In this document: one piece after another, positions 1-64,000 of the stretch
How the letters are laid out: each line of letters begins with the position of its first letter
How positions within the stretch are numbered: the first letter of the stretch is position 1
IMG/VR virus record: IMGVR_UViG_3300024264_000006
Coordinates: 1 to 64,000 of that record
Strand: one strand, 5' to 3'
Length of the DNA: 64,000 bases
From: a virus
Translations under genes and position numbers: made by a program
Notes under the pieces: generated by a model
What the model saw: the letters and a program-made list of their open reading frames with translations, nothing else
What the model was told of the DNA's origin: nothing
Databases searched by the model: none

Positions 1-12
1 TTATTGATGCCA

Positions 13-381
13 TTAGTACTGGCCTCCGTTTATTGTTTGTTCTGTTAATTCTGTGGTCGTTTCAAATACTTCACTCGTTGAATTATAAACTAAGACGGAA
101 CCATTTACCTTGCTGCTGACATCAATACCTTCCAAGGTATTAATATTACCCCCAGACTGAATTGAGGTTTGCCATTCATTTGCTTCCGCATTGTAAACTA
201 AAATATGTTCGTCTTGAGCACCAGAAGCATTCACGCCCTGAATGTTGTTAATACTAACTACAGCTGCATTAACTTTTCGTACAGGACGGCCAACCGTTAC
301 TTTCTTTACGATTGTTATCCCTTTTGCGGAAACGTTGTCTACTGTAGTAGTTGTCCCGTCAGAACGTACCCTAATGGCCAT
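13..381 (-). CDS. putative virion structural protein
   Basis: 122-aa ORF with two 'VLVYN..A/S..W/F' fibre-linker-like motifs; lies in the late structural operon. Confidence 0.55.
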   Translation of the reverse strand: MAIRVRSDGTTTTVDNVSAKGITIVKKVTVGRPVRKVNAAVVSINNIQGVNASGAQDEHILVYNAEANEWQTSIQSGGNINTLEGIDVSSKVNGSVLVYNSTSEVFETTTELTEQTINGGQY

Positions 382-387
382 GCAATT

Positions 388-747
388 TTACCTTGTTACT
401 GAAGGTGATACTTTAATTTTTCCTTCCAAAACCCTTTCTATGATAGTATTACTATCTGAGTCTTGAAATTGGATTTCAACGTCATAAACGTATCTACCAC
501 GAGTATTCAATGTATCGGTTTGGGTGTTTGTTAGAGACATAGTAATTACCCCGTCTGTAGCCGGATCACCAACAATCGTAGTAAAATCTACGACATCGCT
601 GTCCGCAGTCGAGTTATAATTTCTTTTCATTTTGGCGTAACAGGTATATCCGGTCAAGTCTTTCTTAGACCCATCGGTTTCCACCAGTTCCAATTCAATT
701 GAAACGTCTGCGCCTTGATCGATGATGATTTCTTCGTATGTCGCCAT
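388..747 (-). CDS. virion structural protein (BppU-N-like, common in marine T4-like phages)
   Basis: 'IIIDQGADVS..DLTGY..AKMKRNY..GRYVYDV..RVLEGKIKVSPSVTR' pattern; TATAAATA upstream. Confidence 0.7.
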   Translation of the reverse strand: MATYEEIIIDQGADVSIELELVETDGSKKDLTGYTCYAKMKRNYNSTADSDVVDFTTIVGDPATDGVITMSLTNTQTDTLNTRGRYVYDVEIQFQDSDSNTIIERVLEGKIKVSPSVTR

Positions 748-781
748 TCCCAGTCCCAGTTAAGTGAATACTTTCTTGTTT

Positions 782-789
782 TATTTATA
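782..789 (-). promoter_or_regulatory. T4-type late promoter TATAAATA
   Basis: exact consensus in the intergenic gap upstream of 388..747. Confidence 0.7.
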
Positions 790-811
790 TAAACAAGGAA
801 CTGAAAAATTA

Positions 812-1519
812 CTATTCTCCCGCAATTTCAGCGATTACTTCGTCCTGTAAATTGAGAGACATATCATTATGATTGAATATGAAGGATACTGTAATACGAT
901 TACAGTCTGTGGAGGCTGCGTGATAACATACCTTATCCGGTTCTTCGTGAAGACCAAAGTAACCAGCCTTTAACTGCCAGCCGGGTTCGTCTTGCATAGT
1001 TACGATCTTTTTGGTCTTCGGGTCTAGATACTTGAACCAACCATCTCCGGTCTCTGACCAAGAGAATATTAGATTATAGCCGGGAGCGTTCCAATTGGTA
1101 TGCCATGAGATGAATCCGCCTGGCGGATAAAAGGCACACAATGCGTTATTTCTTGTTCCTAAAAAGAGTTGAATCTCACTATTGATTTTATAGATAGAAT
1201 CAGTAATAATCTTTCTAGTGTTGTGGTCAGAACGAGATTTAAAACTTTTACCCATTTCTTTCGGGTCAGAAGGTTTAAAGTTTCTTGCCAAAAAGTGATC
1301 TGGGAACCCTTCGTGTCTATCCCCTTCTATTTGAATTAGATGTTTTAGGTATTCCTCACCGACCCACTTATCTCTTTGTGAAGCCTCTTTGTTTTGGTCT
1401 TCACATTGTAAGTGTGTGCTATCCTCAAAACCATCGATATTAGATATCTCAATATACTTGTTAAGAAGTTCAAGTATTTCTTCATTCTTTACGGGGACTT
1501 TTCTAATCATCTCTGTCAT
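812..1519 (-). CDS. 2OG-Fe(II)/cupin-fold oxygenase-like protein
   Basis: 'YPPGGFISWHTN...CYHAA...NRITVSF' double-stranded beta-helix layout; HxN in place of HxD. Confidence 0.55.
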   Translation of the reverse strand: MTEMIRKVPVKNEEILELLNKYIEISNIDGFEDSTHLQCEDQNKEASQRDKWVGEEYLKHLIQIEGDRHEGFPDHFLARNFKPSDPKEMGKSFKSRSDHNTRKIITDSIYKINSEIQLFLGTRNNALCAFYPPGGFISWHTNWNAPGYNLIFSWSETGDGWFKYLDPKTKKIVTMQDEPGWQLKAGYFGLHEEPDKVCYHAASTDCNRITVSFIFNHNDMSLNLQDEVIAEIAGE

Positions 1520-2250
1520 ATAATATACCCGTCTTTATCAAGACCGCATGAATAGTGTCTAAGAACAATACCACCTTCTGGATAGGGAGTTCTAGCAGGA
1601 TTCAATGCGTTGTAATAGTTCCACCTAAGATCATTATCAAAGATACCAACTTTTAGTTCTTTATATTTGGGGTCTTTGTTTACCAACCACCATAAGGAAA
1701 ACTGATCCCATGATCGGAGACTCTCAACATATCCTACTGGCCACCATTCACGATCCATTTGTTTGCGTGTAAGTTCCCACCAATCATTCATGAATTCACG
1801 GACGATGGGTTTACGCATATCATACAGACAAACACCACCGCAGAGATCAAAGATTTGTTTTCCCTCTGGACTATCAAACCTACGTTCCGCATAAACATAT
1901 TCACGGTCATCTGTCAATGCAGTAAACATAACATCATTATCAGCCATCTCATCAAAGACAGTTGAGATATCTTCGTGTTCACATTCCATATCTGCATCGA
2001 TGTAAAAGGTTAGGTCATAAGGAGACTTGGCCATACCCCAAAGCTTTGCACGATAGTGATTGTTACACCAGATTACTTGATCAAAGATATCACGATGAAG
2101 TTCCTCAAACATCCACTCTTCACACACAAGAGTTATCTTGGCATCTTCGTGGTAGTCTAGAATTGATTCGGATAGATTTATCGCATATCTATAAAAGTTG
2201 ATTTTATTAGATGCTACAATTACATACCCTTTACTCGGCTGTAGTGACAT
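1516..2250 (-). CDS. GT-A fold glycosyltransferase
   Basis: DxD motif 'TFYIDADM', 'GGVCLY', 'WDQFSL', C-terminal 'HY'. Confidence 0.75.
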   Translation of the reverse strand: MSLQPSKGYVIVASNKINFYRYAINLSESILDYHEDAKITLVCEEWMFEELHRDIFDQVIWCNNHYRAKLWGMAKSPYDLTFYIDADMECEHEDISTVFDEMADNDVMFTALTDDREYVYAERRFDSPEGKQIFDLCGGVCLYDMRKPIVREFMNDWWELTRKQMDREWWPVGYVESLRSWDQFSLWWLVNKDPKYKELKVGIFDNDLRWNYYNALNPARTPYPEGGIVLRHYSCGLDKDGYII

Positions 2251-2701
2251 CCTCTTCTCTCTTCTTAAGTTCTTCCATTACGATCATGATTGCATACAAG
2301 TCAACTTCGACACGATTTTTTGCACGGCGAAGTTTAGACTTGAGTTGACGATTCTTAGAGTTCTTGATATCATCAATCTCAAATGCTTCTAACTTATAGT
2401 TGAAGAGTCTTTCTAGTTTACGAGCTTTTGCGTGTTCTAGTTCACGTTGTTTGTTTTCTTCGCTTTCCCGTTTACTTCGGGCATTCCGTTCTTCGGTGTT
2501 TGCGGTAATTAATTCATCACCAAGGGCTTCCACAACTTCTTCGTAGTCGGGATTGGGATTACCTTCTGCATCAACTTTACGAAGCTTCATAACTTGACGG
2601 GTAACTCGACCCACATCATCTTCAATCTCCAAAATACAGTTGAGCATTTCTTTCTCATCTGTTTCCCAGAATGCATTATCCATCCATTTTCTTGAACTCA
2701 T
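2231..2701 (-). CDS. hypothetical protein, possible fibre-associated chaperone
   Basis: 156-aa charged helical ORF directly downstream of the repeat fibres. Confidence 0.45.
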   Translation of the reverse strand: MSSRKWMDNAFWETDEKEMLNCILEIEDDVGRVTRQVMKLRKVDAEGNPNPDYEEVVEALGDELITANTEERNARSKRESEENKQRELEHAKARKLERLFNYKLEAFEIDDIKNSKNRQLKSKLRRAKNRVEVDLYAIMIVMEELKKREEDVTTAE

Positions 2702-2774
2702 TTCAGTCTCCTAATATAAATGATCTATATGGTATATAGGTCAAAGTTTATGATACATTATAATAGATCAGTTG

Positions 2775-5700
2775 TCAAGCTGTTCTTACATATAATGTAT
2801 ATGTTTGTATTGTACTCGACCCACTTTGGATTGTTAATCCAATGTAGTTACCTACAAAATCCCTTTGATAGTTACCTATGAAATCACGTGTGTAATTTCC
2901 AGTAAATCCAGTGGAATAGTTTCCTATGTAATCTCCAGCGAAGTCACGAGTACTTGTTCGTGTACTGGTACTTGTGTAAGCCGAAGTTCTAGTCCTACTG
3001 AATGCAGAAGTTCTAGTACGTGTCGATACTCTAGTAGAAGTTCTTGCATACTCACCTAAGAAATCACGTGAGTAGTTACCGACAAAATTTCCAGCAAAGT
3101 CTGTCACTCTATCTCTTGAGTAGTTGCCTATGAAATCACGTGAGTAATTACCTACGAAATTTCCAGCAAAGTTTGTTACTCTGTCTCTTATATATTCACC
3201 TAAGAAGTCACGAGTATAGTTGCCTATGAAGTTACCCAAGTAATCTCCAACAAACGTTCTACTATAGTTGCCTACAAAGTCACGTGCGTAGTTACCAACA
3301 AAGTCCCCTGTGAATGTTTGGAGACTATTTCTTGTGTACTCACCCACAAACGTTCTACTATAGTTACCCACAAAGTCACGAGTACTTGTTCTTGTAGAAG
3401 TTCTTGCGTATGTGGAAACTCTACCACGAGTGTATGTAGAAACACGGGTTCTTGAGTAAGCTGATACACGAGTTCTTGTAGAAGTCCTTGCGTATTCACC
3501 TAAGAAGTTACCAGCATAGTCGCCTGCAAAGTTACGTGCATAATCACCCACATAGTTACCAGCAAAGTCTCTGTTGTAGTTACCAGTGTAGTTACCAACA
3601 AAATCTCCAGCAAAGTTACGTGCGTAGTTTCCGACAAAGTTACCAGCAAAGTCTGTTACTCTATCACGAGTGTAGGCCGAACTTCTAGTACGTGTTGAGG
3701 TTCTTGCGTAGGCAGAAACTCTGTTACGAGTCGAAGTTCTAGTAGAAGTACGAGTAAAGTTACCAGTGTAATTTGTTATTCTAGTTCTTGCGTAGGCAGA
3801 AACTCTGTTACGAGTCGAAGTTCTAGTAGAAGTACGAGTAAAGTCACCAGTGTAATCTGTTATACGAGTACGTGAATAGTTACCTACAAAGTCTCCAGCG
3901 TAGTACAAAGTACGAGTATAGTTACCAGTGTAGTACAAAGTACGAGTATAGTTACCCGTAAAGTTACCAGCATAATATAAAGTTCTTGTGTAGTTACCAG
4001 CGTAGGACAAAGTACGAGTATAGTTACCCGCAAAGTTACCCGTAAAGTTACCCGTAAAGTTACCAGCGTAAGTAACGTTTCTAGAGTAGTTTACCGTTCT
4101 AGAGTAAAATCTGAAATATGGTTCTGGTTCATACCCAGTTCCACCCATGAACCATCTACTATAGATCACGCTTCTTGAATAGTTAACCGCTGCAACTCTA
4201 GAACGTGTTGATGTACGAGTCGAGGTACGAGTCGAGGTACGAGTGTATGTTCCCGTTGCGGTTCTAGTACGAGTGTATGTTCCGGTGCCGGTACTTGTAC
4301 GTGTTGAATCACGAGTGTATGTTCCCGTTGCGGTTCTAGTACGAGTGTATGTTCCGGTGCCGGTACTTGTACGTGTAGAAGTCCTTGTGTAGTTACCCAC
4401 AAAGTCTCCGGTAAAGACTGTCGCATAGTTACCAAGATAGTTACCCGCAAAGTCACCAACGAAGGTTCTGCTATAGTTACCAACGAAGTCTCCGGTAAAG
4501 ACCGTGGTATAGTTACCAAGATAGTTACCCGCAAAGTCACCAACGAAGGTTCTGCTATAGTTACCAACAAAATCCCCCGCAAAGTTTCTACTGTAGTTTC
4601 CTACAAAGTTACCCGCAAAGTTGGTTATCCTGTCACGGGTGAATGTGGAAGTTCTAGTACGTGTAGAAGTTCTAGTATAAGCTGCTGAATATGCACTTGT
4701 ACGAGTTCTAGTAGAAGTACGAGTATATGTAGATGTACGAGTTCTAGTAGAAGTACGGGTTGATGTACGTGCATAATCACCCACATAGTTACCAGCAAAG
4801 TTTCTACTGTAGTTTCCTAAAAAGTTTCTTGAATAGTTACCAGTAAATGTCCTTGCATAGTCACCTACGAAATCACCCGCATAGTTTGATACACGAGTTC
4901 TGTTATAGGTAGAGACCCTGTTACGAGAGTAATTCCCTACAAAGTCACCAACGTAATCTGTGATTCTAGTTCTTGCGTAGGTAGAAGTTCTAGTTCTAGC
5001 ATAAGCGGAAACCCTGTTACGTGTGAAGTTCGTTTCTCTATCACGAGTGTAGGCTGACACTCTTGTTCTGGTATAGTTTCCGACAAAGTTACCAGCAAAG
5101 TCTGTTACTCTATCACGAGTGTAGGCCGAAACTCTAGTTCTACTATAGTTCCCTATAAAGTTACCAGCAAAGTTGGTTACCCTGTCACGGTTATAAGTTG
5201 ATACCCTTGTCCTACTATAGTTACCAACATAATCCCCAGCGTAATTACCAGCAAAGTCTCTGTTGTAATTTCCTATGAAATCTCTGGTGTAATCACCAAC
5301 GTAATCTCCAGCATAGGTTGAGGTTCTGGTACGTGTTGAGGTTCTGGCGAATGTTGATCCACGTGATCTAGTATAACTTGAATTTCTTGATCTTGAATAT
5401 GCGGATGTACGTGTTCTTGCGTAAGCTTGATCCGCAGTATCTTTCTTCGTGTCCGTTGCAGTACCCACAGTTGCCCATGTTCCGGAGTCTGTGGGAGCTC
5501 CTTGTGAAGAGGAACGTAATTGGTAAGAACCGACTTCACCAGCGGTTGTTCTCAATGTTCTTACAAATGACCCAACAGTGTTCACGATGTCTGTATCAGA
5601 CATTTCTTGAATATCACCATCACTACGTAGACCAATTGGTCTCACCGTAGTTGGTGCTGTCATGGCATTTCTTTGATAGATGTTATATGGTACAGTAGTT

Positions 5701-6209
5701 CCGTCCGTCTGAGTGTCACTGAAGACCCCAGAAATATGAGTTGTATAATCTGCGCCGGGAGAAGAAGCCCCTAATTTGTATAAGCCAGGATATTCGGATG
5801 TTGCAATACGAGAATTAATTCTACGTGCAAGAATCGTCATGTCAGAGTCAGGCATCTCATAAAGACTTGGTACTGAACTTCCATCTTCCGCATATCCAAC
5901 GGGACGAAGACCTGATCCCTCGCTCGCTGTACCAGCTTTCTGATAAACTGTAGTTGTAGTACTTCCAGAGGTGATTGCAGATGCGGGGTGTGTTCCAACA
6001 GCTTGGTTGTTAAACGTGTCTACAAAAGAACCGATACTCGTACCACCTGTTGAGGTAAGAGTTATATCGGATACTAGATTTGTTCCACCAGCACTGGCAG
6101 CCAAGGCGTCTTTACCGACCACATAGGCAAGGTAGTTTTCATCAGTAGAATTCATCTCCTGAAGATCGCCGTTGGTTCCTTGTAATTTTAGTGGTACATT
6201 CGAAGACAT
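2775..6209 (-). CDS. self-complementary tetrapeptide-repeat fibre protein (1144 aa)
   Basis: about 262-aa base domain with three 'P..x..EM.DxD'-like repeats, then YxRx / FxG[ND] / STRT / RxSx tetrads; C-terminus paralogous to 6244..8700. Confidence 0.8.
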   Translation of the reverse strand: MSSNVPLKLQGTNGDLQEMNSTDENYLAYVVGKDALAASAGGTNLVSDITLTSTGGTSIGSFVDTFNNQAVGTHPASAITSGSTTTTVYQKAGTASEGSGLRPVGYAEDGSSVPSLYEMPDSDMTILARRINSRIATSEYPGLYKLGASSPGADYTTHISGVFSDTQTDGTTVPYNIYQRNAMTAPTTVRPIGLRSDGDIQEMSDTDIVNTVGSFVRTLRTTAGEVGSYQLRSSSQGAPTDSGTWATVGTATDTKKDTADQAYARTRTSAYSRSRNSSYTRSRGSTFARTSTRTRTSTYAGDYVGDYTRDFIGNYNRDFAGNYAGDYVGNYSRTRVSTYNRDRVTNFAGNFIGNYSRTRVSAYTRDRVTDFAGNFVGNYTRTRVSAYTRDRETNFTRNRVSAYARTRTSTYARTRITDYVGDFVGNYSRNRVSTYNRTRVSNYAGDFVGDYARTFTGNYSRNFLGNYSRNFAGNYVGDYARTSTRTSTRTRTSTYTRTSTRTRTSAYSAAYTRTSTRTRTSTFTRDRITNFAGNFVGNYSRNFAGDFVGNYSRTFVGDFAGNYLGNYTTVFTGDFVGNYSRTFVGDFAGNYLGNYATVFTGDFVGNYTRTSTRTSTGTGTYTRTRTATGTYTRDSTRTSTGTGTYTRTRTATGTYTRTSTRTSTRTSTRSRVAAVNYSRSVIYSRWFMGGTGYEPEPYFRFYSRTVNYSRNVTYAGNFTGNFTGNFAGNYTRTLSYAGNYTRTLYYAGNFTGNYTRTLYYTGNYTRTLYYAGDFVGNYSRTRITDYTGDFTRTSTRTSTRNRVSAYARTRITNYTGNFTRTSTRTSTRNRVSAYARTSTRTRSSAYTRDRVTDFAGNFVGNYARNFAGDFVGNYTGNYNRDFAGNYVGDYARNFAGDYAGNFLGEYARTSTRTRVSAYSRTRVSTYTRGRVSTYARTSTRTSTRDFVGNYSRTFVGEYTRNSLQTFTGDFVGNYARDFVGNYSRTFVGDYLGNFIGNYTRDFLGEYIRDRVTNFAGNFVGNYSRDFIGNYSRDRVTDFAGNFVGNYSRDFLGEYARTSTRVSTRTRTSAFSRTRTSAYTSTSTRTSTRDFAGDYIGNYSTGFTGNYTRDFIGNYQRDFVGNYIGLTIQSGSSTIQTYTLYVRTA
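2838..5423 (-). repeat. 12-bp-period (tetrapeptide) coding repeat array with 84-bp and 72-bp tandem duplications
   Basis: 84-bp period at 3701/3785 and 4402/4486; 72-bp period at 4241/4313. Confidence 0.9.
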
Positions 6210-6243
6210 TTATATCTCACACATTCTGTTAATCTTCTTCTAT

Positions 6244-8700
6244 TTATGCATATCGAACATACAAGGTATAAGTTTCTATTACAGATGATCCTGAACCGAT
6301 AGTTGTTCCTGTGTAATTACCCACAAAGTCACGTGAGTAGTTACCTACAAAGTCTCTAGAATAATCCCCAATGAAGTCACCAGCGTAGTTCGATGTACGA
6401 GTTCGGGTAGAATCTCTCGTATAAGCTGAAACTCTTCCTCTTGTATATGCAGATACTCTATTTCTTGAGAAGGTATCTGTTGAATCTCTTGTGTAATCTC
6501 CTATAAAGTCTCTAGAGAAAGAATTTCCGAAATTTCTGCTGGAAGTTCTGGTGGAAGTTCTCTCGTAACTAGAAACTCTTGTACGTTCATAGTTACGAGA
6601 ATATTCTCCAAAAAAGTCTCTTGAATAGTTACCTTCAAAACTTCTAGTGTAATCACGTGCACTTGTACGTGTATAGTTAGAAGCTCTTGTCCTACTATAG
6701 TCACGAGAATATTCACCTAAGAAGTTACCAGCAAAGTCACGAGCACTTGTTCTTGTTGAGGTTCTCGTTGAGGTACGTTCATAGTTGCCTATAAAGTCTC
6801 TAGAATAATCCCCAATGAAGTCACCAGCAAAGTTACGTGCATAATCAGTAATACGAGTACGTGTTGAGGTACGTGCATAATCGCCAGTGAAGTCACCAGT
6901 GAATTCACCAGCAAACCCCACGATACGTTGCCGTGTATATTCCCCAGTATAGGTTCTGTCACCAAGATAGTTTATGTTTCTGTAGTACGTTATGGTTTCG
7001 TATCCGGTGCCGTCTGGGTCTCTGGAGAAACCGTGCGCCCTAGAAAAAGGAATATCGGTCGAAACCCTGTTTCTAATATAATTTCCAAGAAAACTCGGAC
7101 TGTTACTATACTCTCCAGTATAATAGACTGTACGAGTAAAATCTCTAAAGAAAAAGTCTATGGGTATACCATCACCGTCTACTTCAGGTGAACCAAAGGT
7201 GCCCACCGATATAATTGTTGCAGCTCTGTTTCTAGTAAAGGTTGCGGCAATCGATTCTCTAGTCGATTCTCTAGTCGAGTTTCGAGTATATTCACCTAAG
7301 AAGTTACCAGCGTAGTTACCAGCGTAATTACTACTTCTTGTACGTGTTGAGGTTCGTTGATAGTGACGAGTTGAGGTACGAGAATATTCACCTAAGAAGT
7401 TACCAGCGAAGTTACCAGCGTAATTACTACTTCTTGTACGTGTTGAGGTTCTCGTAAAATCTCTGGAATAGTCACCAATGAAGTCTCTAGTATAGTCACC
7501 TGTGAAATTACGTGAAAAACTCCTTGAGTACACTCCTTCATAAGCTCTAGCATAACCGCCTTCGAAATTACGACTGTAGTTTCCTAAGAAATTACGTGTG
7601 TAATCACCTATAAAGTTTCCAGTGTAACTACTACTTCTTGTACGACCATAAGCTGATACTCTAGTTCTGTTATAGTTACCTATAAAGTTTCCAGTGTAAT
7701 TGCCAGCGAATGTACGTTCATAGTTGCCAGTGAATGTACGTTCATAGTTGCCTATGTAATCTCCAGCGAAGTCACGAGTACTTGTTCTTGTTGAGGTTCT
7801 CTGATAGTTACGAGTCGAGGTACGTAGGTAAGCTGACGTTCTAGTCCTAGCGTATGAAGTTTGTACCAAATTCTTTTTAGTGTTTGTTGCAGTACCCACT
7901 GCTCTCCAAGAACCTGTAGCTGGTTGACCTTGAGAACTTGATCGCAATTGATAAGAACCAATCGCATTAGAAGGAGCTCTTCTTGTTTTTGCACGTTGAC
8001 CCAAAGACACTTTCATCTGTCTTGTAGTCATCGGAGTCAAACCTTGGAATGTTCCGGTCTTACCACCACTTCTTTTCACCGACATTAGTTTGGTGACTGC
8101 ACCATCACTATCCAATATACTTGTAGGAGAGGATTGCGTTTCTCTACGATATATGTTATAATCTACCTGAGTTCCATCGGTCTGTGTATCCGAAAAAATA
8201 CCTGAAGAAAATACAGCATAATCTCCGCCTGGCGAAGATGAACCCAACTTAAATTGTCCTAGATAATCAGATAATGCAATTCGAGCATTTAAACGATCCG
8301 CAAATATGTTCATATCCGAATCGGACATTTCATGAACACCTTCTAAAAGGCTTGACGGGCCATCGGTAGGTGGGTTATAATAGGCTATTGGTTTTCTAAA
8401 ATCCGAATCTGCTTCTGACGCCGTACCTAGAATCTGATAAAGGTTTGTAGTAGTAGATGATGAAGATATAGATGAGGCCGGATGAGTACCTACTGATTCA
8501 TTAAAGTAGGTATCAATAAAGGAACCTGTTAAAGTATTGCCACTAGAAGTTAAAGTTAAATTGCCGACATCATTATTTGTCTCAATAAGGTGTTGTCCCA
8601 CCAAATAAGATAGATAATTTTCTTCTGTACTACTTAACCTCTTTAAATCACCCTGATCAGGACTTTGGAGTTTAAGCGGTTTACTCTTCGCAATTGGCAT
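6244..8700 (-). CDS. self-complementary tetrapeptide-repeat fibre protein, paralogue (818 aa)
   Basis: shares N-domain motifs ('ENYL.Y.VG','VGTHPAS','GSYQLRSSSQG') and C-terminus 'GSS.I.TYTLYVR.A' with 2775..6209. Confidence 0.8.
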   Translation of the reverse strand: MPIAKSKPLKLQSPDQGDLKRLSSTEENYLSYLVGQHLIETNNDVGNLTLTSSGNTLTGSFIDTYFNESVGTHPASSISSSSTTTNLYQILGTASEADSDFRKPIAYYNPPTDGPSSLLEGVHEMSDSDMNIFADRLNARIALSDYLGQFKLGSSSPGGDYAVFSSGIFSDTQTDGTQVDYNIYRRETQSSPTSILDSDGAVTKLMSVKRSGGKTGTFQGLTPMTTRQMKVSLGQRAKTRRAPSNAIGSYQLRSSSQGQPATGSWRAVGTATNTKKNLVQTSYARTRTSAYLRTSTRNYQRTSTRTSTRDFAGDYIGNYERTFTGNYERTFAGNYTGNFIGNYNRTRVSAYGRTRSSSYTGNFIGDYTRNFLGNYSRNFEGGYARAYEGVYSRSFSRNFTGDYTRDFIGDYSRDFTRTSTRTRSSNYAGNFAGNFLGEYSRTSTRHYQRTSTRTRSSNYAGNYAGNFLGEYTRNSTRESTRESIAATFTRNRAATIISVGTFGSPEVDGDGIPIDFFFRDFTRTVYYTGEYSNSPSFLGNYIRNRVSTDIPFSRAHGFSRDPDGTGYETITYYRNINYLGDRTYTGEYTRQRIVGFAGEFTGDFTGDYARTSTRTRITDYARNFAGDFIGDYSRDFIGNYERTSTRTSTRTSARDFAGNFLGEYSRDYSRTRASNYTRTSARDYTRSFEGNYSRDFFGEYSRNYERTRVSSYERTSTRTSSRNFGNSFSRDFIGDYTRDSTDTFSRNRVSAYTRGRVSAYTRDSTRTRTSNYAGDFIGDYSRDFVGNYSRDFVGNYTGTTIGSGSSVIETYTLYVRYA

Positions 8701-8714
8701 TCCACCGTCCTTTT

Positions 8715-11099
8715 TTAAGTATTTAAGAGAGTGCCATTCTCGTCATATATATCCACCACTCTACTTGCCATATGATTTAGCGCATTGACTATACTTGATG
8801 TTGCAGCTGAACTATCAAAGAAAGAAGCCAAATTAGAGAGTGATCCTATTCTAACGTCTAGCGTCCCGGCAGAATCTTGTAAGTCTTGCAAGTCACCCGC
8901 AACGGCATTCAATGCACGTACTACGTTGTCTCTTGAGTTACCTTGATATGTAGTCGCATCTAAACTACCCAATGTTCCGACTGCTGAGTCTAGATCGTTA
9001 ATCGCAGTTCTATTTGATGTAGACGTTGACCAACTATAGGGGTTGTCTACGTTGAATTGTACTGAAACACCAATACGTGCTTCATTAGAATCCATCTCAG
9101 ATTCTAGGGTAGTTACTCTCCCTTTGGTTGTCTGTAGTGAAGATACAGCAGAATCAAGTTCATCATGAACTTCGTTAATTGCACCACCCAAGTGACCGGA
9201 TGTTGTGTTTAGAGATGTACCCTGTATAATGTTTCCAACAAATGTTGCACTTGCAGCTGAATCAAATGTGACGTGATCCGCACTTCTGTTGCGAATTACT
9301 AGGTCACCACCACTGTTCTTAAGGGCACCATAAGTTGTACCACCGTCTTTCAGATATACAAAACCGCCATCTGCATCAAGACTAATGTTACCAGATACGT
9401 CAAGGGTCAGTGCACCAGTTCTGTTAATGGTTGTACCACCCATCGTGACGTTGCCACCTGTGGTTACTGTACCACCTGTGGTGACGTTCGCACCTGAGAA
9501 TGTCAGTGCAGTAGTCGTACCAGACTTAACGATCAGATTACCGGATGTATTGGTAAGAGAACCGTATGTGGTTCCCCCATCCTTAACGAACACGTCACCG
9601 CCGTCTGCATCAAGGACAATATCCCCAGCCGCATCTACCGTGTAAGTAGAAGGAGCGTCAATCTCATAACTTGCATCGTTACTAAGAGTGTGAGTTACCT
9701 CATCACTACCTGCTCCGTTCCTAAATCTAATTTGATTACCATCTGCATCCAATGTAATGTCACCAGACACATCAACTACAAAATCACCTGTACGTGAGAC
9801 TGTTCCATCTGTTTGGAAATGATAATCGGTAGTTCCACCGTCTTTAAAATATATGCCTCCACCGTCTGCATCTAGTGTAATATCTCCACTTACGTCAACA
9901 ATGAAGTCGCCGGTTCTGGAGATTGTGCCGTTGGTGTTGAATCTGTAGTCTTCTGTCCCACCATCCTGAATGATGACGTTACCACCATCCGCATCCAGTA
10001 TAATATTTGAACCAGCATCTACTTTAAAGTTTCTTACAGTGTTTACTGTGGCCGAATCAGCGTTTAATGTGTAGTCACTATCTACTGTGACTGTCTGGTT
10101 ACCATTGATATTTTCAATGTGGTTTCCACCAACTGAGTCGGTGAGGTTACCAGAGTGTTGAATTGTTGTTGTAGTGCCAAGACTGTACGTTACTCTTGTT
10201 GAACCAGCATCTTTAAAGGTGATGTTATCACCGGCTGCGTCGAGTACTATATCACCAGAAATGTCTAGTGTCAAGTTTCCTGTGCGAGAAATTGTACCGT
10301 TTGTTGCAAAGTTATAGTCAGTAGTGCCACCATCTTTGAATGTGACGTTACCGCCAGCTGCGTCGAGAATAATATCTCCGCCTGCGTCCACGGTGTAAGT
10401 AGAAGGTGCATCGATTTCGTATGTGGCATTGTCGTTAAGTGTGTGTGTTACCTCGTCACTGCCCGCACCGTTCCTAAATCTGATTTGGTTACCGTCTGCG
10501 TCAAGAGTAATATCACCCCCCGCATCGATCTCAAAATTACCACCAGCAGAATCACCAGTTACAATCTGACCCGCAACGGTCATGTCAAGAATAGTTGTTG
10601 TTCCTAAAGTAAGTTTTGCGTATTGGTCAGAGTCCTTTTTAAAGGTAACATCACCACCGTCTACGTTAATCTCAAGGTCAGCACCACCGTCAAATACGAA
10701 GTTAGGTGCACTGTTGATCTTCTTTGTGGATGCGTCGAATACTGCTTCAATCTCATTGATAGCATTCTTGATTGTATTCGCTTCAACATTCAGTGTGTCA
10801 GAGTCACCACCGATATATGCGTCGATAGCATTGATGGCTCCTGTAAGACCACTGTCCCGTACTGTGTTGATTGCATAGGAAAGGTAGTTAAGATCACTCT
10901 TAACATCACCACCGCCTGCACCGTGTAGGTCTGAGTCTAATTCGTTTAATGCACTTACTACGTCAGATGAGTCTGATCTTTGAGACGCACGTGTTGTTGT
11001 GGTCAATAAATCAGGGTCGCCTACGTTATTAGAGATAGTATTAACATTATCTCTGAAGATTTTAAACGAATCTGTTAAAGCTGTAATTGGACGTGCCAT
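8715..11099 (-). CDS. tail fibre-like structural protein with about 40-aa beta repeats
   Basis: repeated 'D.SGDI.LDADGG...FKDGGTT.Y'; duplicated 'NQIRFRNGAGSDEVTHTL...YEIDAPSTYTVDA'; coiled coil near C-terminus. Confidence 0.7.
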   Translation of the reverse strand: MARPITALTDSFKIFRDNVNTISNNVGDPDLLTTTTRASQRSDSSDVVSALNELDSDLHGAGGGDVKSDLNYLSYAINTVRDSGLTGAINAIDAYIGGDSDTLNVEANTIKNAINEIEAVFDASTKKINSAPNFVFDGGADLEINVDGGDVTFKKDSDQYAKLTLGTTTILDMTVAGQIVTGDSAGGNFEIDAGGDITLDADGNQIRFRNGAGSDEVTHTLNDNATYEIDAPSTYTVDAGGDIILDAAGGNVTFKDGGTTDYNFATNGTISRTGNLTLDISGDIVLDAAGDNITFKDAGSTRVTYSLGTTTTIQHSGNLTDSVGGNHIENINGNQTVTVDSDYTLNADSATVNTVRNFKVDAGSNIILDADGGNVIIQDGGTEDYRFNTNGTISRTGDFIVDVSGDITLDADGGGIYFKDGGTTDYHFQTDGTVSRTGDFVVDVSGDITLDADGNQIRFRNGAGSDEVTHTLSNDASYEIDAPSTYTVDAAGDIVLDADGGDVFVKDGGTTYGSLTNTSGNLIVKSGTTTALTFSGANVTTGGTVTTGGNVTMGGTTINRTGALTLDVSGNISLDADGGFVYLKDGGTTYGALKNSGGDLVIRNRSADHVTFDSAASATFVGNIIQGTSLNTTSGHLGGAINEVHDELDSAVSSLQTTKGRVTTLESEMDSNEARIGVSVQFNVDNPYSWSTSTSNRTAINDLDSAVGTLGSLDATTYQGNSRDNVVRALNAVAGDLQDLQDSAGTLDVRIGSLSNLASFFDSSAATSSIVNALNHMASRVVDIYDENGTLLNT

Positions 11100-11330
11100 T
11101 TATAATTTCTCTACTATTTGCGAAAGTAACCCTTTAATATCTGACATCTCTTTCTTAAGAGTATCTACTTCTTTTTCTAGAGATTCTTTCCTTTTCTGTT
11201 CTTCTTTCCAGAGACGTTTTCGTTCACGTGCTGCCTGAATCTCATCTTTATTTATATTGATAACAGGCCCATACTCTCCCGCACGTGCGAAATCATTTGA
11301 GCCTTCTAATGCTATATACTTCTTCTCCAT
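11100..11330 (-). CDS. small coiled-coil hypothetical protein
   Basis: 76-aa ORF abutting both neighbours; heptad C-terminus. Confidence 0.65.
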   Translation of the reverse strand: MEKKYIALEGSNDFARAGEYGPVININKDEIQAARERKRLWKEEQKRKESLEKEVDTLKKEMSDIKGLLSQIVEKL

Positions 11331-14300
11331 TAGATCGCCAATGCAATTGCTCTAAGGTCACGAATAATCGGAACCTTAGCACTGTTAGTTGACTCCATGA
11401 CGATCTTCAACTTAAATTTACGGAAGTCTGCAAGATCAGCACCATTCAAGTTGTTGATATCACCAAATCCACCAATAGTATATCGATATTCACGGAACTT
11501 ACTTGGGTTCGTGTCGGAAGGTAATACATTGTCCGAAGTTGCTAACACCCAAGCTTTAGCTTTAAGTCTATCTTCAGCTTCACCAGTCTTGTAGTAAACT
11601 TTAAAGTCGGCTTCGGGTGGTTTGTTTGCAGCAAGTATTACCTTGATGCCTTTTGCAGTCTCTTCCAATACCACTTCTTGTGTTATGTGTTTTGCCAAAC
11701 TAGAACCCGCAATTGTAGTTTCGGGGAAGTAAGTCAATGGCACATTGTATCCATCTGTAGATGCAGAATCCTGTTTATCGATCATGTTACCAATCATTGC
11801 CATACCGGCAGCCTGCATATCAATAACAGGAGATACTTTACTATCAGTTGTTGTCATAGACATCTGAATGATTGCAGATTTAGGATGACTGTAAGTCGCC
11901 AGTTCCGTTGACTCTTCATTCGGATTAATAATACATTTTGGGCCATTAAAGTAATTGTTCTTTTTATTCTGAATCAATGTGAACACATTGTCTTGTATGA
12001 ATCTACCAGATGAACTATCTACCAACGAAGAGTTCGAAGTGAACTTCGCTGACATGGTGATATTCGTAGTAGGCACTTTCATGGTCTGAACCGTAGGCCA
12101 AACCAAATCGAATGTTGGGTTCATACTACCACTACACTTACCACCACCGAATCTTCCTGCTTTGTCAAAGGCAGAATCCGCAAGGAATTGATACGCTGTA
12201 CCATCTACGGAAGTAACCTGTCGATTACCCGTGATACTTGATCCAAGAACACCGTTGTATCTTGTGGCAGCACCAAGACCAGCAATAGTTGTGATATCAC
12301 CTTGACGTAAACCATGACCTCTATTAATAACAGTTACAGTCTTAGCTTTGTTACCACCAGCATCAATGTAATCTTGAGGTACTGCAAATGGATTCTTGGT
12401 CAATACCGTAGGATCAACATTTACATTTTCCAGTAAAGCATTACCAGAAGTATTAAAGTCACATCTGAATAATTGATATGCCAAATCTTCTGTCTGAGAA
12501 GGTTCCCATAACAGAGAGTTTTGAGATTTAAACAATGACCCCAAAGTTGGTTGTTCAGCGATACGTTTCTCTGTAGAACCAAGTACAAAGTCTTCAACAC
12601 GAGAAATGTACGTTCTGTACTTCATAGACTGTGACTGTAGAACAATAGCATACTCGTGTGAATGGGCCAAGTAGATTGGTTCATCAAACTCAAAGTCTGT
12701 ACCATTGGCCAACATCTCTTCGATTGTAGGATCACTGTATGTATCCTCAATGGCAGTTACTTGCGCTTGTTGAACAATCGTTACTCCGCCTGGAACAATA
12801 CCTGTTGAATGAGGTACACCATTTACCGTAGGTCTAATCTGACACATTACAGGAAGACCTGTATCATCCTTACTCGCAAAGAACACACGTACTTTTTTAA
12901 CGAATACACCATTCGGATCATCTAAACCAACTTGGAAAGTTTGTGCAAGTGGGTCAGAATATACACCAATCGTAGTAGTGATTGTCTGAGAATCAACAAC
13001 CTCAGAGTTTGTTTCTGTTCCAACAACAGTTTCAGTTGAGGTAGTTTCCGTCTGAACGTCTGTAGCAGTTTCTTCAGTGACGGCCACATCTGTACTTGTT
13101 GTAAATGTACTTCTAGTATCTGTATCCTCTCTTGTCGATGCACTACCACTAACTTCTAAGATACGTGTACTGTGTACAATATCTTGCACAGGTTCAATGA
13201 AACCCGTTGAAGTGAATTGTGTAGTAGCAAATGACAAGGCCTCATCTTTATTCGGAACACTGATATCACACAGTAAAAACTCTCTTTGACCTGTCGGGAA
13301 ACGCATTGCTGAGTTGTTTGGTATTTCAAACTCACCCAGAATATTTCCGCTTGTATCAGAAATAAGATTTGCGTTTGCAGGCGTCTGTTCACTGTGTGTT
13401 ACAGCTGGTGTGAGACCAGCCGTTCTTGTCTCTGGGTCTCTATCCGAATGTCTTTTAAACACTCCTGTAGAAATACAGTAAGCACTAACATCAGTATTAG
13501 AAAAGAATGGGAAGTATCTTGTAGATGGACGAAGACCATCAGCTTTGAATGATACTTTTCTAGAACGCATCCAAGGGATGGAAATCAAATCGAATACACG
13601 TTGACCCACAATTTCACGCACAGTGTGTTCACCCGAAATTCTATTAACCGTTGTGGTTGTAGAAGTATTCGTTGTGATCTGTGTTTCTGTTTGGAACTCA
13701 GTCTCGGTTGTAGTAGTTGTAGTTTGAGCTAAAGTTGTAGTATCAATAGTCTCAGTAGTTTCACGTGTTTCTGTGGTTGTGGTCTGAATTGTATCTATTG
13801 TACCCACAGTAATAGTAGCACCACCACGGCGGCCTCCACGCATACCACCCGTCATTGGATTCTCATCTGCCCAAACGTCAGCAATAAGACCAAGTTGATC
13901 AGGGTCGGTAATTGTTACGCCACCAAAGGTACTCGTGAATTCTTCATGAGTTTCTTGAGAGACGATATCTGTCTGTGTACCCAAAGATGTTGTATCTGAG
14001 GTTGTACCTGTTACAGTCCAATCTGTTTGGTCTACGGTTGTAGTTTGTCCAGTGATCGAAGGTTCAAGAGTGTTACTTGTTTGAGATGTAGATGTACCAG
14101 TTACTTGACCTTGTGAAGCACCAACTTCTAAGTCATCAAGAGATACACCACCCCAATCCCACTCATGGTTGTTCCAGTTGACAGCATTAGATGTGTCAAG
14201 AACTGTTGGTTGGTCGATAATTTCTGGGGCTCTAACATCGGTCTCTTTCCAGTAATCGGAAGCAGGAGACATAGTAACATAACCCACAATCTTTTCAATG

Positions 14301-17062
14301 AAGAATGGGTTTAGGTTTTCTGTTCTAGAAGCAGTATTCTGTTGTTGATAAGGAACCACTGTATAGTCTAGGGTAATTAAATCCCCCGACTTTTTAACAT
14401 TCAGTTGACCCGCATTTGCAGAATCAAATCTAAGGTCGATTGCTGTTTCTTTCTTGCCCGGTCTTAATATTTTCTTCTGGGGATCAATCGTCGCACGATA
14501 TTCAACGCTTCTAATATCTGAGAAAGCATGGTTTGCAAAGTTGTCCACAAAGAAACCGGACTTAGTTCTATCTGCACCCGCAGAGTCCAAAGCTTTCAGT
14601 GATTGTGTTTTTAGTTCCAACATAGACAGAGTGGCCATTTCTTCCACTTTGTCAAGTTTGGTTTCGATCTTGTTGATGTCCGCCATCGTATATCCTTTCA
14701 AAGGAAGGAGACGAGCTTTCATATCTTTTGTATGAAGAGTAAACGGATTCAATTCATATTTGTACAGATCAATACAGTCTGTAGGTGTGTCGGGAAATGT
14801 AGGTGTAATTGATGCAGTACCTTGTAAGTATCTCAACTCACCCAAATTTGACAACACAAGTTTGTCTTTACGAGGCAGATAGAATTCTGCATCCATCTCA
14901 ACCGTGTCTGTAGGTTGAGGGAGTTCGTTTACAACAGTAAAGGAACCCGAACCGTTAGTAGCGGGACGGAAGTCCAACACGTCACGGAGAGATACCAAAC
15001 GTCCATTCTCCATTTTGTGTGCTGGGACATCTACGTAGTCAACCTGTCCTGTATAGGAATTGATTGCAAAGAAGTCGCCTGTACCATGTGAGAAGTACTT
15101 GAATCTAGCGAAGATCGTTGTACCATTACCACCAGCGGAGTCTGTGCTTGGTTGGCCAACACCTTTCCAGATAAGTTTACCATCATCATAGTGAGTATCA
15201 CGATGGCCTGTATCCAGTTTAAAATCTGTGAATATGTTATTTCCATCGGAGTCGTTGATTCGGACTCTGTTCAGAGAGAAAATGTCTGACTTACCAAGAG
15301 CAAGATACTTAACACCGTCACCATCTGAATCTAGTCTACCACTAACTGTGGCTTCTGTCAAGGTTTTAGGTCTAATTTTTGCAAGACCTTTTTTGACATA
15401 TGCGAGAATTTCTACCGCAGTACTGGCGGGTAGACCGGAAAGAGTGGCAGAAGTTGCGCCACCTGTTAAACTTGTTGTCACTGAACCTAAGAAACCATCG
15501 GCTGCAGATGCAAAAATCCAATCGCCTGTATTCTCAAAGGTTTCACCTGAAGTTGTTAGTGTGATAGTAAGTTCACCACCAGATGTCGCAGTCCCACTAA
15601 ACCTTCGTTGCGAGGACAATGAAACACTACTAAAATTCTTAGGTCTAGGAATAGGAGAATCAAATAATAGAGTTTTCTTCTTAGTCTCACGCAGTGTTGT
15701 ATTATTACTAAAATCGATGTTATAGTAATTCGATGTACTTGTACCTACGGAACGTACATTTCTCAAACTGTATGAGTTATTAGTAATCGTCACATCGAAC
15801 ACATGAAGTCGATATTGATTGTTCTGGAATTCTGAGATAGCACGAACCCTACATGTACCAATAGAGTTTTGTCCACCAGCAGTTCTGTACAGTTGTACTT
15901 CTTCACAATCATCAAAATTCAACATTCCCTTAGCGCCCAATGTATCGGATACTAGGAAATAGTTTCCGTAGTCGGCAAGAATACCTTGATTGTCAATTGT
16001 GGTTGTTTCTTGTGCACGCTTTACAACAATAGGTGTTGTTGAGGTTTTTTCGATTCGGAAACCGTCGATGTAAGCAAGGCCAGGATCAACTTCCAATTTA
16101 AAAGTCGTATCGTTATTAGGTAAGAATCTTGTCTTGAAATATTTTTTAATGAAGTTACCATGAATCTCACGGATACGTGTTGCTACGTGGTTACCGATTT
16201 CATTATATCCTTCAGAAGATAGTACCTTGTTGACTTCTTTTCCATCCACAATCTTAGAGTATGGGACATGGTTCTCATCCGAGTCTAGGTCTTCCAACTT
16301 AGATAGTGTTAGACGAATTCTGTATCTGTCTGCGCCAGGCGATGATCTGTTAGGTGTCGCCCCTTGGTTATCAAAGAGAGCATCGTCATCGGAAGAAGTA
16401 ACAATATCTTCTGTTACTTTGAAAACAATCTCACCACTATAGTTCTGATTGTACTTGGAGAGATAGATTGTTTGTGCCGGTGAGAATACAAATCGACCAA
16501 CAGCAAAGAATGAACCTTCACCAGTCTGATATGAAAGTCCTTGTCCTGTGGCAGGGTTAGATGAACTGTTTTCTTGTTGTACATCAAATGTATACGTACT
16601 GCCGTTAATAGTACCCGACAAGGTTTCATTCGCAGTTACACGAAGGGCTGTTTCTCCAGCCTGCGCTTGAGGTGTTTCTAGATAAGTGACGTAAAGTGTT
16701 TCGGGGTCAGTTGCAGTCGCAGCAAGTTTATCATCAACACGGATTTTAATTCCACTAGTCTGACCAACAAAAACATTATCAATAATATCTACGTTTGATG
16801 GTAGTGGGGTACTTACTTTAATTTTAATAAATTCAAGTTTCTTATTGAAAGATGAAGCAGAGTTATTTACGGGCGCACCGTCTTTGAAGACGTTCTGTCC
16901 TAGACGTGTGATCTCTTTCTGAACAATCGTTTGGAGTTGAGTTAACTCACGGGCCTGTAGAGCACGTCCACTGTTAAACAGGATGCGATGATATCCATCA
17001 CTGTCAGCGTGATCGTCCTTGTATGTAGTATTAAATACTTGTTTATTAAAAATCTTTGTCAT
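11330..17062 (-). CDS. large virion structural protein (DUF4815/VrlC-like)
   Basis: 'YKDD...YHRILFNSGRALQARELTQLQT', 'PGADRYRI', 'KSGFFVDNF', 'DPLAQTF', 'GSLFKSQN', 'P.IRDLRAIAL'. Confidence 0.85.
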   Translation of the reverse strand: MTKIFNKQVFNTTYKDDHADSDGYHRILFNSGRALQARELTQLQTIVQKEITRLGQNVFKDGAPVNNSASSFNKKLEFIKIKVSTPLPSNVDIIDNVFVGQTSGIKIRVDDKLAATATDPETLYVTYLETPQAQAGETALRVTANETLSGTINGSTYTFDVQQENSSSNPATGQGLSYQTGEGSFFAVGRFVFSPAQTIYLSKYNQNYSGEIVFKVTEDIVTSSDDDALFDNQGATPNRSSPGADRYRIRLTLSKLEDLDSDENHVPYSKIVDGKEVNKVLSSEGYNEIGNHVATRIREIHGNFIKKYFKTRFLPNNDTTFKLEVDPGLAYIDGFRIEKTSTTPIVVKRAQETTTIDNQGILADYGNYFLVSDTLGAKGMLNFDDCEEVQLYRTAGGQNSIGTCRVRAISEFQNNQYRLHVFDVTITNNSYSLRNVRSVGTSTSNYYNIDFSNNTTLRETKKKTLLFDSPIPRPKNFSSVSLSSQRRFSGTATSGGELTITLTTSGETFENTGDWIFASAADGFLGSVTTSLTGGATSATLSGLPASTAVEILAYVKKGLAKIRPKTLTEATVSGRLDSDGDGVKYLALGKSDIFSLNRVRINDSDGNNIFTDFKLDTGHRDTHYDDGKLIWKGVGQPSTDSAGGNGTTIFARFKYFSHGTGDFFAINSYTGQVDYVDVPAHKMENGRLVSLRDVLDFRPATNGSGSFTVVNELPQPTDTVEMDAEFYLPRKDKLVLSNLGELRYLQGTASITPTFPDTPTDCIDLYKYELNPFTLHTKDMKARLLPLKGYTMADINKIETKLDKVEEMATLSMLELKTQSLKALDSAGADRTKSGFFVDNFANHAFSDIRSVEYRATIDPQKKILRPGKKETAIDLRFDSANAGQLNVKKSGDLITLDYTVVPYQQQNTASRTENLNPFFIEKIVGYVTMSPASDYWKETDVRAPEIIDQPTVLDTSNAVNWNNHEWDWGGVSLDDLEVGASQGQVTGTSTSQTSNTLEPSITGQTTTVDQTDWTVTGTTSDTTSLGTQTDIVSQETHEEFTSTFGGVTITDPDQLGLIADVWADENPMTGGMRGGRRGGATITVGTIDTIQTTTTETRETTETIDTTTLAQTTTTTTETEFQTETQITTNTSTTTTVNRISGEHTVREIVGQRVFDLISIPWMRSRKVSFKADGLRPSTRYFPFFSNTDVSAYCISTGVFKRHSDRDPETRTAGLTPAVTHSEQTPANANLISDTSGNILGEFEIPNNSAMRFPTGQREFLLCDISVPNKDEALSFATTQFTSTGFIEPVQDIVHSTRILEVSGSASTREDTDTRSTFTTSTDVAVTEETATDVQTETTSTETVVGTETNSEVVDSQTITTTIGVYSDPLAQTFQVGLDDPNGVFVKKVRVFFASKDDTGLPVMCQIRPTVNGVPHSTGIVPGGVTIVQQAQVTAIEDTYSDPTIEEMLANGTDFEFDEPIYLAHSHEYAIVLQSQSMKYRTYISRVEDFVLGSTEKRIAEQPTLGSLFKSQNSLLWEPSQTEDLAYQLFRCDFNTSGNALLENVNVDPTVLTKNPFAVPQDYIDAGGNKAKTVTVINRGHGLRQGDITTIAGLGAATRYNGVLGSSITGNRQVTSVDGTAYQFLADSAFDKAGRFGGGKCSGSMNPTFDLVWPTVQTMKVPTTNITMSAKFTSNSSLVDSSSGRFIQDNVFTLIQNKKNNYFNGPKCIINPNEESTELATYSHPKSAIIQMSMTTTDSKVSPVIDMQAAGMAMIGNMIDKQDSASTDGYNVPLTYFPETTIAGSSLAKHITQEVVLEETAKGIKVILAANKPPEADFKVYYKTGEAEDRLKAKAWVLATSDNVLPSDTNPSKFREYRYTIGGFGDINNLNGADLADFRKFKLKIVMESTNSAKVPIIRDLRAIALAI

Positions 17063-17073
17063 TTTCTACAACC

Positions 17074-18471
17074 TTAGAGTTGAATTACAATTTTGATATC
17101 TTCGGTCTGATCTGTTGACCTTTCAACAGCAGCACGATTATCAATATATAGAAGTTCTCCAGACAACGGATCAAATTCACCTTTAATGGTGTTTGATACT
17201 GTTGCAGTAGTTGAACCACCACCTTCGACAATACTGATCGTTTCGCCATTCTGGAATGATCCATATCCCGTATAGTCTGATTGGTGAAAGAAGATTCCAC
17301 TAGAATCCACGTCATCAATAAAAGCTTTAACACCAGAAGTAGCACCTTGTACAACAAGATCATCTACGAATGGGCCATCGTTAACTGAAGTCAATGTTAG
17401 TTTAGATAACCCTAATCCAGTTTCTTGAGTAAACACAGCTGAACTATCTTGAATCAACAGATTCTTCAACAACACTACCTGTCTGAATTGTTGATCTACA
17501 AGAAAGTCGCCATTCTCAATACCCGTTGGTTTTGTGTTAAACATAATAGCACCAGACTTAAGTTCGTCTCGTGGGTCTGCACCAACACCATTGGTTGGGC
17601 CAATAATTGCCCGAATTTCAGCAGAGTCTCCGCCTCCACCACTAATACTAACACTTGCTCTGGTATAACCCGCTCCAAATGCAATACTATTATCTGAACT
17701 ATCTTTTACAGTAACTTTGGTGATTGCACCACCGACAACAGTAGGAACTGCTTTTGCGTTTGTACCGTCACCAACAATTTCTAGAGTTGGGGGTGATGTA
17801 TATCCAGTTCCACCATTTACCACTGCATAACCCAGAATTTGGCCAGACACAGAATTTTGTTGAACTAACTGTTGTTCCACATCTTCCGCTGGAGAGTCTG
17901 AGTCAACTCCGATCTCATCTGCAAGAAGAGTAGCACCAGCACTATCCTGTACTTTTGCGACAGGAATGTATGCGGTAGAAATAAACTTGGAGGCTTTCAA
18001 TGCACCGATAGAGTACAGGAACTTCCACATATACCCGTCAGCCGTACGGAATGCGTCTCCTGTTGTATTACCAGTAGGTTGAACCGTTGATGCGACTACT
18101 TGAGGTGGGTTTGCATTAGTCTTACCCTGTTGTAGACACATATAAATTTGTTGGTTTGAATTCATAACATAGTATGCATTCGTAGGATATCCGGATTGTG
18201 CATCGTCATATGCAGAATAGATAGCACCAGATGTCCAGTTGTAACGTGGTACAACAAACGTTTGGTCAGTGATATTCTTAATAGACTGCATACCCAGACG
18301 TGCAAGTCTCTGTTCCCTTAGAGAGTTGGTGGGGTTTGGTGCAAGATCAGAATCATTCCAGTCTTCTGATTTACCAATACCCGCATAATAAAAATTATCA
18401 GAATCTTTGATATCTACAAGGATATCTCTGATCGAATTCTTTCTTTGTCTGTCAAAAACTACGGCTGTCAT
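17074..18471 (-). CDS. gp8: baseplate wedge subunit gp8
   Basis: 'VVPRYNWTSG.IY','YYVMNS..IYMCL','DGYMWKFLY','SGELLYIDNR...EDIKIVIQL'. Confidence 0.88.
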   Translation of the reverse strand: MTAVVFDRQRKNSIRDILVDIKDSDNFYYAGIGKSEDWNDSDLAPNPTNSLREQRLARLGMQSIKNITDQTFVVPRYNWTSGAIYSAYDDAQSGYPTNAYYVMNSNQQIYMCLQQGKTNANPPQVVASTVQPTGNTTGDAFRTADGYMWKFLYSIGALKASKFISTAYIPVAKVQDSAGATLLADEIGVDSDSPAEDVEQQLVQQNSVSGQILGYAVVNGGTGYTSPPTLEIVGDGTNAKAVPTVVGGAITKVTVKDSSDNSIAFGAGYTRASVSISGGGGDSAEIRAIIGPTNGVGADPRDELKSGAIMFNTKPTGIENGDFLVDQQFRQVVLLKNLLIQDSSAVFTQETGLGLSKLTLTSVNDGPFVDDLVVQGATSGVKAFIDDVDSSGIFFHQSDYTGYGSFQNGETISIVEGGGSTTATVSNTIKGEFDPLSGELLYIDNRAAVERSTDQTEDIKIVIQL

Positions 18472-18484
18472 TTTTTTATCCTAT

Positions 18485-19489
18485 TTAACTTAATATTGCA
18501 CCGGCGGAATCTATACCAGTATTTATTATGATCCATTCAGTGTTATCCCAAATACACGTAGCAGATTGATTTACCGCAAGAGTTATAGTTGAGAAATTCT
18601 GTAGATTCGATGGTGTGATTGTCGCAGTACCACTATTCTGATTTACTAAGTATTTAATAATACCTCTTTCCGATCCATCAGGCATTCCAATAGTTATTGA
18701 ACTACCTGAGTTGAAAAATGTAAGAGGTTTGTCAATATCAACATCTCCATTAGATGTCATGATTTGATAAGAAAGTTTTAGTCTACTCTGAATTTCAACA
18801 CCACCAGTTCCTTTTGCTTTCAAACCAAGGTCGATGTCATTATCTGTACCCACAGCTTCTATAACAGGTGTGTTGTTATTTGAAGCGTTGGTTAACTTAA
18901 AATGATTTACTGCACCAGCTGTTGAAACAAATTCAAATATCTGGTTACCATCACTGTCTTGCAACTCTGTTCCAATCTTAGGATTGTTCAACATAGGTGC
19001 GTTGATGGTTTTGTTGTTTAGTGTTTGTATTGCATCATTGAAAGTAAACTCGTCGGAGTCAGTCAATAAAGGTAGGTTGATATTTCTATCACCAGTTACC
19101 TTAGCTGCAATTAGACTGTATTGAAACAATGCGCCTTCACTATCCATGAGTTCTGGTTGTACCAAAGAACTTGTGAGTACAATCTTGTTGGCCATTGTTT
19201 GTGTTGCAGAATCAACAATAACATCCCCAGTGTAGTCGGGGAATAAAATAGTTCTGTCAGCTGTCGGTTCATTGACACCGATAAATGTCTCATTAGTGTC
19301 GTTAAGTCTTCCTTCGAAAATAATACGATCACTATCAAAAGATATCAAAGGCATCAAGACAGTACTATCCCCACCAAGTTTCTGATAGATTTCTTGGAAG
19401 TTTTGTTCTATCTTGAGACCAGCACCACGGAGAGTATCACCCGTTCCGTCATTTGCTGTTGTGCCTCTGTTAAGTATCTGTCGTGTCAT
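18485..19489 (-). CDS. baseplate wedge/tail-fibre connector, gp9/gp10-like N-terminus
   Basis: 'GTTANDGTGDTLRGAGLKI..NF.EIY' motif. Confidence 0.75.
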   Translation of the reverse strand: MTRQILNRGTTANDGTGDTLRGAGLKIEQNFQEIYQKLGGDSTVLMPLISFDSDRIIFEGRLNDTNETFIGVNEPTADRTILFPDYTGDVIVDSATQTMANKIVLTSSLVQPELMDSEGALFQYSLIAAKVTGDRNINLPLLTDSDEFTFNDAIQTLNNKTINAPMLNNPKIGTELQDSDGNQIFEFVSTAGAVNHFKLTNASNNNTPVIEAVGTDNDIDLGLKAKGTGGVEIQSRLKLSYQIMTSNGDVDIDKPLTFFNSGSSITIGMPDGSERGIIKYLVNQNSGTATITPSNLQNFSTITLAVNQSATCIWDNTEWIIINTGIDSAGAILS

Positions 19490-19516
19490 TTTAGTTTTCC
19501 TAAAAACTTATAGTTC

Positions 19517-19524
19517 TATTTATA
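19517..19524 (-). promoter_or_regulatory. T4-type late promoter TATAAATA
   Basis: exact consensus; context GTATAAATAGAACTA is identical to the 22880 site. Confidence 0.8.
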
Positions 19525-19529
19525 CAACT

Positions 19530-20570
19530 TTATAGGTTGGGGTTATACGCAGAATCAAATAATTCATCCAGATTTGAAATACCATCTGAATCGACCCAAT
19601 CGAACTTATCTTGGTCGATTGTTTCAGTACTGCTGAGACCCATACCTGAACCTTGTGCATCCGTATCGTCATCAAACGTAGGTGCGTCTGCCTCAAGATA
19701 CTCACCCATCGTCGAGTAGAGGTTAGCCACTTCTTCGATAGTGATATTTTGTAAGTCATTAATATCGTTACCGCCTGGGTTTGGATATGTGGATTCTGAT
19801 CCAAGGTTCGTTCTAAACAATTGTGTTGTCCCGTCTGGTGCGTTGAAGTTAAATAGACCTGTCATACTTGATATAGCATCTCTACCCATTGTTGCGATAC
19901 CCTCAACTTCAAATTCGGGGATATCTTTTAAGCCTGGGAATGGTTGTTCTTCAATATTAAGGTCAAACTGACCAACAAGTTGAACTTCTGCACCAAGATA
20001 CATTCCAGCTGGATGTACAAACAACTTGTAAGGTTTTCTCCACTGAGATACAGACAGTTCCGTCTTAATCAACAGTGCATATTGTTGATAAAGCTTATCG
20101 TCGGTGAGATATCTCTGAGATTCTGCACCAATGATAGATTCACCTACATTGAATATTTGTCTCTTTGTATATACAACATCCGGATCGACGTTAAAGAATG
20201 TACGAAAGAATTGTTGTATAGAGTACTTAGTACCCTTTGATTTATACAGTGTACTAGAGTACTTTGCAGCAGCTCTTTTATCCGTGAACCCTTCAAAATA
20301 AGCTTGACCCAAAAGTAATTCGTCTTCAATATAAGAAAGTAATTCTAAATCAGTCTGCGTTACATCACGTGTGTAAAACAACTCTTGAATCAAATGTGAA
20401 GGTGATTCCACCGTTTCTTCAAATTTGAAATACTCCTGTAAGAACGAAACGAACTTAGGATAACTTTCTACAATGTGTTGCGATAGAGCGTCTTCAACAA
20501 CGTACTCACGTATATTGGGTTCACGTCTCCCAATATCAATAAGAGTTCTATCTATTTGTCGACTATGCAT
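19530..20570 (-). CDS. baseplate wedge protein, gp7-like
   Basis: 'YPKFVSFLQEYF','YKSKGT..SI..FFR','YQQY...HPAG'; follows gp6. Confidence 0.65.
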   Translation of the reverse strand: MHSRQIDRTLIDIGRREPNIREYVVEDALSQHIVESYPKFVSFLQEYFKFEETVESPSHLIQELFYTRDVTQTDLELLSYIEDELLLGQAYFEGFTDKRAAAKYSSTLYKSKGTKYSIQQFFRTFFNVDPDVVYTKRQIFNVGESIIGAESQRYLTDDKLYQQYALLIKTELSVSQWRKPYKLFVHPAGMYLGAEVQLVGQFDLNIEEQPFPGLKDIPEFEVEGIATMGRDAISSMTGLFNFNAPDGTTQLFRTNLGSESTYPNPGGNDINDLQNITIEEVANLYSTMGEYLEADAPTFDDDTDAQGSGMGLSSTETIDQDKFDWVDSDGISNLDELFDSAYNPNL

Positions 20571-22399
20571 TAATTATCGGCCTTTGTTATGACAGCACGT
20601 GCAATTGATCTTGCGTTGTCGAAGTTAAGAATGTATTGTTTCTCAGGAACGATTGCAGATTGATTTGCTGGAACCGTTGCTAATTTAATATAATTAACAC
20701 CACCGATTACTGTATCGACTTGTAATCCCACAATACTTACTGTCCCCGCATCGGGATTGTATTGACCCACGTTATCGACGATAGGCTTATTAGTTGTGAG
20801 GTTGATTACTTGTAATTTGTTAGAGTTGAGTTTGTTTCTTACCTGACAGTTCTCATTCCTGAATACAAACGTAGAGGATGTGACCCTATACAAAACATCG
20901 TCGGGAGATGCAATTGCAGATGGGAAAGAGAATGAGTGATCTTGTTCTACTAACAAGGATGGTGCAAATCTTTGTTGCATCTTCACTTCTGCACGAGAAG
21001 ACAAGATAGAGGGACTGACATCATCCACTAGGGTCAACATGTTTGATCGACGGAATGCCTGTTCAAACTTACCTACACTATTTGAGAAATAAGTCTGTAC
21101 CGCAGTACGAACATTTTCCTGAATTGTGTTCAGAGAAAGAGATGTTAGGTTTGGGTTGAATCTGAAAAATACTTCGGTTTCGACCCAAGTCTTAACTGGA
21201 TCAGAAAACTTAATATCAAAAGTAGCGACAGCTAACTGAGACGCAAGGTCTACAATGCCAGTCTTAACCACTTCCTTTCTCTGTTCCGATACATCATCTT
21301 CGAATTCGATAGAAGAAAAAACAACACCAAACTCAGGCGTAAGATTGTCTTCTCCACCCCAACTAGAAATATCTTCAATCAGTGTGGCATAGTTTCTGAG
21401 AATCAATGAGTTATAGTCTGCGAAGGTGACCATCCTGTTCTGTGATGCGTACTGAAAGGGTGCATTCTTACGTATGGATTCTACAGTTTCTTTTTCACCA
21501 CCACCCACAGATTTAGTATATGTGGAAACAACAGGAGTTCTGTTGATAGTTTCTGTGATTTTTATTAGAGAAGAAGGTTCAAATGTAAGAGCATTATCTG
21601 CATTCGCACCGTTTACTGCCAAGTATTCTACTGTGATCTTTGAACCTGAATCCGGAGTCTGACCTAAAGTTGTACCATTACCGAATGATAATTCGAAATA
21701 TCCATTAGGCATTTCCTTAAGGATGTATAAGGTAGACTGTTCACTGATTGTTGTGGCCTTTGTGATGTTTGTGTATGTCACAAACTTACTAGTACTCGCA
21801 TTCTCATACACTTTAACAATTGCAGTAGAGATATCAATGTTCTTGTCTGGAATGATATAGACCGCATTCTCGTCGTTGTCACCAGAAATGAAAGTCTTTG
21901 TCTTTGCGTTTCCCTCAAATACAGAAATCTTATCGTTACCATCAAGAGTTTTAAATTGATAATAACCCGCACCATCATCGGATGCGATTAGTGTCTCGTT
22001 TGTTTGGAAGGTGTATGTGTTAACATCTACTTTAGTTGTAAATTTATAACCTGTCGATATTGTAATTGTCTGTTGACGGTCTGCAACGTTTGACAGGTTC
22101 ATTGCCATCTTAATAATGGCTTGCGATGCGGTCTTTGACTTAGGAATATAACCAATTGCTTCGGACAATTGTACAAGTGAACTACGCAGTTGTGCAGTAG
22201 ATAGAAAAGATTCATTGAGAGCAAAGTTAGCGGTCAGACCGTTAAGGTGTGTATTGTACGCCAACACGTCTAACATGTTTGACAGACCAGAGGCCTCAAA
22301 GTTGTAATCCTTGAACTCTTCTTTCTTCTGTAAGAACGTCTTAAGATTGTTCTTAATATTTGCGAAGTCCAGTGCGGACGATTTAATTGTTGTCGCCAT
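20570..22399 (-). CDS. gp6: baseplate wedge subunit gp6
   Basis: 'LDFANIKNNLK..L...EFKDYNFEASGLS.MLDVLAYNTH','NESFLSTAQLRSS','QNRMVT..DY','WGGEDN'. Confidence 0.93.
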   Translation of the reverse strand: MATTIKSSALDFANIKNNLKTFLQKKEEFKDYNFEASGLSNMLDVLAYNTHLNGLTANFALNESFLSTAQLRSSLVQLSEAIGYIPKSKTASQAIIKMAMNLSNVADRQQTITISTGYKFTTKVDVNTYTFQTNETLIASDDGAGYYQFKTLDGNDKISVFEGNAKTKTFISGDNDENAVYIIPDKNIDISTAIVKVYENASTSKFVTYTNITKATTISEQSTLYILKEMPNGYFELSFGNGTTLGQTPDSGSKITVEYLAVNGANADNALTFEPSSLIKITETINRTPVVSTYTKSVGGGEKETVESIRKNAPFQYASQNRMVTFADYNSLILRNYATLIEDISSWGGEDNLTPEFGVVFSSIEFEDDVSEQRKEVVKTGIVDLASQLAVATFDIKFSDPVKTWVETEVFFRFNPNLTSLSLNTIQENVRTAVQTYFSNSVGKFEQAFRRSNMLTLVDDVSPSILSSRAEVKMQQRFAPSLLVEQDHSFSFPSAIASPDDVLYRVTSSTFVFRNENCQVRNKLNSNKLQVINLTTNKPIVDNVGQYNPDAGTVSIVGLQVDTVIGGVNYIKLATVPANQSAIVPEKQYILNFDNARSIARAVITKADN

Positions 22400-22854
22400 T
22401 ACCTTAACCTATTTAATTGTGTTGTGAGAGTTACCTCTTCACCTGAATTTATTACCCTGAATACTACATCTATTTGTAAAGAGTTAGCATCGTCTAATTC
22501 TTTGCAGCTGACCTTAAGGGTCTTATAGTCTACCCTTGGTTCATATACCCTTATTGCTTCTTTAATATTGTTCTTGATCGCCGACTTATCAAACATCGTA
22601 TCCAGTTCAAATAGGAAAGCGTATAAGTTTGCACCATATCCTGGCTGAAACGGTTTCTCGGCAGGGCCTGTAGTAAGAAGATTCCTAACAGACTGTTTTA
22701 CCGCAGCTGCTTCAGTCTTCTTGTACACATCCCCTGTCTGTGGTTTGTTAGCAAAAGAAAGATCGATGTCGAGATTCTTTCGGTTCTTTGTTGTTCTAAA
22801 AGTAACCGAATCTAGATTCTTATCTTCTTTTGATAGTGCACGTCTAATTGCCAT
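22399..22854 (-). CDS. gp25: baseplate wedge subunit gp25
   Basis: 'AVKQSVRNLLTT...EKPFQP.YG..L...LFE','YEPRV'. Confidence 0.9.
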   Translation of the reverse strand: MAIRRALSKEDKNLDSVTFRTTKNRKNLDIDLSFANKPQTGDVYKKTEAAAVKQSVRNLLTTGPAEKPFQPGYGANLYAFLFELDTMFDKSAIKNNIKEAIRVYEPRVDYKTLKVSCKELDDANSLQIDVVFRVINSGEEVTLTTQLNRLR

Positions 22855-22879
22855 GGTGATCCCCGATATATCCTAGTTC

Positions 22880-22887
22880 TATTTATA
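22880..22887 (-). promoter_or_regulatory. T4-type late promoter TATAAATA
   Basis: exact consensus upstream of gp25. Confidence 0.8.
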
Positions 22888-23478
22888 CTATTTCAGCAGG
22901 ACTTCCACCAACTCTTTTTTAGAAAACAAGTTCCCATTAAATTGACTTTCAATCTTCTGGTCAAACACAACATCGTATGATGATGGAATGTTAGGAAGTT
23001 CTACCAGAATAGTAGCTGTCAAAGAACCATCGGGGTTATAGGTGTCATAGTCCAAGACCAAACGTTTAAATCTTGCGTTGTCTTTTATGTGAACTGCGAC
23101 ATCAAATGTTCTTTCTAAATCAAGTTGACCATTACCATTAAACACATTATACCCAACCATACGTCCATCAGCTTTTAGTATATTGTCTCCACCAAGAGTT
23201 TCATTCGGGCCTGCCTCATAGAGTCCCTCAGACACTTTCATTTTAATATCCGGAAACAAATCTTTTTCCGAATTGATAATATTCATAATGTCAGCATGAA
23301 GTAAAAGATTGCGTGCTATTTGCGCTCGGTCTTCTGCTTTGCCAATATGACCTAGACTAGAAGCTCCATATCCTAAAAAATTAGATACGGAAACATTCTT
23401 CGAAAGTTTCAGTTTCGATGTTATGGTTCTAGGATCATATTGATCTGGGTTGTAAAGAGGGTCTGCTAAATATAACAT
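22888..23478 (-). CDS. gp5-associated protein, degenerate peptidase M15-like fold
   Basis: 'KLSKNVSVSNF..ARNL..VSEGLY..N.TLGG..GRMVGY' resembles M15 layout without the Zn ligands. Confidence 0.45.
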   Translation of the reverse strand: MLYLADPLYNPDQYDPRTITSKLKLSKNVSVSNFLGYGASSLGHIGKAEDRAQIARNLLLHADIMNIINSEKDLFPDIKMKVSEGLYEAGPNETLGGDNILKADGRMVGYNVFNGNGQLDLERTFDVAVHIKDNARFKRLVLDYDTYNPDGSLTATILVELPNIPSSYDVVFDQKIESQFNGNLFSKKELVEVLLK

Positions 23479-23480
23479 TG

Positions 23481-25019
23481 TTATGCTCCGTCACTATCAC
23501 CCAGAATACCACTGTCCACAATGGCATTCTGTATTTCTTTTTCTACACTCTCTTCCAGTTTCGTAACCGTGAACTGTTTACCAAGACCTTTCTCACTGTT
23601 ACCCAAAGGAGTAGTACCAAAAGTTGTTGTTCTTCCAACACCAGCAGTTCGTCCAATAGCGGGTGGTGTACCCACATCAAATTCAGTATTGATGATTCCA
23701 TCTATCGCCGCTTGACCACCAAGAACATCTTTGTTTGTATGATCACGCACTGCTTGTCGTATTTCTTCGGTTGTGGGTTCTCCATTATCGAATATGCCAC
23801 CATACCCATCTAGGTCTAGAATCTTACTCTTAAGAGTTCCACCACCATCGATTGTTACACTACGAATCGCATATGATCCACCAGCAAGGTGAAGTCCTAC
23901 TATCGCACTATTTGGTGGCGGAGCTGAAGGTGGTAGAGGTATGGGTGAAGGTGGCACTGGTGGTAATCCAAATCCTCCCGCACCAAGAGATGATGCAGAT
24001 GCTGCTGATGTTGCCGTCACAGCAGTCCAAGCGTTAATCGCACCTGTCGCCGTACCGATTACTGATCCGAAGAATGTTGCACCGGATAGTGGTTGTGGGC
24101 CCAGTGGGCCTGAATATGTCTTACCGACAAAATCTACAAGATCACCACCAAATGTTCCTTTCATACCAATAGCTGATACAGTCATACCAGATATGTTACA
24201 TGCTTTTCCAACCATAACGGCTTCTGACTTACCAGACATGATTAGAGTTCCGTCAGCAGCTACCTCTATCGACCCTTCGGACATAATATCATGTTTACCC
24301 TTGGTGATAGTCTTGCGGAAATCACCCAACACGGTATCCGTTGCGTTACCCATTGTTGCGATACTACTATTCTTCTTGGTAATATATTCGTGGTTACCCG
24401 AAGTTGTTGTTCTATCGTCTTTACCAATACGAGTTTTTCTTTGACCTTTTATTTTTGTGTTGTGGTTACCACCAACATCTAGGTTGAAGTTACCACCAAC
24501 ATACATGTCAAGATTACCCTCATAGGCAATTTCAGTGTCTCCCTCAACAACAATCTTAGTGTTACCACCAACAGTCTCATATTTGTTTTCGGCTGCGCTA
24601 ATCCAGATAGAACCATCTTTACGCATTTCAATACCAGAACCCGTAGTGTGTTTAATTAGTATTCGTTCATTACCTTCCGTATCATCAATCTCAATGACAT
24701 GACCGGAATGTGTTTCGGTTACTTTATTAAAGGGATATTTTGATCGACCTGTATTAGATTCAAACTCAATAGACCCATCGTCTCCCTGTGTTGCAGTCCC
24801 AAGACCCATATCAATTTTAGGGAATACCGCAGACATCTTAAGGTCATTTGGTTTATCCTTTTGTCCTACACCACCCGCCCCACGAGCCGCACGATTGATA
24901 GAACTTTCACCCCAATACTCTTCACGAGGAAATTCACCAGTTGGGTCTTGAAACCCATACTTGTTTGTACCCTCTTTCTCTTGAATAGTACCCTGTTCTG
25001 CTTCTGTCTTCTTAGCCAT
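23481..25019 (-). CDS. gp5: baseplate hub/spike gp5, C-terminal beta-helix part
   Basis: 'KYPFNKVTETHSGHVIEIDDTEGNERI...H.TG' followed by VxG 8-residue repeats. Confidence 0.85.
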   Translation of the reverse strand: MAKKTEAEQGTIQEKEGTNKYGFQDPTGEFPREEYWGESSINRAARGAGGVGQKDKPNDLKMSAVFPKIDMGLGTATQGDDGSIEFESNTGRSKYPFNKVTETHSGHVIEIDDTEGNERILIKHTTGSGIEMRKDGSIWISAAENKYETVGGNTKIVVEGDTEIAYEGNLDMYVGGNFNLDVGGNHNTKIKGQRKTRIGKDDRTTTSGNHEYITKKNSSIATMGNATDTVLGDFRKTITKGKHDIMSEGSIEVAADGTLIMSGKSEAVMVGKACNISGMTVSAIGMKGTFGGDLVDFVGKTYSGPLGPQPLSGATFFGSVIGTATGAINAWTAVTATSAASASSLGAGGFGLPPVPPSPIPLPPSAPPPNSAIVGLHLAGGSYAIRSVTIDGGGTLKSKILDLDGYGGIFDNGEPTTEEIRQAVRDHTNKDVLGGQAAIDGIINTEFDVGTPPAIGRTAGVGRTTTFGTTPLGNSEKGLGKQFTVTKLEESVEKEIQNAIVDSGILGDSDGA

Positions 25020-27080
25020 TTAATTTACCAATCTTGTTCCGGTTGTTGCAATATCACGTCTGACCTTACCAAACTTCTTCCTCACAAACTCACCGACATT
25101 AAAGTATGGTTCTTCTCTTCCTTCCAGTTCTCCGATACCATATATTTTGGCGCCGGGATATCCTTTAAAGAATGTATCCAGAAAGGTTTCTAGAGTTTTA
25201 TATTGAGACCCCGTAAAAGAGTCACCTGACCTAAAAGCATTTGGAGCTTCTGTTCCTGTAGGTGCGTCGATACCACCAACGAGGGCAATATTAATAGACT
25301 CGTTTCTAAAATCAGCGGGGTCTACTTTAGATATCAACGTGGTAGGTATTCCCCTTTGCATAGTCCCATCTCTACGAATCAAATAGTGAAACTGAATAGT
25401 GTCGAATCCACGAGCTTTATGATCTTCGTGAATCATCTGAGATGTCAAGTATTGATCAATAAAGGTTTCTGTAGAGTGAATGATAAGTTGTTTTACGGGT
25501 CTCTTAACCAAACGTACTTCAGCTTGCAGTTCTTCTTTCGTATCACATGTTTGGAATACAGCAGGTTTCTTTTCTGTGTCAGAAATATTAGACTGGGTAG
25601 TTTCGTTTATCTCACCAGTCTCAAATTTGATAAAGGTATCGAAATCACTTGGATACTCCTGAATATCAAAAGATTCTTTCCAAGTACTTCTGTCCTGATC
25701 CCCAACTTTTATTTGTTTTGTTAGGGTGGTGTCAATATCACTTAAAGCGATTTCAACAATATTCATGATGATTTCAAACTCAGAAATCTTCTTGGGGTCT
25801 ATCCCCTGTAGTTTACATTGAGAAACAGTTCTTTCAACAAGTTCTCTTGTGTTACGGAATCCTTTCTGAGCAGAAAGTATTTTAGATATTTCCGGATCGA
25901 CACCTACGTTTTTACTACCGACATTTTGAACCGCAGCTGCAAGGTCTTTTGGTGCACCACTTTGTACCTGAGAAATTACACTGGAGATATCACTGTTACC
26001 GATACCACCAGAACCACTAGATTTAATTCCTGTACCAACAAGAGACGTTGCAGATGTTAATTCACGAATTGTATTACTGGCTGCTCCGGTAGAATTTTCG
26101 CTTATATCCTGAAGACTACCTCCACCAGTAGAAACACTTCCAACAAACTCTTTGCCTTGATTAACTAGACCTCTTACTGAATTGATCTCGGCATTGACTT
26201 CTGCTTTAGTTTGATTTACGGTATTTACAATACCGTTGACTTCACTTGCGACCCCTTTTACTTCGCTGCTAATATCTTTGTATGCGCCACCAAGTTGTCC
26301 TATCGAACTACCATCGTCTTGTAACAGGTTATCAGTAAAATCTGATACCGGATTGATATCTTGAATTGCGGAAACCTCATTCAATACTCCAGTAACGTTT
26401 GAAGAAATATTATTTACAGTATCCGTAAATTCTTTCAAAGTTGAAACATTCGAGATACTACTCAGACTCCCAGCTGCATTATCTATAGACGATAGAAGAG
26501 AGTCTGCTTTTCCAGACATGGTTTCGCCTGTTTTGGTTATGGCGTCCATACCACTTCCACCAATACCTTTAGCAGACAAACCATCTAGAATAGAACCCAG
26601 TCCAGTTATAAGTGTAATAATTGATGCAATCTTGCCCGCAAGGTCTCCACCAATAGCTTCTATGGTCGATGAAGATGCAAAGGCAGCTGCAAGTCCAGCA
26701 GAGTCTCCACCAGTAATCATGTTTAGAATAGAACCATCTGCATTCGCCGAGTCGAGAAGTCCCGCTAACGGGGGAAGTTCTTTTGTTGATAAGTTTACTT
26801 CTGCTGTGGTTCGATCAAGTACTCCACCAATACCAGTTACATCTTCTGTAAATTCTACAATTGCATCACCTTTATCGACAATGCTTCCCGCAGTCGTAAC
26901 TTTAGATTCTAAACTTCTAAAACCACCTACGACTTCACCAGCTTCTTTACCCAATAACGTGGCATTTTTTACAAGATTAGCTCTATTAACTTCATCAATC
27001 TTTTTAGTTAATGAAGTGTCAAGGTTGTCTTTCTCAACTTTTCTTTTGAGTGCGCCTTCTACGTCTGATCTAATAGTCAT
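25020..27080 (-). CDS. low-complexity helical protein with C-terminal Amidase_2/T7-lysozyme-like domain
   Basis: 'LIIHST..IHEDH..RGF..I.FHYLIRRDG..QRG.P...SINIALVGG...FT..QY.TL'. Confidence 0.75.
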   Translation of the reverse strand: MTIRSDVEGALKRKVEKDNLDTSLTKKIDEVNRANLVKNATLLGKEAGEVVGGFRSLESKVTTAGSIVDKGDAIVEFTEDVTGIGGVLDRTTAEVNLSTKELPPLAGLLDSANADGSILNMITGGDSAGLAAAFASSSTIEAIGGDLAGKIASIITLITGLGSILDGLSAKGIGGSGMDAITKTGETMSGKADSLLSSIDNAAGSLSSISNVSTLKEFTDTVNNISSNVTGVLNEVSAIQDINPVSDFTDNLLQDDGSSIGQLGGAYKDISSEVKGVASEVNGIVNTVNQTKAEVNAEINSVRGLVNQGKEFVGSVSTGGGSLQDISENSTGAASNTIRELTSATSLVGTGIKSSGSGGIGNSDISSVISQVQSGAPKDLAAAVQNVGSKNVGVDPEISKILSAQKGFRNTRELVERTVSQCKLQGIDPKKISEFEIIMNIVEIALSDIDTTLTKQIKVGDQDRSTWKESFDIQEYPSDFDTFIKFETGEINETTQSNISDTEKKPAVFQTCDTKEELQAEVRLVKRPVKQLIIHSTETFIDQYLTSQMIHEDHKARGFDTIQFHYLIRRDGTMQRGIPTTLISKVDPADFRNESINIALVGGIDAPTGTEAPNAFRSGDSFTGSQYKTLETFLDTFFKGYPGAKIYGIGELEGREEPYFNVGEFVRKKFGKVRRDIATTGTRLVN

Positions 27081-27901
27081 TATCCGCCCCCATACCTATC
27101 ATTAAGTTCATATGCTTTTCTTTTTACATCACCAACATCCACACCCGTTGTAGAACATACCGCTTCAACTTTACTGGACAAACTGCGTCCCAATATTTTT
27201 GGTTTTGTTTCGGTTATTTCTTTTAAAACAAAGTCTACCTGTTTATCAAAGTTTTGGAAATCTGGACTGGAATTTTTTAAGGAATCTAATCGTGTACCCG
27301 TGAAGTTATCTATACCAAAACTACCATCATCGTGGCCACCCGTAATCATACCACTAGCTATATCTAGTTCAGCAGTAAGTGCGATAGAACTCTCAAAATC
27401 CAAACCAGCATCTAAGGCTTTCTTTAACGTTCCTCCAATCCTACTATCCTTTACTTCATTTGTTATATCGCCAGTGTTCTCATTTTCTGTTGCGACTAAA
27501 TCTAAAAGTTCTGTAATAGTATCAGCGTCATCACCAATAGGATCGAAACCCAGTTGAATGGGTGTTGGTGTTGTTATGTGCGGTAAAGAACCTATTACAA
27601 TAGGAACCTGTGAATACTTTCCGTCCATAAAGAAACCGAAGATCAATGATCCCGCTTCAATTCTTGGTGTTGAACCAAGTCCAGAAGTACCACCCTCTGT
27701 TGTTGGAATCAACACTTGGGCCCAAGGTAATGCAGACTGTGGTATATCTTCAAGACTAGGACTATGAACACCGTGGATACGAATCTGAACGTATCCTTCA
27801 AGACCCTCACCTGCTGGCGGTCTTGCATTGATAACAAGTCCGGTAAACCACCTAACATGGTCACCATAAAATTCTGAAGGTAATCCTTTAGGTAATTCCA
27901 T
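27080..27901 (-). CDS. gp5: gp5 N-terminal OB-fold plus degenerate phage-tail-lysozyme-like domain
   Basis: 'WFTGLV..GYVQIRIHGVH..LPWAQV..GFFMDG..Q.P.V.GS'; C-terminal 'SFGI..F.G.RL..L...QVDFVLKEI'. Confidence 0.8.
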   Translation of the reverse strand: MELPKGLPSEFYGDHVRWFTGLVINARPPAGEGLEGYVQIRIHGVHSPSLEDIPQSALPWAQVLIPTTEGGTSGLGSTPRIEAGSLIFGFFMDGKYSQVPIVIGSLPHITTPTPIQLGFDPIGDDADTITELLDLVATENENTGDITNEVKDSRIGGTLKKALDAGLDFESSIALTAELDIASGMITGGHDDGSFGIDNFTGTRLDSLKNSSPDFQNFDKQVDFVLKEITETKPKILGRSLSSKVEAVCSTTGVDVGDVKRKAYELNDRYGGG

Positions 27902-29247
27902 TAGAAACTCTTATTGCCGTAATTAAATTTGCTTATATTTAATGTTGTCGTATGTTTTCCATTACCACCAGCTGTTTGCAAATGATGATGAATATTAGTA
28001 ATTAAGAAGTCACCACTCAGTAGTTTAGATGCATCTGTTTTGGTTTCATCACCATCTTCAGGTATTCTCACATCAATCCTGTCTCCAACACCAGCTTTAG
28101 CAGCAATTATATCTGCTCCGGTAACGGTAATTTCATACGAGTTCTTCATCATTAAATTCAAAGCTGCTTGAGTTTTGATCTTATGATGATGTTTATCTGC
28201 ATCCGGTTCCCAATGAATACTCTTGTAGTTTGTGCCGGGTCTGTATGTCTTTCTATTTAACACTTGATGAACAAACCTAGAATCCGCTGTATGTGCAGGC
28301 CCTACTCCTTGCAAACTAAAATTTGGATCGTATGTGTTTTTACTACCACCATTATCACTTGGTATTGCATCAACAACATCCATGACTGAAAGGTGTTTAG
28401 GAACCCAACCCTTAATAGTTGCATCATCAAGTTCTGTCATTGCATAGGACGATCCTATGGTGCCTGTAAGTATATGGTTAAATGCGTCTGAAAGTTTTGA
28501 TATACTCACATCATGAATTTGTTTATGTCTTTGTCTAAAACTTTTTGTAATCACATCTGCTTGAGTTTCTGCTCCCGAATAAACGTAAGGGTCTTCCATA
28601 TTAAATGGGGGAATCTCTAGGAGTCTGTCCAAGGTAGCCAGTTTTAGTTCGTCGTTAAACACACTTCCAAACAATAGGAAAGGCATTCCTGTAGTTGTAG
28701 ATGCACGATCCCTCAACCATTCACAGGCTTCTAGTGGATGCATGTAAGGAACGATAGCTTTCCAGTTCTCTTGTATAGACGGTTGAATTACTTTTTTACA
28801 ACCCTTACCTATTTTAGAACTTAATATATCAACAATCTCATCTTCTAACTTTTTACCGTTACCAATAGCTTCACTGAACTTTGTTGCCTTACTGGCAGTC
28901 GCATGTTCGTCGATAAGATTTAGAAGCCAAACTGTACTTTTCGCATCTGCAACACCACTCTTTTCTATTCTTCCAGCAGAATGCACGTGCCATTTTTTAG
29001 TCCAAGTCTGATCACCCACATTATCTTTAATGGTCATAACAAGACTTTCTGTACCACGGAATTTAAATCCTTCAAACCAACCCGTTTGATCAACAAGTAA
29101 AATATTGCCTGTACAGTATGGCATAGTGATATCTTCAAAGGCCTCGTATTCCAGTATCACTTGAAAAATATCAACAGAACTTCCTGTCGAACTAGTAAGG
29201 ATTGCCGACTCTATTTGAAAAGTTGGCCCGTCAAATCTATCTTGCAT
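27901..29247 (-). CDS. putative baseplate hub protein (gp27-like)
   Basis: position between gp53 and gp5; 'FEDI..PY.TG','LSGDFLITNIHH'. Confidence 0.6.
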   Translation of the reverse strand: MQDRFDGPTFQIESAILTSSTGSSVDIFQVILEYEAFEDITMPYCTGNILLVDQTGWFEGFKFRGTESLVMTIKDNVGDQTWTKKWHVHSAGRIEKSGVADAKSTVWLLNLIDEHATASKATKFSEAIGNGKKLEDEIVDILSSKIGKGCKKVIQPSIQENWKAIVPYMHPLEACEWLRDRASTTTGMPFLLFGSVFNDELKLATLDRLLEIPPFNMEDPYVYSGAETQADVITKSFRQRHKQIHDVSISKLSDAFNHILTGTIGSSYAMTELDDATIKGWVPKHLSVMDVVDAIPSDNGGSKNTYDPNFSLQGVGPAHTADSRFVHQVLNRKTYRPGTNYKSIHWEPDADKHHHKIKTQAALNLMMKNSYEITVTGADIIAAKAGVGDRIDVRIPEDGDETKTDASKLLSGDFLITNIHHHLQTAGGNGKHTTTLNISKFNYGNKSF

Positions 29248-29248
29248 C

Positions 29249-30367
29249 TTACGTCACTTCTCTAAGTTTTGTATATACTCTTTGTGCTACCCGATCAACG
29301 ACATCAGCTTTTAACACTTTGATTTGTTTTAGTTCGTCGTTCTTTTGTTTATAGTATTCCTGTACAGTAACAGCAGTAACATTAGATGGAACGTTTTGTG
29401 TGTATGGATCGATATCAACCCACTCACTTTCTATACGCAGTTCTGCATTATCAGCAGCCTCTACTGCACGTGCAGCTGTTTTCCTATCGGATGATACCAG
29501 AATGTTAGATACGTTGTCAAGATCAAATGCTACGTATTGAGTTTTTTCGTAGTGATGCACAGCTTCATATTGATGCGATTCTTTAAAGAGTTCAACCGCA
29601 ATTGTAATACCTGTTGTCTGATCGATGTAAGAAATAGACTCGGTATCACCAAAGTTATTATCTTTAGGGTTACCGACATACAACGAAGCAACCACGGTTA
29701 CTACTGTGTTTTCAATAAATGGAATGTTCTGGAATGTTGCTTCCTTTCCAAGTGAATCCAAACTTCTTTCAATTGTATCATCCATGATTACACCATCACG
29801 GTAAAACGTCCAGAGACTTGAACTGTGGAAAGTTTTACGGAATGAGTCATCTACTTCAATAGTAGCGAATCCTGTCTCTGATACTGATAAGGTGAATTGT
29901 TCTTGTTCATCCAATACTGTATTGGTGGTGTCAATTACCATTTGACCAAGTTCAGGGATTCTACGGACAATTGTTCCTATTGTACCAGATACCGATCCGG
30001 TCACAACTTGTCCTACACGAAACGCAAAGTCTCCTGTAGTAAAATCGTCTTTAGTTGTTACTGTCCTATGAGGATATCTAACCTTTACGATATCACTTAC
30101 CTTTTCCTGTGCGACAGGCCATCCAGATTCACGCAGATGATCATTCATTAAAAAGAATGTCCAATAGTAATCTGGACTACCGTAAAGTTCGTATGATACG
30201 TTATCCGGTCTGTCGCCCGATAGAATCTGATAACTTTCATAGAATGATAAGTCTTGCTTTACCTGATCAAGAATATCTACGTATGAATGAATTGCCTGAA
30301 ACAGAGCAGGACGTGTCTCTTCACCGAAGTTGTATAATAATGGTAAAAAACTTTGTATGTATTTCAT
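29249..30367 (-). CDS. gp53: baseplate wedge subunit gp53 with central insertion
   Basis: 'GDRPDNVSYELYGSPDYYWTFFLMN...WP','VHHYE','EYY...NDELKQIKVL'. Confidence 0.85.
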   Translation of the reverse strand: MKYIQSFLPLLYNFGEETRPALFQAIHSYVDILDQVKQDLSFYESYQILSGDRPDNVSYELYGSPDYYWTFFLMNDHLRESGWPVAQEKVSDIVKVRYPHRTVTTKDDFTTGDFAFRVGQVVTGSVSGTIGTIVRRIPELGQMVIDTTNTVLDEQEQFTLSVSETGFATIEVDDSFRKTFHSSSLWTFYRDGVIMDDTIERSLDSLGKEATFQNIPFIENTVVTVVASLYVGNPKDNNFGDTESISYIDQTTGITIAVELFKESHQYEAVHHYEKTQYVAFDLDNVSNILVSSDRKTAARAVEAADNAELRIESEWVDIDPYTQNVPSNVTAVTVQEYYKQKNDELKQIKVLKADVVDRVAQRVYTKLREVT

Positions 30368-30382
30368 TGCTTTGCCCTGTTA

Positions 30383-31498
30383 TTATGCATATATGATTGG
30401 AGGCTGTTCATCACCACCGTCACCACCGTTACCACCGTTACCACCCGAACTTAACTGTGGCACATATTCCTCTTGTTTTCTATCAAGAGTTGCAGACTCA
30501 ATAAAGTTCAATGTTATTTGTGTTTCTACTGGTTTACCGTCTTTGTGGAATGCCATGCCATTGGGGTTTGTTGTTACAGAAAGGTTTCTCAGATATGAGG
30601 GTTGTATTTGGACAGGTTCCCATCCTCTAAAACTGGAAACTTTAATTTTAAATTTTTCTGGATACTTGTAACCAACTCTAACATCACCAACCATAATCGG
30701 TTCTGGATATAAAAAGTGTCTGAAGAAATCTACGATACCGTCAACAGCGCTTGCTTCCTCAGCTGAAGAAGGAACTAAACTAAAACTGAATGAGAACTCT
30801 CTCATGTTGACTCTTTTAAATAGAGTCCTTTGGTTTGGAGCAACAGTTACTCCGGCTGCTACATTACCCGCAGCTGCAATTCCAGCACCAGCAATTCTTC
30901 TGGTCGCTCCTGCCAATGTGATAGCTCCTAATCTTGCTGCTTCAGGACTTGCACCACCACTAACTGCGTCTATGATAGATTGACCTACAGATGTTGCTAC
31001 GCCAAACGTGCCTTCGGTTGCATCTGACAAGGTGTCATCTGTCATACGATTCAACGCTAGTGCCCCAGTCGGCCCTAGATCGACACCATCAAAAGCAACA
31101 CCTTCTGCAACCTGAAATCCTGGCGGTAAATATAAAACTACTTGACCATCAGGGTCTTGTAAACTCATCTTACCCCTAGTAAAAGGTTGAACCTCTTCAC
31201 CTATACCGAAGAAATCTTGAAGAATGCCATCCAACTTACCTCCAGCGTCCCCAAGAAAATTATCAACGGCTTCTAGTCCACCCTTAACATCATTATAAAC
31301 TTCCTTTGCATCATCAAAAAACTCTTGGAGTTTACTAGGTTCGCCTTGTTCCTCAGATTCTTTTTCTATATTTTCTTTTGCTTTTTCCAGATCAGTACCT
31401 TCAGCTCGAGCGTTTACCTCGGCATTTTCTGAACCAATAACGTCAAAGCTGACATAACCCAGCCTTTCTTCTACTTTAGATGGAAACCTTAATGCCAT
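30383..31498 (-). CDS. gp48: baseplate tail-tube cap gp48
   Basis: 'LYLP','PNQRTLFK.V.MREFSFSF.L.P.S.EEA..V..I..FFR','F.E...L'. Confidence 0.8.
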   Translation of the reverse strand: MALRFPSKVEERLGYVSFDVIGSENAEVNARAEGTDLEKAKENIEKESEEQGEPSKLQEFFDDAKEVYNDVKGGLEAVDNFLGDAGGKLDGILQDFFGIGEEVQPFTRGKMSLQDPDGQVVLYLPPGFQVAEGVAFDGVDLGPTGALALNRMTDDTLSDATEGTFGVATSVGQSIIDAVSGGASPEAARLGAITLAGATRRIAGAGIAAAGNVAAGVTVAPNQRTLFKRVNMREFSFSFSLVPSSAEEASAVDGIVDFFRHFLYPEPIMVGDVRVGYKYPEKFKIKVSSFRGWEPVQIQPSYLRNLSVTTNPNGMAFHKDGKPVETQITLNFIESATLDRKQEEYVPQLSSGGNGGNGGDGGDEQPPIIYA

Positions 31499-31509
31499 TT
31501 TAAAATCCT

Positions 31510-31545
31510 AATAAATAGTTTTGAAATAATCTACGTTTATTTATA
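31510..31545. promoter_or_regulatory. divergent pair of late promoters (AATAAATA on +, TATAAATA on -)
   Basis: 31510-31517 (+) toward gp4; 31538-31545 (-) toward gp48. Confidence 0.65.
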
Positions 31546-31553
31546 AGGTTTTT

Positions 31554-32030
31554 ATGGCATATTCGGGAAAGTATAGGGTAAAGAACAAAAACAAATATAT
31601 TGGCGACCCTACACAAGTGGTCTATCGTTCTCTGTGGGAAAAACATGCCTTTAAATGGGCAGACGATAACCCCAAGATTAAACGATGGGGAAGTGAAGAA
31701 GTCATTATACCATACTTATATGAGGTTGACAAGAGATATCACAGATATTTTATGGACTTGATTGTCGAATACACAGACGGTAAAGTGGTTCTTATTGAGA
31801 TCAAACCCCACAAGGAAACAAAACCTCCTACGGGCGCACGTAAGACTAAAAGGTATTTGAGTGAAGCAATGACCTTTGTCAAGAATCAAAACAAATGGGA
31901 AGCTGCAAACGAGTATGCGAAAGACCGTGGATGGCAGTTTACGATCTGGACAGAGAAAGAACTGTCTAAGATGGGAATCTTACCCAAGTCAACCAAACCG
32001 TTGAAACCATACAGTCGAAAGAAAAAATGA
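31554..32030 (+). CDS. gp4: head completion nuclease gp4 (TnsA-like)
   Basis: 'AYSGKY...N..KY.GDP..VVYRSLWE','W.SEE..IPY','HRYF.D','IEIKP','NQNKWEAA'. Confidence 0.92.
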   Translation: MAYSGKYRVKNKNKYIGDPTQVVYRSLWEKHAFKWADDNPKIKRWGSEEVIIPYLYEVDKRYHRYFMDLIVEYTDGKVVLIEIKPHKETKPPTGARKTKRYLSEAMTFVKNQNKWEAANEYAKDRGWQFTIWTEKELSKMGILPKSTKPLKPYSRKKK

Positions 32031-32614
32031 GAAAAGTGTTTTTTATTGGTTACAATAGGACTGCGACAACATCCTTTCACGAGATGTTTATTAAGTGTGG
32101 GTATAAATCAATACACTGCATTGCAAAGGATGAGGGCCATATTGGAAGAATCATAGAGGATAACGTTCTCAGTAATTCACCTATACTCAAAACTATTGAT
32201 GGTGCAGACGCATACTCTGACCTGTGTTTTATGAAGTTGGGTAGGTGTGTAGAGGGACAACAATATTATCGTGAACTGTATAATGAATATCCGGATTCGT
32301 ACTTCATACTACAGACCCGAAAACTTGAAGATTGGATTCGTAGTAGATCGAAACATAAGAGAGGAGACTTCATGAAGCGGTGTATGAAGTTTTGTCAGAT
32401 CAGAAATGCTAGAGAGATGCGAGACCATTGGAGAAAAGAAAGAACCGGATTTGAAGTCGAGGTAATGCAGTTCTTTTCTCTTCGTTCCAAAGCAAGATTT
32501 ATGAGGTATGACATCGACAATAACCACATTGTTGAACTCATAAACTTCCTCAAGTCAGACTTTCCCGACCTTAATGAAAAGAACTTTGGTCATAGAAACA
32601 AAACACTCCGATAA
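32027..32614 (+). CDS. sulfotransferase-family protein
   Basis: PAPS-loop-like 'KVFFIGYNRTATTSF'; 'YPDSYFILQTR...WIRS'. Confidence 0.7.
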   Translation: MRKVFFIGYNRTATTSFHEMFIKCGYKSIHCIAKDEGHIGRIIEDNVLSNSPILKTIDGADAYSDLCFMKLGRCVEGQQYYRELYNEYPDSYFILQTRKLEDWIRSRSKHKRGDFMKRCMKFCQIRNAREMRDHWRKERTGFEVEVMQFFSLRSKARFMRYDIDNNHIVELINFLKSDFPDLNEKNFGHRNKTLR

Positions 32615-32618
32615 AACA

Positions 32619-32626
32619 TATAAATA
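32619..32626 (+). promoter_or_regulatory. T4-type late promoter TATAAATA
   Basis: exact consensus upstream of gp2. Confidence 0.75.
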
Positions 32627-32651
32627 AAGATAGTAAAATAGAGGAACCTCT

Positions 32652-33236
32652 GTGTCAAATATATTTAACAGATTAGAACTACAGGCATTCAGGGCTGGGA
32701 TTACACCCCGCACTAAGGAAAGCCGTGAGTGGTTCATGAAGAAAGCAAAGAATCTTCGATCTATCAACCGTGAAGCGTTGATGGATGAAGACCCACTGAA
32801 AAGACGAAGTAAACAGATTGTGGGTTCTATGCAGATGTTTTTCTATGACCCGAAACATAAAGACACACTACCATACTATGACACGTTTCCGTTGGTGGTT
32901 GTTGTAGGGCCTGCTGAAGGTGGGTTCTATGGTTTGAATTTACATTACCTTCCACCTATTCTACGTGCGAAGATGTTAGATGGTCTCATGGGTATAGCAG
33001 GAAGTAAATTAGATGATAACAGTAAATTCAAATTGTCTTATGCAATGTTGAAGAAGTCATCTAAGTTGAAGTATTTCGAACCTTGTTTCAAACACTACTT
33101 AAACAAACACGTACAGAGTAAGTTTGCAGAAGTACCAGCACCAGAGTGGGAGATTGCAACATTCTTACCAACAGCGAACTTCCGCAAACGTAATTCTAAG
33201 AAAGTTTACTACGATTCAAGGCAGATGTTAGGATGA
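32652..33236 (+). CDS. gp2: DNA end protector gp2
   Basis: 'FFYDPKHK.TLPYYD.FPLV','GFYGLNLHYLPP..RA','PCFKHYL','ATFLPTA.F'. Confidence 0.93.
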   Translation: MSNIFNRLELQAFRAGITPRTKESREWFMKKAKNLRSINREALMDEDPLKRRSKQIVGSMQMFFYDPKHKDTLPYYDTFPLVVVVGPAEGGFYGLNLHYLPPILRAKMLDGLMGIAGSKLDDNSKFKLSYAMLKKSSKLKYFEPCFKHYLNKHVQSKFAEVPAPEWEIATFLPTANFRKRNSKKVYYDSRQMLG

Positions 33237-33955
33237 GCAATAGCATAGACGATTTAAAAGGTGCTGTAGGTGGTGGATCAGGGTTTGCATTACCCAACCT
33301 ATTCAAAGTAATACTACCTGAGATTGCAGGCATTGGGCCTAGAGAGTTAGAGGTACTCTGTAAAAGTGTTGTATTGCCTGGCAGACAGATTCAATCTCAA
33401 GATTATCAGACTGGTACTGCAACTAAAAAGATTGCAACCGGATATATCACACCAGATATTTCTTTAACATTTTATGTGATGAATGATCACAAAATTACTA
33501 GATACTTTGATGAATGGCAAAGATTGGCCCATGATCCTATAAACTACACGGTGGGTTATTATGAGGGTGAAGGCGGATATGGTCAAACCGTCACAATCGA
33601 ACAATTACAAAAGGGTGCTGGATTTTCCTTGTTTAAAAAACAACTTGGTTTTATGGATAAGGTTCCGCAATCAATTAAGAACCATCTACCGGACTTAGGA
33701 TTTATTGACCTCTCTCAAGGAGAGATAGATATAAGTCTTGGGTCACAAAGTAATTCAGTGAGGAAGATAGAGTTGCTTCAAGCCTATCCGACTTCCGTGA
33801 ATGAGATACAATTAGGTAACGATCAGAATGATCAAATTACTGAATTGAGTGTGCAGCTTTCATACAAAGACTGGTATGATAAAGGTGCAAAAGGGCCGAA
33901 TAGTGGTCTTGGTGATGCCATCATTGGTGGTGTACTGGGATCATTGTTGAATTAA
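33233..33955 (+). CDS. baseplate tail-tube initiator gp54 / tube-fold protein
   Basis: 'G.A.PNLF.V','LC.SV.LPGR','LTFY','AYPTSV..I.L','V.LSYK.W'. Confidence 0.75.
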   Translation: MSNSIDDLKGAVGGGSGFALPNLFKVILPEIAGIGPRELEVLCKSVVLPGRQIQSQDYQTGTATKKIATGYITPDISLTFYVMNDHKITRYFDEWQRLAHDPINYTVGYYEGEGGYGQTVTIEQLQKGAGFSLFKKQLGFMDKVPQSIKNHLPDLGFIDLSQGEIDISLGSQSNSVRKIELLQAYPTSVNEIQLGNDQNDQITELSVQLSYKDWYDKGAKGPNSGLGDAIIGGVLGSLLN

Positions 33956-33980
33956 ATAATTTTAAATTAGGAGAAGTGAT

Positions 33981-34688
33981 ATGGCGTTGCCAGTAATTAA
34001 TAGTAGTCCACAGTATGATTTGGTTATTCCGTCTACAGGACAAAAGGTTGAATTCAGGCCATACTTGGTCAAAGAAGAAAAGGTTCTTATGGTTGCATTT
34101 GAATCTGGAGACCAGAAACAAGCAACCAAGGCCATCGGTAATACATTGAATGCATGTATTACGACAGATGACGTAGATGTATTCGAACTCACAACATATG
34201 ATATCGAATACCTTTTCACGCAGATTAGAACGAAATCTGTTGGTGAAACATCAAGGGTAGTTATCCCTTGTACTTCTTGTGAACACAAGAATGACGTAGA
34301 GATTAATCTGGAGACCGTTCAAATTGAGAACGCAGAGAACTCTACAGAGACTATTAACATTACGGATGACATTCTTCTTGAATTGTGTTATCCGACATAC
34401 CGTAGAATTCTAGATCAAGAATCTACAGGTACAGGAGAGGATGGTCTAGTATTGGCAGAAACATGTGTTAAAGCCATCTTGACCGAAGAAGAAAGATTTG
34501 ACGTTACGGAATTGAGTGATGGAGAACTGAGAGAGTTCCTTGAAAATCTGACTACAGATCAGTTCAAGGGAATCACAGATTTCTTGATCAGGATTCCGAA
34601 ACTGGAACATACAGTGGAGTTCAATTGTGTTCAGTGTAAAGAAGCTAACACAACGACATTGAGAGGGATGAGAGATTTTTTATCCTAA
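33981..34688 (+). CDS. gp26: baseplate hub assembly protein gp26
   Basis: 'MALP...P.Y.L.IPSTG..V.FRPYLVKEEKVL','DIEYLF.QIR.KSVGE', two CxxC. Confidence 0.9.
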   Translation: MALPVINSSPQYDLVIPSTGQKVEFRPYLVKEEKVLMVAFESGDQKQATKAIGNTLNACITTDDVDVFELTTYDIEYLFTQIRTKSVGETSRVVIPCTSCEHKNDVEINLETVQIENAENSTETINITDDILLELCYPTYRRILDQESTGTGEDGLVLAETCVKAILTEEERFDVTELSDGELREFLENLTTDQFKGITDFLIRIPKLEHTVEFNCVQCKEANTTTLRGMRDFLS

Positions 34689-34867
34689 ACCTTTCTCACG
34701 ATAATTTGGTCAATCATTACAAGACCAATTTTTCGTTAATGCAACATCATCATTACAGTTTGACTGAATTAGAAATGATGATGCCGTGGGAAAGGGAGAT
34801 ATACGTTAGTATGTTAATTGATTATGTTAAGGAAGAAAACGATAGATTAAAACAAATTAAAAAGTAG
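34676..34867 (+). CDS. gp51: gp51-like baseplate assembly protein (not in ORF track); possible -1 frameshift extension of gp26
   Basis: -1 frame reads FFILNLSHDNLVNHYKTNFSLMQHHHYSLTELEMMMPWEREIYVSMLIDYVKEEN...; first ATG at 34739 has no Shine-Dalgarno. Confidence 0.75.
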   Translation, partial: FFILNLSHDNLVNHYKTNFSLMQHHHYSLTELEMMMPWEREIYVSMLIDYVKEENDRLKQIKK

Positions 34868-34878
34868 AGTATTAATCA

Positions 34879-37191
34879 ATGGCAGATGCAACTTTAAAGG
34901 ACGTAATTGATCGTCTTAAGAGAGAAGGACAGTTAACTAGAAATAGTTCTACTGGCCATTCTATTAGGACAGTGAAAGAAGTTCTGGCAGAACAACACGG
35001 TCAAGACCGAACCTTGTTGCAAGACATGAAGGATGCGTTTGCCTCAATATCACGTTCTGAATCCGGAGTAGAGTCTGAAGAAACAGAAACCACTAATCCC
35101 TCTGGGCAAACCAAAGGGGACATCGAAGAAAGACAAAGAGAAACCGACGATTTTAATTCTAGTCTTCTAGAAGCTCAACTAGAAAATAACAAACTCATGA
35201 CCGATCTTATTAGCGTCATGAAAAAAGGTAATAAGGGTGGGAACAATATTGGTTTATTTGGCCGAGTGTTGGGTGGAGCAGCTGCTGGACTTGCATTAGG
35301 TGCTGGTGGTATCGCTGCACTTGGTTTAGGTATTGGTGCATTCTTTGTTGGTTTACAAGCAAGTGACCTTGCGATTGGTTTCTTTGATACCCCCCCAAAC
35401 TATGACAACATCATTGCTGGAGCGAAAGCTGTAGGTCAAATATTCAAAGAACTGGATGCTCAAACAATTGTATCTGTAGGTAGTCTGTTGCTTGCTGGTG
35501 GTTTTGCCGGTCTATTTGGTAAATTTGCTGGATTTAGTGTAGCTGGTGGTATGACTGCTATCGCAATGGGTATCGGTGGATTTTTTGCCGGTTTCCAACT
35601 TGCTGAAAAGGGTCTTACTTGGTTGGGAGTAGTGGATAAACTGGACAGTCTTAAAGCAGCTGCACGAGGTGTAGGTGACTTTTTCTCGGAATTCATAAAA
35701 CATGAAAACGCCTTAGAAATGGCCGGAGTAATGTTAGGGGGAGCAGGATTTGCAGCTCTCTTTGGTGTTGGAAAATCTGTAAGCGCAGCTATTGGTATGA
35801 CATTGATAGGTGCTGGAATTGCCGGATTCTTTGCTTCGTTTGTCGGGTTAGATGCTCTTTCTGGAGCACTTGGTGCAAATGGTAGCAATCTTGGCCCCAT
35901 GATGGAGAACATTGCTAAAGGTTTAACAGCATTCTTTAGTCTGCCTGCGGCCGCAATAGCTGGTCTTTTTGTTGCGGGTGGACTATTTGGTTATGCGCCT
36001 GGTTTGGGTGTTAAAGCTGGAGTCGGTCTTGCAATTGTAGGCGCCGGTCTAGGAGCATTCTTTGCGGGATTTGGTGCAGCTGACGCCGTAGCTGGTCTAC
36101 TTAGAAGTGATGGTAGTACCATGGCATCATTGATGACTAACATGGCCACTGGATTGTCTGCACTTGCAGAAGTCGATGGTATGGCATTACTTGGTACTGC
36201 TGGTGCGATGTTAGCGATGGGGCCTGCTATGCTTGCATTCTTGGGAGCTAAAGGATTGCTGGGAGTAGCTGACAGTTTCGCCGCCATCAAAGATTTTGTT
36301 GGTGGTCTATTTGGTGCTGAGGAAGGTAAAAGTCTTTTTGAAAAGGTTGCTGATTCTCTTAATGCATTTGAGGACGTAGACGGTAAGAACCTTCAACATA
36401 TTGCGGATTCTGTCCAACCTCTTATTGATTATGCACACGCACTAGAATATTTTGAAGGCATGAATGTAGATCAAATAACAGAAAAACTCAAAGACCTTGG
36501 GTTAGTTATGGGTGACATCAACAAACTCATGATCGCCTTATATGAAGGCGGAGAAATAGTAGATGGTGTCTTTAAGGGTGTAACGGTCAAGGTTGGATTG
36601 AAAGATGTTCCAACAGAAGAGATAGAAGCCAAGTTGAAACCTATTGCTGTAGCGTTGGACATTGATACATCATCGCTTGACGGAAAGGTATTGACAATCG
36701 GTGCTGAACTGGCAGGTCAGTTGAATGATGTCGTTGTTGAAAATAACGTTACTGGCGATGCGACTGAAACTTCAACTAACCTAGTGATTCCAGAAGAACT
36801 TCGTACCCTTGACAATCCGTATATACCCGATACAGATGAGATGAAAGAGAATTCGACAGAAGGGACGCCACCAAACTTTAAATTAGAAACCCCTCCACCT
36901 GTCTTTGATGGGTTGAAGGTAGAGTCTCCAAAGGTTGAAATCCATGCGCCTAATCTCACACCACCAACAGACATAGAGGCGCCACAAGCATCTAAAAGAG
37001 AAATACAAAATATGGTGTTGGGACAACAACAGCAAGAACTTGCTACAACAACAAGCAACAATAACATAAATGTTATTGACGCTAAACAAACCGCTGTTAC
37101 CACAAATAGCAGCAGTTCATCAACAACAAACTTGATAGGTTCAAGGGGTTCTTCCATGAATGGTAGTGCTCCGTCATGGCGAATTGGATAA
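34879..37191 (+). CDS. putative tape measure protein (gp29 position)
   Basis: follows gp26/gp51; about 75-80-aa Gly/Ala-rich hydrophobic repeats 'G.G...FF.GF'; C-terminal 'NNINVID..Q..VTTNSSS'. Confidence 0.65.
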   Translation: MADATLKDVIDRLKREGQLTRNSSTGHSIRTVKEVLAEQHGQDRTLLQDMKDAFASISRSESGVESEETETTNPSGQTKGDIEERQRETDDFNSSLLEAQLENNKLMTDLISVMKKGNKGGNNIGLFGRVLGGAAAGLALGAGGIAALGLGIGAFFVGLQASDLAIGFFDTPPNYDNIIAGAKAVGQIFKELDAQTIVSVGSLLLAGGFAGLFGKFAGFSVAGGMTAIAMGIGGFFAGFQLAEKGLTWLGVVDKLDSLKAAARGVGDFFSEFIKHENALEMAGVMLGGAGFAALFGVGKSVSAAIGMTLIGAGIAGFFASFVGLDALSGALGANGSNLGPMMENIAKGLTAFFSLPAAAIAGLFVAGGLFGYAPGLGVKAGVGLAIVGAGLGAFFAGFGAADAVAGLLRSDGSTMASLMTNMATGLSALAEVDGMALLGTAGAMLAMGPAMLAFLGAKGLLGVADSFAAIKDFVGGLFGAEEGKSLFEKVADSLNAFEDVDGKNLQHIADSVQPLIDYAHALEYFEGMNVDQITEKLKDLGLVMGDINKLMIALYEGGEIVDGVFKGVTVKVGLKDVPTEEIEAKLKPIAVALDIDTSSLDGKVLTIGAELAGQLNDVVVENNVTGDATETSTNLVIPEELRTLDNPYIPDTDEMKENSTEGTPPNFKLETPPPVFDGLKVESPKVEIHAPNLTPPTDIEAPQASKREIQNMVLGQQQQELATTTSNNNINVIDAKQTAVTTNSSSSSTTNLIGSRGSSMNGSAPSWRIG

Positions 37192-37223
37192 CATTATGCG
37201 TAATATAATAAGAGAGAGTACGC

Positions 37224-37697
37224 ATGGTAGAGATAGGAGTAGCGATATCAATCGCAAGTTCGGCATATAATGCCATTAGGGGCGCAGTAGAAAGGGGTAG
37301 AGAAGCCCAAGAATTGGTTCACGTCTTCTCTAAATTCTTTGATGCGTCCGATCAGATTAGTGAAGCGAGTATTAAAAACTCAAAAGCACCGAATGTCACT
37401 AAACTTTTTAGTGGAAGCAGTGTTGAATCACAAGCACTAGAAATCACAGCGGCTAGACATAAGATCATGGCCATGGAAAAGGAACTCAGAGATTTTCTAA
37501 TATACTCTGGTCAATCTGCATTCTATGAAGATATGATGGAAGAACGCAAGAGGATACGCAGAAGAAGAATATTGGTTGCGAATAAAGCGGCTGAGAAAAG
37601 GGCATTCTATATTGACATGGTTGCGTTGGTAGTTGGTATTGGAGTTTCTGTCGCAACGATTGTTTTCACAGTATCATTCATTGCCAGTGCATCATAA
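37224..37697 (+). CDS. hypothetical membrane-anchored protein
   Basis: 157 aa with C-terminal hydrophobic helix. Confidence 0.6.
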   Translation: MVEIGVAISIASSAYNAIRGAVERGREAQELVHVFSKFFDASDQISEASIKNSKAPNVTKLFSGSSVESQALEITAARHKIMAMEKELRDFLIYSGQSAFYEDMMEERKRIRRRRILVANKAAEKRAFYIDMVALVVGIGVSVATIVFTVSFIASAS

Positions 37698-37724
37698 AAA
37701 AAGGGGACATAAAGTCCCCCTTCT
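37696..37724 (-). terminator. intrinsic terminator between convergent genes
   Basis: GGGGAC-ATAAA-GTCCCC stem-loop followed by a T-run on the minus strand after gp32. Confidence 0.8.
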
Positions 37725-37738
37725 CTAATAGACAATAA

Positions 37739-38659
37739 TTAGTCTTCTTGTGCCATCTTGGCAAAGTAAGATAATGTATCGTCTTCGTCATCTTCCTTAC
37801 CCACGGCAGGGGCAGGAGAACTAACGATCTCAGGTTCAGGAGCAGAACGTCCAACGTTCTCTTCCGCAGTCTGAGAAATGTTTGCAGTAGCAGCTACTGC
37901 GTTTGTACCTACAGCAGTACCAAGTACTACCTCAAGGCGACCCTTCAACTCATCATATGGTTTGAAGGATTTTGGTGCAGTGAACTCACCCAGATCGAAC
38001 ATCTGGTTGTAAGTCGCTTCCAGTTTCACTTCGTCCGCTTCGTAAAGGGCAGAAGGTGCTTTGAACTCAGACTTGTCATAGTTACGGTAACCCGCTACAT
38101 TACGAATCTTGAGTTGGAAGTCCGCACCATTCCAGAAATCGAAAGGAACCACTGGTTCTTCGCCTGGAAATTCTGGTTGCATTTTATCCATGATCTTATC
38201 GAAAATCTTCTTTCCGAAATCATAGAGAAATACCTTGCCGTTATTGGCAGGGTTTGATGGGTCTTGAACCACAAGGATGTTAGACACATAATGAAGTCTA
38301 CGCTTCTGTTTACGTGCAGTATCCTTATCATCTTCAATACCAGAATTCCATAGTCGAGTGTTAAGTTCAGACACAGGATCGTTCTGACCAATAGTAGTCA
38401 AAGACTTCTCAATGTACCACTGACCAGATGGCCCTTTAAAGAAGTGATCCCAATACCGTACCCAAGGCAACTCTTGTCCTTCAGCCGCTGGCAAGAAGCG
38501 AACAACGGCATAACCGTTACCACCTTCATCGACAGTAGGTTTCCAGAAACGGTCATCACCGTAGGATTTTTTTTCAGTACCACCACCATTCATTTCATTG
38601 GCGGCAGATACCAGTTTAGTTACGTCCATTGATTTGGACTTAAGATTAGCAAAGCTCAT
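37739..38659 (-). CDS. gp32: single-stranded DNA-binding protein gp32
   Basis: 'DDRFWKPTVD..GNGYAV.RFLP','WYIEKSLTT','FGKKIFDK','FDFW.GADF.LKIR', acidic tail. Confidence 0.96.
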   Translation of the reverse strand: MSFANLKSKSMDVTKLVSAANEMNGGGTEKKSYGDDRFWKPTVDEGGNGYAVVRFLPAAEGQELPWVRYWDHFFKGPSGQWYIEKSLTTIGQNDPVSELNTRLWNSGIEDDKDTARKQKRRLHYVSNILVVQDPSNPANNGKVFLYDFGKKIFDKIMDKMQPEFPGEEPVVPFDFWNGADFQLKIRNVAGYRNYDKSEFKAPSALYEADEVKLEATYNQMFDLGEFTAPKSFKPYDELKGRLEVVLGTAVGTNAVAATANISQTAEENVGRSAPEPEIVSSPAPAVGKEDDEDDTLSYFAKMAQED

Positions 38660-38720
38660 ATATTTCTCCGTATTTTATTTGTATATCTTTGTATTAACGT
38701 TTTATCCACGTATGCATCAT

Positions 38721-38753
38721 ATAATACACTATTTATACGCTGTGTGTCAAGCG
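38721..38753 (-). promoter_or_regulatory. sigma70-like promoter with nested late promoter upstream of gp32
   Basis: CGC-TTGACA-18-TATTAT; TATAAATA at 38730-38737. Confidence 0.65.
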
Positions 38754-39332
38754 TTTTTTAAACCAAGCAACTAAAGAAACTCTTCTTCCTTTGGTTATCT
38801 TGGTTACTTCATGAAAAGTGCTAGATGGAAAAGCAACGGTTTCCCCTACTTTTAAATCTATCACTTGACTTCCGTTCCGTTCTCTATCTTCAAAAAGACA
38901 AAGTTCTCCACCCTCTAGATTGTCACTAGTATATATTAAAGTACTACTAGAGACTTCTCTATCGTACAGGTGGGTTTGTTTAGCTAGTTCTGTAAGTTTA
39001 GGATTAAGTTCAAGAAGTTCTTTCTTTCCTGAAAATGTATCCTTATGTAGAGCGAAGTAAGACCCCTCCACATACTCAAGTAAATCGATCTGACCAATCT
39101 CCACTTCAGGATTCCCCAACCACTCTTCAAGTTCATTCATGGTGTCAGGGATCATGGTTTGATTTATCACTACTCTGTGAGTTTTACGATAATCGGGAAT
39201 ACTAACACCATGACTATTACTACCAGCGGTTTTAATAATAGCATCAGTTTTGGCCACGTCTTCACAACAGTCCAAGAGTTCTTGAATAGACTCTTCAGTA
39301 AGAGCGATTCCTTTTTTTATTATCCCAACCAT
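38733..39332 (-). CDS. 2OG-Fe(II) oxygenase
   Basis: 'FALHKD','EGGEL','FPS..FHEV..ITKGRRVSLVAW'. Confidence 0.88.
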   Translation of the reverse strand: MVGIIKKGIALTEESIQELLDCCEDVAKTDAIIKTAGSNSHGVSIPDYRKTHRVVINQTMIPDTMNELEEWLGNPEVEIGQIDLLEYVEGSYFALHKDTFSGKKELLELNPKLTELAKQTHLYDREVSSSTLIYTSDNLEGGELCLFEDRERNGSQVIDLKVGETVAFPSSTFHEVTKITKGRRVSLVAWFKKRLTHSV

Positions 39333-39913
39333 ACAACCAAAACCTCACGGTAACCAGACCGAATCTTTGTCACCTCATGTAGAAAGTGTGACGGAAAAAA
39401 TACTGTTTCTCCCGACTCTAGTACAATTTCATGAGCCAGTCCTTTTCTCCACACAACTAGTTTACCCCCTTTGAGGTCTTCAGAATGATCCAACATGGTG
39501 ACGGAAGTTACCCTCCGAAGCGTATGTTGTCCTGAAGAATCGATAGTCTTCTGATCATCTGTGTGTGGGGAAAAGATATCACCCTCAACATAACGCACAT
39601 AGTTTATATCTATAACTTTAATATCAGGATCAATTGAACGACTAGCAAACTCGTTTATTGGACTTACAATATCAGGTATTTCAGCTGTTGTAATTGCTTT
39701 ATTTTTACTCTTCCTAAACTCAGAACCTAATGCAGTAGTCAGTTTCTCTGTACTGGCCTTTTTGCCAGTTTTTGCCTGTTCGACATATATGGATTCACTT
39801 GATCCATCACTAACATGCGAAGAAACCCAAGGCGCATCATACTCCACCAACTCTTCACATTGATCGGAAGTTAGTATGTTGGCCTTAAGGGGTTCGAAGT
39901 CATAGTTAGACAT
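39320..39913 (-). CDS. 2OG-Fe(II) oxygenase
   Basis: 'FSPHTD','KGGKL','FFPS..LHEV..I.SGYREVLVVW'. Confidence 0.88.
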   Translation of the reverse strand: MSNYDFEPLKANILTSDQCEELVEYDAPWVSSHVSDGSSESIYVEQAKTGKKASTEKLTTALGSEFRKSKNKAITTAEIPDIVSPINEFASRSIDPDIKVIDINYVRYVEGDIFSPHTDDQKTIDSSGQHTLRRVTSVTMLDHSEDLKGGKLVVWRKGLAHEIVLESGETVFFPSHFLHEVTKIRSGYREVLVVWLG

Positions 39914-40163
39914 CGAGAGTGCTCGTTGTGTTTTTAATGAAGTTGAGACCCATCGCCTCTACCTCTAAGTTTTCTTTGATTGAATCGTTCAGATACTTTT
40001 TAATATCCTCTACTTCAATGTTGTTTTTTTCACAGAGATGTACTATAGAATCAATATAGTTCATCCCCGTCTTCATCACTTCCGATTCCACCATCTTCGA
40101 AAAGTTCTTCTTCGTCAGGAAGTTCTTTTGTTCCGATTCTGTTGGGTTGATAGTTTTCGCCAT
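39906..40163 (-). CDS. gp33: late-transcription coactivator gp33
   Basis: 'FS..VE..V....MNYIDSIVHLCEKNNIE.EDI.KY....IKE.LE.EA..LNF'. Confidence 0.85.
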   Translation of the reverse strand: MAKTINPTESEQKNFLTKKNFSKMVESEVMKTGMNYIDSIVHLCEKNNIEVEDIKKYLNDSIKENLEVEAMGLNFIKNTTSTLDV

Positions 40164-40719
40164 ACCAAATTACCTCAAGTTCTTTTGACCACACCTGTGC
40201 TATATCCGGATACCAAACTCCGAAAGTTCTTTTAGGAGTACCGTCAGGGTAGTAGGCCATTGCAACACAAACACGTTGCACTTTGGATTCCATATTGGCC
40301 CCATAACGGAAGTCACTCCAATGTCCAGTGGACAGGTAGTTCTTCATGTTTTTGACGTAATTGAAGAGATCGTTATACTCACCCCTTTCTTTGGAATTGT
40401 TGGAATGCTTTAGACTGGACATCCCCTTCAACTTCATCTCATTATCTTTGATCCACTCTTTAACTTTCAATGGGTGTAACCAATGATCGTCAGGTAAATC
40501 TCTCAGTGAATGATGGACAGATTTGAGACCAGTAGCGCCACGAGCGGCACGTGCTTTTGCAAGACGTTCAATCGCAGCCTCTTTCTGTTCTGGAGTCATA
40601 GGTTTACGTTTGCGTTTAATTTTCTTGCGCTCGTATCCCAACTCTTTCATGGCAGCGTTTTGCTTTTTACGGCGAGTTTCCGCTGCCTTCTGTCCTTTTG
40701 TCATTCTTCTTTTAACCAA
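40051..40719 (-). CDS. hypothetical basic protein
   Basis: 222-aa ORF, 'KRKPMTPEQKEAAIERLAKARAA'; overlaps gp33. Confidence 0.65.
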   Translation of the reverse strand: MVKRRMTKGQKAAETRRKKQNAAMKELGYERKKIKRKRKPMTPEQKEAAIERLAKARAARGATGLKSVHHSLRDLPDDHWLHPLKVKEWIKDNEMKLKGMSSLKHSNNSKERGEYNDLFNYVKNMKNYLSTGHWSDFRYGANMESKVQRVCVAMAYYPDGTPKRTFGVWYPDIAQVWSKELEVIWYGENYQPNRIGTKELPDEEELFEDGGIGSDEDGDELY

Positions 40720-40969
40720 AGCTTAAAAGTTTATCTATACGAAAACTACGCCATTCTTGAATATCAGTATCAAAAACACGTAGAGTCGTATCTCCACCTA
40801 CTGCCTGATCTACTGATCCAGACTTAGGCATTTTTTCTTCAGGAATTGAAGACATGTTCAGTGTCGCTTTCATTTCACGAACTAAACCGTCTTTCACTTT
40901 TTCAAATGAAAGAGATACTACGCCTTCACGTAACATATCTAACATTTCATCTCGACTTAAATCAACCAT
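40712..40969 (-). CDS. WYL_2/SH3-like small protein
   Basis: 'F.K.KDG..REM.ATL...VFD.D.QEWRSFR'; start reassigned to the ATG preceded by AGGAG. Confidence 0.7.
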   Translation of the reverse strand: MVDLSRDEMLDMLREGVVSLSFEKVKDGLVREMKATLNMSSIPEEKMPKSGSVDQAVGGDTTLRVFDTDIQEWRSFRIDKLLSFG

Positions 40970-41183
40970 TATTTTCTCCTTTGAAACGGTCACCATAGTG
41001 TGCATCAAGATATCGATCCGTATCCGGCCAGTGCATTTCAGTTTGGTCATCCAAGACTTCAATAGCCTTGTCTACCTTTTTCTTCATCATCATCTGTCTA
41101 CGTTGAGACTGTTGACGTTGTTGAACCTTCTGTGCAGCTCTTCGAATCATTGCGTACCTCTTAGCTTTAAAATGTTCGTCCAT
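40962..41183 (-). CDS. hypothetical protein
   Basis: 73-aa ORF with AGGAG upstream. Confidence 0.55.
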   Translation of the reverse strand: MDEHFKAKRYAMIRRAAQKVQQRQQSQRRQMMMKKKVDKAIEVLDDQTEMHWPDTDRYLDAHYGDRFKGENNG

Positions 41184-41190
41184 TATATAC

Positions 41191-41724
41191 TTATGCTCCT
41201 TGAGTTGTCAAGCGAAACCATGACGGCGCTTGTCTTTTTGTCCAGACCATATTGAACCTATCCTGTTTGGTCTGATAAAAATTCCGATATGATTGTACAG
41301 GATCACCTTCAACAATACATTCGGGGTGTTCTTTAAATGCAAGTCGGAATGGTGTCACAGTACCTCTAGGAATGTTGATAGGCGGGACACACAGACGTGC
41401 ACGAAACTTTTTCTCGGAAAGATGTACCTTACCATAGCGGTAGGTATACTCCTCGCACAGCGCAACCCAGTGTGCGTAGTGCCAGTTATAGTTCCCCATA
41501 GTCTCCATAGTCCATAGGGTAGATGGATGTTTAGGATGAGCTATCTTGTAAAGGTCTTCGTTACCTTCATCACCATCCAAAATTCTATGAACGCTGCACA
41601 ACATCTGAGCGCTTTCGAGCGGCATCTTGACGATATGTTTATCGCATTGTGCTACCGCAGATTCCACAGCTTCCGGAAAAGGATTCTTCCTTTCCGGATC
41701 GTATTCAATTCCAAAGATATTCAT
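41191..41724 (-). CDS. pyrimidine-dimer DNA glycosylase-family protein
   Basis: 'MNIF...CDKHIVKM.LESAQML','H.KHPST.W','EY..RY.K.H','V.SYR.FY'. Confidence 0.7.
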   Translation of the reverse strand: MNIFGIEYDPERKNPFPEAVESAVAQCDKHIVKMPLESAQMLCSVHRILDGDEGNEDLYKIAHPKHPSTLWTMETMGNYNWHYAHWVALCEEYTYRYGKVHLSEKKFRARLCVPPINIPRGTVTPFRLAFKEHPECIVEGDPVQSYRNFYQTKQDRFNMVWTKRQAPSWFRLTTQGA

Positions 41725-41879
41725 TCACAATCCTCACTCTGCTTTTCAAACAAAGCAAGTATTGCTTCTGTCTGTTCGTTGATTCGATCAGCCTGTTCGC
41801 AAATTCGTTTTGCTTGATCTAATATCTCATCAACTTTTTCTTCAACTTCCTTTACCGGAAACGGTATCACTTTACCCAT
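41721..41879 (-). CDS. hypothetical protein
   Basis: 'MGKVIPFP' start with GAGG upstream. Confidence 0.5.
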   Translation of the reverse strand: MGKVIPFPVKEVEEKVDEILDQAKRICEQADRINEQTEAILALFEKQSEDCE

Positions 41880-41971
41880 TGGGTTCCTCCCCTTTATGTT
41901 TTTTATAGCCTTCCTTCTCACGTTTCTTACGATCAACATGAGTAACAGGCCGATTGAACTTCTCCATGTTT

Positions 41972-42139
41972 TTAGCCACGGGGTTCGGTGTTTTGTTTTT
42001 GACTTTCTTCATAATGTCTTTTCAACCATTCACCATTGCGTTTAAGGAACTCATCGAAAGACAGTCTACCGTCTCCCCATGTGTCCCGCTCTTCACAATT
42101 CTCAATATACATCTCTCTCAGATAAGAGTCGTATTCCAT
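41972..42139 (-). CDS. hypothetical protein
   Basis: small ORF in early cluster with GAGG upstream. Confidence 0.5.
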   Translation of the reverse strand: MEYDSYLREMYIENCEERDTWGDGRLSFDEFLKRNGEWLKRHYEESQKQNTEPRG

Positions 42140-42156
42140 TCCTGTTAACCTCTTCA

Positions 42157-42702
42157 TTAGTTGTTGAAAGAAGCAAAGTGTGGGAAGTGTTCCATGAACA
42201 ACTCACCCTCCAACTTGTACGCTTCCTTTTCCCAAGGTTGGTTCTCATACTCGTAACCGTCCGCTTTGCGACCTTTCCAAGCCCAACCACCTTCGTTATA
42301 AAGTTCGCCACGTAAGAACTGCTTTGCGTGAACCATCTCATGAGCAAGAGTCTGCATCATCTCAATAAACCCGATCTTGCGGCCGCTGATAGAACATTGA
42401 CGAGCAATATGGATTTCCGCATACTCACCCTGAACACCGTCACAAAGACCCATCGCACCACCTTCGCAGTTTGTTTTGAACTTGACGATGATCACTGGTT
42501 TACGTAAACGGCTCAAACCTAAACCCATGATTAACTTATTGATAAAGTAACCAACAATAACCTTGTTTTTGACACGGCCTTCGATCACCACTTCCATCAT
42601 AATGTAATCCTCAATCAATTCAACAGGTATATTATCCCCTATTTGGGGCTCAATGGCAACACTTTTATCATTGTTTTTTTCGATTATTACCCAATCTTTC
42701 AT
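42157..42702 (-). CDS. HExxH zincin-like metallopeptidase (alternative start 42600)
   Basis: 'TLAHEMVHAKQ..RGEL','Y..QPWE.EAY'. Confidence 0.75.
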   Translation of the reverse strand: MKDWVIIEKNNDKSVAIEPQIGDNIPVELIEDYIMMEVVIEGRVKNKVIVGYFINKLIMGLGLSRLRKPVIIVKFKTNCEGGAMGLCDGVQGEYAEIHIARQCSISGRKIGFIEMMQTLAHEMVHAKQFLRGELYNEGGWAWKGRKADGYEYENQPWEKEAYKLEGELFMEHFPHFASFNN

Positions 42703-42707
42703 AGGTT

Positions 42708-42818
42708 TTATCGATTGCGACCCTTTAGAAGGGCGTGGATTAGTTTAGCTTCTTTGCCTTTGATTCGACGATCCTTTTTGATCTCTTTCTCAACAGCTTC
42801 TTTATTGTACTTAGCCAT
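42708..42818 (-). CDS. small basic hypothetical protein (36 aa, not in ORF track)
   Basis: MAKYNKEAVEKEIKKD...; TAATG coupling, GGAGG upstream. Confidence 0.5.
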   Translation of the reverse strand: MAKYNKEAVEKEIKKDRRIKGKEAKLIHALLKGRNR

Positions 42819-42988
42819 TAGACCTCCCGTACCGTACAGTACGCTTCAGTGAGACGAACAACCTCAAGGGTTGCAACACCAGTAGGATTAGATGAAGCGG
42901 GGACATCCCGCACGATAACGGTGCTTCCCACCGTCATACCCGCACAAGCGGGGAAGTTTTGACTAACGCAGTCATAGGATAGTGTCAT
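42818..42988 (-). CDS. small hypothetical protein (56 aa, not in ORF track)
   Basis: MTLSYDCV...; GAGGT RBS directly after an early promoter. Confidence 0.55.
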   Translation of the reverse strand: MTLSYDCVSQNFPACAGMTVGSTVIVRDVPASSNPTGVATLEVVRLTEAYCTVREV

Positions 42989-43019
42989 AAATTCACCTCT
43001 CTCATCAATTTATATACCC

Positions 43020-43051
43020 ATTATACGGTATTCTTGTTCTAAAGGCAAGCG
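43020..43051 (-). promoter_or_regulatory. sigma70-like early promoter
   Basis: CGC-TTGCCT-17-TATAAT. Confidence 0.75.
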
Positions 43052-43070
43052 TTTTCTTTAGAACATTTTG

Positions 43071-43355
43071 TTATTTACCAATGTGTTTTATATCACTTTT
43101 TGGAATAACCTGATACGCACCCTTATTGTAGGCTGGCGCAACAGTAAAGTTCTTAGACTCCCGATTCTTGTATGAGGTATCCTGCTCTGGTGAGTAGGGT
43201 GTGATCTCGTGAGACGGGTAATTTGGGGTCTCTCTCCGGAAACTGGGTTCTACCTTCAATTCTTTGAACTCCGGTGTACTCCGCTTCTTCTTAGACCAAG
43301 CGTTGTACTTCTTCTTCCTACCGTTGGGGTAGTGTCTCATAGAACCATGAAGCAT
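43071..43355 (-). CDS. hypothetical protein
   Basis: 'YT/FTVAPAYNKGAYQVI...DIKHIG'-type C-terminus seen in marine T4-like phages. Confidence 0.6.
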   Translation of the reverse strand: MLHGSMRHYPNGRKKKYNAWSKKKRSTPEFKELKVEPSFRRETPNYPSHEITPYSPEQDTSYKNRESKNFTVAPAYNKGAYQVIPKSDIKHIGK

Positions 43356-43606
43356 TAATATAACTCCCAACTCGCCTTTCTTCTACCCTCGTTCTGGGCT
43401 TTGAATTTCGCAAGTTTCTTATTTCTTTTGATTTTACTGTTAAGTTGATTCTTAACTTCGTTAGGTTTAACGTAGTATTGTCTCTTCTTAACTTCCTGTA
43501 CGACACCTGCTTTGTTGCAGGCTCTCTTGAATCTATTCAACATCTTGTTGAAGTCTTCGGTGTACTGGCCTTTATATCCAGTTTTTCTAGGCGTTACTTG
43601 TGGCAT
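43355..43606 (-). CDS. rpsU: ribosomal protein bS21
   Basis: 'MPQV...EDFNKMLNRFKR.C.KAGVV.EV.KRQYY.KP.E'; AGGAG RBS. Confidence 0.88.
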   Translation of the reverse strand: MPQVTPRKTGYKGQYTEDFNKMLNRFKRACNKAGVVQEVKKRQYYVKPNEVKNQLNSKIKRNKKLAKFKAQNEGRRKASWELY

Positions 43607-43973
43607 ATTTCTCCTGTGTTGTGAATGAGGCGAACTCATTCGGGTTAATTTTGTCGAATCCACAACCTGCTACGGCATAGAATTCTCCATCTTCGGTCTC
43701 AACAACGTCACCAACCGACATAGAGTACGGTCTCTCGTTGTTTACGAACTTGACTAGGGAGTAGTCCTCCCAGAGGTTCATCAATCTGAAAGACTCCTCC
43801 AGATCGTTTGTGTAGACATTCGCTACATACTTATAGTACTCAGCAGTACCGGATTGATACCCTTTAAAACCTTTATCGGCGTAAGCTGTGGTCTTGGGTG
43901 ATGCAGTCCATCCTTTAGAATTCACGAGGTCACCCTCTTCCGTGGACAGTTCAAATTGATATACTTTTAACAT
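43587..43973 (-). CDS. YodL-like hypothetical protein
   Basis: 'LEE.F...N...SMSVGDVV...FY.V...GF'. Confidence 0.55.
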   Translation of the reverse strand: MLKVYQFELSTEEGDLVNSKGWTASPKTTAYADKGFKGYQSGTAEYYKYVANVYTNDLEESFRLMNLWEDYSLVKFVNNERPYSMSVGDVVETEDGEFYAVAGCGFDKINPNEFASFTTQEKYATSNA

Positions 43974-44003
43974 ATTTACCTCTCTCATTTCAAATACAAG
44001 TAT

Positions 44004-44043
44004 AGGCTACCATAATCGGCACAGCTTGTCAAGCGTATAAATA
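44004..44043. promoter_or_regulatory. divergent promoters: sigma70-like (-) and late TATAAATA (+)
   Basis: CGC-TTGACA-17-TAGCCT on -; TATAAATA 44036-44043 on +. Confidence 0.6.
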
Positions 44044-44079
44044 GAAAAAAGATAAATTAATTTATAAACGGATATAAAT

Positions 44080-44343
44080 ATGAGTGACGATCTATTTGAT
44101 TTTGGGTTCACCATTGTAGATGAGGAAGAACTTGAGGTCGTACAGAAGGCAAACGAAACTTTGTCTCTAAATACAACTGCGGTCATATCCACTAAAGAAA
44201 AGTTGGATAAGTTGTTTAATGCGGTTCAACCCCTATTGAACAACCTAAAACAGAACCCAGAGAAAGAATATATACTTTGGCCTAATCGATTAGAGAAGAT
44301 TGAACAGTTTGAAGACCATATTCAAAAAATATACAAGGGATAA
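44080..44343 (+). CDS. hypothetical protein
   Basis: 'DFGFT.VDEEEL...PLLNNLK.NPEKEYILWPNR'. Confidence 0.65.
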   Translation: MSDDLFDFGFTIVDEEELEVVQKANETLSLNTTAVISTKEKLDKLFNAVQPLLNNLKQNPEKEYILWPNRLEKIEQFEDHIQKIYKG

Positions 44344-44345
44344 CC

Positions 44346-45245
44346 ATGAAATATAAGAACAAATCAGAATTTATTGTTCAGGGTGTTGCGGAAGACGGTG
44401 TTGTCAATTCCGTCATGATTCATCACGAGACTAAGAATGAGATAATCGCACCAGCTATAGGTGCTATCAAGTCACACAAACTAAACCATGAACCCGGCTT
44501 AATCATAGATTCAGATGTTATCAAAAACACTGTACTGACTCGTTCTCCTATTACATGTAACACAATTCAGGGTCTCCAGTCATCAGCGGATCATGATCGT
44601 CCTTTAGAAGTATTGTTTGTTGGTTACTACGATCAAGGCAGACAACTTAACTGGTTGATGGACAATCACAGTGAAACCAACTTGGTCTATAACAAAGATG
44701 GTATTCCTTACGATTCAAGAGAGATTTCTCAGATTGTTAAGTATGAGATTGCCTCACAATTTCACCCAGTCATTGCTGACCAATATCCCTATAACATGAA
44801 TGTCACTGTCGTGGAACCACCTGAGTCTAGACACCAAGGTGCAATACATGATGTCTATGATCGATTCAACATAACAAAACTCACATGCAACAAACAGTTC
44901 AAGTTTGGATCAACATCTTGGAAACTAACAGAGACTCCTGCTCGACAATTTGATGTTGTAGTGTTCACGTATGTTCCTAAGAAGTATGATGATACTACGT
45001 TTGATACAAGTTATGTTGCAGAGCGTTTAGGTTCAGCCATTAGACCAGATACAATTTTACTTGATGTTGACATTCAAGGTGAAGACGATGAACTTAGATT
45101 CTCAAACAGAGAGAACAAACTCGATATTAGTCCTCAAATAGTTAAGGCATTCTCTACACGTGCAGAATGGGATGAGGACGTTATTACTGGAAGATCAACC
45201 CATTTCAAATGGGTTTCAAAAGGTATCAGTGCGTATCAGATTTAA
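44346..45245 (+). CDS. hypothetical protein
   Basis: 299-aa ORF, no recognised motif. Confidence 0.6.
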   Translation: MKYKNKSEFIVQGVAEDGVVNSVMIHHETKNEIIAPAIGAIKSHKLNHEPGLIIDSDVIKNTVLTRSPITCNTIQGLQSSADHDRPLEVLFVGYYDQGRQLNWLMDNHSETNLVYNKDGIPYDSREISQIVKYEIASQFHPVIADQYPYNMNVTVVEPPESRHQGAIHDVYDRFNITKLTCNKQFKFGSTSWKLTETPARQFDVVVFTYVPKKYDDTTFDTSYVAERLGSAIRPDTILLDVDIQGEDDELRFSNRENKLDISPQIVKAFSTRAEWDEDVITGRSTHFKWVSKGISAYQI

Positions 45246-46117
45246 TCCCAGTCTACGTTCTTCGGAACGTATGCTTTGATCTTCTGACGAATCGACTTAT
45301 CTAGTTTCTCTATACTAAGAGGATTCTTACCGGAACGTTTGACATAGAAGTAGTTTGCATCTTTAACATACGAACCACCCTTGCCTGACTTGACTAGTTT
45401 TGCATCAACACCAACCTTGTTGAATGCGAACACGATGTCTCCGTCCATGTATCTTTTCAACCTAGTGCCCATGTTGATGATGTCGCCCATAGTGTTTGCG
45501 GCACCACGGTGAGTGTTGATTAGAATCTCTGAAGGAACTGTACGTGCACGTTTGGCATTCTGTGCTTGTGCAACTTCGATGTCGTTCACTACCCATACGA
45601 TATGGATGTTCTTCTTGTCGTAACCTAACTTCGAAGCATCCTTTGCAATCTTCTCTAACTTGTCTAGTGACTTGAGTGTCATGTCAAAGATAATGTTGGG
45701 TTTACGATCTTCTGGAGCAGCAAGAACACCACGGTAAAACGCTCGTTCTTTACGTTGATCGATTTTTAGAAAATTGCCCATGATATCGTGAAGCTTCTCT
45801 ACATTCTTAGGGTCTTTAAGATTCTTGGAAAGGTCTTCGATGTCTACACCAAGTTCTGTGGCGACACGTCTCTTAATAGCAGGAGTCTTTGATGCTAATG
45901 TTTTTAGTTCATCAACATCAAAAACTTTGCCTTCCAGACCGACTAGATTACTTAAAACAAATCCTTTACCAGAGCCAGCACCACCCGCCATAAGAACAAT
46001 GTGTCCGTAGTTGGGATAGGCTTGACCGCCAAAGGTAATGAGTTTTTCTAGAAGAGTTTCTGCCTCTTGCGAAGCATACAAAATCTCTTCATGCAAAAAA
46101 GAGTTAAAGGATTGCAT
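45242..46117 (-). CDS. P-loop kinase (zeta-toxin/AAA_33-like), probable internal head protein
   Basis: Walker A 'AGGAGSGK'; 'A...N.KRAR.VP'; 'MQSFNSFLHEE..LLEK' leader; late promoter 46146-46153. Confidence 0.7.
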   Translation of the reverse strand: MQSFNSFLHEEILYASQEAETLLEKLITFGGQAYPNYGHIVLMAGGAGSGKGFVLSNLVGLEGKVFDVDELKTLASKTPAIKRRVATELGVDIEDLSKNLKDPKNVEKLHDIMGNFLKIDQRKERAFYRGVLAAPEDRKPNIIFDMTLKSLDKLEKIAKDASKLGYDKKNIHIVWVVNDIEVAQAQNAKRARTVPSEILINTHRGAANTMGDIINMGTRLKRYMDGDIVFAFNKVGVDAKLVKSGKGGSYVKDANYFYVKRSGKNPLSIEKLDKSIRQKIKAYVPKNVDWD

Positions 46118-46148
46118 TGTTGTCCCAGTCTGAGTTATATAAAGTTAT

Positions 46149-46283
46149 TTATATAAAAAGGGCCACCAACCAAGCCAAACCAAATAAAATAACTACGTTT
46201 GGATATACAGTCCATACGGTCTTAATATCATCCCATGTACCCTTAGCGAGTCTGGTTGATTCTCGTTTAAATGAGTTCCACAT
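46149..46283 (-). CDS. small membrane protein (44 aa, not in ORF track)
   Basis: MWNSFKRE...VVILFGLAWLVALFI; TAATG coupling. Confidence 0.5.
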   Translation of the reverse strand: MWNSFKRESTRLAKGTWDDIKTVWTVYPNVVILFGLAWLVALFI

Positions 46284-46912
46284 TACTTTTCTCCTGTTAT
46301 GATAGAAACATTATCGGGTATATTTATCTTAATTTTATTATGAGAATGGTACAAATAAAAGTTTACACCCTTAAATTCTGTGAACATGTGAGTCCAGATA
46401 GGACGCCAATTGTTTGCGAGTCTGTAGGTATTTTGTGTACCCCTATCACTCTCTAAGATCAAATCAGTAGAACTCAGAAGAGACATGTCAAATATAGAAT
46501 CGAATCCATAGATGTGTACCTCGTCAGCCCTCATGGTTCGACAGGCATAGTCAACTGCCATATGACCACAGGAATAATTTGTTGCTGCCTGTCCTTCGGT
46601 TTGGCCAGGCAACTGTGCGTAAGAAGGAATGTGTTGATGGAATCCTTTAATGTTCTGGGAATACTTCAAGTAGAAGTTTGGTTGCATTTCCATCCATCGT
46701 CTTGGTCTTGTACCAAGAACCCAATCATACATGTCAAGTTTTACCAACCCATCGGCAAGTGCCTTCATCATTTTGAAGTCAACCATACAGGTAGCATGTA
46801 CTTCTTTTTTAGGAATTTCGAATGGAGGCATGTTGCATATTAACAACTTGCCTGGCTGACCACGCTCAAACATATAGGCGTGATCGCCATTTCCCAGAAC
46901 ATTTACTCTCAT
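46283..46912 (-). CDS. GT29/Maf(DUF115)-like transferase
   Basis: 'VNVLGNG','SCGHMA..YA','EVHIYGFD'. Confidence 0.5.
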   Translation of the reverse strand: MRVNVLGNGDHAYMFERGQPGKLLICNMPPFEIPKKEVHATCMVDFKMMKALADGLVKLDMYDWVLGTRPRRWMEMQPNFYLKYSQNIKGFHQHIPSYAQLPGQTEGQAATNYSCGHMAVDYACRTMRADEVHIYGFDSIFDMSLLSSTDLILESDRGTQNTYRLANNWRPIWTHMFTEFKGVNFYLYHSHNKIKINIPDNVSIITGEK

Positions 46913-47319
46913 AGCGTAACGATACCCTTCTCAATTAAGTATTCACGATTCTTTAGATGTTCATCTTCAACATCATCTTTTGACTGACCATGATACCTTA
47001 CTGCGAGTCTCTTGTCAATCATTATTTGATTTATATTTTTCCCATCTACAATGAATTCACCAAGTATCCGACCAAACTTACCAGCCTTGTCTTTACTTGT
47101 TCTCAAAACAGATGTCTTACCTAGAGACTCTTTAAGAAACTTTCCAGCAAGTTTACCAAAAACCTTCTCCACTTTATCACGAGTACGTGATTCTGGTGTA
47201 TCGATTCCAAGAAGGCGAATGCGTTCCTTGTGAATCCAAATACCGAATCCTAAATCGATATCTACGTCAACCGTGTCTCCGTCTACAACACGTACAATTT
47301 TTACTGGATACTCAAACAC
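46909..47319 (-). CDS. thermonuclease (SNase-like)
   Basis: 'RVVDGDTVD..IDLGF...RIRLLGIDTPESR','KFGRILG'. Confidence 0.88.
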   Translation of the reverse strand: MFEYPVKIVRVVDGDTVDVDIDLGFGIWIHKERIRLLGIDTPESRTRDKVEKVFGKLAGKFLKESLGKTSVLRTSKDKAGKFGRILGEFIVDGKNINQIMIDKRLAVRYHGQSKDDVEDEHLKNREYLIEKGIVTL

Positions 47320-47545
47320 TCCAAGTACCCCCCTCACCGTCTGTCAGAAAATGTTTTTTGATTGTTTCAATCTTTTCTTCTGCCTCGGCAATTTTAGTTA
47401 TTTGAGTTTCAATGGCCTCGACGATATCAGGATGTTCCCCAATACCAACAGAACTAGTTAAGTAAACTTCAGTGTTTGCTTTTGCTATTGCAATCTCACC
47501 TTCTAGTCTTTTTACTAGAGCTTCAATTAGACTTAGATTCTTCAT
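47312..47545 (-). CDS. hypothetical protein
   Basis: 'AN.EVYL...VGIGEHPDIVEAI'. Confidence 0.6.
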   Translation of the reverse strand: MKNLSLIEALVKRLEGEIAIAKANTEVYLTSSVGIGEHPDIVEAIETQITKIAEAEEKIETIKKHFLTDGEGGTWSV

Positions 47546-47969
47546 CTTTTTTTCCTTCCTCCTTTTCATCTACCTGTTCTTCCTCTGAGTTAATAGTACG
47601 GTAGTAAACTACTACTTCCTTTAATTGATTAATGTATCTACGAATTTCTTGCATATTGTATGCCATGAGTTCATAGTCACCAACCGACATCGCTGTAAAG
47701 ACTAATTGTCCTTGATGTCTCTTCTTGATATCCTCAAGAAAAGTTTCGATGTTTTTATCAGATACAACATACCACTGTGGGTCTTTCAATGCGATTGCAC
47801 GTGGCATCTGTGGATGTGTGATCGGGATTTGTACCTCTACAGTACGAATTTCTACAGGTATTGGTTTAGGTGGTTCGTTCTTTCCCCAAGGGATAGACAG
47901 AGTAGAACATCCACTAATCATCAATGCTGTCGATAACAGCAGTATCGTTTTCAATCGTTCTGAATACAT
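47523..47969 (-). CDS. o-spanin-like lipoprotein
   Basis: lipobox 'LMISGC', Pro-rich segment, overlaps upstream TM/coiled-coil gene. Confidence 0.7.
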   Translation of the reverse strand: MYSERLKTILLLSTALMISGCSTLSIPWGKNEPPKPIPVEIRTVEVQIPITHPQMPRAIALKDPQWYVVSDKNIETFLEDIKKRHQGQLVFTAMSVGDYELMAYNMQEIRRYINQLKEVVVYYRTINSEEEQVDEKEEGKKDEESKSN

Positions 47970-48318
47970 CTTTTGTCCCCTTGTTTATACGTGTTTCAAT
48001 TAATCCCGGCTTCGCAGCTGCCAATCTAGATAGATCGTGTCTTGCGAAGATTGCCAGATACCGTTGCGCTTCCGCTTCAATCTCTGCATTACGAGTACTC
48101 ATGGTATTGAGTGCTTCGGTGGTTTTCTTCAGATTAGTCTGAAGTGCTTCGATAGTACGGACTTGTTCCGCCTGTCGAGTTTCGAATGCGGATATGACTC
48201 CCGCCTGAGTTTGTAGTTGGGCCTGCATCTCTTGAATAGTGCCTTGAGTTGTTTTGAAATAAACATACCCACCAAGACCCATTGCAAGGATGATCCCAAA
48301 TAAGACTTTACTAAACAT
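47914..48318 (-). CDS. i-spanin-like protein
   Basis: N-terminal TM helix plus coiled coil, 'LAAAKPGLIE.RIN'. Confidence 0.7.
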   Translation of the reverse strand: MFSKVLFGIILAMGLGGYVYFKTTQGTIQEMQAQLQTQAGVISAFETRQAEQVRTIEALQTNLKKTTEALNTMSTRNAEIEAEAQRYLAIFARHDLSRLAAAKPGLIETRINKGTKDVFRTIENDTAVIDSIDD

Positions 48319-48967
48319 CCATTTGCTCCTTTATAACTTCTTTTCCTTTATTACCAGTATGATGGACAATAAGAGGACTCTTAACCGCAATACCATCTAC
48401 ATAATCTAGTCGTAACGTATTGTATTTATGTGGTAACGGTTCGATGATTGACATCTTCATGATCTCATCACCACCCATCATTGCATAGAGAGTTTCTTGG
48501 TCACCTACCCATCCATCATTGATACACTGTTCTGCCCATGCACGTAGGATGTTTGGTTTACCCTCCCAAACAACGACACCTGAATTATACCACGCACCAT
48601 GCTCACCACGTCTCTTTGTCCACGGTCTGTCCTCTACCATACCAATCTTAAAGGGTACAGTAAGATCGAAGATAGGTGAGATATCTCCAAACACTTGACA
48701 GTCGGTATCTAACCAACAAACCTTTTTGGATTCTTCACATGCACGTAACATCGCAGAAGGTTTCTTGAACCAACCCTCAGCCTGTGTGAGAACATCTACA
48801 CATTCATGGATATTTTCTTCGACCCAGACACGCATGTCTTTGGACATACCAAAATCCATTACCAACAAAGGAGTGTCGTTATACTCCTTATAGTTTTCCC
48901 AGAACCAAGGTAATTGCCACTCTGTGTTGACATCACACCCCGTAATAAATAATTTATCTAATTTCAT
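48311..48967 (-). CDS. GT-A glycosyltransferase (GT8/GT77-like)
   Basis: 'WFKKP','WLDTDC','NSGVV','GDQE','HHTG'. Confidence 0.78.
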   Translation of the reverse strand: MKLDKLFITGCDVNTEWQLPWFWENYKEYNDTPLLVMDFGMSKDMRVWVEENIHECVDVLTQAEGWFKKPSAMLRACEESKKVCWLDTDCQVFGDISPIFDLTVPFKIGMVEDRPWTKRRGEHGAWYNSGVVVWEGKPNILRAWAEQCINDGWVGDQETLYAMMGGDEIMKMSIIEPLPHKYNTLRLDYVDGIAVKSPLIVHHTGNKGKEVIKEQMDV

Positions 48968-49617
48968 TTTATATTCTCAATTTTATAATCTTCGTTATAG
49001 TTATGCTTTGCTAAACACCCTCGTTCTACTTGAATTGTCGTAAAGGAATCATCAGCCTTAGCAATAAAGGGGTAGTGTTCTTGCAACCAAGGGAAAGTGT
49101 CAAGATGTAAAAATACATCTGTAGGTTTTGCACGATTGTCTCTTGCAATATTAATCAACGCACTAGCACCTTTAGGTTCTACCTGATAGGCATGTGCGCC
49201 GGGAAAATATTGTTTGGTGGTCAGCGGGCCCACTCCAAGGTGATTAGGTATGTTCCATTTACCGTAAGAAGGTTTTCCTATGTTCATCACACCAGTAAAT
49301 GGTTTGTTTGGAATTGCATCCTCCAGAAAGGCATCATGTTCAAATATGGTATAAACTTCTTTTGACATCAAGCATCGTTTCCACAATGTATAGTGAGATA
49401 GGAAGGCAGATAGACAGTTTTCAAAACGAGAGTAAACCTCTTCGAAACCTTTTATGTTAATTCCTTCTCTCTCCGCAATCTTCACAGGATCATCTTTTGG
49501 TGTGATTGCCTTGAACATGTTGATTTCTGATCCATACTTTTCACCAGACCGCATACAACGTTCTGCAGCCGTAACTGATTTTGGATTATCAACTATACCA
49601 ATTACAAAGTTTTTCAT
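48964..49617 (-). CDS. GT25-like glycosyltransferase
   Basis: 'SAFLSHY.LW','IFEHDA','GAHAY.V.P.GA'. Confidence 0.78.
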   Translation of the reverse strand: MKNFVIGIVDNPKSVTAAERCMRSGEKYGSEINMFKAITPKDDPVKIAEREGINIKGFEEVYSRFENCLSAFLSHYTLWKRCLMSKEVYTIFEHDAFLEDAIPNKPFTGVMNIGKPSYGKWNIPNHLGVGPLTTKQYFPGAHAYQVEPKGASALINIARDNRAKPTDVFLHLDTFPWLQEHYPFIAKADDSFTTIQVERGCLAKHNYNEDYKIENIK

Positions 49618-49621
49618 TATG

Positions 49622-50566
49622 TTATCCTGTTGTCGAGGAAGGCCCACCTTGAACTACTGTGTAGTAAGGCCATATCACTTGCATCCAAGGGAAGAATTGT
49701 TTACACATTAATGCGTCATTAGGCCACATTCCTATTTCGTCTACTTTATCTAGTAGTTTCTTAGCAGCCCAAGGTTTGATGATGTACGCAGAGTTTCCCG
49801 CTAGACCTTGTGGTAAGGGATCGTCTCCAATGGTGTCCACGGAAGGAACTTTGTGAAATCCATGTTTACCAAACAATTTGCCATGGAAGATAGATGACTT
49901 ACGTGTGGCACCAATAGGACTATTGAGTCCAAGGATACCTCCGGAGAATTTGCCTTCTGGTTTTTGTTTACAAGATTCGTGCATATTCTTCCACTTATCT
50001 TTAATATCCCACGGGAGAACTGACATCTCTCTAGTGTCTAACCATCTGTTCCACCACTCCTCATCAATAGGTAGTGGTCTAGGATTTCCAATCTGATCCC
50101 ATCGGAACTGTCGAATAAACAATGCGTCTTGTTCTAGAACCATGATAGGTTCGTTCATGTCAATACAATGTTGCCACGCCCGCATGTGCGAGACCATACA
50201 TGCGATTACTTTACGATGGTCACCCGCTTCATACTTCTTTCGGTACAACCCCGTAGCAATGTCAAGACCATTTGCACGATCTTCTATAGGCCAAGTCCAC
50301 CTTGCACTTGAAAAGTCACGGTGAGATATGGATATCAATCCATCCCTTGCAGTGTCAGGCGTGGACGCATCCATCACGAGAGGATTGATATACGAATGAG
50401 TATTACGAATACTCTTCAACAATCGTCTGGTACTATGTGTCGCTGCTCCATCATCGGTCAATGAGATGATTATTGCTTTGATAAAAAGATTACCATTCAA
50501 ATCCGTCTGAGTTGGTTTAGGACTTTCTACCTTGTTCGCCATCTCAATAGCCTCAACCACGTCCAT
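49622..50566 (-). CDS. GT25-like glycosyltransferase
   Basis: 'ACMVSHMRAW','VLEQDA','GNSAYIIKP.AA.KL','PND'. Confidence 0.78.
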   Translation of the reverse strand: MDVVEAIEMANKVESPKPTQTDLNGNLFIKAIIISLTDDGAATHSTRRLLKSIRNTHSYINPLVMDASTPDTARDGLISISHRDFSSARWTWPIEDRANGLDIATGLYRKKYEAGDHRKVIACMVSHMRAWQHCIDMNEPIMVLEQDALFIRQFRWDQIGNPRPLPIDEEWWNRWLDTREMSVLPWDIKDKWKNMHESCKQKPEGKFSGGILGLNSPIGATRKSSIFHGKLFGKHGFHKVPSVDTIGDDPLPQGLAGNSAYIIKPWAAKKLLDKVDEIGMWPNDALMCKQFFPWMQVIWPYYTVVQGGPSSTTG

Positions 50567-51254
50567 TCCAGTAATTTTTCTGCGCTCCAGTGTCAAAATC
50601 AAAACCCCATTCATCTATGTCATCCTTATACCAATCAGCAATAATCTGAATGGTTTTATCGGTGTACATGTCTTGATAGGTTCCTTTATGTAGGTTTGTA
50701 ACATTGCGGGGTTCTGGATTAAACAGAATACCCATATAATCTTTTATGTCTTCGTTGTAGTTCTCAAATCGAAGTATGTCACTTTGTACGGTTCCAAACT
50801 TATCGACCACATGATCTTTGGCTGGATACCATCCACGTACTGCACGATGCCACATATAATCAACACCACCCCACTTATGACGTTCTTCTAGAAACGCTTC
50901 AAATGATGAAATGTCTGCATACCCATGTTCACCGTAGTGATCTGAACTTTTTTCAACCTCAATAACTTTCTTCGCAAACCAGTAACGAGATACTACACGT
51001 GACCACGGATTACGTACAATTGCAAATGATTTATATCCTTGACGAACCTCTTTCTTCAAGTCTTGCCAACGTGCATGTTCATACCCCATGACATCGCCAA
51101 CACTTCTCATCTTTTCTTCTAGGCCTTTTGTGTACTCTCTAGTTCTGTGTATATCAGGAGTACATACAATAATCTGTTTGCGTAAATCTGGGTTCCTACG
51201 TATAGTCATCCCACCGTTCTTAGGGATGTGGATGAATATCCTTGGACTATCCAT
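50553..51254 (-). CDS. sulfotransferase family 2 protein
   Basis: 'FIHIPKNGG.TI','FAIVRNPWSRVVSRY','RFEN','Y..DI..WGF'. Confidence 0.82.
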   Translation of the reverse strand: MDSPRIFIHIPKNGGMTIRRNPDLRKQIIVCTPDIHRTREYTKGLEEKMRSVGDVMGYEHARWQDLKKEVRQGYKSFAIVRNPWSRVVSRYWFAKKVIEVEKSSDHYGEHGYADISSFEAFLEERHKWGGVDYMWHRAVRGWYPAKDHVVDKFGTVQSDILRFENYNEDIKDYMGILFNPEPRNVTNLHKGTYQDMYTDKTIQIIADWYKDDIDEWGFDFDTGAQKNYWNGRG

Positions 51255-51876
51255 GTTTGATTCTCAGTATATAACTGTCCGGATATGCACCGAAACCTTT
51301 AATCTTGGTGGTGCGATAGTCGTAATGTTTTAAGTCATACTTCTCAACCGTGTTCATGAATCGGACGTGTTCAGGCATAGAGTATAGATGTGGTCTTGCA
51401 TCTGTCCAAGGATTAGACTTCATGCGGTCTAACATCCAAACGTCTTCAATGAAGTATACACCATCTTGGTCTAGTAAGTCAATAAGATTTTCAAATGTTT
51501 TTCTGTTTGCTTCGGGCCAGTGTGCACCATCATCAATGATAAAGTCAAACTTGATATCCCCCCACTCTCTTCTTATTTTCATAGCAAGAGCGGCATGAGT
51601 ACTGTCATGTTTCATCCACTTGACTCTTTCATCTTTCAGTACATCAATGGTTGATGCTTGATGTCTCTCAAAGATATCAATTGTGTAGATAGTTGCGTGA
51701 GGGAAATACTCTAGGAAAGCTTCGGTACTCTCTCCCCTGAAACATCCAACCTCAAGGATGTTGACTTGATCGTATCGACGATCTTCCATGTAGTGTTCGT
51801 AACAACGGTCATACTTATGTTTTTTAGTCCCCTTGTCGCAGTCATACTTATCAAATAAATTTCTTAACGTTCCCAT
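51247..51876 (-). CDS. class I SAM-dependent (sugar O-)methyltransferase
   Basis: 'DKG...H.Y..CYE','ILEVGC..G.S','FDFIIDDGAH','GVYFIEDV'. Confidence 0.82.
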   Translation of the reverse strand: MGTLRNLFDKYDCDKGTKKHKYDRCYEHYMEDRRYDQVNILEVGCFRGESTEAFLEYFPHATIYTIDIFERHQASTIDVLKDERVKWMKHDSTHAALAMKIRREWGDIKFDFIIDDGAHWPEANRKTFENLIDLLDQDGVYFIEDVWMLDRMKSNPWTDARPHLYSMPEHVRFMNTVEKYDLKHYDYRTTKIKGFGAYPDSYILRIKHG

Positions 51877-52415
51877 TTCACATACATCCTATTTTCGTCG
51901 GGCATGAACTCTGTCACTCTAAACCCATTTTCTTTTGCAAATTCTAAATGATCTTCAATAGTCCAATTGAAGAAAGGAACTTCCCCAACTCTGTTGTTAC
52001 CGTGATCACGATGGCCTGGATTACATCTCCAGTAAACTCTTGCTTTGGGTTTTAATGCTTCTGCAACTTTCTGACATTGCAATCTTATTAAATCTCTATC
52101 ACCAAAATTCAAACTACCCAGACAAAGAGCCACATCAAAATGATCTTCATAGGGCGCACCAAATACTTCAAAGTCTTCTATTGCAATAACTTCATCCGCA
52201 CCTATATCGGTGATATCGATACCATGCAGATTAGGAAGATGACGCTTAAGAGGATTAACTCCACAACCGACATCAAGTATTCTTTCTTCTTTTGAGATTT
52301 CATCAATCAGTTTAAAACCTGTCCAATAGTATCGATCAAAACCAGCGGTACGTGAAGTAGGCCATGTATTCGTGAAGTAATCTTCTAAAAACTCACGGTG
52401 TGGATTTGTAAACAT
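51864..52415 (-). CDS. class I SAM-dependent methyltransferase
   Basis: 'ILDVGCG','GIDI','FDVALCLGSLNF'. Confidence 0.8.
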   Translation of the reverse strand: MFTNPHREFLEDYFTNTWPTSRTAGFDRYYWTGFKLIDEISKEERILDVGCGVNPLKRHLPNLHGIDITDIGADEVIAIEDFEVFGAPYEDHFDVALCLGSLNFGDRDLIRLQCQKVAEALKPKARVYWRCNPGHRDHGNNRVGEVPFFNWTIEDHLEFAKENGFRVTEFMPDENRMYVKWER

Positions 52416-52995
52416 AGACACAAATATCCCTCTCATTGTAATTATCAATAACAGCGGGATCAGACATTCCATAATCACTTAGACCTAATGCCTTCATGGT
52501 TCCCCTGTTAGTTGTACATTTAACTATTTTGTTCGTGTTATTATATATGAATTGATTAATAGCTTTATTTTGCCTTTGAATCTGTGAAAACATATTGTCT
52601 GGATTCTTATACCACTGGTAGTTGGGGTACTGAATATCAAACCCTCCACATTCCATCCACCAATCAAAACACTCCCAGTCATTTCTTACTACCAAAACAA
52701 TAGGATACTTCTTATAGTTATCTAACTGAGTCGCAAGAGTGTGTGACTTGATGAGACGTTGTTTACACTGGTCATGATAAGAATTAAAGGGTAAGTCCCA
52801 CTGATCCTTTTCAAACTCAAACTCCATGCCGGGGTCAAAGTATGAACCCGAATGTAATAAACCATTGTGGTGTTTATAAGCTCGATCAGATGACTTGTCA
52901 GTGATGTCAAAGTCCACGCATCGCATAAGACTATTCGCCACACTACTCCATCTACTGCCAGGCGCACCTGTCATTAGAACATAGTTATCTTTCAC
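52393..52995 (-). CDS. P-loop sulfotransferase/kinase-like protein
   Basis: 'LMTGAPGSRWSSV','LIKSH','VLVVR'. Confidence 0.55.
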   Translation of the reverse strand: MKDNYVLMTGAPGSRWSSVANSLMRCVDFDITDKSSDRAYKHHNGLLHSGSYFDPGMEFEFEKDQWDLPFNSYHDQCKQRLIKSHTLATQLDNYKKYPIVLVVRNDWECFDWWMECGGFDIQYPNYQWYKNPDNMFSQIQRQNKAINQFIYNNTNKIVKCTTNRGTMKALGLSDYGMSDPAVIDNYNERDICVYVYKSTP

Positions 52996-53620
52996 TTTTA
53001 GGCCTTAATCCGTCCCAAACTTGTTGATCCAACCAGTGTTCTTCTACGTATCTAACGTACTTGCTATTCTGATCTTCGTCTAGATGAGCAAACACTTGTT
53101 TGTCCGAAAACGCAATAGGGAAGTCTAGTATCGTAGACAACCACTTCAGGTACATGCATTTGTGAAGGTACAACGACTCGTGTGATAGAAATGCACGTTC
53201 AACTTTTAGGTTGCGATAGTAATCCATCGCTTGTCCCAGAGTGATCTCAAATCGAACTCTCTTCTGTTGCAGTGCATTGATGTTTACATCCCTACAAACA
53301 ATCGCAACAGTAACCGCATAACCAGCTTCTTTCGCTTCGTCCACCACTTCCTGTATCTTAGGAACTTGACGTACACCATCATATACGAAAGGCACACTAA
53401 CGTTCGCTACCATGTAACGTCCGGTAAGTTTCTCTTTTGTTTTAGATGGGTCTACCCAACATTCAGCGAATGGTTCTTCGTCACTGGGAATCCAATACTT
53501 GTCTCCAAAGTCCCATCCATTTACATCCGGATGGACATTGAATATTTTACTGAAGAGGTGATTACCAGAACCCTGTGGGCCTGTTATAATAATAAGTTTT
53601 TTATCGTTGTTGTCCGACAT
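52985..53620 (-). CDS. P-loop sulfotransferase/kinase-like protein
   Basis: 'IITGPQGSGNHLFSKIF..HPDV','IVCRD','LSHESL'. Confidence 0.6.
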   Translation of the reverse strand: MSDNNDKKLIIITGPQGSGNHLFSKIFNVHPDVNGWDFGDKYWIPSDEEPFAECWVDPSKTKEKLTGRYMVANVSVPFVYDGVRQVPKIQEVVDEAKEAGYAVTVAIVCRDVNINALQQKRVRFEITLGQAMDYYRNLKVERAFLSHESLYLHKCMYLKWLSTILDFPIAFSDKQVFAHLDEDQNSKYVRYVEEHWLDQQVWDGLRPKSER

Positions 53621-54275
53621 AAGTACGTACCTTCAAAGGATTCACTTCATCTGTTGGCCCTGTTCCGGAGTCGGGGGCAAACACGAAAAGGGTTACGTCT
53701 TCGTCATGTGTTATGAAATTGTGTAATGTATTACGTTCCATAAAAAAGACAGAACCTTTCGCAATCTGAAAGTGTTTGTGATTATCTAATTCAATTTCAC
53801 CATAACCATTTAGAATCAAACCGATTCTTTGACTAGGGTGAGTGTGTAGGGTTTGAGACATGTTTGCTGGAAAGTGTGCATAGTTGACAACAGGCAGTCC
53901 CGCACGAGGCGGACTGATTGCGTTACTATTAGTGCCACCATCCATGTAAGACAAGTTTCCTGTCGTTATACCGTCTGTGACATAAACAGTGTCTTCGTTT
54001 AGGTTCAACCCTGAAAACCTAATATCAACAAGAGTAGATGTTCCGTTATGCATTTTTGCCCAAAGGTTCTTACAGTTGGTTTGTAATGCATTACATGTCA
54101 TACCACCCACAGTAACTTTATCAGTACGGATTGATGTATCTAAAGATAGAAGGTATCTTGTCCCTTCATGTTCAGGTATTGGTACACTTTCATGTATACC
54201 CTTCCAGACATGAACTTGATATTGCCAAAGGTTTGTGACATTTGTAACTGAGTTGTGCGATAGATCGTTCATCAT
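53601..54275 (-). CDS. cupin-domain protein
   Basis: 'HTHPS.RIG.IL.G.G','H.F' cupin motifs. Confidence 0.78.
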   Translation of the reverse strand: MMNDLSHNSVTNVTNLWQYQVHVWKGIHESVPIPEHEGTRYLLSLDTSIRTDKVTVGGMTCNALQTNCKNLWAKMHNGTSTLVDIRFSGLNLNEDTVYVTDGITTGNLSYMDGGTNSNAISPPRAGLPVVNYAHFPANMSQTLHTHPSQRIGLILNGYGEIELDNHKHFQIAKGSVFFMERNTLHNFITHDEDVTLFVFAPDSGTGPTDEVNPLKVRTYVGQQR

Positions 54276-54850
54276 AATGTTAGTCCTGTAGCTTCTAGAA
54301 TTTCATCTGGTACAAATGGAACATCCATTCTTTCTGGATGCCATACTATAGCACAGATGTTATCCTTGATCCAAGACTCGCAGTCTCCTTCGGGATCAGT
54401 ACAGAGAATCTGTGCGCCAGGCGGTTTTTCCTTTATGAAGACGGTATGAAAACTATTGACCGCAACTTCTCTACCTTGTGTTTCATAGTAGTTGGTATGT
54501 TCTGAGAAGAAGTGTTTTTCTTTATCACCGTCAACTTGACCACGCAAAATGTGGGTAAGTAAGAAGGCACCATGACAAATACCCAGAACAGGTTTGCCCA
54601 TTGATACCATTGAGGTTGCTATTTCGGTTTCGGTGATGACACGAATGTCTTCGTTCCTACCACCAGTTATGATCAGAAGGTCTAACTCTTCAGCAAGTCC
54701 GTCATAATCTAAGTCCTTTCTGTTCGGAACAGGAATCAACGTGTGACCTTTGGTCAGAGGTGAATCATACCACCCATGATCAGTGAAGTCACCCGTGATT
54801 CCAGATCGTTCCGAATAAAGGACTACTCTTTGAGTCAGTCCAATTTTCAT
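54272..54850 (-). CDS. class I glutamine amidotransferase / peptidase C26-like
   Basis: 'LIITGG','PVLGICHG','VNSFH','WHPE'. Confidence 0.85.
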   Translation of the reverse strand: MKIGLTQRVVLYSERSGITGDFTDHGWYDSPLTKGHTLIPVPNRKDLDYDGLAEELDLLIITGGRNEDIRVITETEIATSMVSMGKPVLGICHGAFLLTHILRGQVDGDKEKHFFSEHTNYYETQGREVAVNSFHTVFIKEKPPGAQILCTDPEGDCESWIKDNICAIVWHPERMDVPFVPDEILEATGLTL

Positions 54851-54856
54851 AATCTA

Positions 54857-55555
54857 TTACCAGCCGTAGGCTTCGTTTACTAGTTCTCTTGATCCGTTCG
54901 CTTCTACCGTGTTTGAACACGAGATTTCGAAAAGGTCTTTACGCATATTTTCAACAACTGATTTAACACGTGATTGTGTTTTTTCATCTGTTGCAAGTTT
55001 ACGCAACTTCCATCCACCAATAGAGGAATGGAAACCTTCATCCTTTGCGATTGTACGATAACGAGTAGAAATAAATTCATCCTTGATCGTATCTGCCATT
55101 TGATTCCAGACTGCTTCCGCACGTCCTTCCGCAACTAACTGATAAGCAGCAAGAACTGCTTCATCATTTTCCGCATCGTACTTCTCTAGAAGTGTTGCAC
55201 CTTTTGCTGTGCCTGCTTGACGTTCTGCTTCAAGCGCTGCAGCAACATCAATCTTTTCACCCTTAATGTGCTCGATTACTTCTTTAACCATACGATAGTG
55301 CTTTGCTTCATCAGCTGCTTGTCTGGTTAGAAGTTCAAGTTCTTTAGGGTCTGCATTATCGTCTACCTTGGCGATCTGTGCAGAGATTTCTGTCATGTTC
55401 ATTCTTTCATTAACCATACGGCCAATGAAGTGATCAACCATTTCTTCTTCGGGTAGGTCACCTTCGAAGTAGGCTTTGACGTTCATTTTAGACGCTTCGA
55501 AAAGCGCTTGGTTTTCTTTGCGAAGTTGATTCACAAAATCTTTAGGTTGTTGCAT
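54857..55555 (-). CDS. ferritin-like diiron protein
   Basis: two DExxH motifs (DEAKH, DEGFH); AAGGAG RBS. Confidence 0.8.
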   Translation of the reverse strand: MQQPKDFVNQLRKENQALFEASKMNVKAYFEGDLPEEEMVDHFIGRMVNERMNMTEISAQIAKVDDNADPKELELLTRQAADEAKHYRMVKEVIEHIKGEKIDVAAALEAERQAGTAKGATLLEKYDAENDEAVLAAYQLVAEGRAEAVWNQMADTIKDEFISTRYRTIAKDEGFHSSIGGWKLRKLATDEKTQSRVKSVVENMRKDLFEISCSNTVEANGSRELVNEAYGW

Positions 55556-55593
55556 AGGGTTCTCCTTTAATTTCACACTCTTAATATAGATAG

Positions 55594-56367
55594 TCACCTT
55601 GTGCTATTTATAACAATTTCTTTCTCAAACATCATGAGAATTTCATCATTTCTTTTTCGATACTCTTGTATCTCCTGTTCATACTTATCAAAGATTGTCT
55701 CTGTCGGTAATCCATATAGAAACAAATCCGCATAGTTTATTATCTGTAACTTACTATGTTTCCCAATCTCTTCATGGTTGATGACTAGATTCCTGTACTG
55801 GTTCTTCACCCATACTTCAGCGGGTCGTTTTTCTTTCCCGTCTTTAAGCCAGGCGTTTCTATATCCATAGATGTTACGTTCTAGAGACCATTCATCTCTG
55901 CCATGTTTCACGTATTGTAACACTGCAAGACTATACTTGTCAACAATATTATGAGGAACCTCTACACCAGAATCGTCAATCAACTTGCGGTCATCCTCAG
56001 ACATACTCATTCTTGGGGACAACCATTTTTTTATGAACATAAGTTCTAGGGTGTATTCAAATGAGTCATCATCACTTGCGTCGATGACATATGTGATAGG
56101 CACATCGTAGTGGGGTAGATAGTTTTCTATGTTTTGTTTTGCAACCAAGATAGTTCTATCGTCTACCTCTAGGGGTTCAGTAGTCCCATCAACTTGGCGA
56201 CAGTGAAGAGACCCACCGTACTCGTTCCAGATTACATTTCTCATACAGCCAGGATTAGTTGGCCACTTACCAGATTCATCTTCAGTAGTGGGATAAATTA
56301 ACTCAGTAAGAAACATACCCCCAGCACCAGACGGGTACTGTAATGCAAATTTTACTTTGGGTTTCAT
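55594..56367 (-). CDS. hypothetical protein, possibly sulfotransferase-like fold
   Basis: 'YPSGAGGMFL' N-terminal loop, 'INYADLF'. Confidence 0.4.
   Translation of the reverse strand: MKPKVKFALQYPSGAGGMFLTELIYPTTEDESGKWPTNPGCMRNVIWNEYGGSLHCRQVDGTTEPLEVDDRTILVAKQNIENYLPHYDVPITYVIDASDDDSFEYTLELMFIKKWLSPRMSMSEDDRKLIDDSGVEVPHNIVDKYSLAVLQYVKHGRDEWSLERNIYGYRNAWLKDGKEKRPAEVWVKNQYRNLVINHEEIGKHSKLQIINYADLFLYGLPTETIFDKYEQEIQEYRKRNDEILMMFEKEIVINSTR
55605..55612 (-). promoter_or_regulatory. T4-type late promoter TATAAATA
   Basis: exact consensus 50 nt upstream of the diiron gene. Confidence 0.65.
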
Positions 56368-57149
56368 AGTCCACGCATTAACTCTTTAATGTTTTCTCCC
56401 CCGTCAGGCAACTTGTCCTTCAGGAAGAAGTGAATGAACTCACAGTTATCTAAGTTTTTTACAGCAGTATACAATCCATTCCACTTAGGATTCATATGTC
56501 GAACAGGTACTTTATACTTCTTTAGAAAATAGTTCAGTAGTGTCTGATCGGTAGACCACTTCCATGCACCTTTACCGTCAACAAAGTCTTTGAACTCTGA
56601 ACGTTCAATAAATTGTTTACCAGACTGTCCCTTCAAAAATGGTAGGAAACTCTCAGAATTTAAAAGTATCATACCCATATTGAAGAACTCAAATCCATGT
56701 TGATCCGGTCTGAAGTCAATCTTGTTTGTATGCAAGTGTCCATACTGCATCATTGAGTAGTTCTGTATCTTGTTTACATACCAAGGTTCAATATCCATGT
56801 CACGTTCACAGACAGCCCCGAAGGCATGTTCCGTTCCAAAGTCTTCAAAGATATTTGGTGCGTCCGGTTTGATGTAGATGTCTGCATCTATGATTGCAAT
56901 CTGATCGTAGTTGGGTAGGTAATCAAAGGCCACTTCTTTCTCAAAGATAGGTAGATAACCACCATACTTCTCAAAAGACTCACGTGATCGATTCATGTTA
57001 AATGGATCGGGTGCAATACGATACACCGGAGAACGTTGCGTATAATGTACAATATCATGCTTTTGGCAATAATAAGAAACACTTTCAATACAATGTTCGT
57101 ATAATTTAGAAGGCTTGCCTACGGCAACCTGATAGATCATTCGTCTCAT
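56364..57149 (-). CDS. GT8-like glycosyltransferase
   Basis: 'IAIIDADIYI','FFNMGMIL','DQTLLNY','KWN','FIHF'. Confidence 0.8.
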   Translation of the reverse strand: MRRMIYQVAVGKPSKLYEHCIESVSYYCQKHDIVHYTQRSPVYRIAPDPFNMNRSRESFEKYGGYLPIFEKEVAFDYLPNYDQIAIIDADIYIKPDAPNIFEDFGTEHAFGAVCERDMDIEPWYVNKIQNYSMMQYGHLHTNKIDFRPDQHGFEFFNMGMILLNSESFLPFLKGQSGKQFIERSEFKDFVDGKGAWKWSTDQTLLNYFLKKYKVPVRHMNPKWNGLYTAVKNLDNCEFIHFFLKDKLPDGGENIKELMRGL

Positions 57150-57379
57150 TAATATAGTTTCTCTATCTGATAATCAAAGGGTGTTGTTGTTTTGATTTCA
57201 AGAGACTTACCACTAGTCTGTGTACCCTTAAAATGTGTTTGTGTTTTCTTTGAAATAGACTTCATCCTGTAGACTCTTTTAGTAGTCTTTGGATCGAAAT
57301 CTGTACCGCCTTTATACCATACGGTCAGTTCGTACTCTTCAAGGAATAAGGTCTTTAACCATTCTACTATTTTTTTCAT
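57149..57379 (-). CDS. hypothetical protein
   Basis: 76-aa ORF coupled to both neighbours. Confidence 0.55.
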   Translation of the reverse strand: MKKIVEWLKTLFLEEYELTVWYKGGTDFDPKTTKRVYRMKSISKKTQTHFKGTQTSGKSLEIKTTTPFDYQIEKLY

Positions 57380-58353
57380 GTTATCTCCCGATAGTCATTC
57401 AGATCGAAATCTGTACCATGCATCTTATATAGGTCTCTCTCATGGTTTGTCCAAACTAATACTTCAGGATCATCAATTAAGAAGTCACAAGACTTACAGT
57501 AATCCGGATAGTTACCTGTTCGGTGACCCTCACGTAACGCAGAGTACTCAGGGCCACGAATGACCTCTTCGATTGTATTCTCAGAAGTGTGACCCAGAAC
57601 CGCCTCTTCGTCTTGTCCTAATACTTGACAACAAGGTGCGACTGCGCCAGACTTACCATCTAACCCGCCTGCTCGTATGACAACATCAGGAGAAAAAGGC
57701 CTACCGCAACTCTTGACCCCGCCTTCTCTATCGTAGGAAGGTTTATAGACTCCGCTCCAGTTATGCATCTTCCAGATTTCTGTTTTGATACCAAGTTCTG
57801 CCACAAGTTCTTTATATTGATCCAACTCTTTATCAATGTTATCGTTATCAGTGATAAGATGATAGGTAGCAATAACACATTTACTCCCTGTTTTGTTAAC
57901 GTAATCGACCATCTCACGGATGTTCTGTTTAATTTCGTGATACTGTCCGTGGATTGTATTATACATCCACTTAGAGTAATCCTGTTCGTCTGATCCAATG
58001 AATGAGAATCTGTAGAAGTCAAGGCCTGCGTCAACGCAGTCACGCATAAACTTACCCTTCATTCGAAATCCATTAGAGAATGCGAAACAACTTGCGCCAT
58101 ACTTCTTGACAATCTTGACGTACTCAGGCATGTTTCTGTTGAGTGTAGGTTCACCGGAACCCTCCAGATTGACAACACGTAAACCATGTTGAGCACAATC
58201 TTTTACGTTCTTTTCGAACTCTACCAATCCCATCTTTGCGAGGAATCTTTTATCTCTTCCACCAGTTCTTCTGTCCTGTGGACACATACTACATGAATAG
58301 TTGCAACCACCGTTTATCTCTATAACGGCTCGATCAATACTAATGTTATTCAT
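57376..58353 (-). CDS. radical SAM enzyme with SPASM/twitch domain
   Basis: CxxxCxxC 'CNYSCSMC','GSGEP', C-terminal 'C..P...PCC...C..C'. Confidence 0.88.
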   Translation of the reverse strand: MNNISIDRAVIEINGGCNYSCSMCPQDRRTGGRDKRFLAKMGLVEFEKNVKDCAQHGLRVVNLEGSGEPTLNRNMPEYVKIVKKYGASCFAFSNGFRMKGKFMRDCVDAGLDFYRFSFIGSDEQDYSKWMYNTIHGQYHEIKQNIREMVDYVNKTGSKCVIATYHLITDNDNIDKELDQYKELVAELGIKTEIWKMHNWSGVYKPSYDREGGVKSCGRPFSPDVVIRAGGLDGKSGAVAPCCQVLGQDEEAVLGHTSENTIEEVIRGPEYSALREGHRTGNYPDYCKSCDFLIDDPEVLVWTNHERDLYKMHGTDFDLNDYREIT

Positions 58354-59249
58354 TTTATAATACTTCTCATTTCATTTTCATATTTCACTGCTTTGTATTT
58401 ACTATGACCCAGCAGTTCATTGGGTCTGTTTAACCACCACCAGATATCTCTACCAAACTGTTTAACCTGTTCTGGTGAGTGGTCAGGATTAATTCTTATT
58501 GCATGATTGGTGTGGTATTTAGTTACTCCCTCTTTACTGATCACTGCAAGAGGTTTAGCGAAGTTCTTTGCAACGTAATGCCACATACCATCATAACAAA
58601 GCACGAGTCTACATGTAGATATGTGATATACAACTTCTCTTACAGGAGTTCTGTAACACAACTCAACTACATCTAATCCCGCTCGGCGTAGTTTCTGTAT
58701 TATAACATCCCAATCAAGCTTTGTCAACTTAGTTTTCCAGTCTCTTGGTTTTTCCGCATTGAACAGTGGTGTCCAGATTACAACCTTATTTCTTACTGTA
58801 TCTCTGAATGCTTCTTTTCGAAACAACCAATCATTGTCCGGAGACCTGTCACCTTTCCCGTCTGAAAATCTACCATTCTCAAACCAGAAACGAGCCTTCC
58901 AATCGCTGGTGTCTTCACCTCTTTCTTTCGGGTGCATGATTCTTTTGATTGAATTTTCAACCACAACGTCATCATCATACTTCCAATCAGTATATCTATC
59001 ACCAGAATAAAAGACGTGCGAAACCTCTACATCATCTTTCTTCGCATAAAGCGAGTGGATGTAGTCCATTCTTTCTATAATAGTTTCGGGGTCTTCGAAG
59101 TGATGTAAGTGATCTGGGCCATGTTCCCAGTGCATCTCTAAGTTGACTTTTATTTTCTGGGTGTGGGCGTGAAGGTGGACACAGTTAAGCGCCCACATGA
59201 AATCACCTACGCCAGGAGTTCCTCTCCACGTCACCTTTTCCATAACCAT
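58350..59249 (-). CDS. GT-B/GT9-like glycosyltransferase
   Basis: 'PGVGDF','I..C.LVL.YDG.WH.VA..F.KP..VI'. Confidence 0.55.
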   Translation of the reverse strand: MVMEKVTWRGTPGVGDFMWALNCVHLHAHTQKIKVNLEMHWEHGPDHLHHFEDPETIIERMDYIHSLYAKKDDVEVSHVFYSGDRYTDWKYDDDVVVENSIKRIMHPKERGEDTSDWKARFWFENGRFSDGKGDRSPDNDWLFRKEAFRDTVRNKVVIWTPLFNAEKPRDWKTKLTKLDWDVIIQKLRRAGLDVVELCYRTPVREVVYHISTCRLVLCYDGMWHYVAKNFAKPLAVISKEGVTKYHTNHAIRINPDHSPEQVKQFGRDIWWWLNRPNELLGHSKYKAVKYENEMRSIIK

Positions 59250-59260
59250 ATTTCATCCTG

Positions 59261-59590
59261 TTACCTGCCTTTACTAAATGCTTGTGCACCAAAGAATGCA
59301 GCCACAATACCAGCAACCGCTACAAAGTATGTAGGGGCCATATCACCTAGTGTTTTTGCTGCTTGATCTAGACCCACAAGTGAGGCAATTACCACCGCAA
59401 ACGGATACAACAATAAACCAAACAAGGCGAACCATGTCATGTTACGTTGTGCATCTCGCATCGCATCTTGGTCATCAAGTTCTTTTCTCTTGAACTCAAG
59501 AAACATTGCATGTTCTTCATCGGAAACTTTTCCGTCCCCATTCGAATCTGCGGGATGGAATTCTTTCGTTTTTACTTCTTCTTCTGCCAT
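59261..59590 (-). CDS. EF-hand-loop two-TM membrane protein (holin-like)
   Basis: 'DSNGDGKVSDEE' plus two hydrophobic helices. Confidence 0.6.
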   Translation of the reverse strand: MAEEEVKTKEFHPADSNGDGKVSDEEHAMFLEFKRKELDDQDAMRDAQRNMTWFALFGLLLYPFAVVIASLVGLDQAAKTLGDMAPTYFVAVAGIVAAFFGAQAFSKGR

Positions 59591-61149
59591 TAGAATACCC
59601 TTATGTTATATTTACTTTGCCAAAGTTTGGCATCTGCTTCATCATCTACCATTGGTCTCCCACGGATGTTCAAGCTAGTATTTAGTAACATTGGCACTCC
59701 AGTGCGCTCATAATATTCTTCTATAATCTTTCTGAATATAGACTGACAATCTTTACGTACAACCTGTACACGTGCGGTTCCATCTATGTGGGTCACGGAC
59801 TTATAGTCATGTAACGCTTTGGCTGTAAACTGCATGTATTCATTCGTTGGCCCTTCAAAGTACTCATCGACGTACTCTTCAAGAATGGCGGGGGCGAAAG
59901 GTCGGTACTTCTGCCTTCGTTTGATTTCGTTCACTGTATCTTTGACATCATATCGGACATCTGCAATTAGGGATCGATTACCTAATGCACGTGGGCCAAA
60001 CTCTGCACGTCCATTTGCAACACCGCATACTTTGTCTGATAACAAGTAATCTACAACCTCTGTTGGGTTGATCTCACGGTCAATATTAGTCCCCATGTAT
60101 GGAGTCCAGATTAGTTTGTTTCCACCAGTCTCTTCTGCCCAAGTCTTGGCAGCTGCACCAAGAGAAGACCCTGAGTCTGCGGGGGCGAGTGCAATATGCA
60201 CCTCATCAAACAGTTCGTGAAGTAGACTGTTGACCACAACATTCTGTGCACACCCTCCGGAGTAAACTAACTTCGATCCGTGATTACGTGCCTCACGCAT
60301 GATCTCCATGATAGCCTTTTCTGTAAACTTCTGTACAGATGCGGCTGCGTTCTCCGGTGTTGTTGCTTGGCACCTTTTGTGGAGTGCATGAACGAAAGAC
60401 ATTCTCATTTTTTCTCTTGCGGAATACTCTGAGGATATCTTGATACCCTTCATAAGTTCTTGCGCTTCGTCTGTGAATTGGTGATACTGTTCGTAAATCC
60501 AATCTGAGAACTCATCCTCTCCGTAGGAACTTAGTCCCATAACAACATACTCATCCTCAAAGGGACGTAGTTTAAGGGCCTTTGTAACTATACTGTAGAT
60601 AATCCCAATTGACTTAGGATAGTGCCACTCTTTGATTATGTTGAATTTGGAGTCCATGATAACGGAACACTGGACTTCTCCAGCACCATCTATAGACACA
60701 CATACAGTATCGTCCATAGAGTCCCAAGGGCGAGTGTACAGTGCGCCTGCACAATGAGATTCGTGATGTAAATGAAAATCATCGTATACTAGAGATTCAT
60801 GTTGAGGAACCCTGGCAGTATACTTTTCGATATCATCATCAGTTTTCCACTTTGCAAAGTGTCTGCCTTCAGGGTCAAAAAATTGGCTGCGGTTTTCCTC
60901 ATCTCTGACACCACCACTTACGTTGATTCCACCACGCTTACCAAACTTCAAGTCCCAATCTTCATAGAAGGAAATTTTTTCGTCTGATTTTTGGCCGACA
61001 AAATCCCAGAGTTTATCTGGGATCACCGCATCATTTTTTTTCTTTGACCAACGTTCTGCATGTGAAGCATAAGAGACAGTACCATCTTCTTCGATAACAC
61101 TGACTCCCGCATCATGATAGAACTCTGAGAATCCTACATATCGTGTCAT
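59590..61149 (-). CDS. carbamoyltransferase (NodU/CmcH family)
   Basis: 'HDAG','HHESH','SIDGAGE','VMGLSSYG','SGGCAQN','EFGPRALGNRS','RPFAP','LLNTSLN'. Confidence 0.92.
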   Translation of the reverse strand: MTRYVGFSEFYHDAGVSVIEEDGTVSYASHAERWSKKKNDAVIPDKLWDFVGQKSDEKISFYEDWDLKFGKRGGINVSGGVRDEENRSQFFDPEGRHFAKWKTDDDIEKYTARVPQHESLVYDDFHLHHESHCAGALYTRPWDSMDDTVCVSIDGAGEVQCSVIMDSKFNIIKEWHYPKSIGIIYSIVTKALKLRPFEDEYVVMGLSSYGEDEFSDWIYEQYHQFTDEAQELMKGIKISSEYSAREKMRMSFVHALHKRCQATTPENAAASVQKFTEKAIMEIMREARNHGSKLVYSGGCAQNVVVNSLLHELFDEVHIALAPADSGSSLGAAAKTWAEETGGNKLIWTPYMGTNIDREINPTEVVDYLLSDKVCGVANGRAEFGPRALGNRSLIADVRYDVKDTVNEIKRRQKYRPFAPAILEEYVDEYFEGPTNEYMQFTAKALHDYKSVTHIDGTARVQVVRKDCQSIFRKIIEEYYERTGVPMLLNTSLNIRGRPMVDDEADAKLWQSKYNIRVF

Positions 61150-61758
61150 TTAACCCTCTAGATATTCATAGATGTCTTTCCACCCTTTCATGAGTGGCAA
61201 TTCATTTCTATGCATGTTATAACCATGTTCCATTATAACACTATCTAGTCCGGCCTTATCTCCGGCTAATGCGTTTTCTACTTTATCTTCAACCCAGAGG
61301 TATTCAGTATCCTTGTACTCCGCAAGGGCTTCGTCCTTGTCAGCACCAGTGTCTAAGTAGACATACTTTTCAAACGCAGTCTCTCCAAACAACTTTTTAA
61401 GGTTTTGAGTTCTGAGTTCTCCCGCATGGGGATCAAGACTCAAACTAGTAATCGCATGGAATACGTATCCATACTCTTCATGCAGTTTTCTTACATAGTG
61501 GATAGCGTCTCTAAGGGGTGGTAAAAACCCAATAGCTGCACTCTCATTAAACTGTCTTACGAGTCTCTTACTCGCTTCTTTCTCAATACCATATGCTTTG
61601 TGGACAGTATAAACGTCCTCAACTTTCTTATGTCCATGCTGTTCCATCCAAATGTTAAACGCATAACCCCAGTTAAGGAGTACACCGTCAACATCTGTCA
61701 GAATTACTTTTTCGTAATCTGCTTTGCTCATTTTCCTTGTTTCCATAATAACTCCCAC
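61150..61758 (-). CDS. HAD-superfamily phosphatase/5'-nucleotidase
   Basis: 'LTDVDGVL','AITS','WVEDK..NA'. Confidence 0.8.
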   Translation of the reverse strand: MGVIMETRKMSKADYEKVILTDVDGVLLNWGYAFNIWMEQHGHKKVEDVYTVHKAYGIEKEASKRLVRQFNESAAIGFLPPLRDAIHYVRKLHEEYGYVFHAITSLSLDPHAGELRTQNLKKLFGETAFEKYVYLDTGADKDEALAEYKDTEYLWVEDKVENALAGDKAGLDSVIMEHGYNMHRNELPLMKGWKDIYEYLEG

Positions 61759-61768
61759 TTACTAATAT

Positions 61769-61800
61769 ATTATAGTGCATATCGGGAGTTTTGGCAAGCG
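61769..61800 (-). promoter_or_regulatory. sigma70-like early promoter
   Basis: CGC-TTGCCA-17-TATAAT. Confidence 0.75.
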
Positions 61801-61802
61801 TT

Positions 61803-62654
61803 TTATTTAAATATTTTGAACTTCTTTTCGTTGTAATGGTTGATCATATCGACCTTCCATTCACCGCCAGTGTAGTGACACATCTTAGCCTTTTCAAAGA
61901 ATTCTTCTTCAGTCGCATAGTGCGGGGAATCATTCCATGTCTGGTCTAGGATTAGATTGAGGTCAAAGTCATGTTTGACAAACTGACCTGATAGGTAGGG
62001 TTGATCGTTCATTAGGGACATATGTATCTGAGGCCCTTCAAAGTACCATTCTTTCCAATCATCAAACACCTTACGTGCACGTAGGCGAGCCTGTTTAGAC
62101 CAAACCACTACTCCAGTATTCATTATCTGAATTTTACTTGGTCGGTTTGGATGCATAGCGGGTGTGATGGGTATGCCGTGATGTTGGAACTTTCTGACTT
62201 GATCGTTGTAGGTACTCTCTTTGTAGTCCCAACCATTATATCCACCACCACTGGCAGTCCGGATATCACTTTCTAGAATACCTGTCACATCCCCCTCGTG
62301 GATATCAAAGATACTCTCATCGGTGTTTACTACAATATCAGTATCCGCAAAGAACACGTTGTCGTATTCATCAAAGATAGGATCGTAGATTAACCGTAGA
62401 CATTCAAAGAGACATACTGTGGTGTCCCTCTCATACTCATCTTTGGTATACACCGCTTGGTCTGAATACAAGTAATCAGCACCAATCTTATCGGCATATA
62501 TCTCAAACGATTTACGAGAGATGTTAGCACATTCACTATAAATCTTAGAACGTGATTGTCCTAAGATAGGCCCTCTCTGTTCATCCAGATCGGGGTTGAG
62601 GATCATGTACTGAAATATCAAGTTTTTCACTGATCCTTCTTTTTCCTTCGACAT
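61803..62654 (-). CDS. GT8-like glycosyltransferase (alternative GTG start 62630)
   Basis: 'VFFADTDI','MNTGVVVW','DQPYL','WN','HYTG'. Confidence 0.8.
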   Translation of the reverse strand: MSKEKEGSVKNLIFQYMILNPDLDEQRGPILGQSRSKIYSECANISRKSFEIYADKIGADYLYSDQAVYTKDEYERDTTVCLFECLRLIYDPIFDEYDNVFFADTDIVVNTDESIFDIHEGDVTGILESDIRTASGGGYNGWDYKESTYNDQVRKFQHHGIPITPAMHPNRPSKIQIMNTGVVVWSKQARLRARKVFDDWKEWYFEGPQIHMSLMNDQPYLSGQFVKHDFDLNLILDQTWNDSPHYATEEEFFEKAKMCHYTGGEWKVDMINHYNEKKFKIFK

Positions 62655-62745
62655 TATGTATTTTCCTTACGTATCCTTCTTTTGAATACTGTTTATGTTT
62701 ATTCCGCTTTTTATTGCGGGAATCATATCGGCTGTATTTAGCCAT
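62581..62745 (-). CDS. small basic hypothetical protein (54 aa, not in ORF track)
   Basis: MAKYSRYDSRNKKRNKHK... Confidence 0.45.
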   Translation of the reverse strand: MAKYSRYDSRNKKRNKHKQYSKEGYVRKIHNVEGKRRISEKLDISVHDPQPRSG

Positions 62746-62767
62746 GGCCGGTCAGACCCTCTTGCTG

Positions 62768-62905
62768 CTAAGAAACTGTGTAATTAATAATGGATGTTGT
62801 ACTAAACATAACAAACATTGCGGCTGCAATTAAAAAAACTGGGTAGACGCAATTTGCCAATAATGGATTTTTTTCTATCCATTTTTCAAAATCTTTTTCG
62901 TTCAC
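62768..62905 (-). CDS. small single-TM protein (45 aa, not in ORF track), holin candidate
   Basis: GTGA overlap with lysozyme stop; 'CVYPVFLIAAAMFVMF'. Confidence 0.45.
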   Translation of the reverse strand: MNEKDFEKWIEKNPLLANCVYPVFLIAAAMFVMFSTTSIINYTVS

Positions 62906-63360
62906 ACCTGTTCCATTCGGGACATCAATCTTTCTGCCCTGTTTGTGACCTGTCTATACCAACGACTATCACGTCCTTCCACTGCAGCTGTCTTCCAATC
63001 GCCTTCTGTCACGGCTGCATTGAATTTTTTAAAACCACTGAGACGTGTGCGTCCCATGTTGAACATCATATTAACCAAGACTTGCTGGACTTCTGAGGGT
63101 AACTCACCAAACTCCCGTTCTCCGTATAGAGCGAAACATTCTGAGATGGCAATATCAAGGTCTCCATCGAAACAACTCCTAACTCTTTCTTCACTGACTG
63201 CTGTACCAATTGGCCTTCCGTGTTCCTCGTCACTTTCTTTGATAAGGTGACCGACTCCAAAGGTAGCGTACCCAAGATGGTCGTTATAGATGACATATTC
63301 TACTCCTTCGTCGATTTTTAATTGTTCAAATATCGCTTCTTTTGTTTGTTCAGTTATCAT
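62902..63360 (-). CDS. T4-type lysozyme (GH24) endolysin
   Basis: 'LK.DEG....IY.DHLGY.TFGVGHL','LVNM.FNMG','SRWY.Q..NRA.R'. Confidence 0.9.
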   Translation of the reverse strand: MITEQTKEAIFEQLKIDEGVEYVIYNDHLGYATFGVGHLIKESDEEHGRPIGTAVSEERVRSCFDGDLDIAISECFALYGEREFGELPSEVQQVLVNMMFNMGRTRLSGFKKFNAAVTEGDWKTAAVEGRDSRWYRQVTNRAERLMSRMEQV

Positions 63361-64000
63361 TTGTTACTCCTAACATTTCTTTCGTCATGATGTAGTCACG
63401 TACAAAATCAGACCGTACAATGTCTGCCCACGTGAAGTTCACCGTTGTGAAGTTATTTAGGTGATCTATTACGTTAAGAAATTTCGCAAGACCACTTTTA
63501 TCATTGGACTTGACAAAATCACTCTGGTAATAATCACCACAAAAAATAATCCTACAGTTCTGACCCACTCGTGTAATTATCGAATCCAACTCATGGAATG
63601 TCAAGTTTTGCATTTCGTCTACAACTAACACGCAGTCGGTAAACGTAAGTCCACGTAGAAAAGATGTGGATGAGAATTCAATGAGGTTTTGTTTGGTCAA
63701 CTTATCATACGCTAGCGTATCGTCAAACAGTTCAGAACAGATTGCTCGATAGGGGCCTGTATATGCATCTACTTTCTCTTCGATACTGCCAGGCAGAAAC
63801 CCTATTTCACGGGTAGGTACAATAGAACGAACTACCACCACCCTTTCGATGACGGGGTTACCTTTGTCTAACGCTTGTTCTAACGCCAAGTATAAAGCGG
63901 AGAAGGTTTTACCCGTACCCGCACTTCCAGCCATTACAATATGATTCCCTTCATCCCATGACTTATACACCGTCTCTTGTGCGGCGGTGATCGGTTCGAA
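63350..64000 (-). CDS. phoH: PhoH-family protein (5' end outside window)
   Basis: 'GSAGTGKT','EIGFLPG...EK','FLRG.TF','VDEMQN','TRVG','GD..QSD'. Confidence 0.93.
   Translation of the reverse strand, partial: FEPITAAQETVYKSWDEGNHIVMAGSAGTGKTFSALYLALEQALDKGNPVIERVVVVRSIVPTREIGFLPGSIEEKVDAYTGPYRAICSELFDDTLAYDKLTKQNLIEFSSTSFLRGLTFTDCVLVVDEMQNLTFHELDSIITRVGQNCRIIFCGDYYQSDFVKSNDKSGLAKFLNVIDHLNNFTTVNFTWADIVRSDFVRDYIMTKEMLGVTNDN

Follow-up and report, generated by a model that had tools for sequence, protein, structure and literature searches.

Background

Among described phage structures, the nearest to the system considered here is the gp37 needle at the tip of the T4 long tail fibre, where (Bartual et al. 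2010, as given in PMC9659904) the fold-back takes up the last couple of hundred residues and is kept together by His-bound iron. Like this needle, the protein that we call A is proposed to be a T4-type phage fibre whose chain extends as far as a distal tip and then returns, its strands being antiparallel, with the receptor-binding part placed distally. Unlike gp37, it shows no sequence similarity to the needle, no tail-fibre family of Pfam or PHROGs and no HxH iron motifs (there are two His among its 518 repeat residues, none among the 863 of its longer paralogue B, and zero HxH motifs); its arms and those of B extend over 200-430 residues and are written in a three-class code of tetrads, which is absent from gp37.

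Pentapeptide-repeat and other beta-solenoid proteins, such as MfpA (PDB 2bm4), also consist of short repeats rich in aromatic residues, Gly, Asn and Asp, but the period here is 4 and not 5, the order of the units is aperiodic and there is no Pfam match. Moreover, solenoids account for parallel contacts between residues i and i+n, not for the constant-sum antiparallel code of A. In principle, though not by homology, it would be logical to compare A with RNA stem-loops, in which the antiparallel complementary arms of one polymer are also equal in length, find their register by an aperiodic order and accept compensated changes. The polymer is in our case a protein, however, with a complementarity of side-chain type, and the rule is looser, G units tolerating Y or G partners.

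According to our analysis, A probably serves a T4-like phage as a structural fibre, with a chain that folds back on itself. We found no structure, no Pfam or PHROG family and no paper describing such a fold-back fibre with a tetrad code in the sources that we searched.

Gene A and its pairing code

The window, a stretch of 64,000 nucleotides from the IMG/VR record IMGVR_UViG_3300024264_000006, comes from an uncultured T4-like marine phage. Within its tail-fibre gene block lies gene A (P0001), a stop-free open frame at 6244-8700 of the minus strand that encodes the proposed fold-back fibre protein of 818 aa; the repeats which a sequence-only reading had singled out at 6307-7854 correspond to residues 283-798 of this frame. 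On the same strand, the N-terminal base domain (aa 1-282, 7855-8700) is followed by an outgoing arm of 50 tetrads (aa 283-482, 7255-7854), a non-repeat tip region where the tetrad classes dissolve (aa 483-599, 6904-7254), a returning arm, again of 50 tetrads, that pairs without gaps with the outgoing one at register 1079 (aa 600-799, 6304-6903), and a conserved C-terminal tail with the ETYTLYV-type motif, invariant across the family (aa 800-818 and the stop codon, 6244-6303).

Tetrads were assigned to three classes, Y ([YF]xRx), G ([FYL]xGx) and S (STRx or Rx[ST]x), and were counted from Y283 in the N arm and from residue 588 in the C arm. A scan of all antiparallel registers of gene A gave one peak, at a start-to-start sum of 1079 (38/52 pairs; the runner-up reached 19), which in strict classes contains 23 S:G and 16 Y:Y pairs and neither S:S nor G:G. 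This register equals i+j = 1081 at the residue level, with tetrad position 1 opposite position 3, and is the very peak that had been expected from the sequence-only reading. With the degenerate S units SARD, SSRN and STDT also admitted, 42 of the 50 pairs obey the rule at register 1079 and 21 at the next register, and 27 S units stand opposite [FY]xG units, with no S:S pair. The gap-free antiparallel pairing of 50 consecutive tetrads from Y283 is thus confirmed, and all pairs quoted for it (RTSA:FVGN, YLRT:YSRD, STRN:FVGN, FAGD:RTSN and YIGN:STRT) are present in gene A.

Shuffling under the wider count yielded 21.2 +/- 1.8 against the 42 observed; when the C-arm tetrads were permuted and the best of all registers was taken, the result was 19.4 +/- 1.7 (maximum 29) against 38, and permutation of the non-Y tetrads alone at the true register still left z = 4.6. 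A compositional artefact was rejected on account of two shuffle controls. Parallel pairing of the arms was rejected as well, its best register giving just 24/44.

The code is not absolute. RSSS:FGNS is the one exception to the S-versus-G rule, as had been claimed, and there are in addition about seven Y:G pairs that had gone unmentioned, four of them forming a run at aa 379-395 opposite 684-700. The class order is aperiodic, with spacings of Y units from 1 to 6 units and a same-class autocorrelation of at most 0.48, and it is due to this aperiodicity that a single register satisfies the rule. Since the gene contains no DNA inverted repeats, the complementarity of the arms does not come from a palindrome in the nucleotide sequence.

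Recurrence and covariation in relatives

A phmmer search with the N domain among 1.84 billion representatives returned 331 relatives at E<=1e-3 and 131 at E<=1e-30. Anchored on the base, the register amounts to the protein length plus about 260 (+261 for gene A), and it recurs at this place in paralogue B, in the orthologues L003 (815 aa) and L004 (773 aa) and in phage C48C1, as well as in 54 of 87 S/G-rich full-length relatives of 436-1290 aa. Among 31 relatives, which are not phylogenetically independent, the observed-to-expected ratios were 2.6 for S:G, 1.9 for Y:Y, 0.02 for S:S and 0.07 for S:Y, the S:Y pairs lying outside the criterion by which the register was chosen in relatives. Class changes point in the same direction: between relatives, which again are not phylogenetically independent, 59 double changes keep complementarity and 6 break it.

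Comparison with L003 shows which parts of the protein are kept. In the outgoing arm, conservation reaches 84% and 88% at tetrad positions 1 and 3 and 60% at position 2, and in the returning arm 92% and 94% at positions 1 and 3; position 2 stays at 50-60% across the arms. The N domain is 94% identical, and identity drops to 63% in the tip region, which varies more than any other part of the protein. Neither arm has an indel, the sole one being found in the tip, and against L004 the tip contains many. The rule is not followed everywhere, as three N-arm units of L003 have changed to G without compensation, and the arms of some relatives consist nearly entirely of G units. In the C-terminal tail T810, Y811, L813, Y814 and A818 are invariant in the alignment, and 153 of the retrieved relatives end in Y.LYV. 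In 50,697 phage records, tblastn with A and with its N domain found as the only relative an unannotated protein of phage C48C1. With its homologous N domain, its ETYTLYV-type tail and its base-anchored arm complementarity, A belongs to an unnamed phage 'fold-back fibre' family.

These data bear on the view that the repeats form a sticky, disordered low-complexity segment rich in Arg, Tyr, Gly and Ser that has no set partner and whose mirror complementarity arose from repeat turnover or by chance. Its composition is indeed extreme, with no Lys, Cys or Met, 76 Arg and 93 Tyr plus Phe in the 518 repeat residues of A, and neither of the structure predictors discussed below yields a confident fold for it. 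Yet one register stands out with shuffle z-scores above 10, the anchoring is identical in dozens of relatives of differing length, class changes are compensated, positions 1 and 3 are far more conserved than position 2, and no palindrome exists at the DNA level that would generate a mirror order. We regard this view as very improbable.

Comparison with the longer paralogue

Paralogue B (P0002), a proposed fold-back protein of 1144 aa, is encoded next to gene A at 2775-6209 of the minus strand. Its register peaks at 1385, where we count 54-57 S:G, 29 Y:Y and 6 same-class pairs, and its turn is very short, about 10-16 residues separating the last paired units. Three related viral contigs likewise keep the two genes next to each other. 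As had been supposed, their products have homologous base domains (46% identity, E 1e-76), and the second paralogue does follow the same code over arms about half as long, its 50 paired tetrads comparing with about 95-107 in B. What gene A adds to the picture is this reuse of the code in a half-length paralogue beside B.

A further claim of the sequence-only reading was that the class order differs between the paralogues and the code was therefore replicated independently, and that distinct barcodes could block cross-pairing, with no long match expected in a cross-scan of the arms. This does not hold for the half that is proximal to the base. The class order of about the first 23 units of A is the same as in B at an offset of two units (36/50 direct matches), and the distal halves alone differ. 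The N arm of A matches the C arm of B in 19 of the first 23 units and in 31/50 overall, and the N arm of B matches the C arm of A in 20/23 proximally and in 30/50 overall, against a shuffle baseline of 22.5 +/- 1.5 of 50. Such proximal cross-complementarity means that the barcodes are not orthogonal near the base, and the common unit order limits the idea of a code that prevents cross-pairing. It is more economical to suggest that the aperiodic order fixes one register within each hairpin than that it keeps A and B apart. The earlier observation is confirmed, and its interpretation is supported in part.

Structure predictions and database searches

AlphaFold2 (AF2), run on full-length A with 16 relatives, gave pLDDT of about 90 for the N domain and 87-96 for aa 795-818, and it laid the C-terminal strand 789-816 along strand 265-290, so that the two ends of the folded-back part are predicted to dock. 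The arms and the tip (aa 285-794) received pLDDT of 25-35. The ESM Atlas model of A has a pLDDT of 0.32, its nearest clusters being unnamed viral proteins. Hundreds of relatives are without a confident model, which, if the fold-back reading is right, would mark a blind spot of present structure predictors.

For a relative of 453 aa (P0030, 13 sequences) AF2 drew each arm as a short-strand beta-solenoid at pLDDT 40-50, and this low-confidence model matched best MfpA (Z 9.6, rmsd 1.7 A over 78 residues), followed by other pentapeptide-repeat proteins. One may accordingly imagine that each arm is a pentapeptide-repeat-like solenoid of its own and that two rods lie side by side, as the drawing of both P0030 arms and its best match would suggest. 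We consider it improbable and do not trust the P0030 model at such arm pLDDT: a solenoid coil could touch the other rod by one side only, yet 42/50 consecutive units are complementary, and the classes follow one another without a fixed period and correspond to no Pfam repeat family.

Scans of A and B in Pfam (E<=0.1) and PHROGs returned 0 families. A PDB sequence search with A gave two chance-level rows (E 0.36 and 0.78), gp37 not being among them, and the same search with P0030 gave chance-level rows only; Foldseek against BFVD and PDB had 0 matches at E<=0.001. In the literature on cyanophage fibres, tetrapeptide repeats, two-stranded ribbons, virion proteomes and C48C1 we did not find the family described.

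The modelled base domain with its C-terminal strand can be laid over the MABP / MACPF-C beta-prism (PDB 3tow, 2qp2, 8b6v, 6sb1) for about 112-122 residues in two independent models. VIA-align gave Z 5.4-6.8 and rmsd 3.6-3.8 A over 112-118 residues, and Z 5.1-6.5 for the second model, a range of Z that is common for unrelated folds, at an identity of 6-13% and with the 0 matches of Foldseek. A kinship of the base domain with this prism may be taken as a lead only.

The proposed fold-back fibre

In our reading, A would form the stalk of a tail or baseplate fibre, folded back on itself and ending in a hypervariable tip. From the globular N-terminal base domain the chain would depart at about Y283, run outward as 50 four-residue units, form a variable tip of about 115 residues at the far end and return as 50 units, each placed opposite one outgoing unit, after which the invariant last 20 or so residues would join the base domain as a docked strand, as in the AF2 model. 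Tetrad positions 1 and 3 would form the pairing face, an aromatic residue or a Gly of one arm meeting an Arg or Ser of the other. An Arg/Ser unit (STRx or RxSx) would thus have to meet an aromatic/Gly unit ([FY]xG[ND]), and [YF]xRx units would mostly meet each other. An aperiodic order with a single register implies that register and stalk length are both dictated by the sequence. If the arms form a beta-ribbon, that length would be at most about 66 nm for A and about 140 nm for B; the 65-70 nm and 140 nm given by the sequence-only reading are arithmetically right for fully extended beta arms, but they stand as upper bounds under a geometry that is presumed and not proven. Such a fibre may be expected to be attached to the baseplate and to bind a receptor with its tip.

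The oligomeric state of the fibre bears on the partner of each arm. In a trimer or other oligomer the outgoing arm could pair by the same rule with the returning arm of a neighbouring subunit, forming a six-stranded intertwined stalk like that of the gp37 needle in place of three independent hairpins. T4-type fibres are trimers, the needle being, according to PMC9659904, a six-stranded antiparallel assembly of three out-and-back chains; the upstream neighbour P0003 carries gp5-type trimer-like repeats, and sequence complementarity alone does not tell whether the partner arm belongs to the same chain or to another. The very short turn of B, on the other hand, best suits a simple hairpin, and AF2 puts the C tail on the N domain of its own chain, a result that is the only one a monomer run could give. 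We find the intertwined stalk unlikely and prefer a chain that folds back on itself.

If the fold-back is true, A would be a natural protein whose long-range register is held in a simple readable pairing code, which can be checked by covariation like RNA helices. It would also represent a new architecture of phage host-recognition fibres, with a length tunable by matched gain or loss of repeats and with a fast-evolving tip, and would offer a design principle for programmable beta-ribbon nanomaterials. We lean slightly towards a still broader claim, that this is a protein counterpart of nucleic-acid base pairing: an aperiodic three-letter alphabet of tetrapeptides on two arms of one chain would program how long a nanometre-thin stalk becomes, from tens to more than 100 nm, and in which unique register its arms pair, and would evolve by compensated unit swaps and matched expansions of the arms, the paralogues of one virion differing twofold in length and sharing a base-proximal 'address'.

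Genomic neighbourhood

Immediately upstream of gene A, at 8715-11099 of the minus strand, is encoded the 794-aa repeat protein P0003, which matches phrog_9992 'baseplate assembly protein' at 1.7e-8 and, weakly and under the cut-off of Pfam, Gp5_trimer_C. It is probably a beta-helical fibre or baseplate protein, and its position is conserved among relatives. Further on, a 1910-aa protein of DUF4815 / phrog_358 occupies 11330-17062 of the same strand, with gp8-like and gp9/10-like baseplate genes lying upstream. On the other side, at 388-2701 (minus strand), are four conserved genes for proteins of 156 aa, 244 aa, 235 aa and 119 aa, the last an LtfC-like fibre-assembly protein with matches to PF23926 (1e-4) and phrog_3304 (1e-16). 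In L003-L005 and in phage C48C1 this set of four invariably comes next after the hairpin genes, with 43-67% identity in C48C1. Gene A is flanked by the gp8-like, gp9/10-like and DUF4815 baseplate genes and by the LtfC-like gene, and this order is kept in four other phage records.

Antiparallel complementarity of the two arms

The stretch at 6307-7854 corresponds to residues 283-798 of an 818-aa ORF (6244-8700, minus strand; here A), one of exactly two genes of this kind in the record, a 147.6-kb IMG/VR virus contig estimated to be 87% complete. A was parsed as four-residue units starting at Y283, with the outgoing frame beginning at 283 and the returning frame at 588, and the tetrads were assigned to three classes: Y ([YF]xRx), G ([FYL]xG[ND..]) and S (STRx or Rx[ST]x). 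The repeat region of 518 residues holds 76 Arg and 93 Tyr+Phe residues, with Lys, Cys and Met being entirely absent from it.

All antiparallel registers, defined by the start+start sum of paired tetrads, were scored with S:G and Y:Y counted as matches, and a single peak was found at 1079 (38/52 pairs), every other register giving 19 or fewer. At this peak there are 23 S:G and 16 Y:Y pairs, and neither S:S nor G:G occurs. When the returning arm was permuted, the best of all registers reached 19.4 +/- 1.7 (maximum 29), and when the permutation was confined to non-Y units, with the true register kept, z was still 4.6. With degenerate S units (SARD, SSRN, STDT) allowed, A scores 42/50, compared with 21.2 +/- 1.8 for shuffles and 24/44 for the best parallel register. 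Antiparallel complementarity in A is confirmed, and it is strong both by statistics and by comparison. The i+j = 1081 of the sequence-only reading is the same register at the residue level, with position 1 facing position 3; every one of its example pairs is found in A, and its lone exception to the S-versus-G rule, RSSS:FGNS, is genuine. That account lacked about seven Y:G pairs, four of which form a run joining residues 379-395 with 684-700 (FEGG:YSRN, YARA:FFGE, YEGV:YSRD, YSRS:FEGN; window 7513-7563 and 6598-6651). The run is kept in one orthologue of A (contig L003), while another (L004) has canonical S:G and Y:Y instead; the run may mark a hinge or a patch where the register is shifted locally.

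A nucleotide palindrome read both ways was considered as a source of the mirror order and ruled out, since a search for a DNA inverted repeat in gene A found none.

Recurrence of the code and its rule

According to our analysis the 1144-aa paralogue B (2775-6209) has its own peak at 1385, with 54-57 S:G, 29 Y:Y and six same-class pairs. The code is also kept in two orthologues of A from IMG/VR contigs, that of L003 (815 aa, register 1076) and that of L004 (773 aa, register 1034), and in these and in A alike the register exceeds the length of the protein by 261. Among relatives gathered via the N domain, 153 were complete and carried the conserved tail, 87 of them being S- and G-rich; in 54 of these 87 the best register lies at length + 225 to 275, despite protein sizes from 436 to 1290 aa. 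Six relatives were compared unit by unit from the base, and double class changes kept complementarity 59 times and broke it six times, in pairs that are not phylogenetically independent. Between A and the L003 orthologue the arms are indel-free, positions 1 and 3 of the arm tetrads being 84-94% identical versus 50-60% for position 2. The sole indel (3 aa) falls in the tip (residues 483-599), which is the most variable part of A (63% identity, compared with 94% in the N domain) and is indel-rich in comparison with L004.

On the position-1/3 face of A the opposing residues are Y-R, F-R, F-S, G-S, G-R and a few Y-G, with no R-R, aromatic-aromatic, S-S or G-G among them. Over 31 relatives the observed/expected ratios were 2.6 for S:G and 1.9 for Y:Y, and 0.42, 0.32, 0.07 and 0.02 for G:Y, G:G, S:Y and S:S, respectively; as S:Y was not used to pick the register, its fourteen-fold depletion checks the code independently. 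In its firm part the code requires an Arg/Ser unit to oppose an aromatic/Gly unit, G units being more permissive. Direct evidence that G is tolerated opposite G or Y comes from residues 447-458 of the L003 orthologue, where outgoing Y,S,S became G,G,G (YVGD YVGI YVGN) with partners unchanged, which gave uncompensated G:Y and G:G pairs.

Repeat 'dialects' differ within the family (P0030, P0045, P0049, P0057): the arms of some relatives consist nearly throughout of YTGx/FTGx units, that is of G:G pairs, others have QYxG-type units, and others an S-rich outgoing arm opposite an all-G returning one. The S:G/Y:Y code of the window thus represents one version of a less strict family rule, an aromatic opposite a small residue or Arg.

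The same-class pairs of B are mostly FAGN:FAGN, each lying in the middle of a locally mirrored motif (RVTx-FAGN-FxGN opposite FxGN-FAGN-RVTx) that recurs several times. In JGI sample 3300072015 (contig KY04-V-P) a copy identical to A is followed by a paralogue given as 1117 aa, not 1144; the difference of 27 aa, which does not divide evenly into unit pairs, may reflect a true length variant or a contig-end truncation.

Relation of A to B

The view that A and B have repeat arms of two lengths on homologous bases holds as counted in units, with 50 in A versus about 95-107 in B and base domains 46% identical. Their unit orders, which had been taken as independent, are distinct only in the distal halves (cross-matches 11/26 versus self-matches 21/26), and the first ~23 units of A follow B shifted by two units (36/50 direct matches). 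Different barcodes had been expected to prevent cross-pairing. In the proximal half, A outgoing with B returning matches at 19/23 and the reverse combination at 20/23, the overall cross-scores being 31/50 and 30/50 versus 22.5 +/- 1.5 for shuffles, and orthogonal barcodes are not supported there. More plausibly, the aperiodic unit order serves to fix the register inside each hairpin.

Predicted structure

In the AlphaFold2 model of A, run with 16 relatives, the N domain (1-284) has pLDDT of ~90 and the last 24 residues 87-96, strands 265-290 and 789-816 are adjacent, and residues 285-794 stay at 25-35. As the chain ends are predicted to meet, the 510 residues between them must run out and then return, and once the complementarity of the arms is added, a fold-back stalk becomes the favoured interpretation. 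We consider the fold-back topology itself likely, and it is probable that the stalk belongs to a virion fibre and is built of beta strands, either two-stranded or intertwined. The composition and the period of four would suit beta strands whose positions 1 and 3 share a face; under such geometry the 200 residues of A would span at most ~66 nm and the ~430 of B ~140 nm.

Each arm might otherwise be a separate solenoid, as the AlphaFold2 model of a 453-aa relative draws it, with low confidence and a likeness to pentapeptide repeats; we rank this low, because a solenoid cannot account for complementarity at every consecutive unit and the class order is without fixed period. The partner arm may also belong to a neighbouring chain in a trimer and not to the same chain, and the sequence fits either arrangement. 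The base domain shows a weak, reproducible resemblance to MABP/MACPF-C beta-prisms, at Z of 5.4-6.8, a range common for unrelated folds.

The closest described system to the fold-back stalk is the needle of T4 long-tail-fibre gp37, where three chains run out and back in a six-stranded antiparallel assembly (PMC9659904). A has no sequence similarity to gp37 and no His-iron motifs, its arms are several times longer, and its unit code is not found in gp37. No description of the family came from Pfam, PHROGs, PDB sequences, Foldseek or the literature searched, and the fold-back design appears to be undescribed in these sources.

Gene neighbourhood

Upstream of A and B lie genes for gp6-like wedge, gp9/10-like and gp8-like proteins, a 1910-aa DUF4815 protein and a 794-aa repeat protein matching a baseplate PHROG; downstream there are three conserved genes (812-2701, minus strand; 156, 244 and 235 aa) and an LtfC-like fibre-assembly gene. 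Three IMG/VR contigs and phage C48C1 (record labelled Kyanoviridae) share this gene order. We infer that A may form a fibre attached to the baseplate or the tail, with its tip binding a receptor. The three conserved genes always come after the hairpin genes and, at 43-67% identity to C48C1, are better kept than the base domain of the fibre (45%). They had been read as glycosyltransferases or oxygenases, which was not confirmed, Pfam and PHROG profile searches giving no match at E<=0.01; their products might act on the fibres as chaperones or modifying enzymes.

C48C1 was the only match among 50,697 phage records. In place of the pair it has one unannotated 3347-aa homologue (L001:11995-22038; OQ984149.1 141011-151054). 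In this protein there are long YSG-type periods of 12 residues, several GGY-type blocks set apart from one another and islands free of repeats, and its strongest register, 2664, spans a part of it only, which suggests a branched or multi-hairpin stalk.
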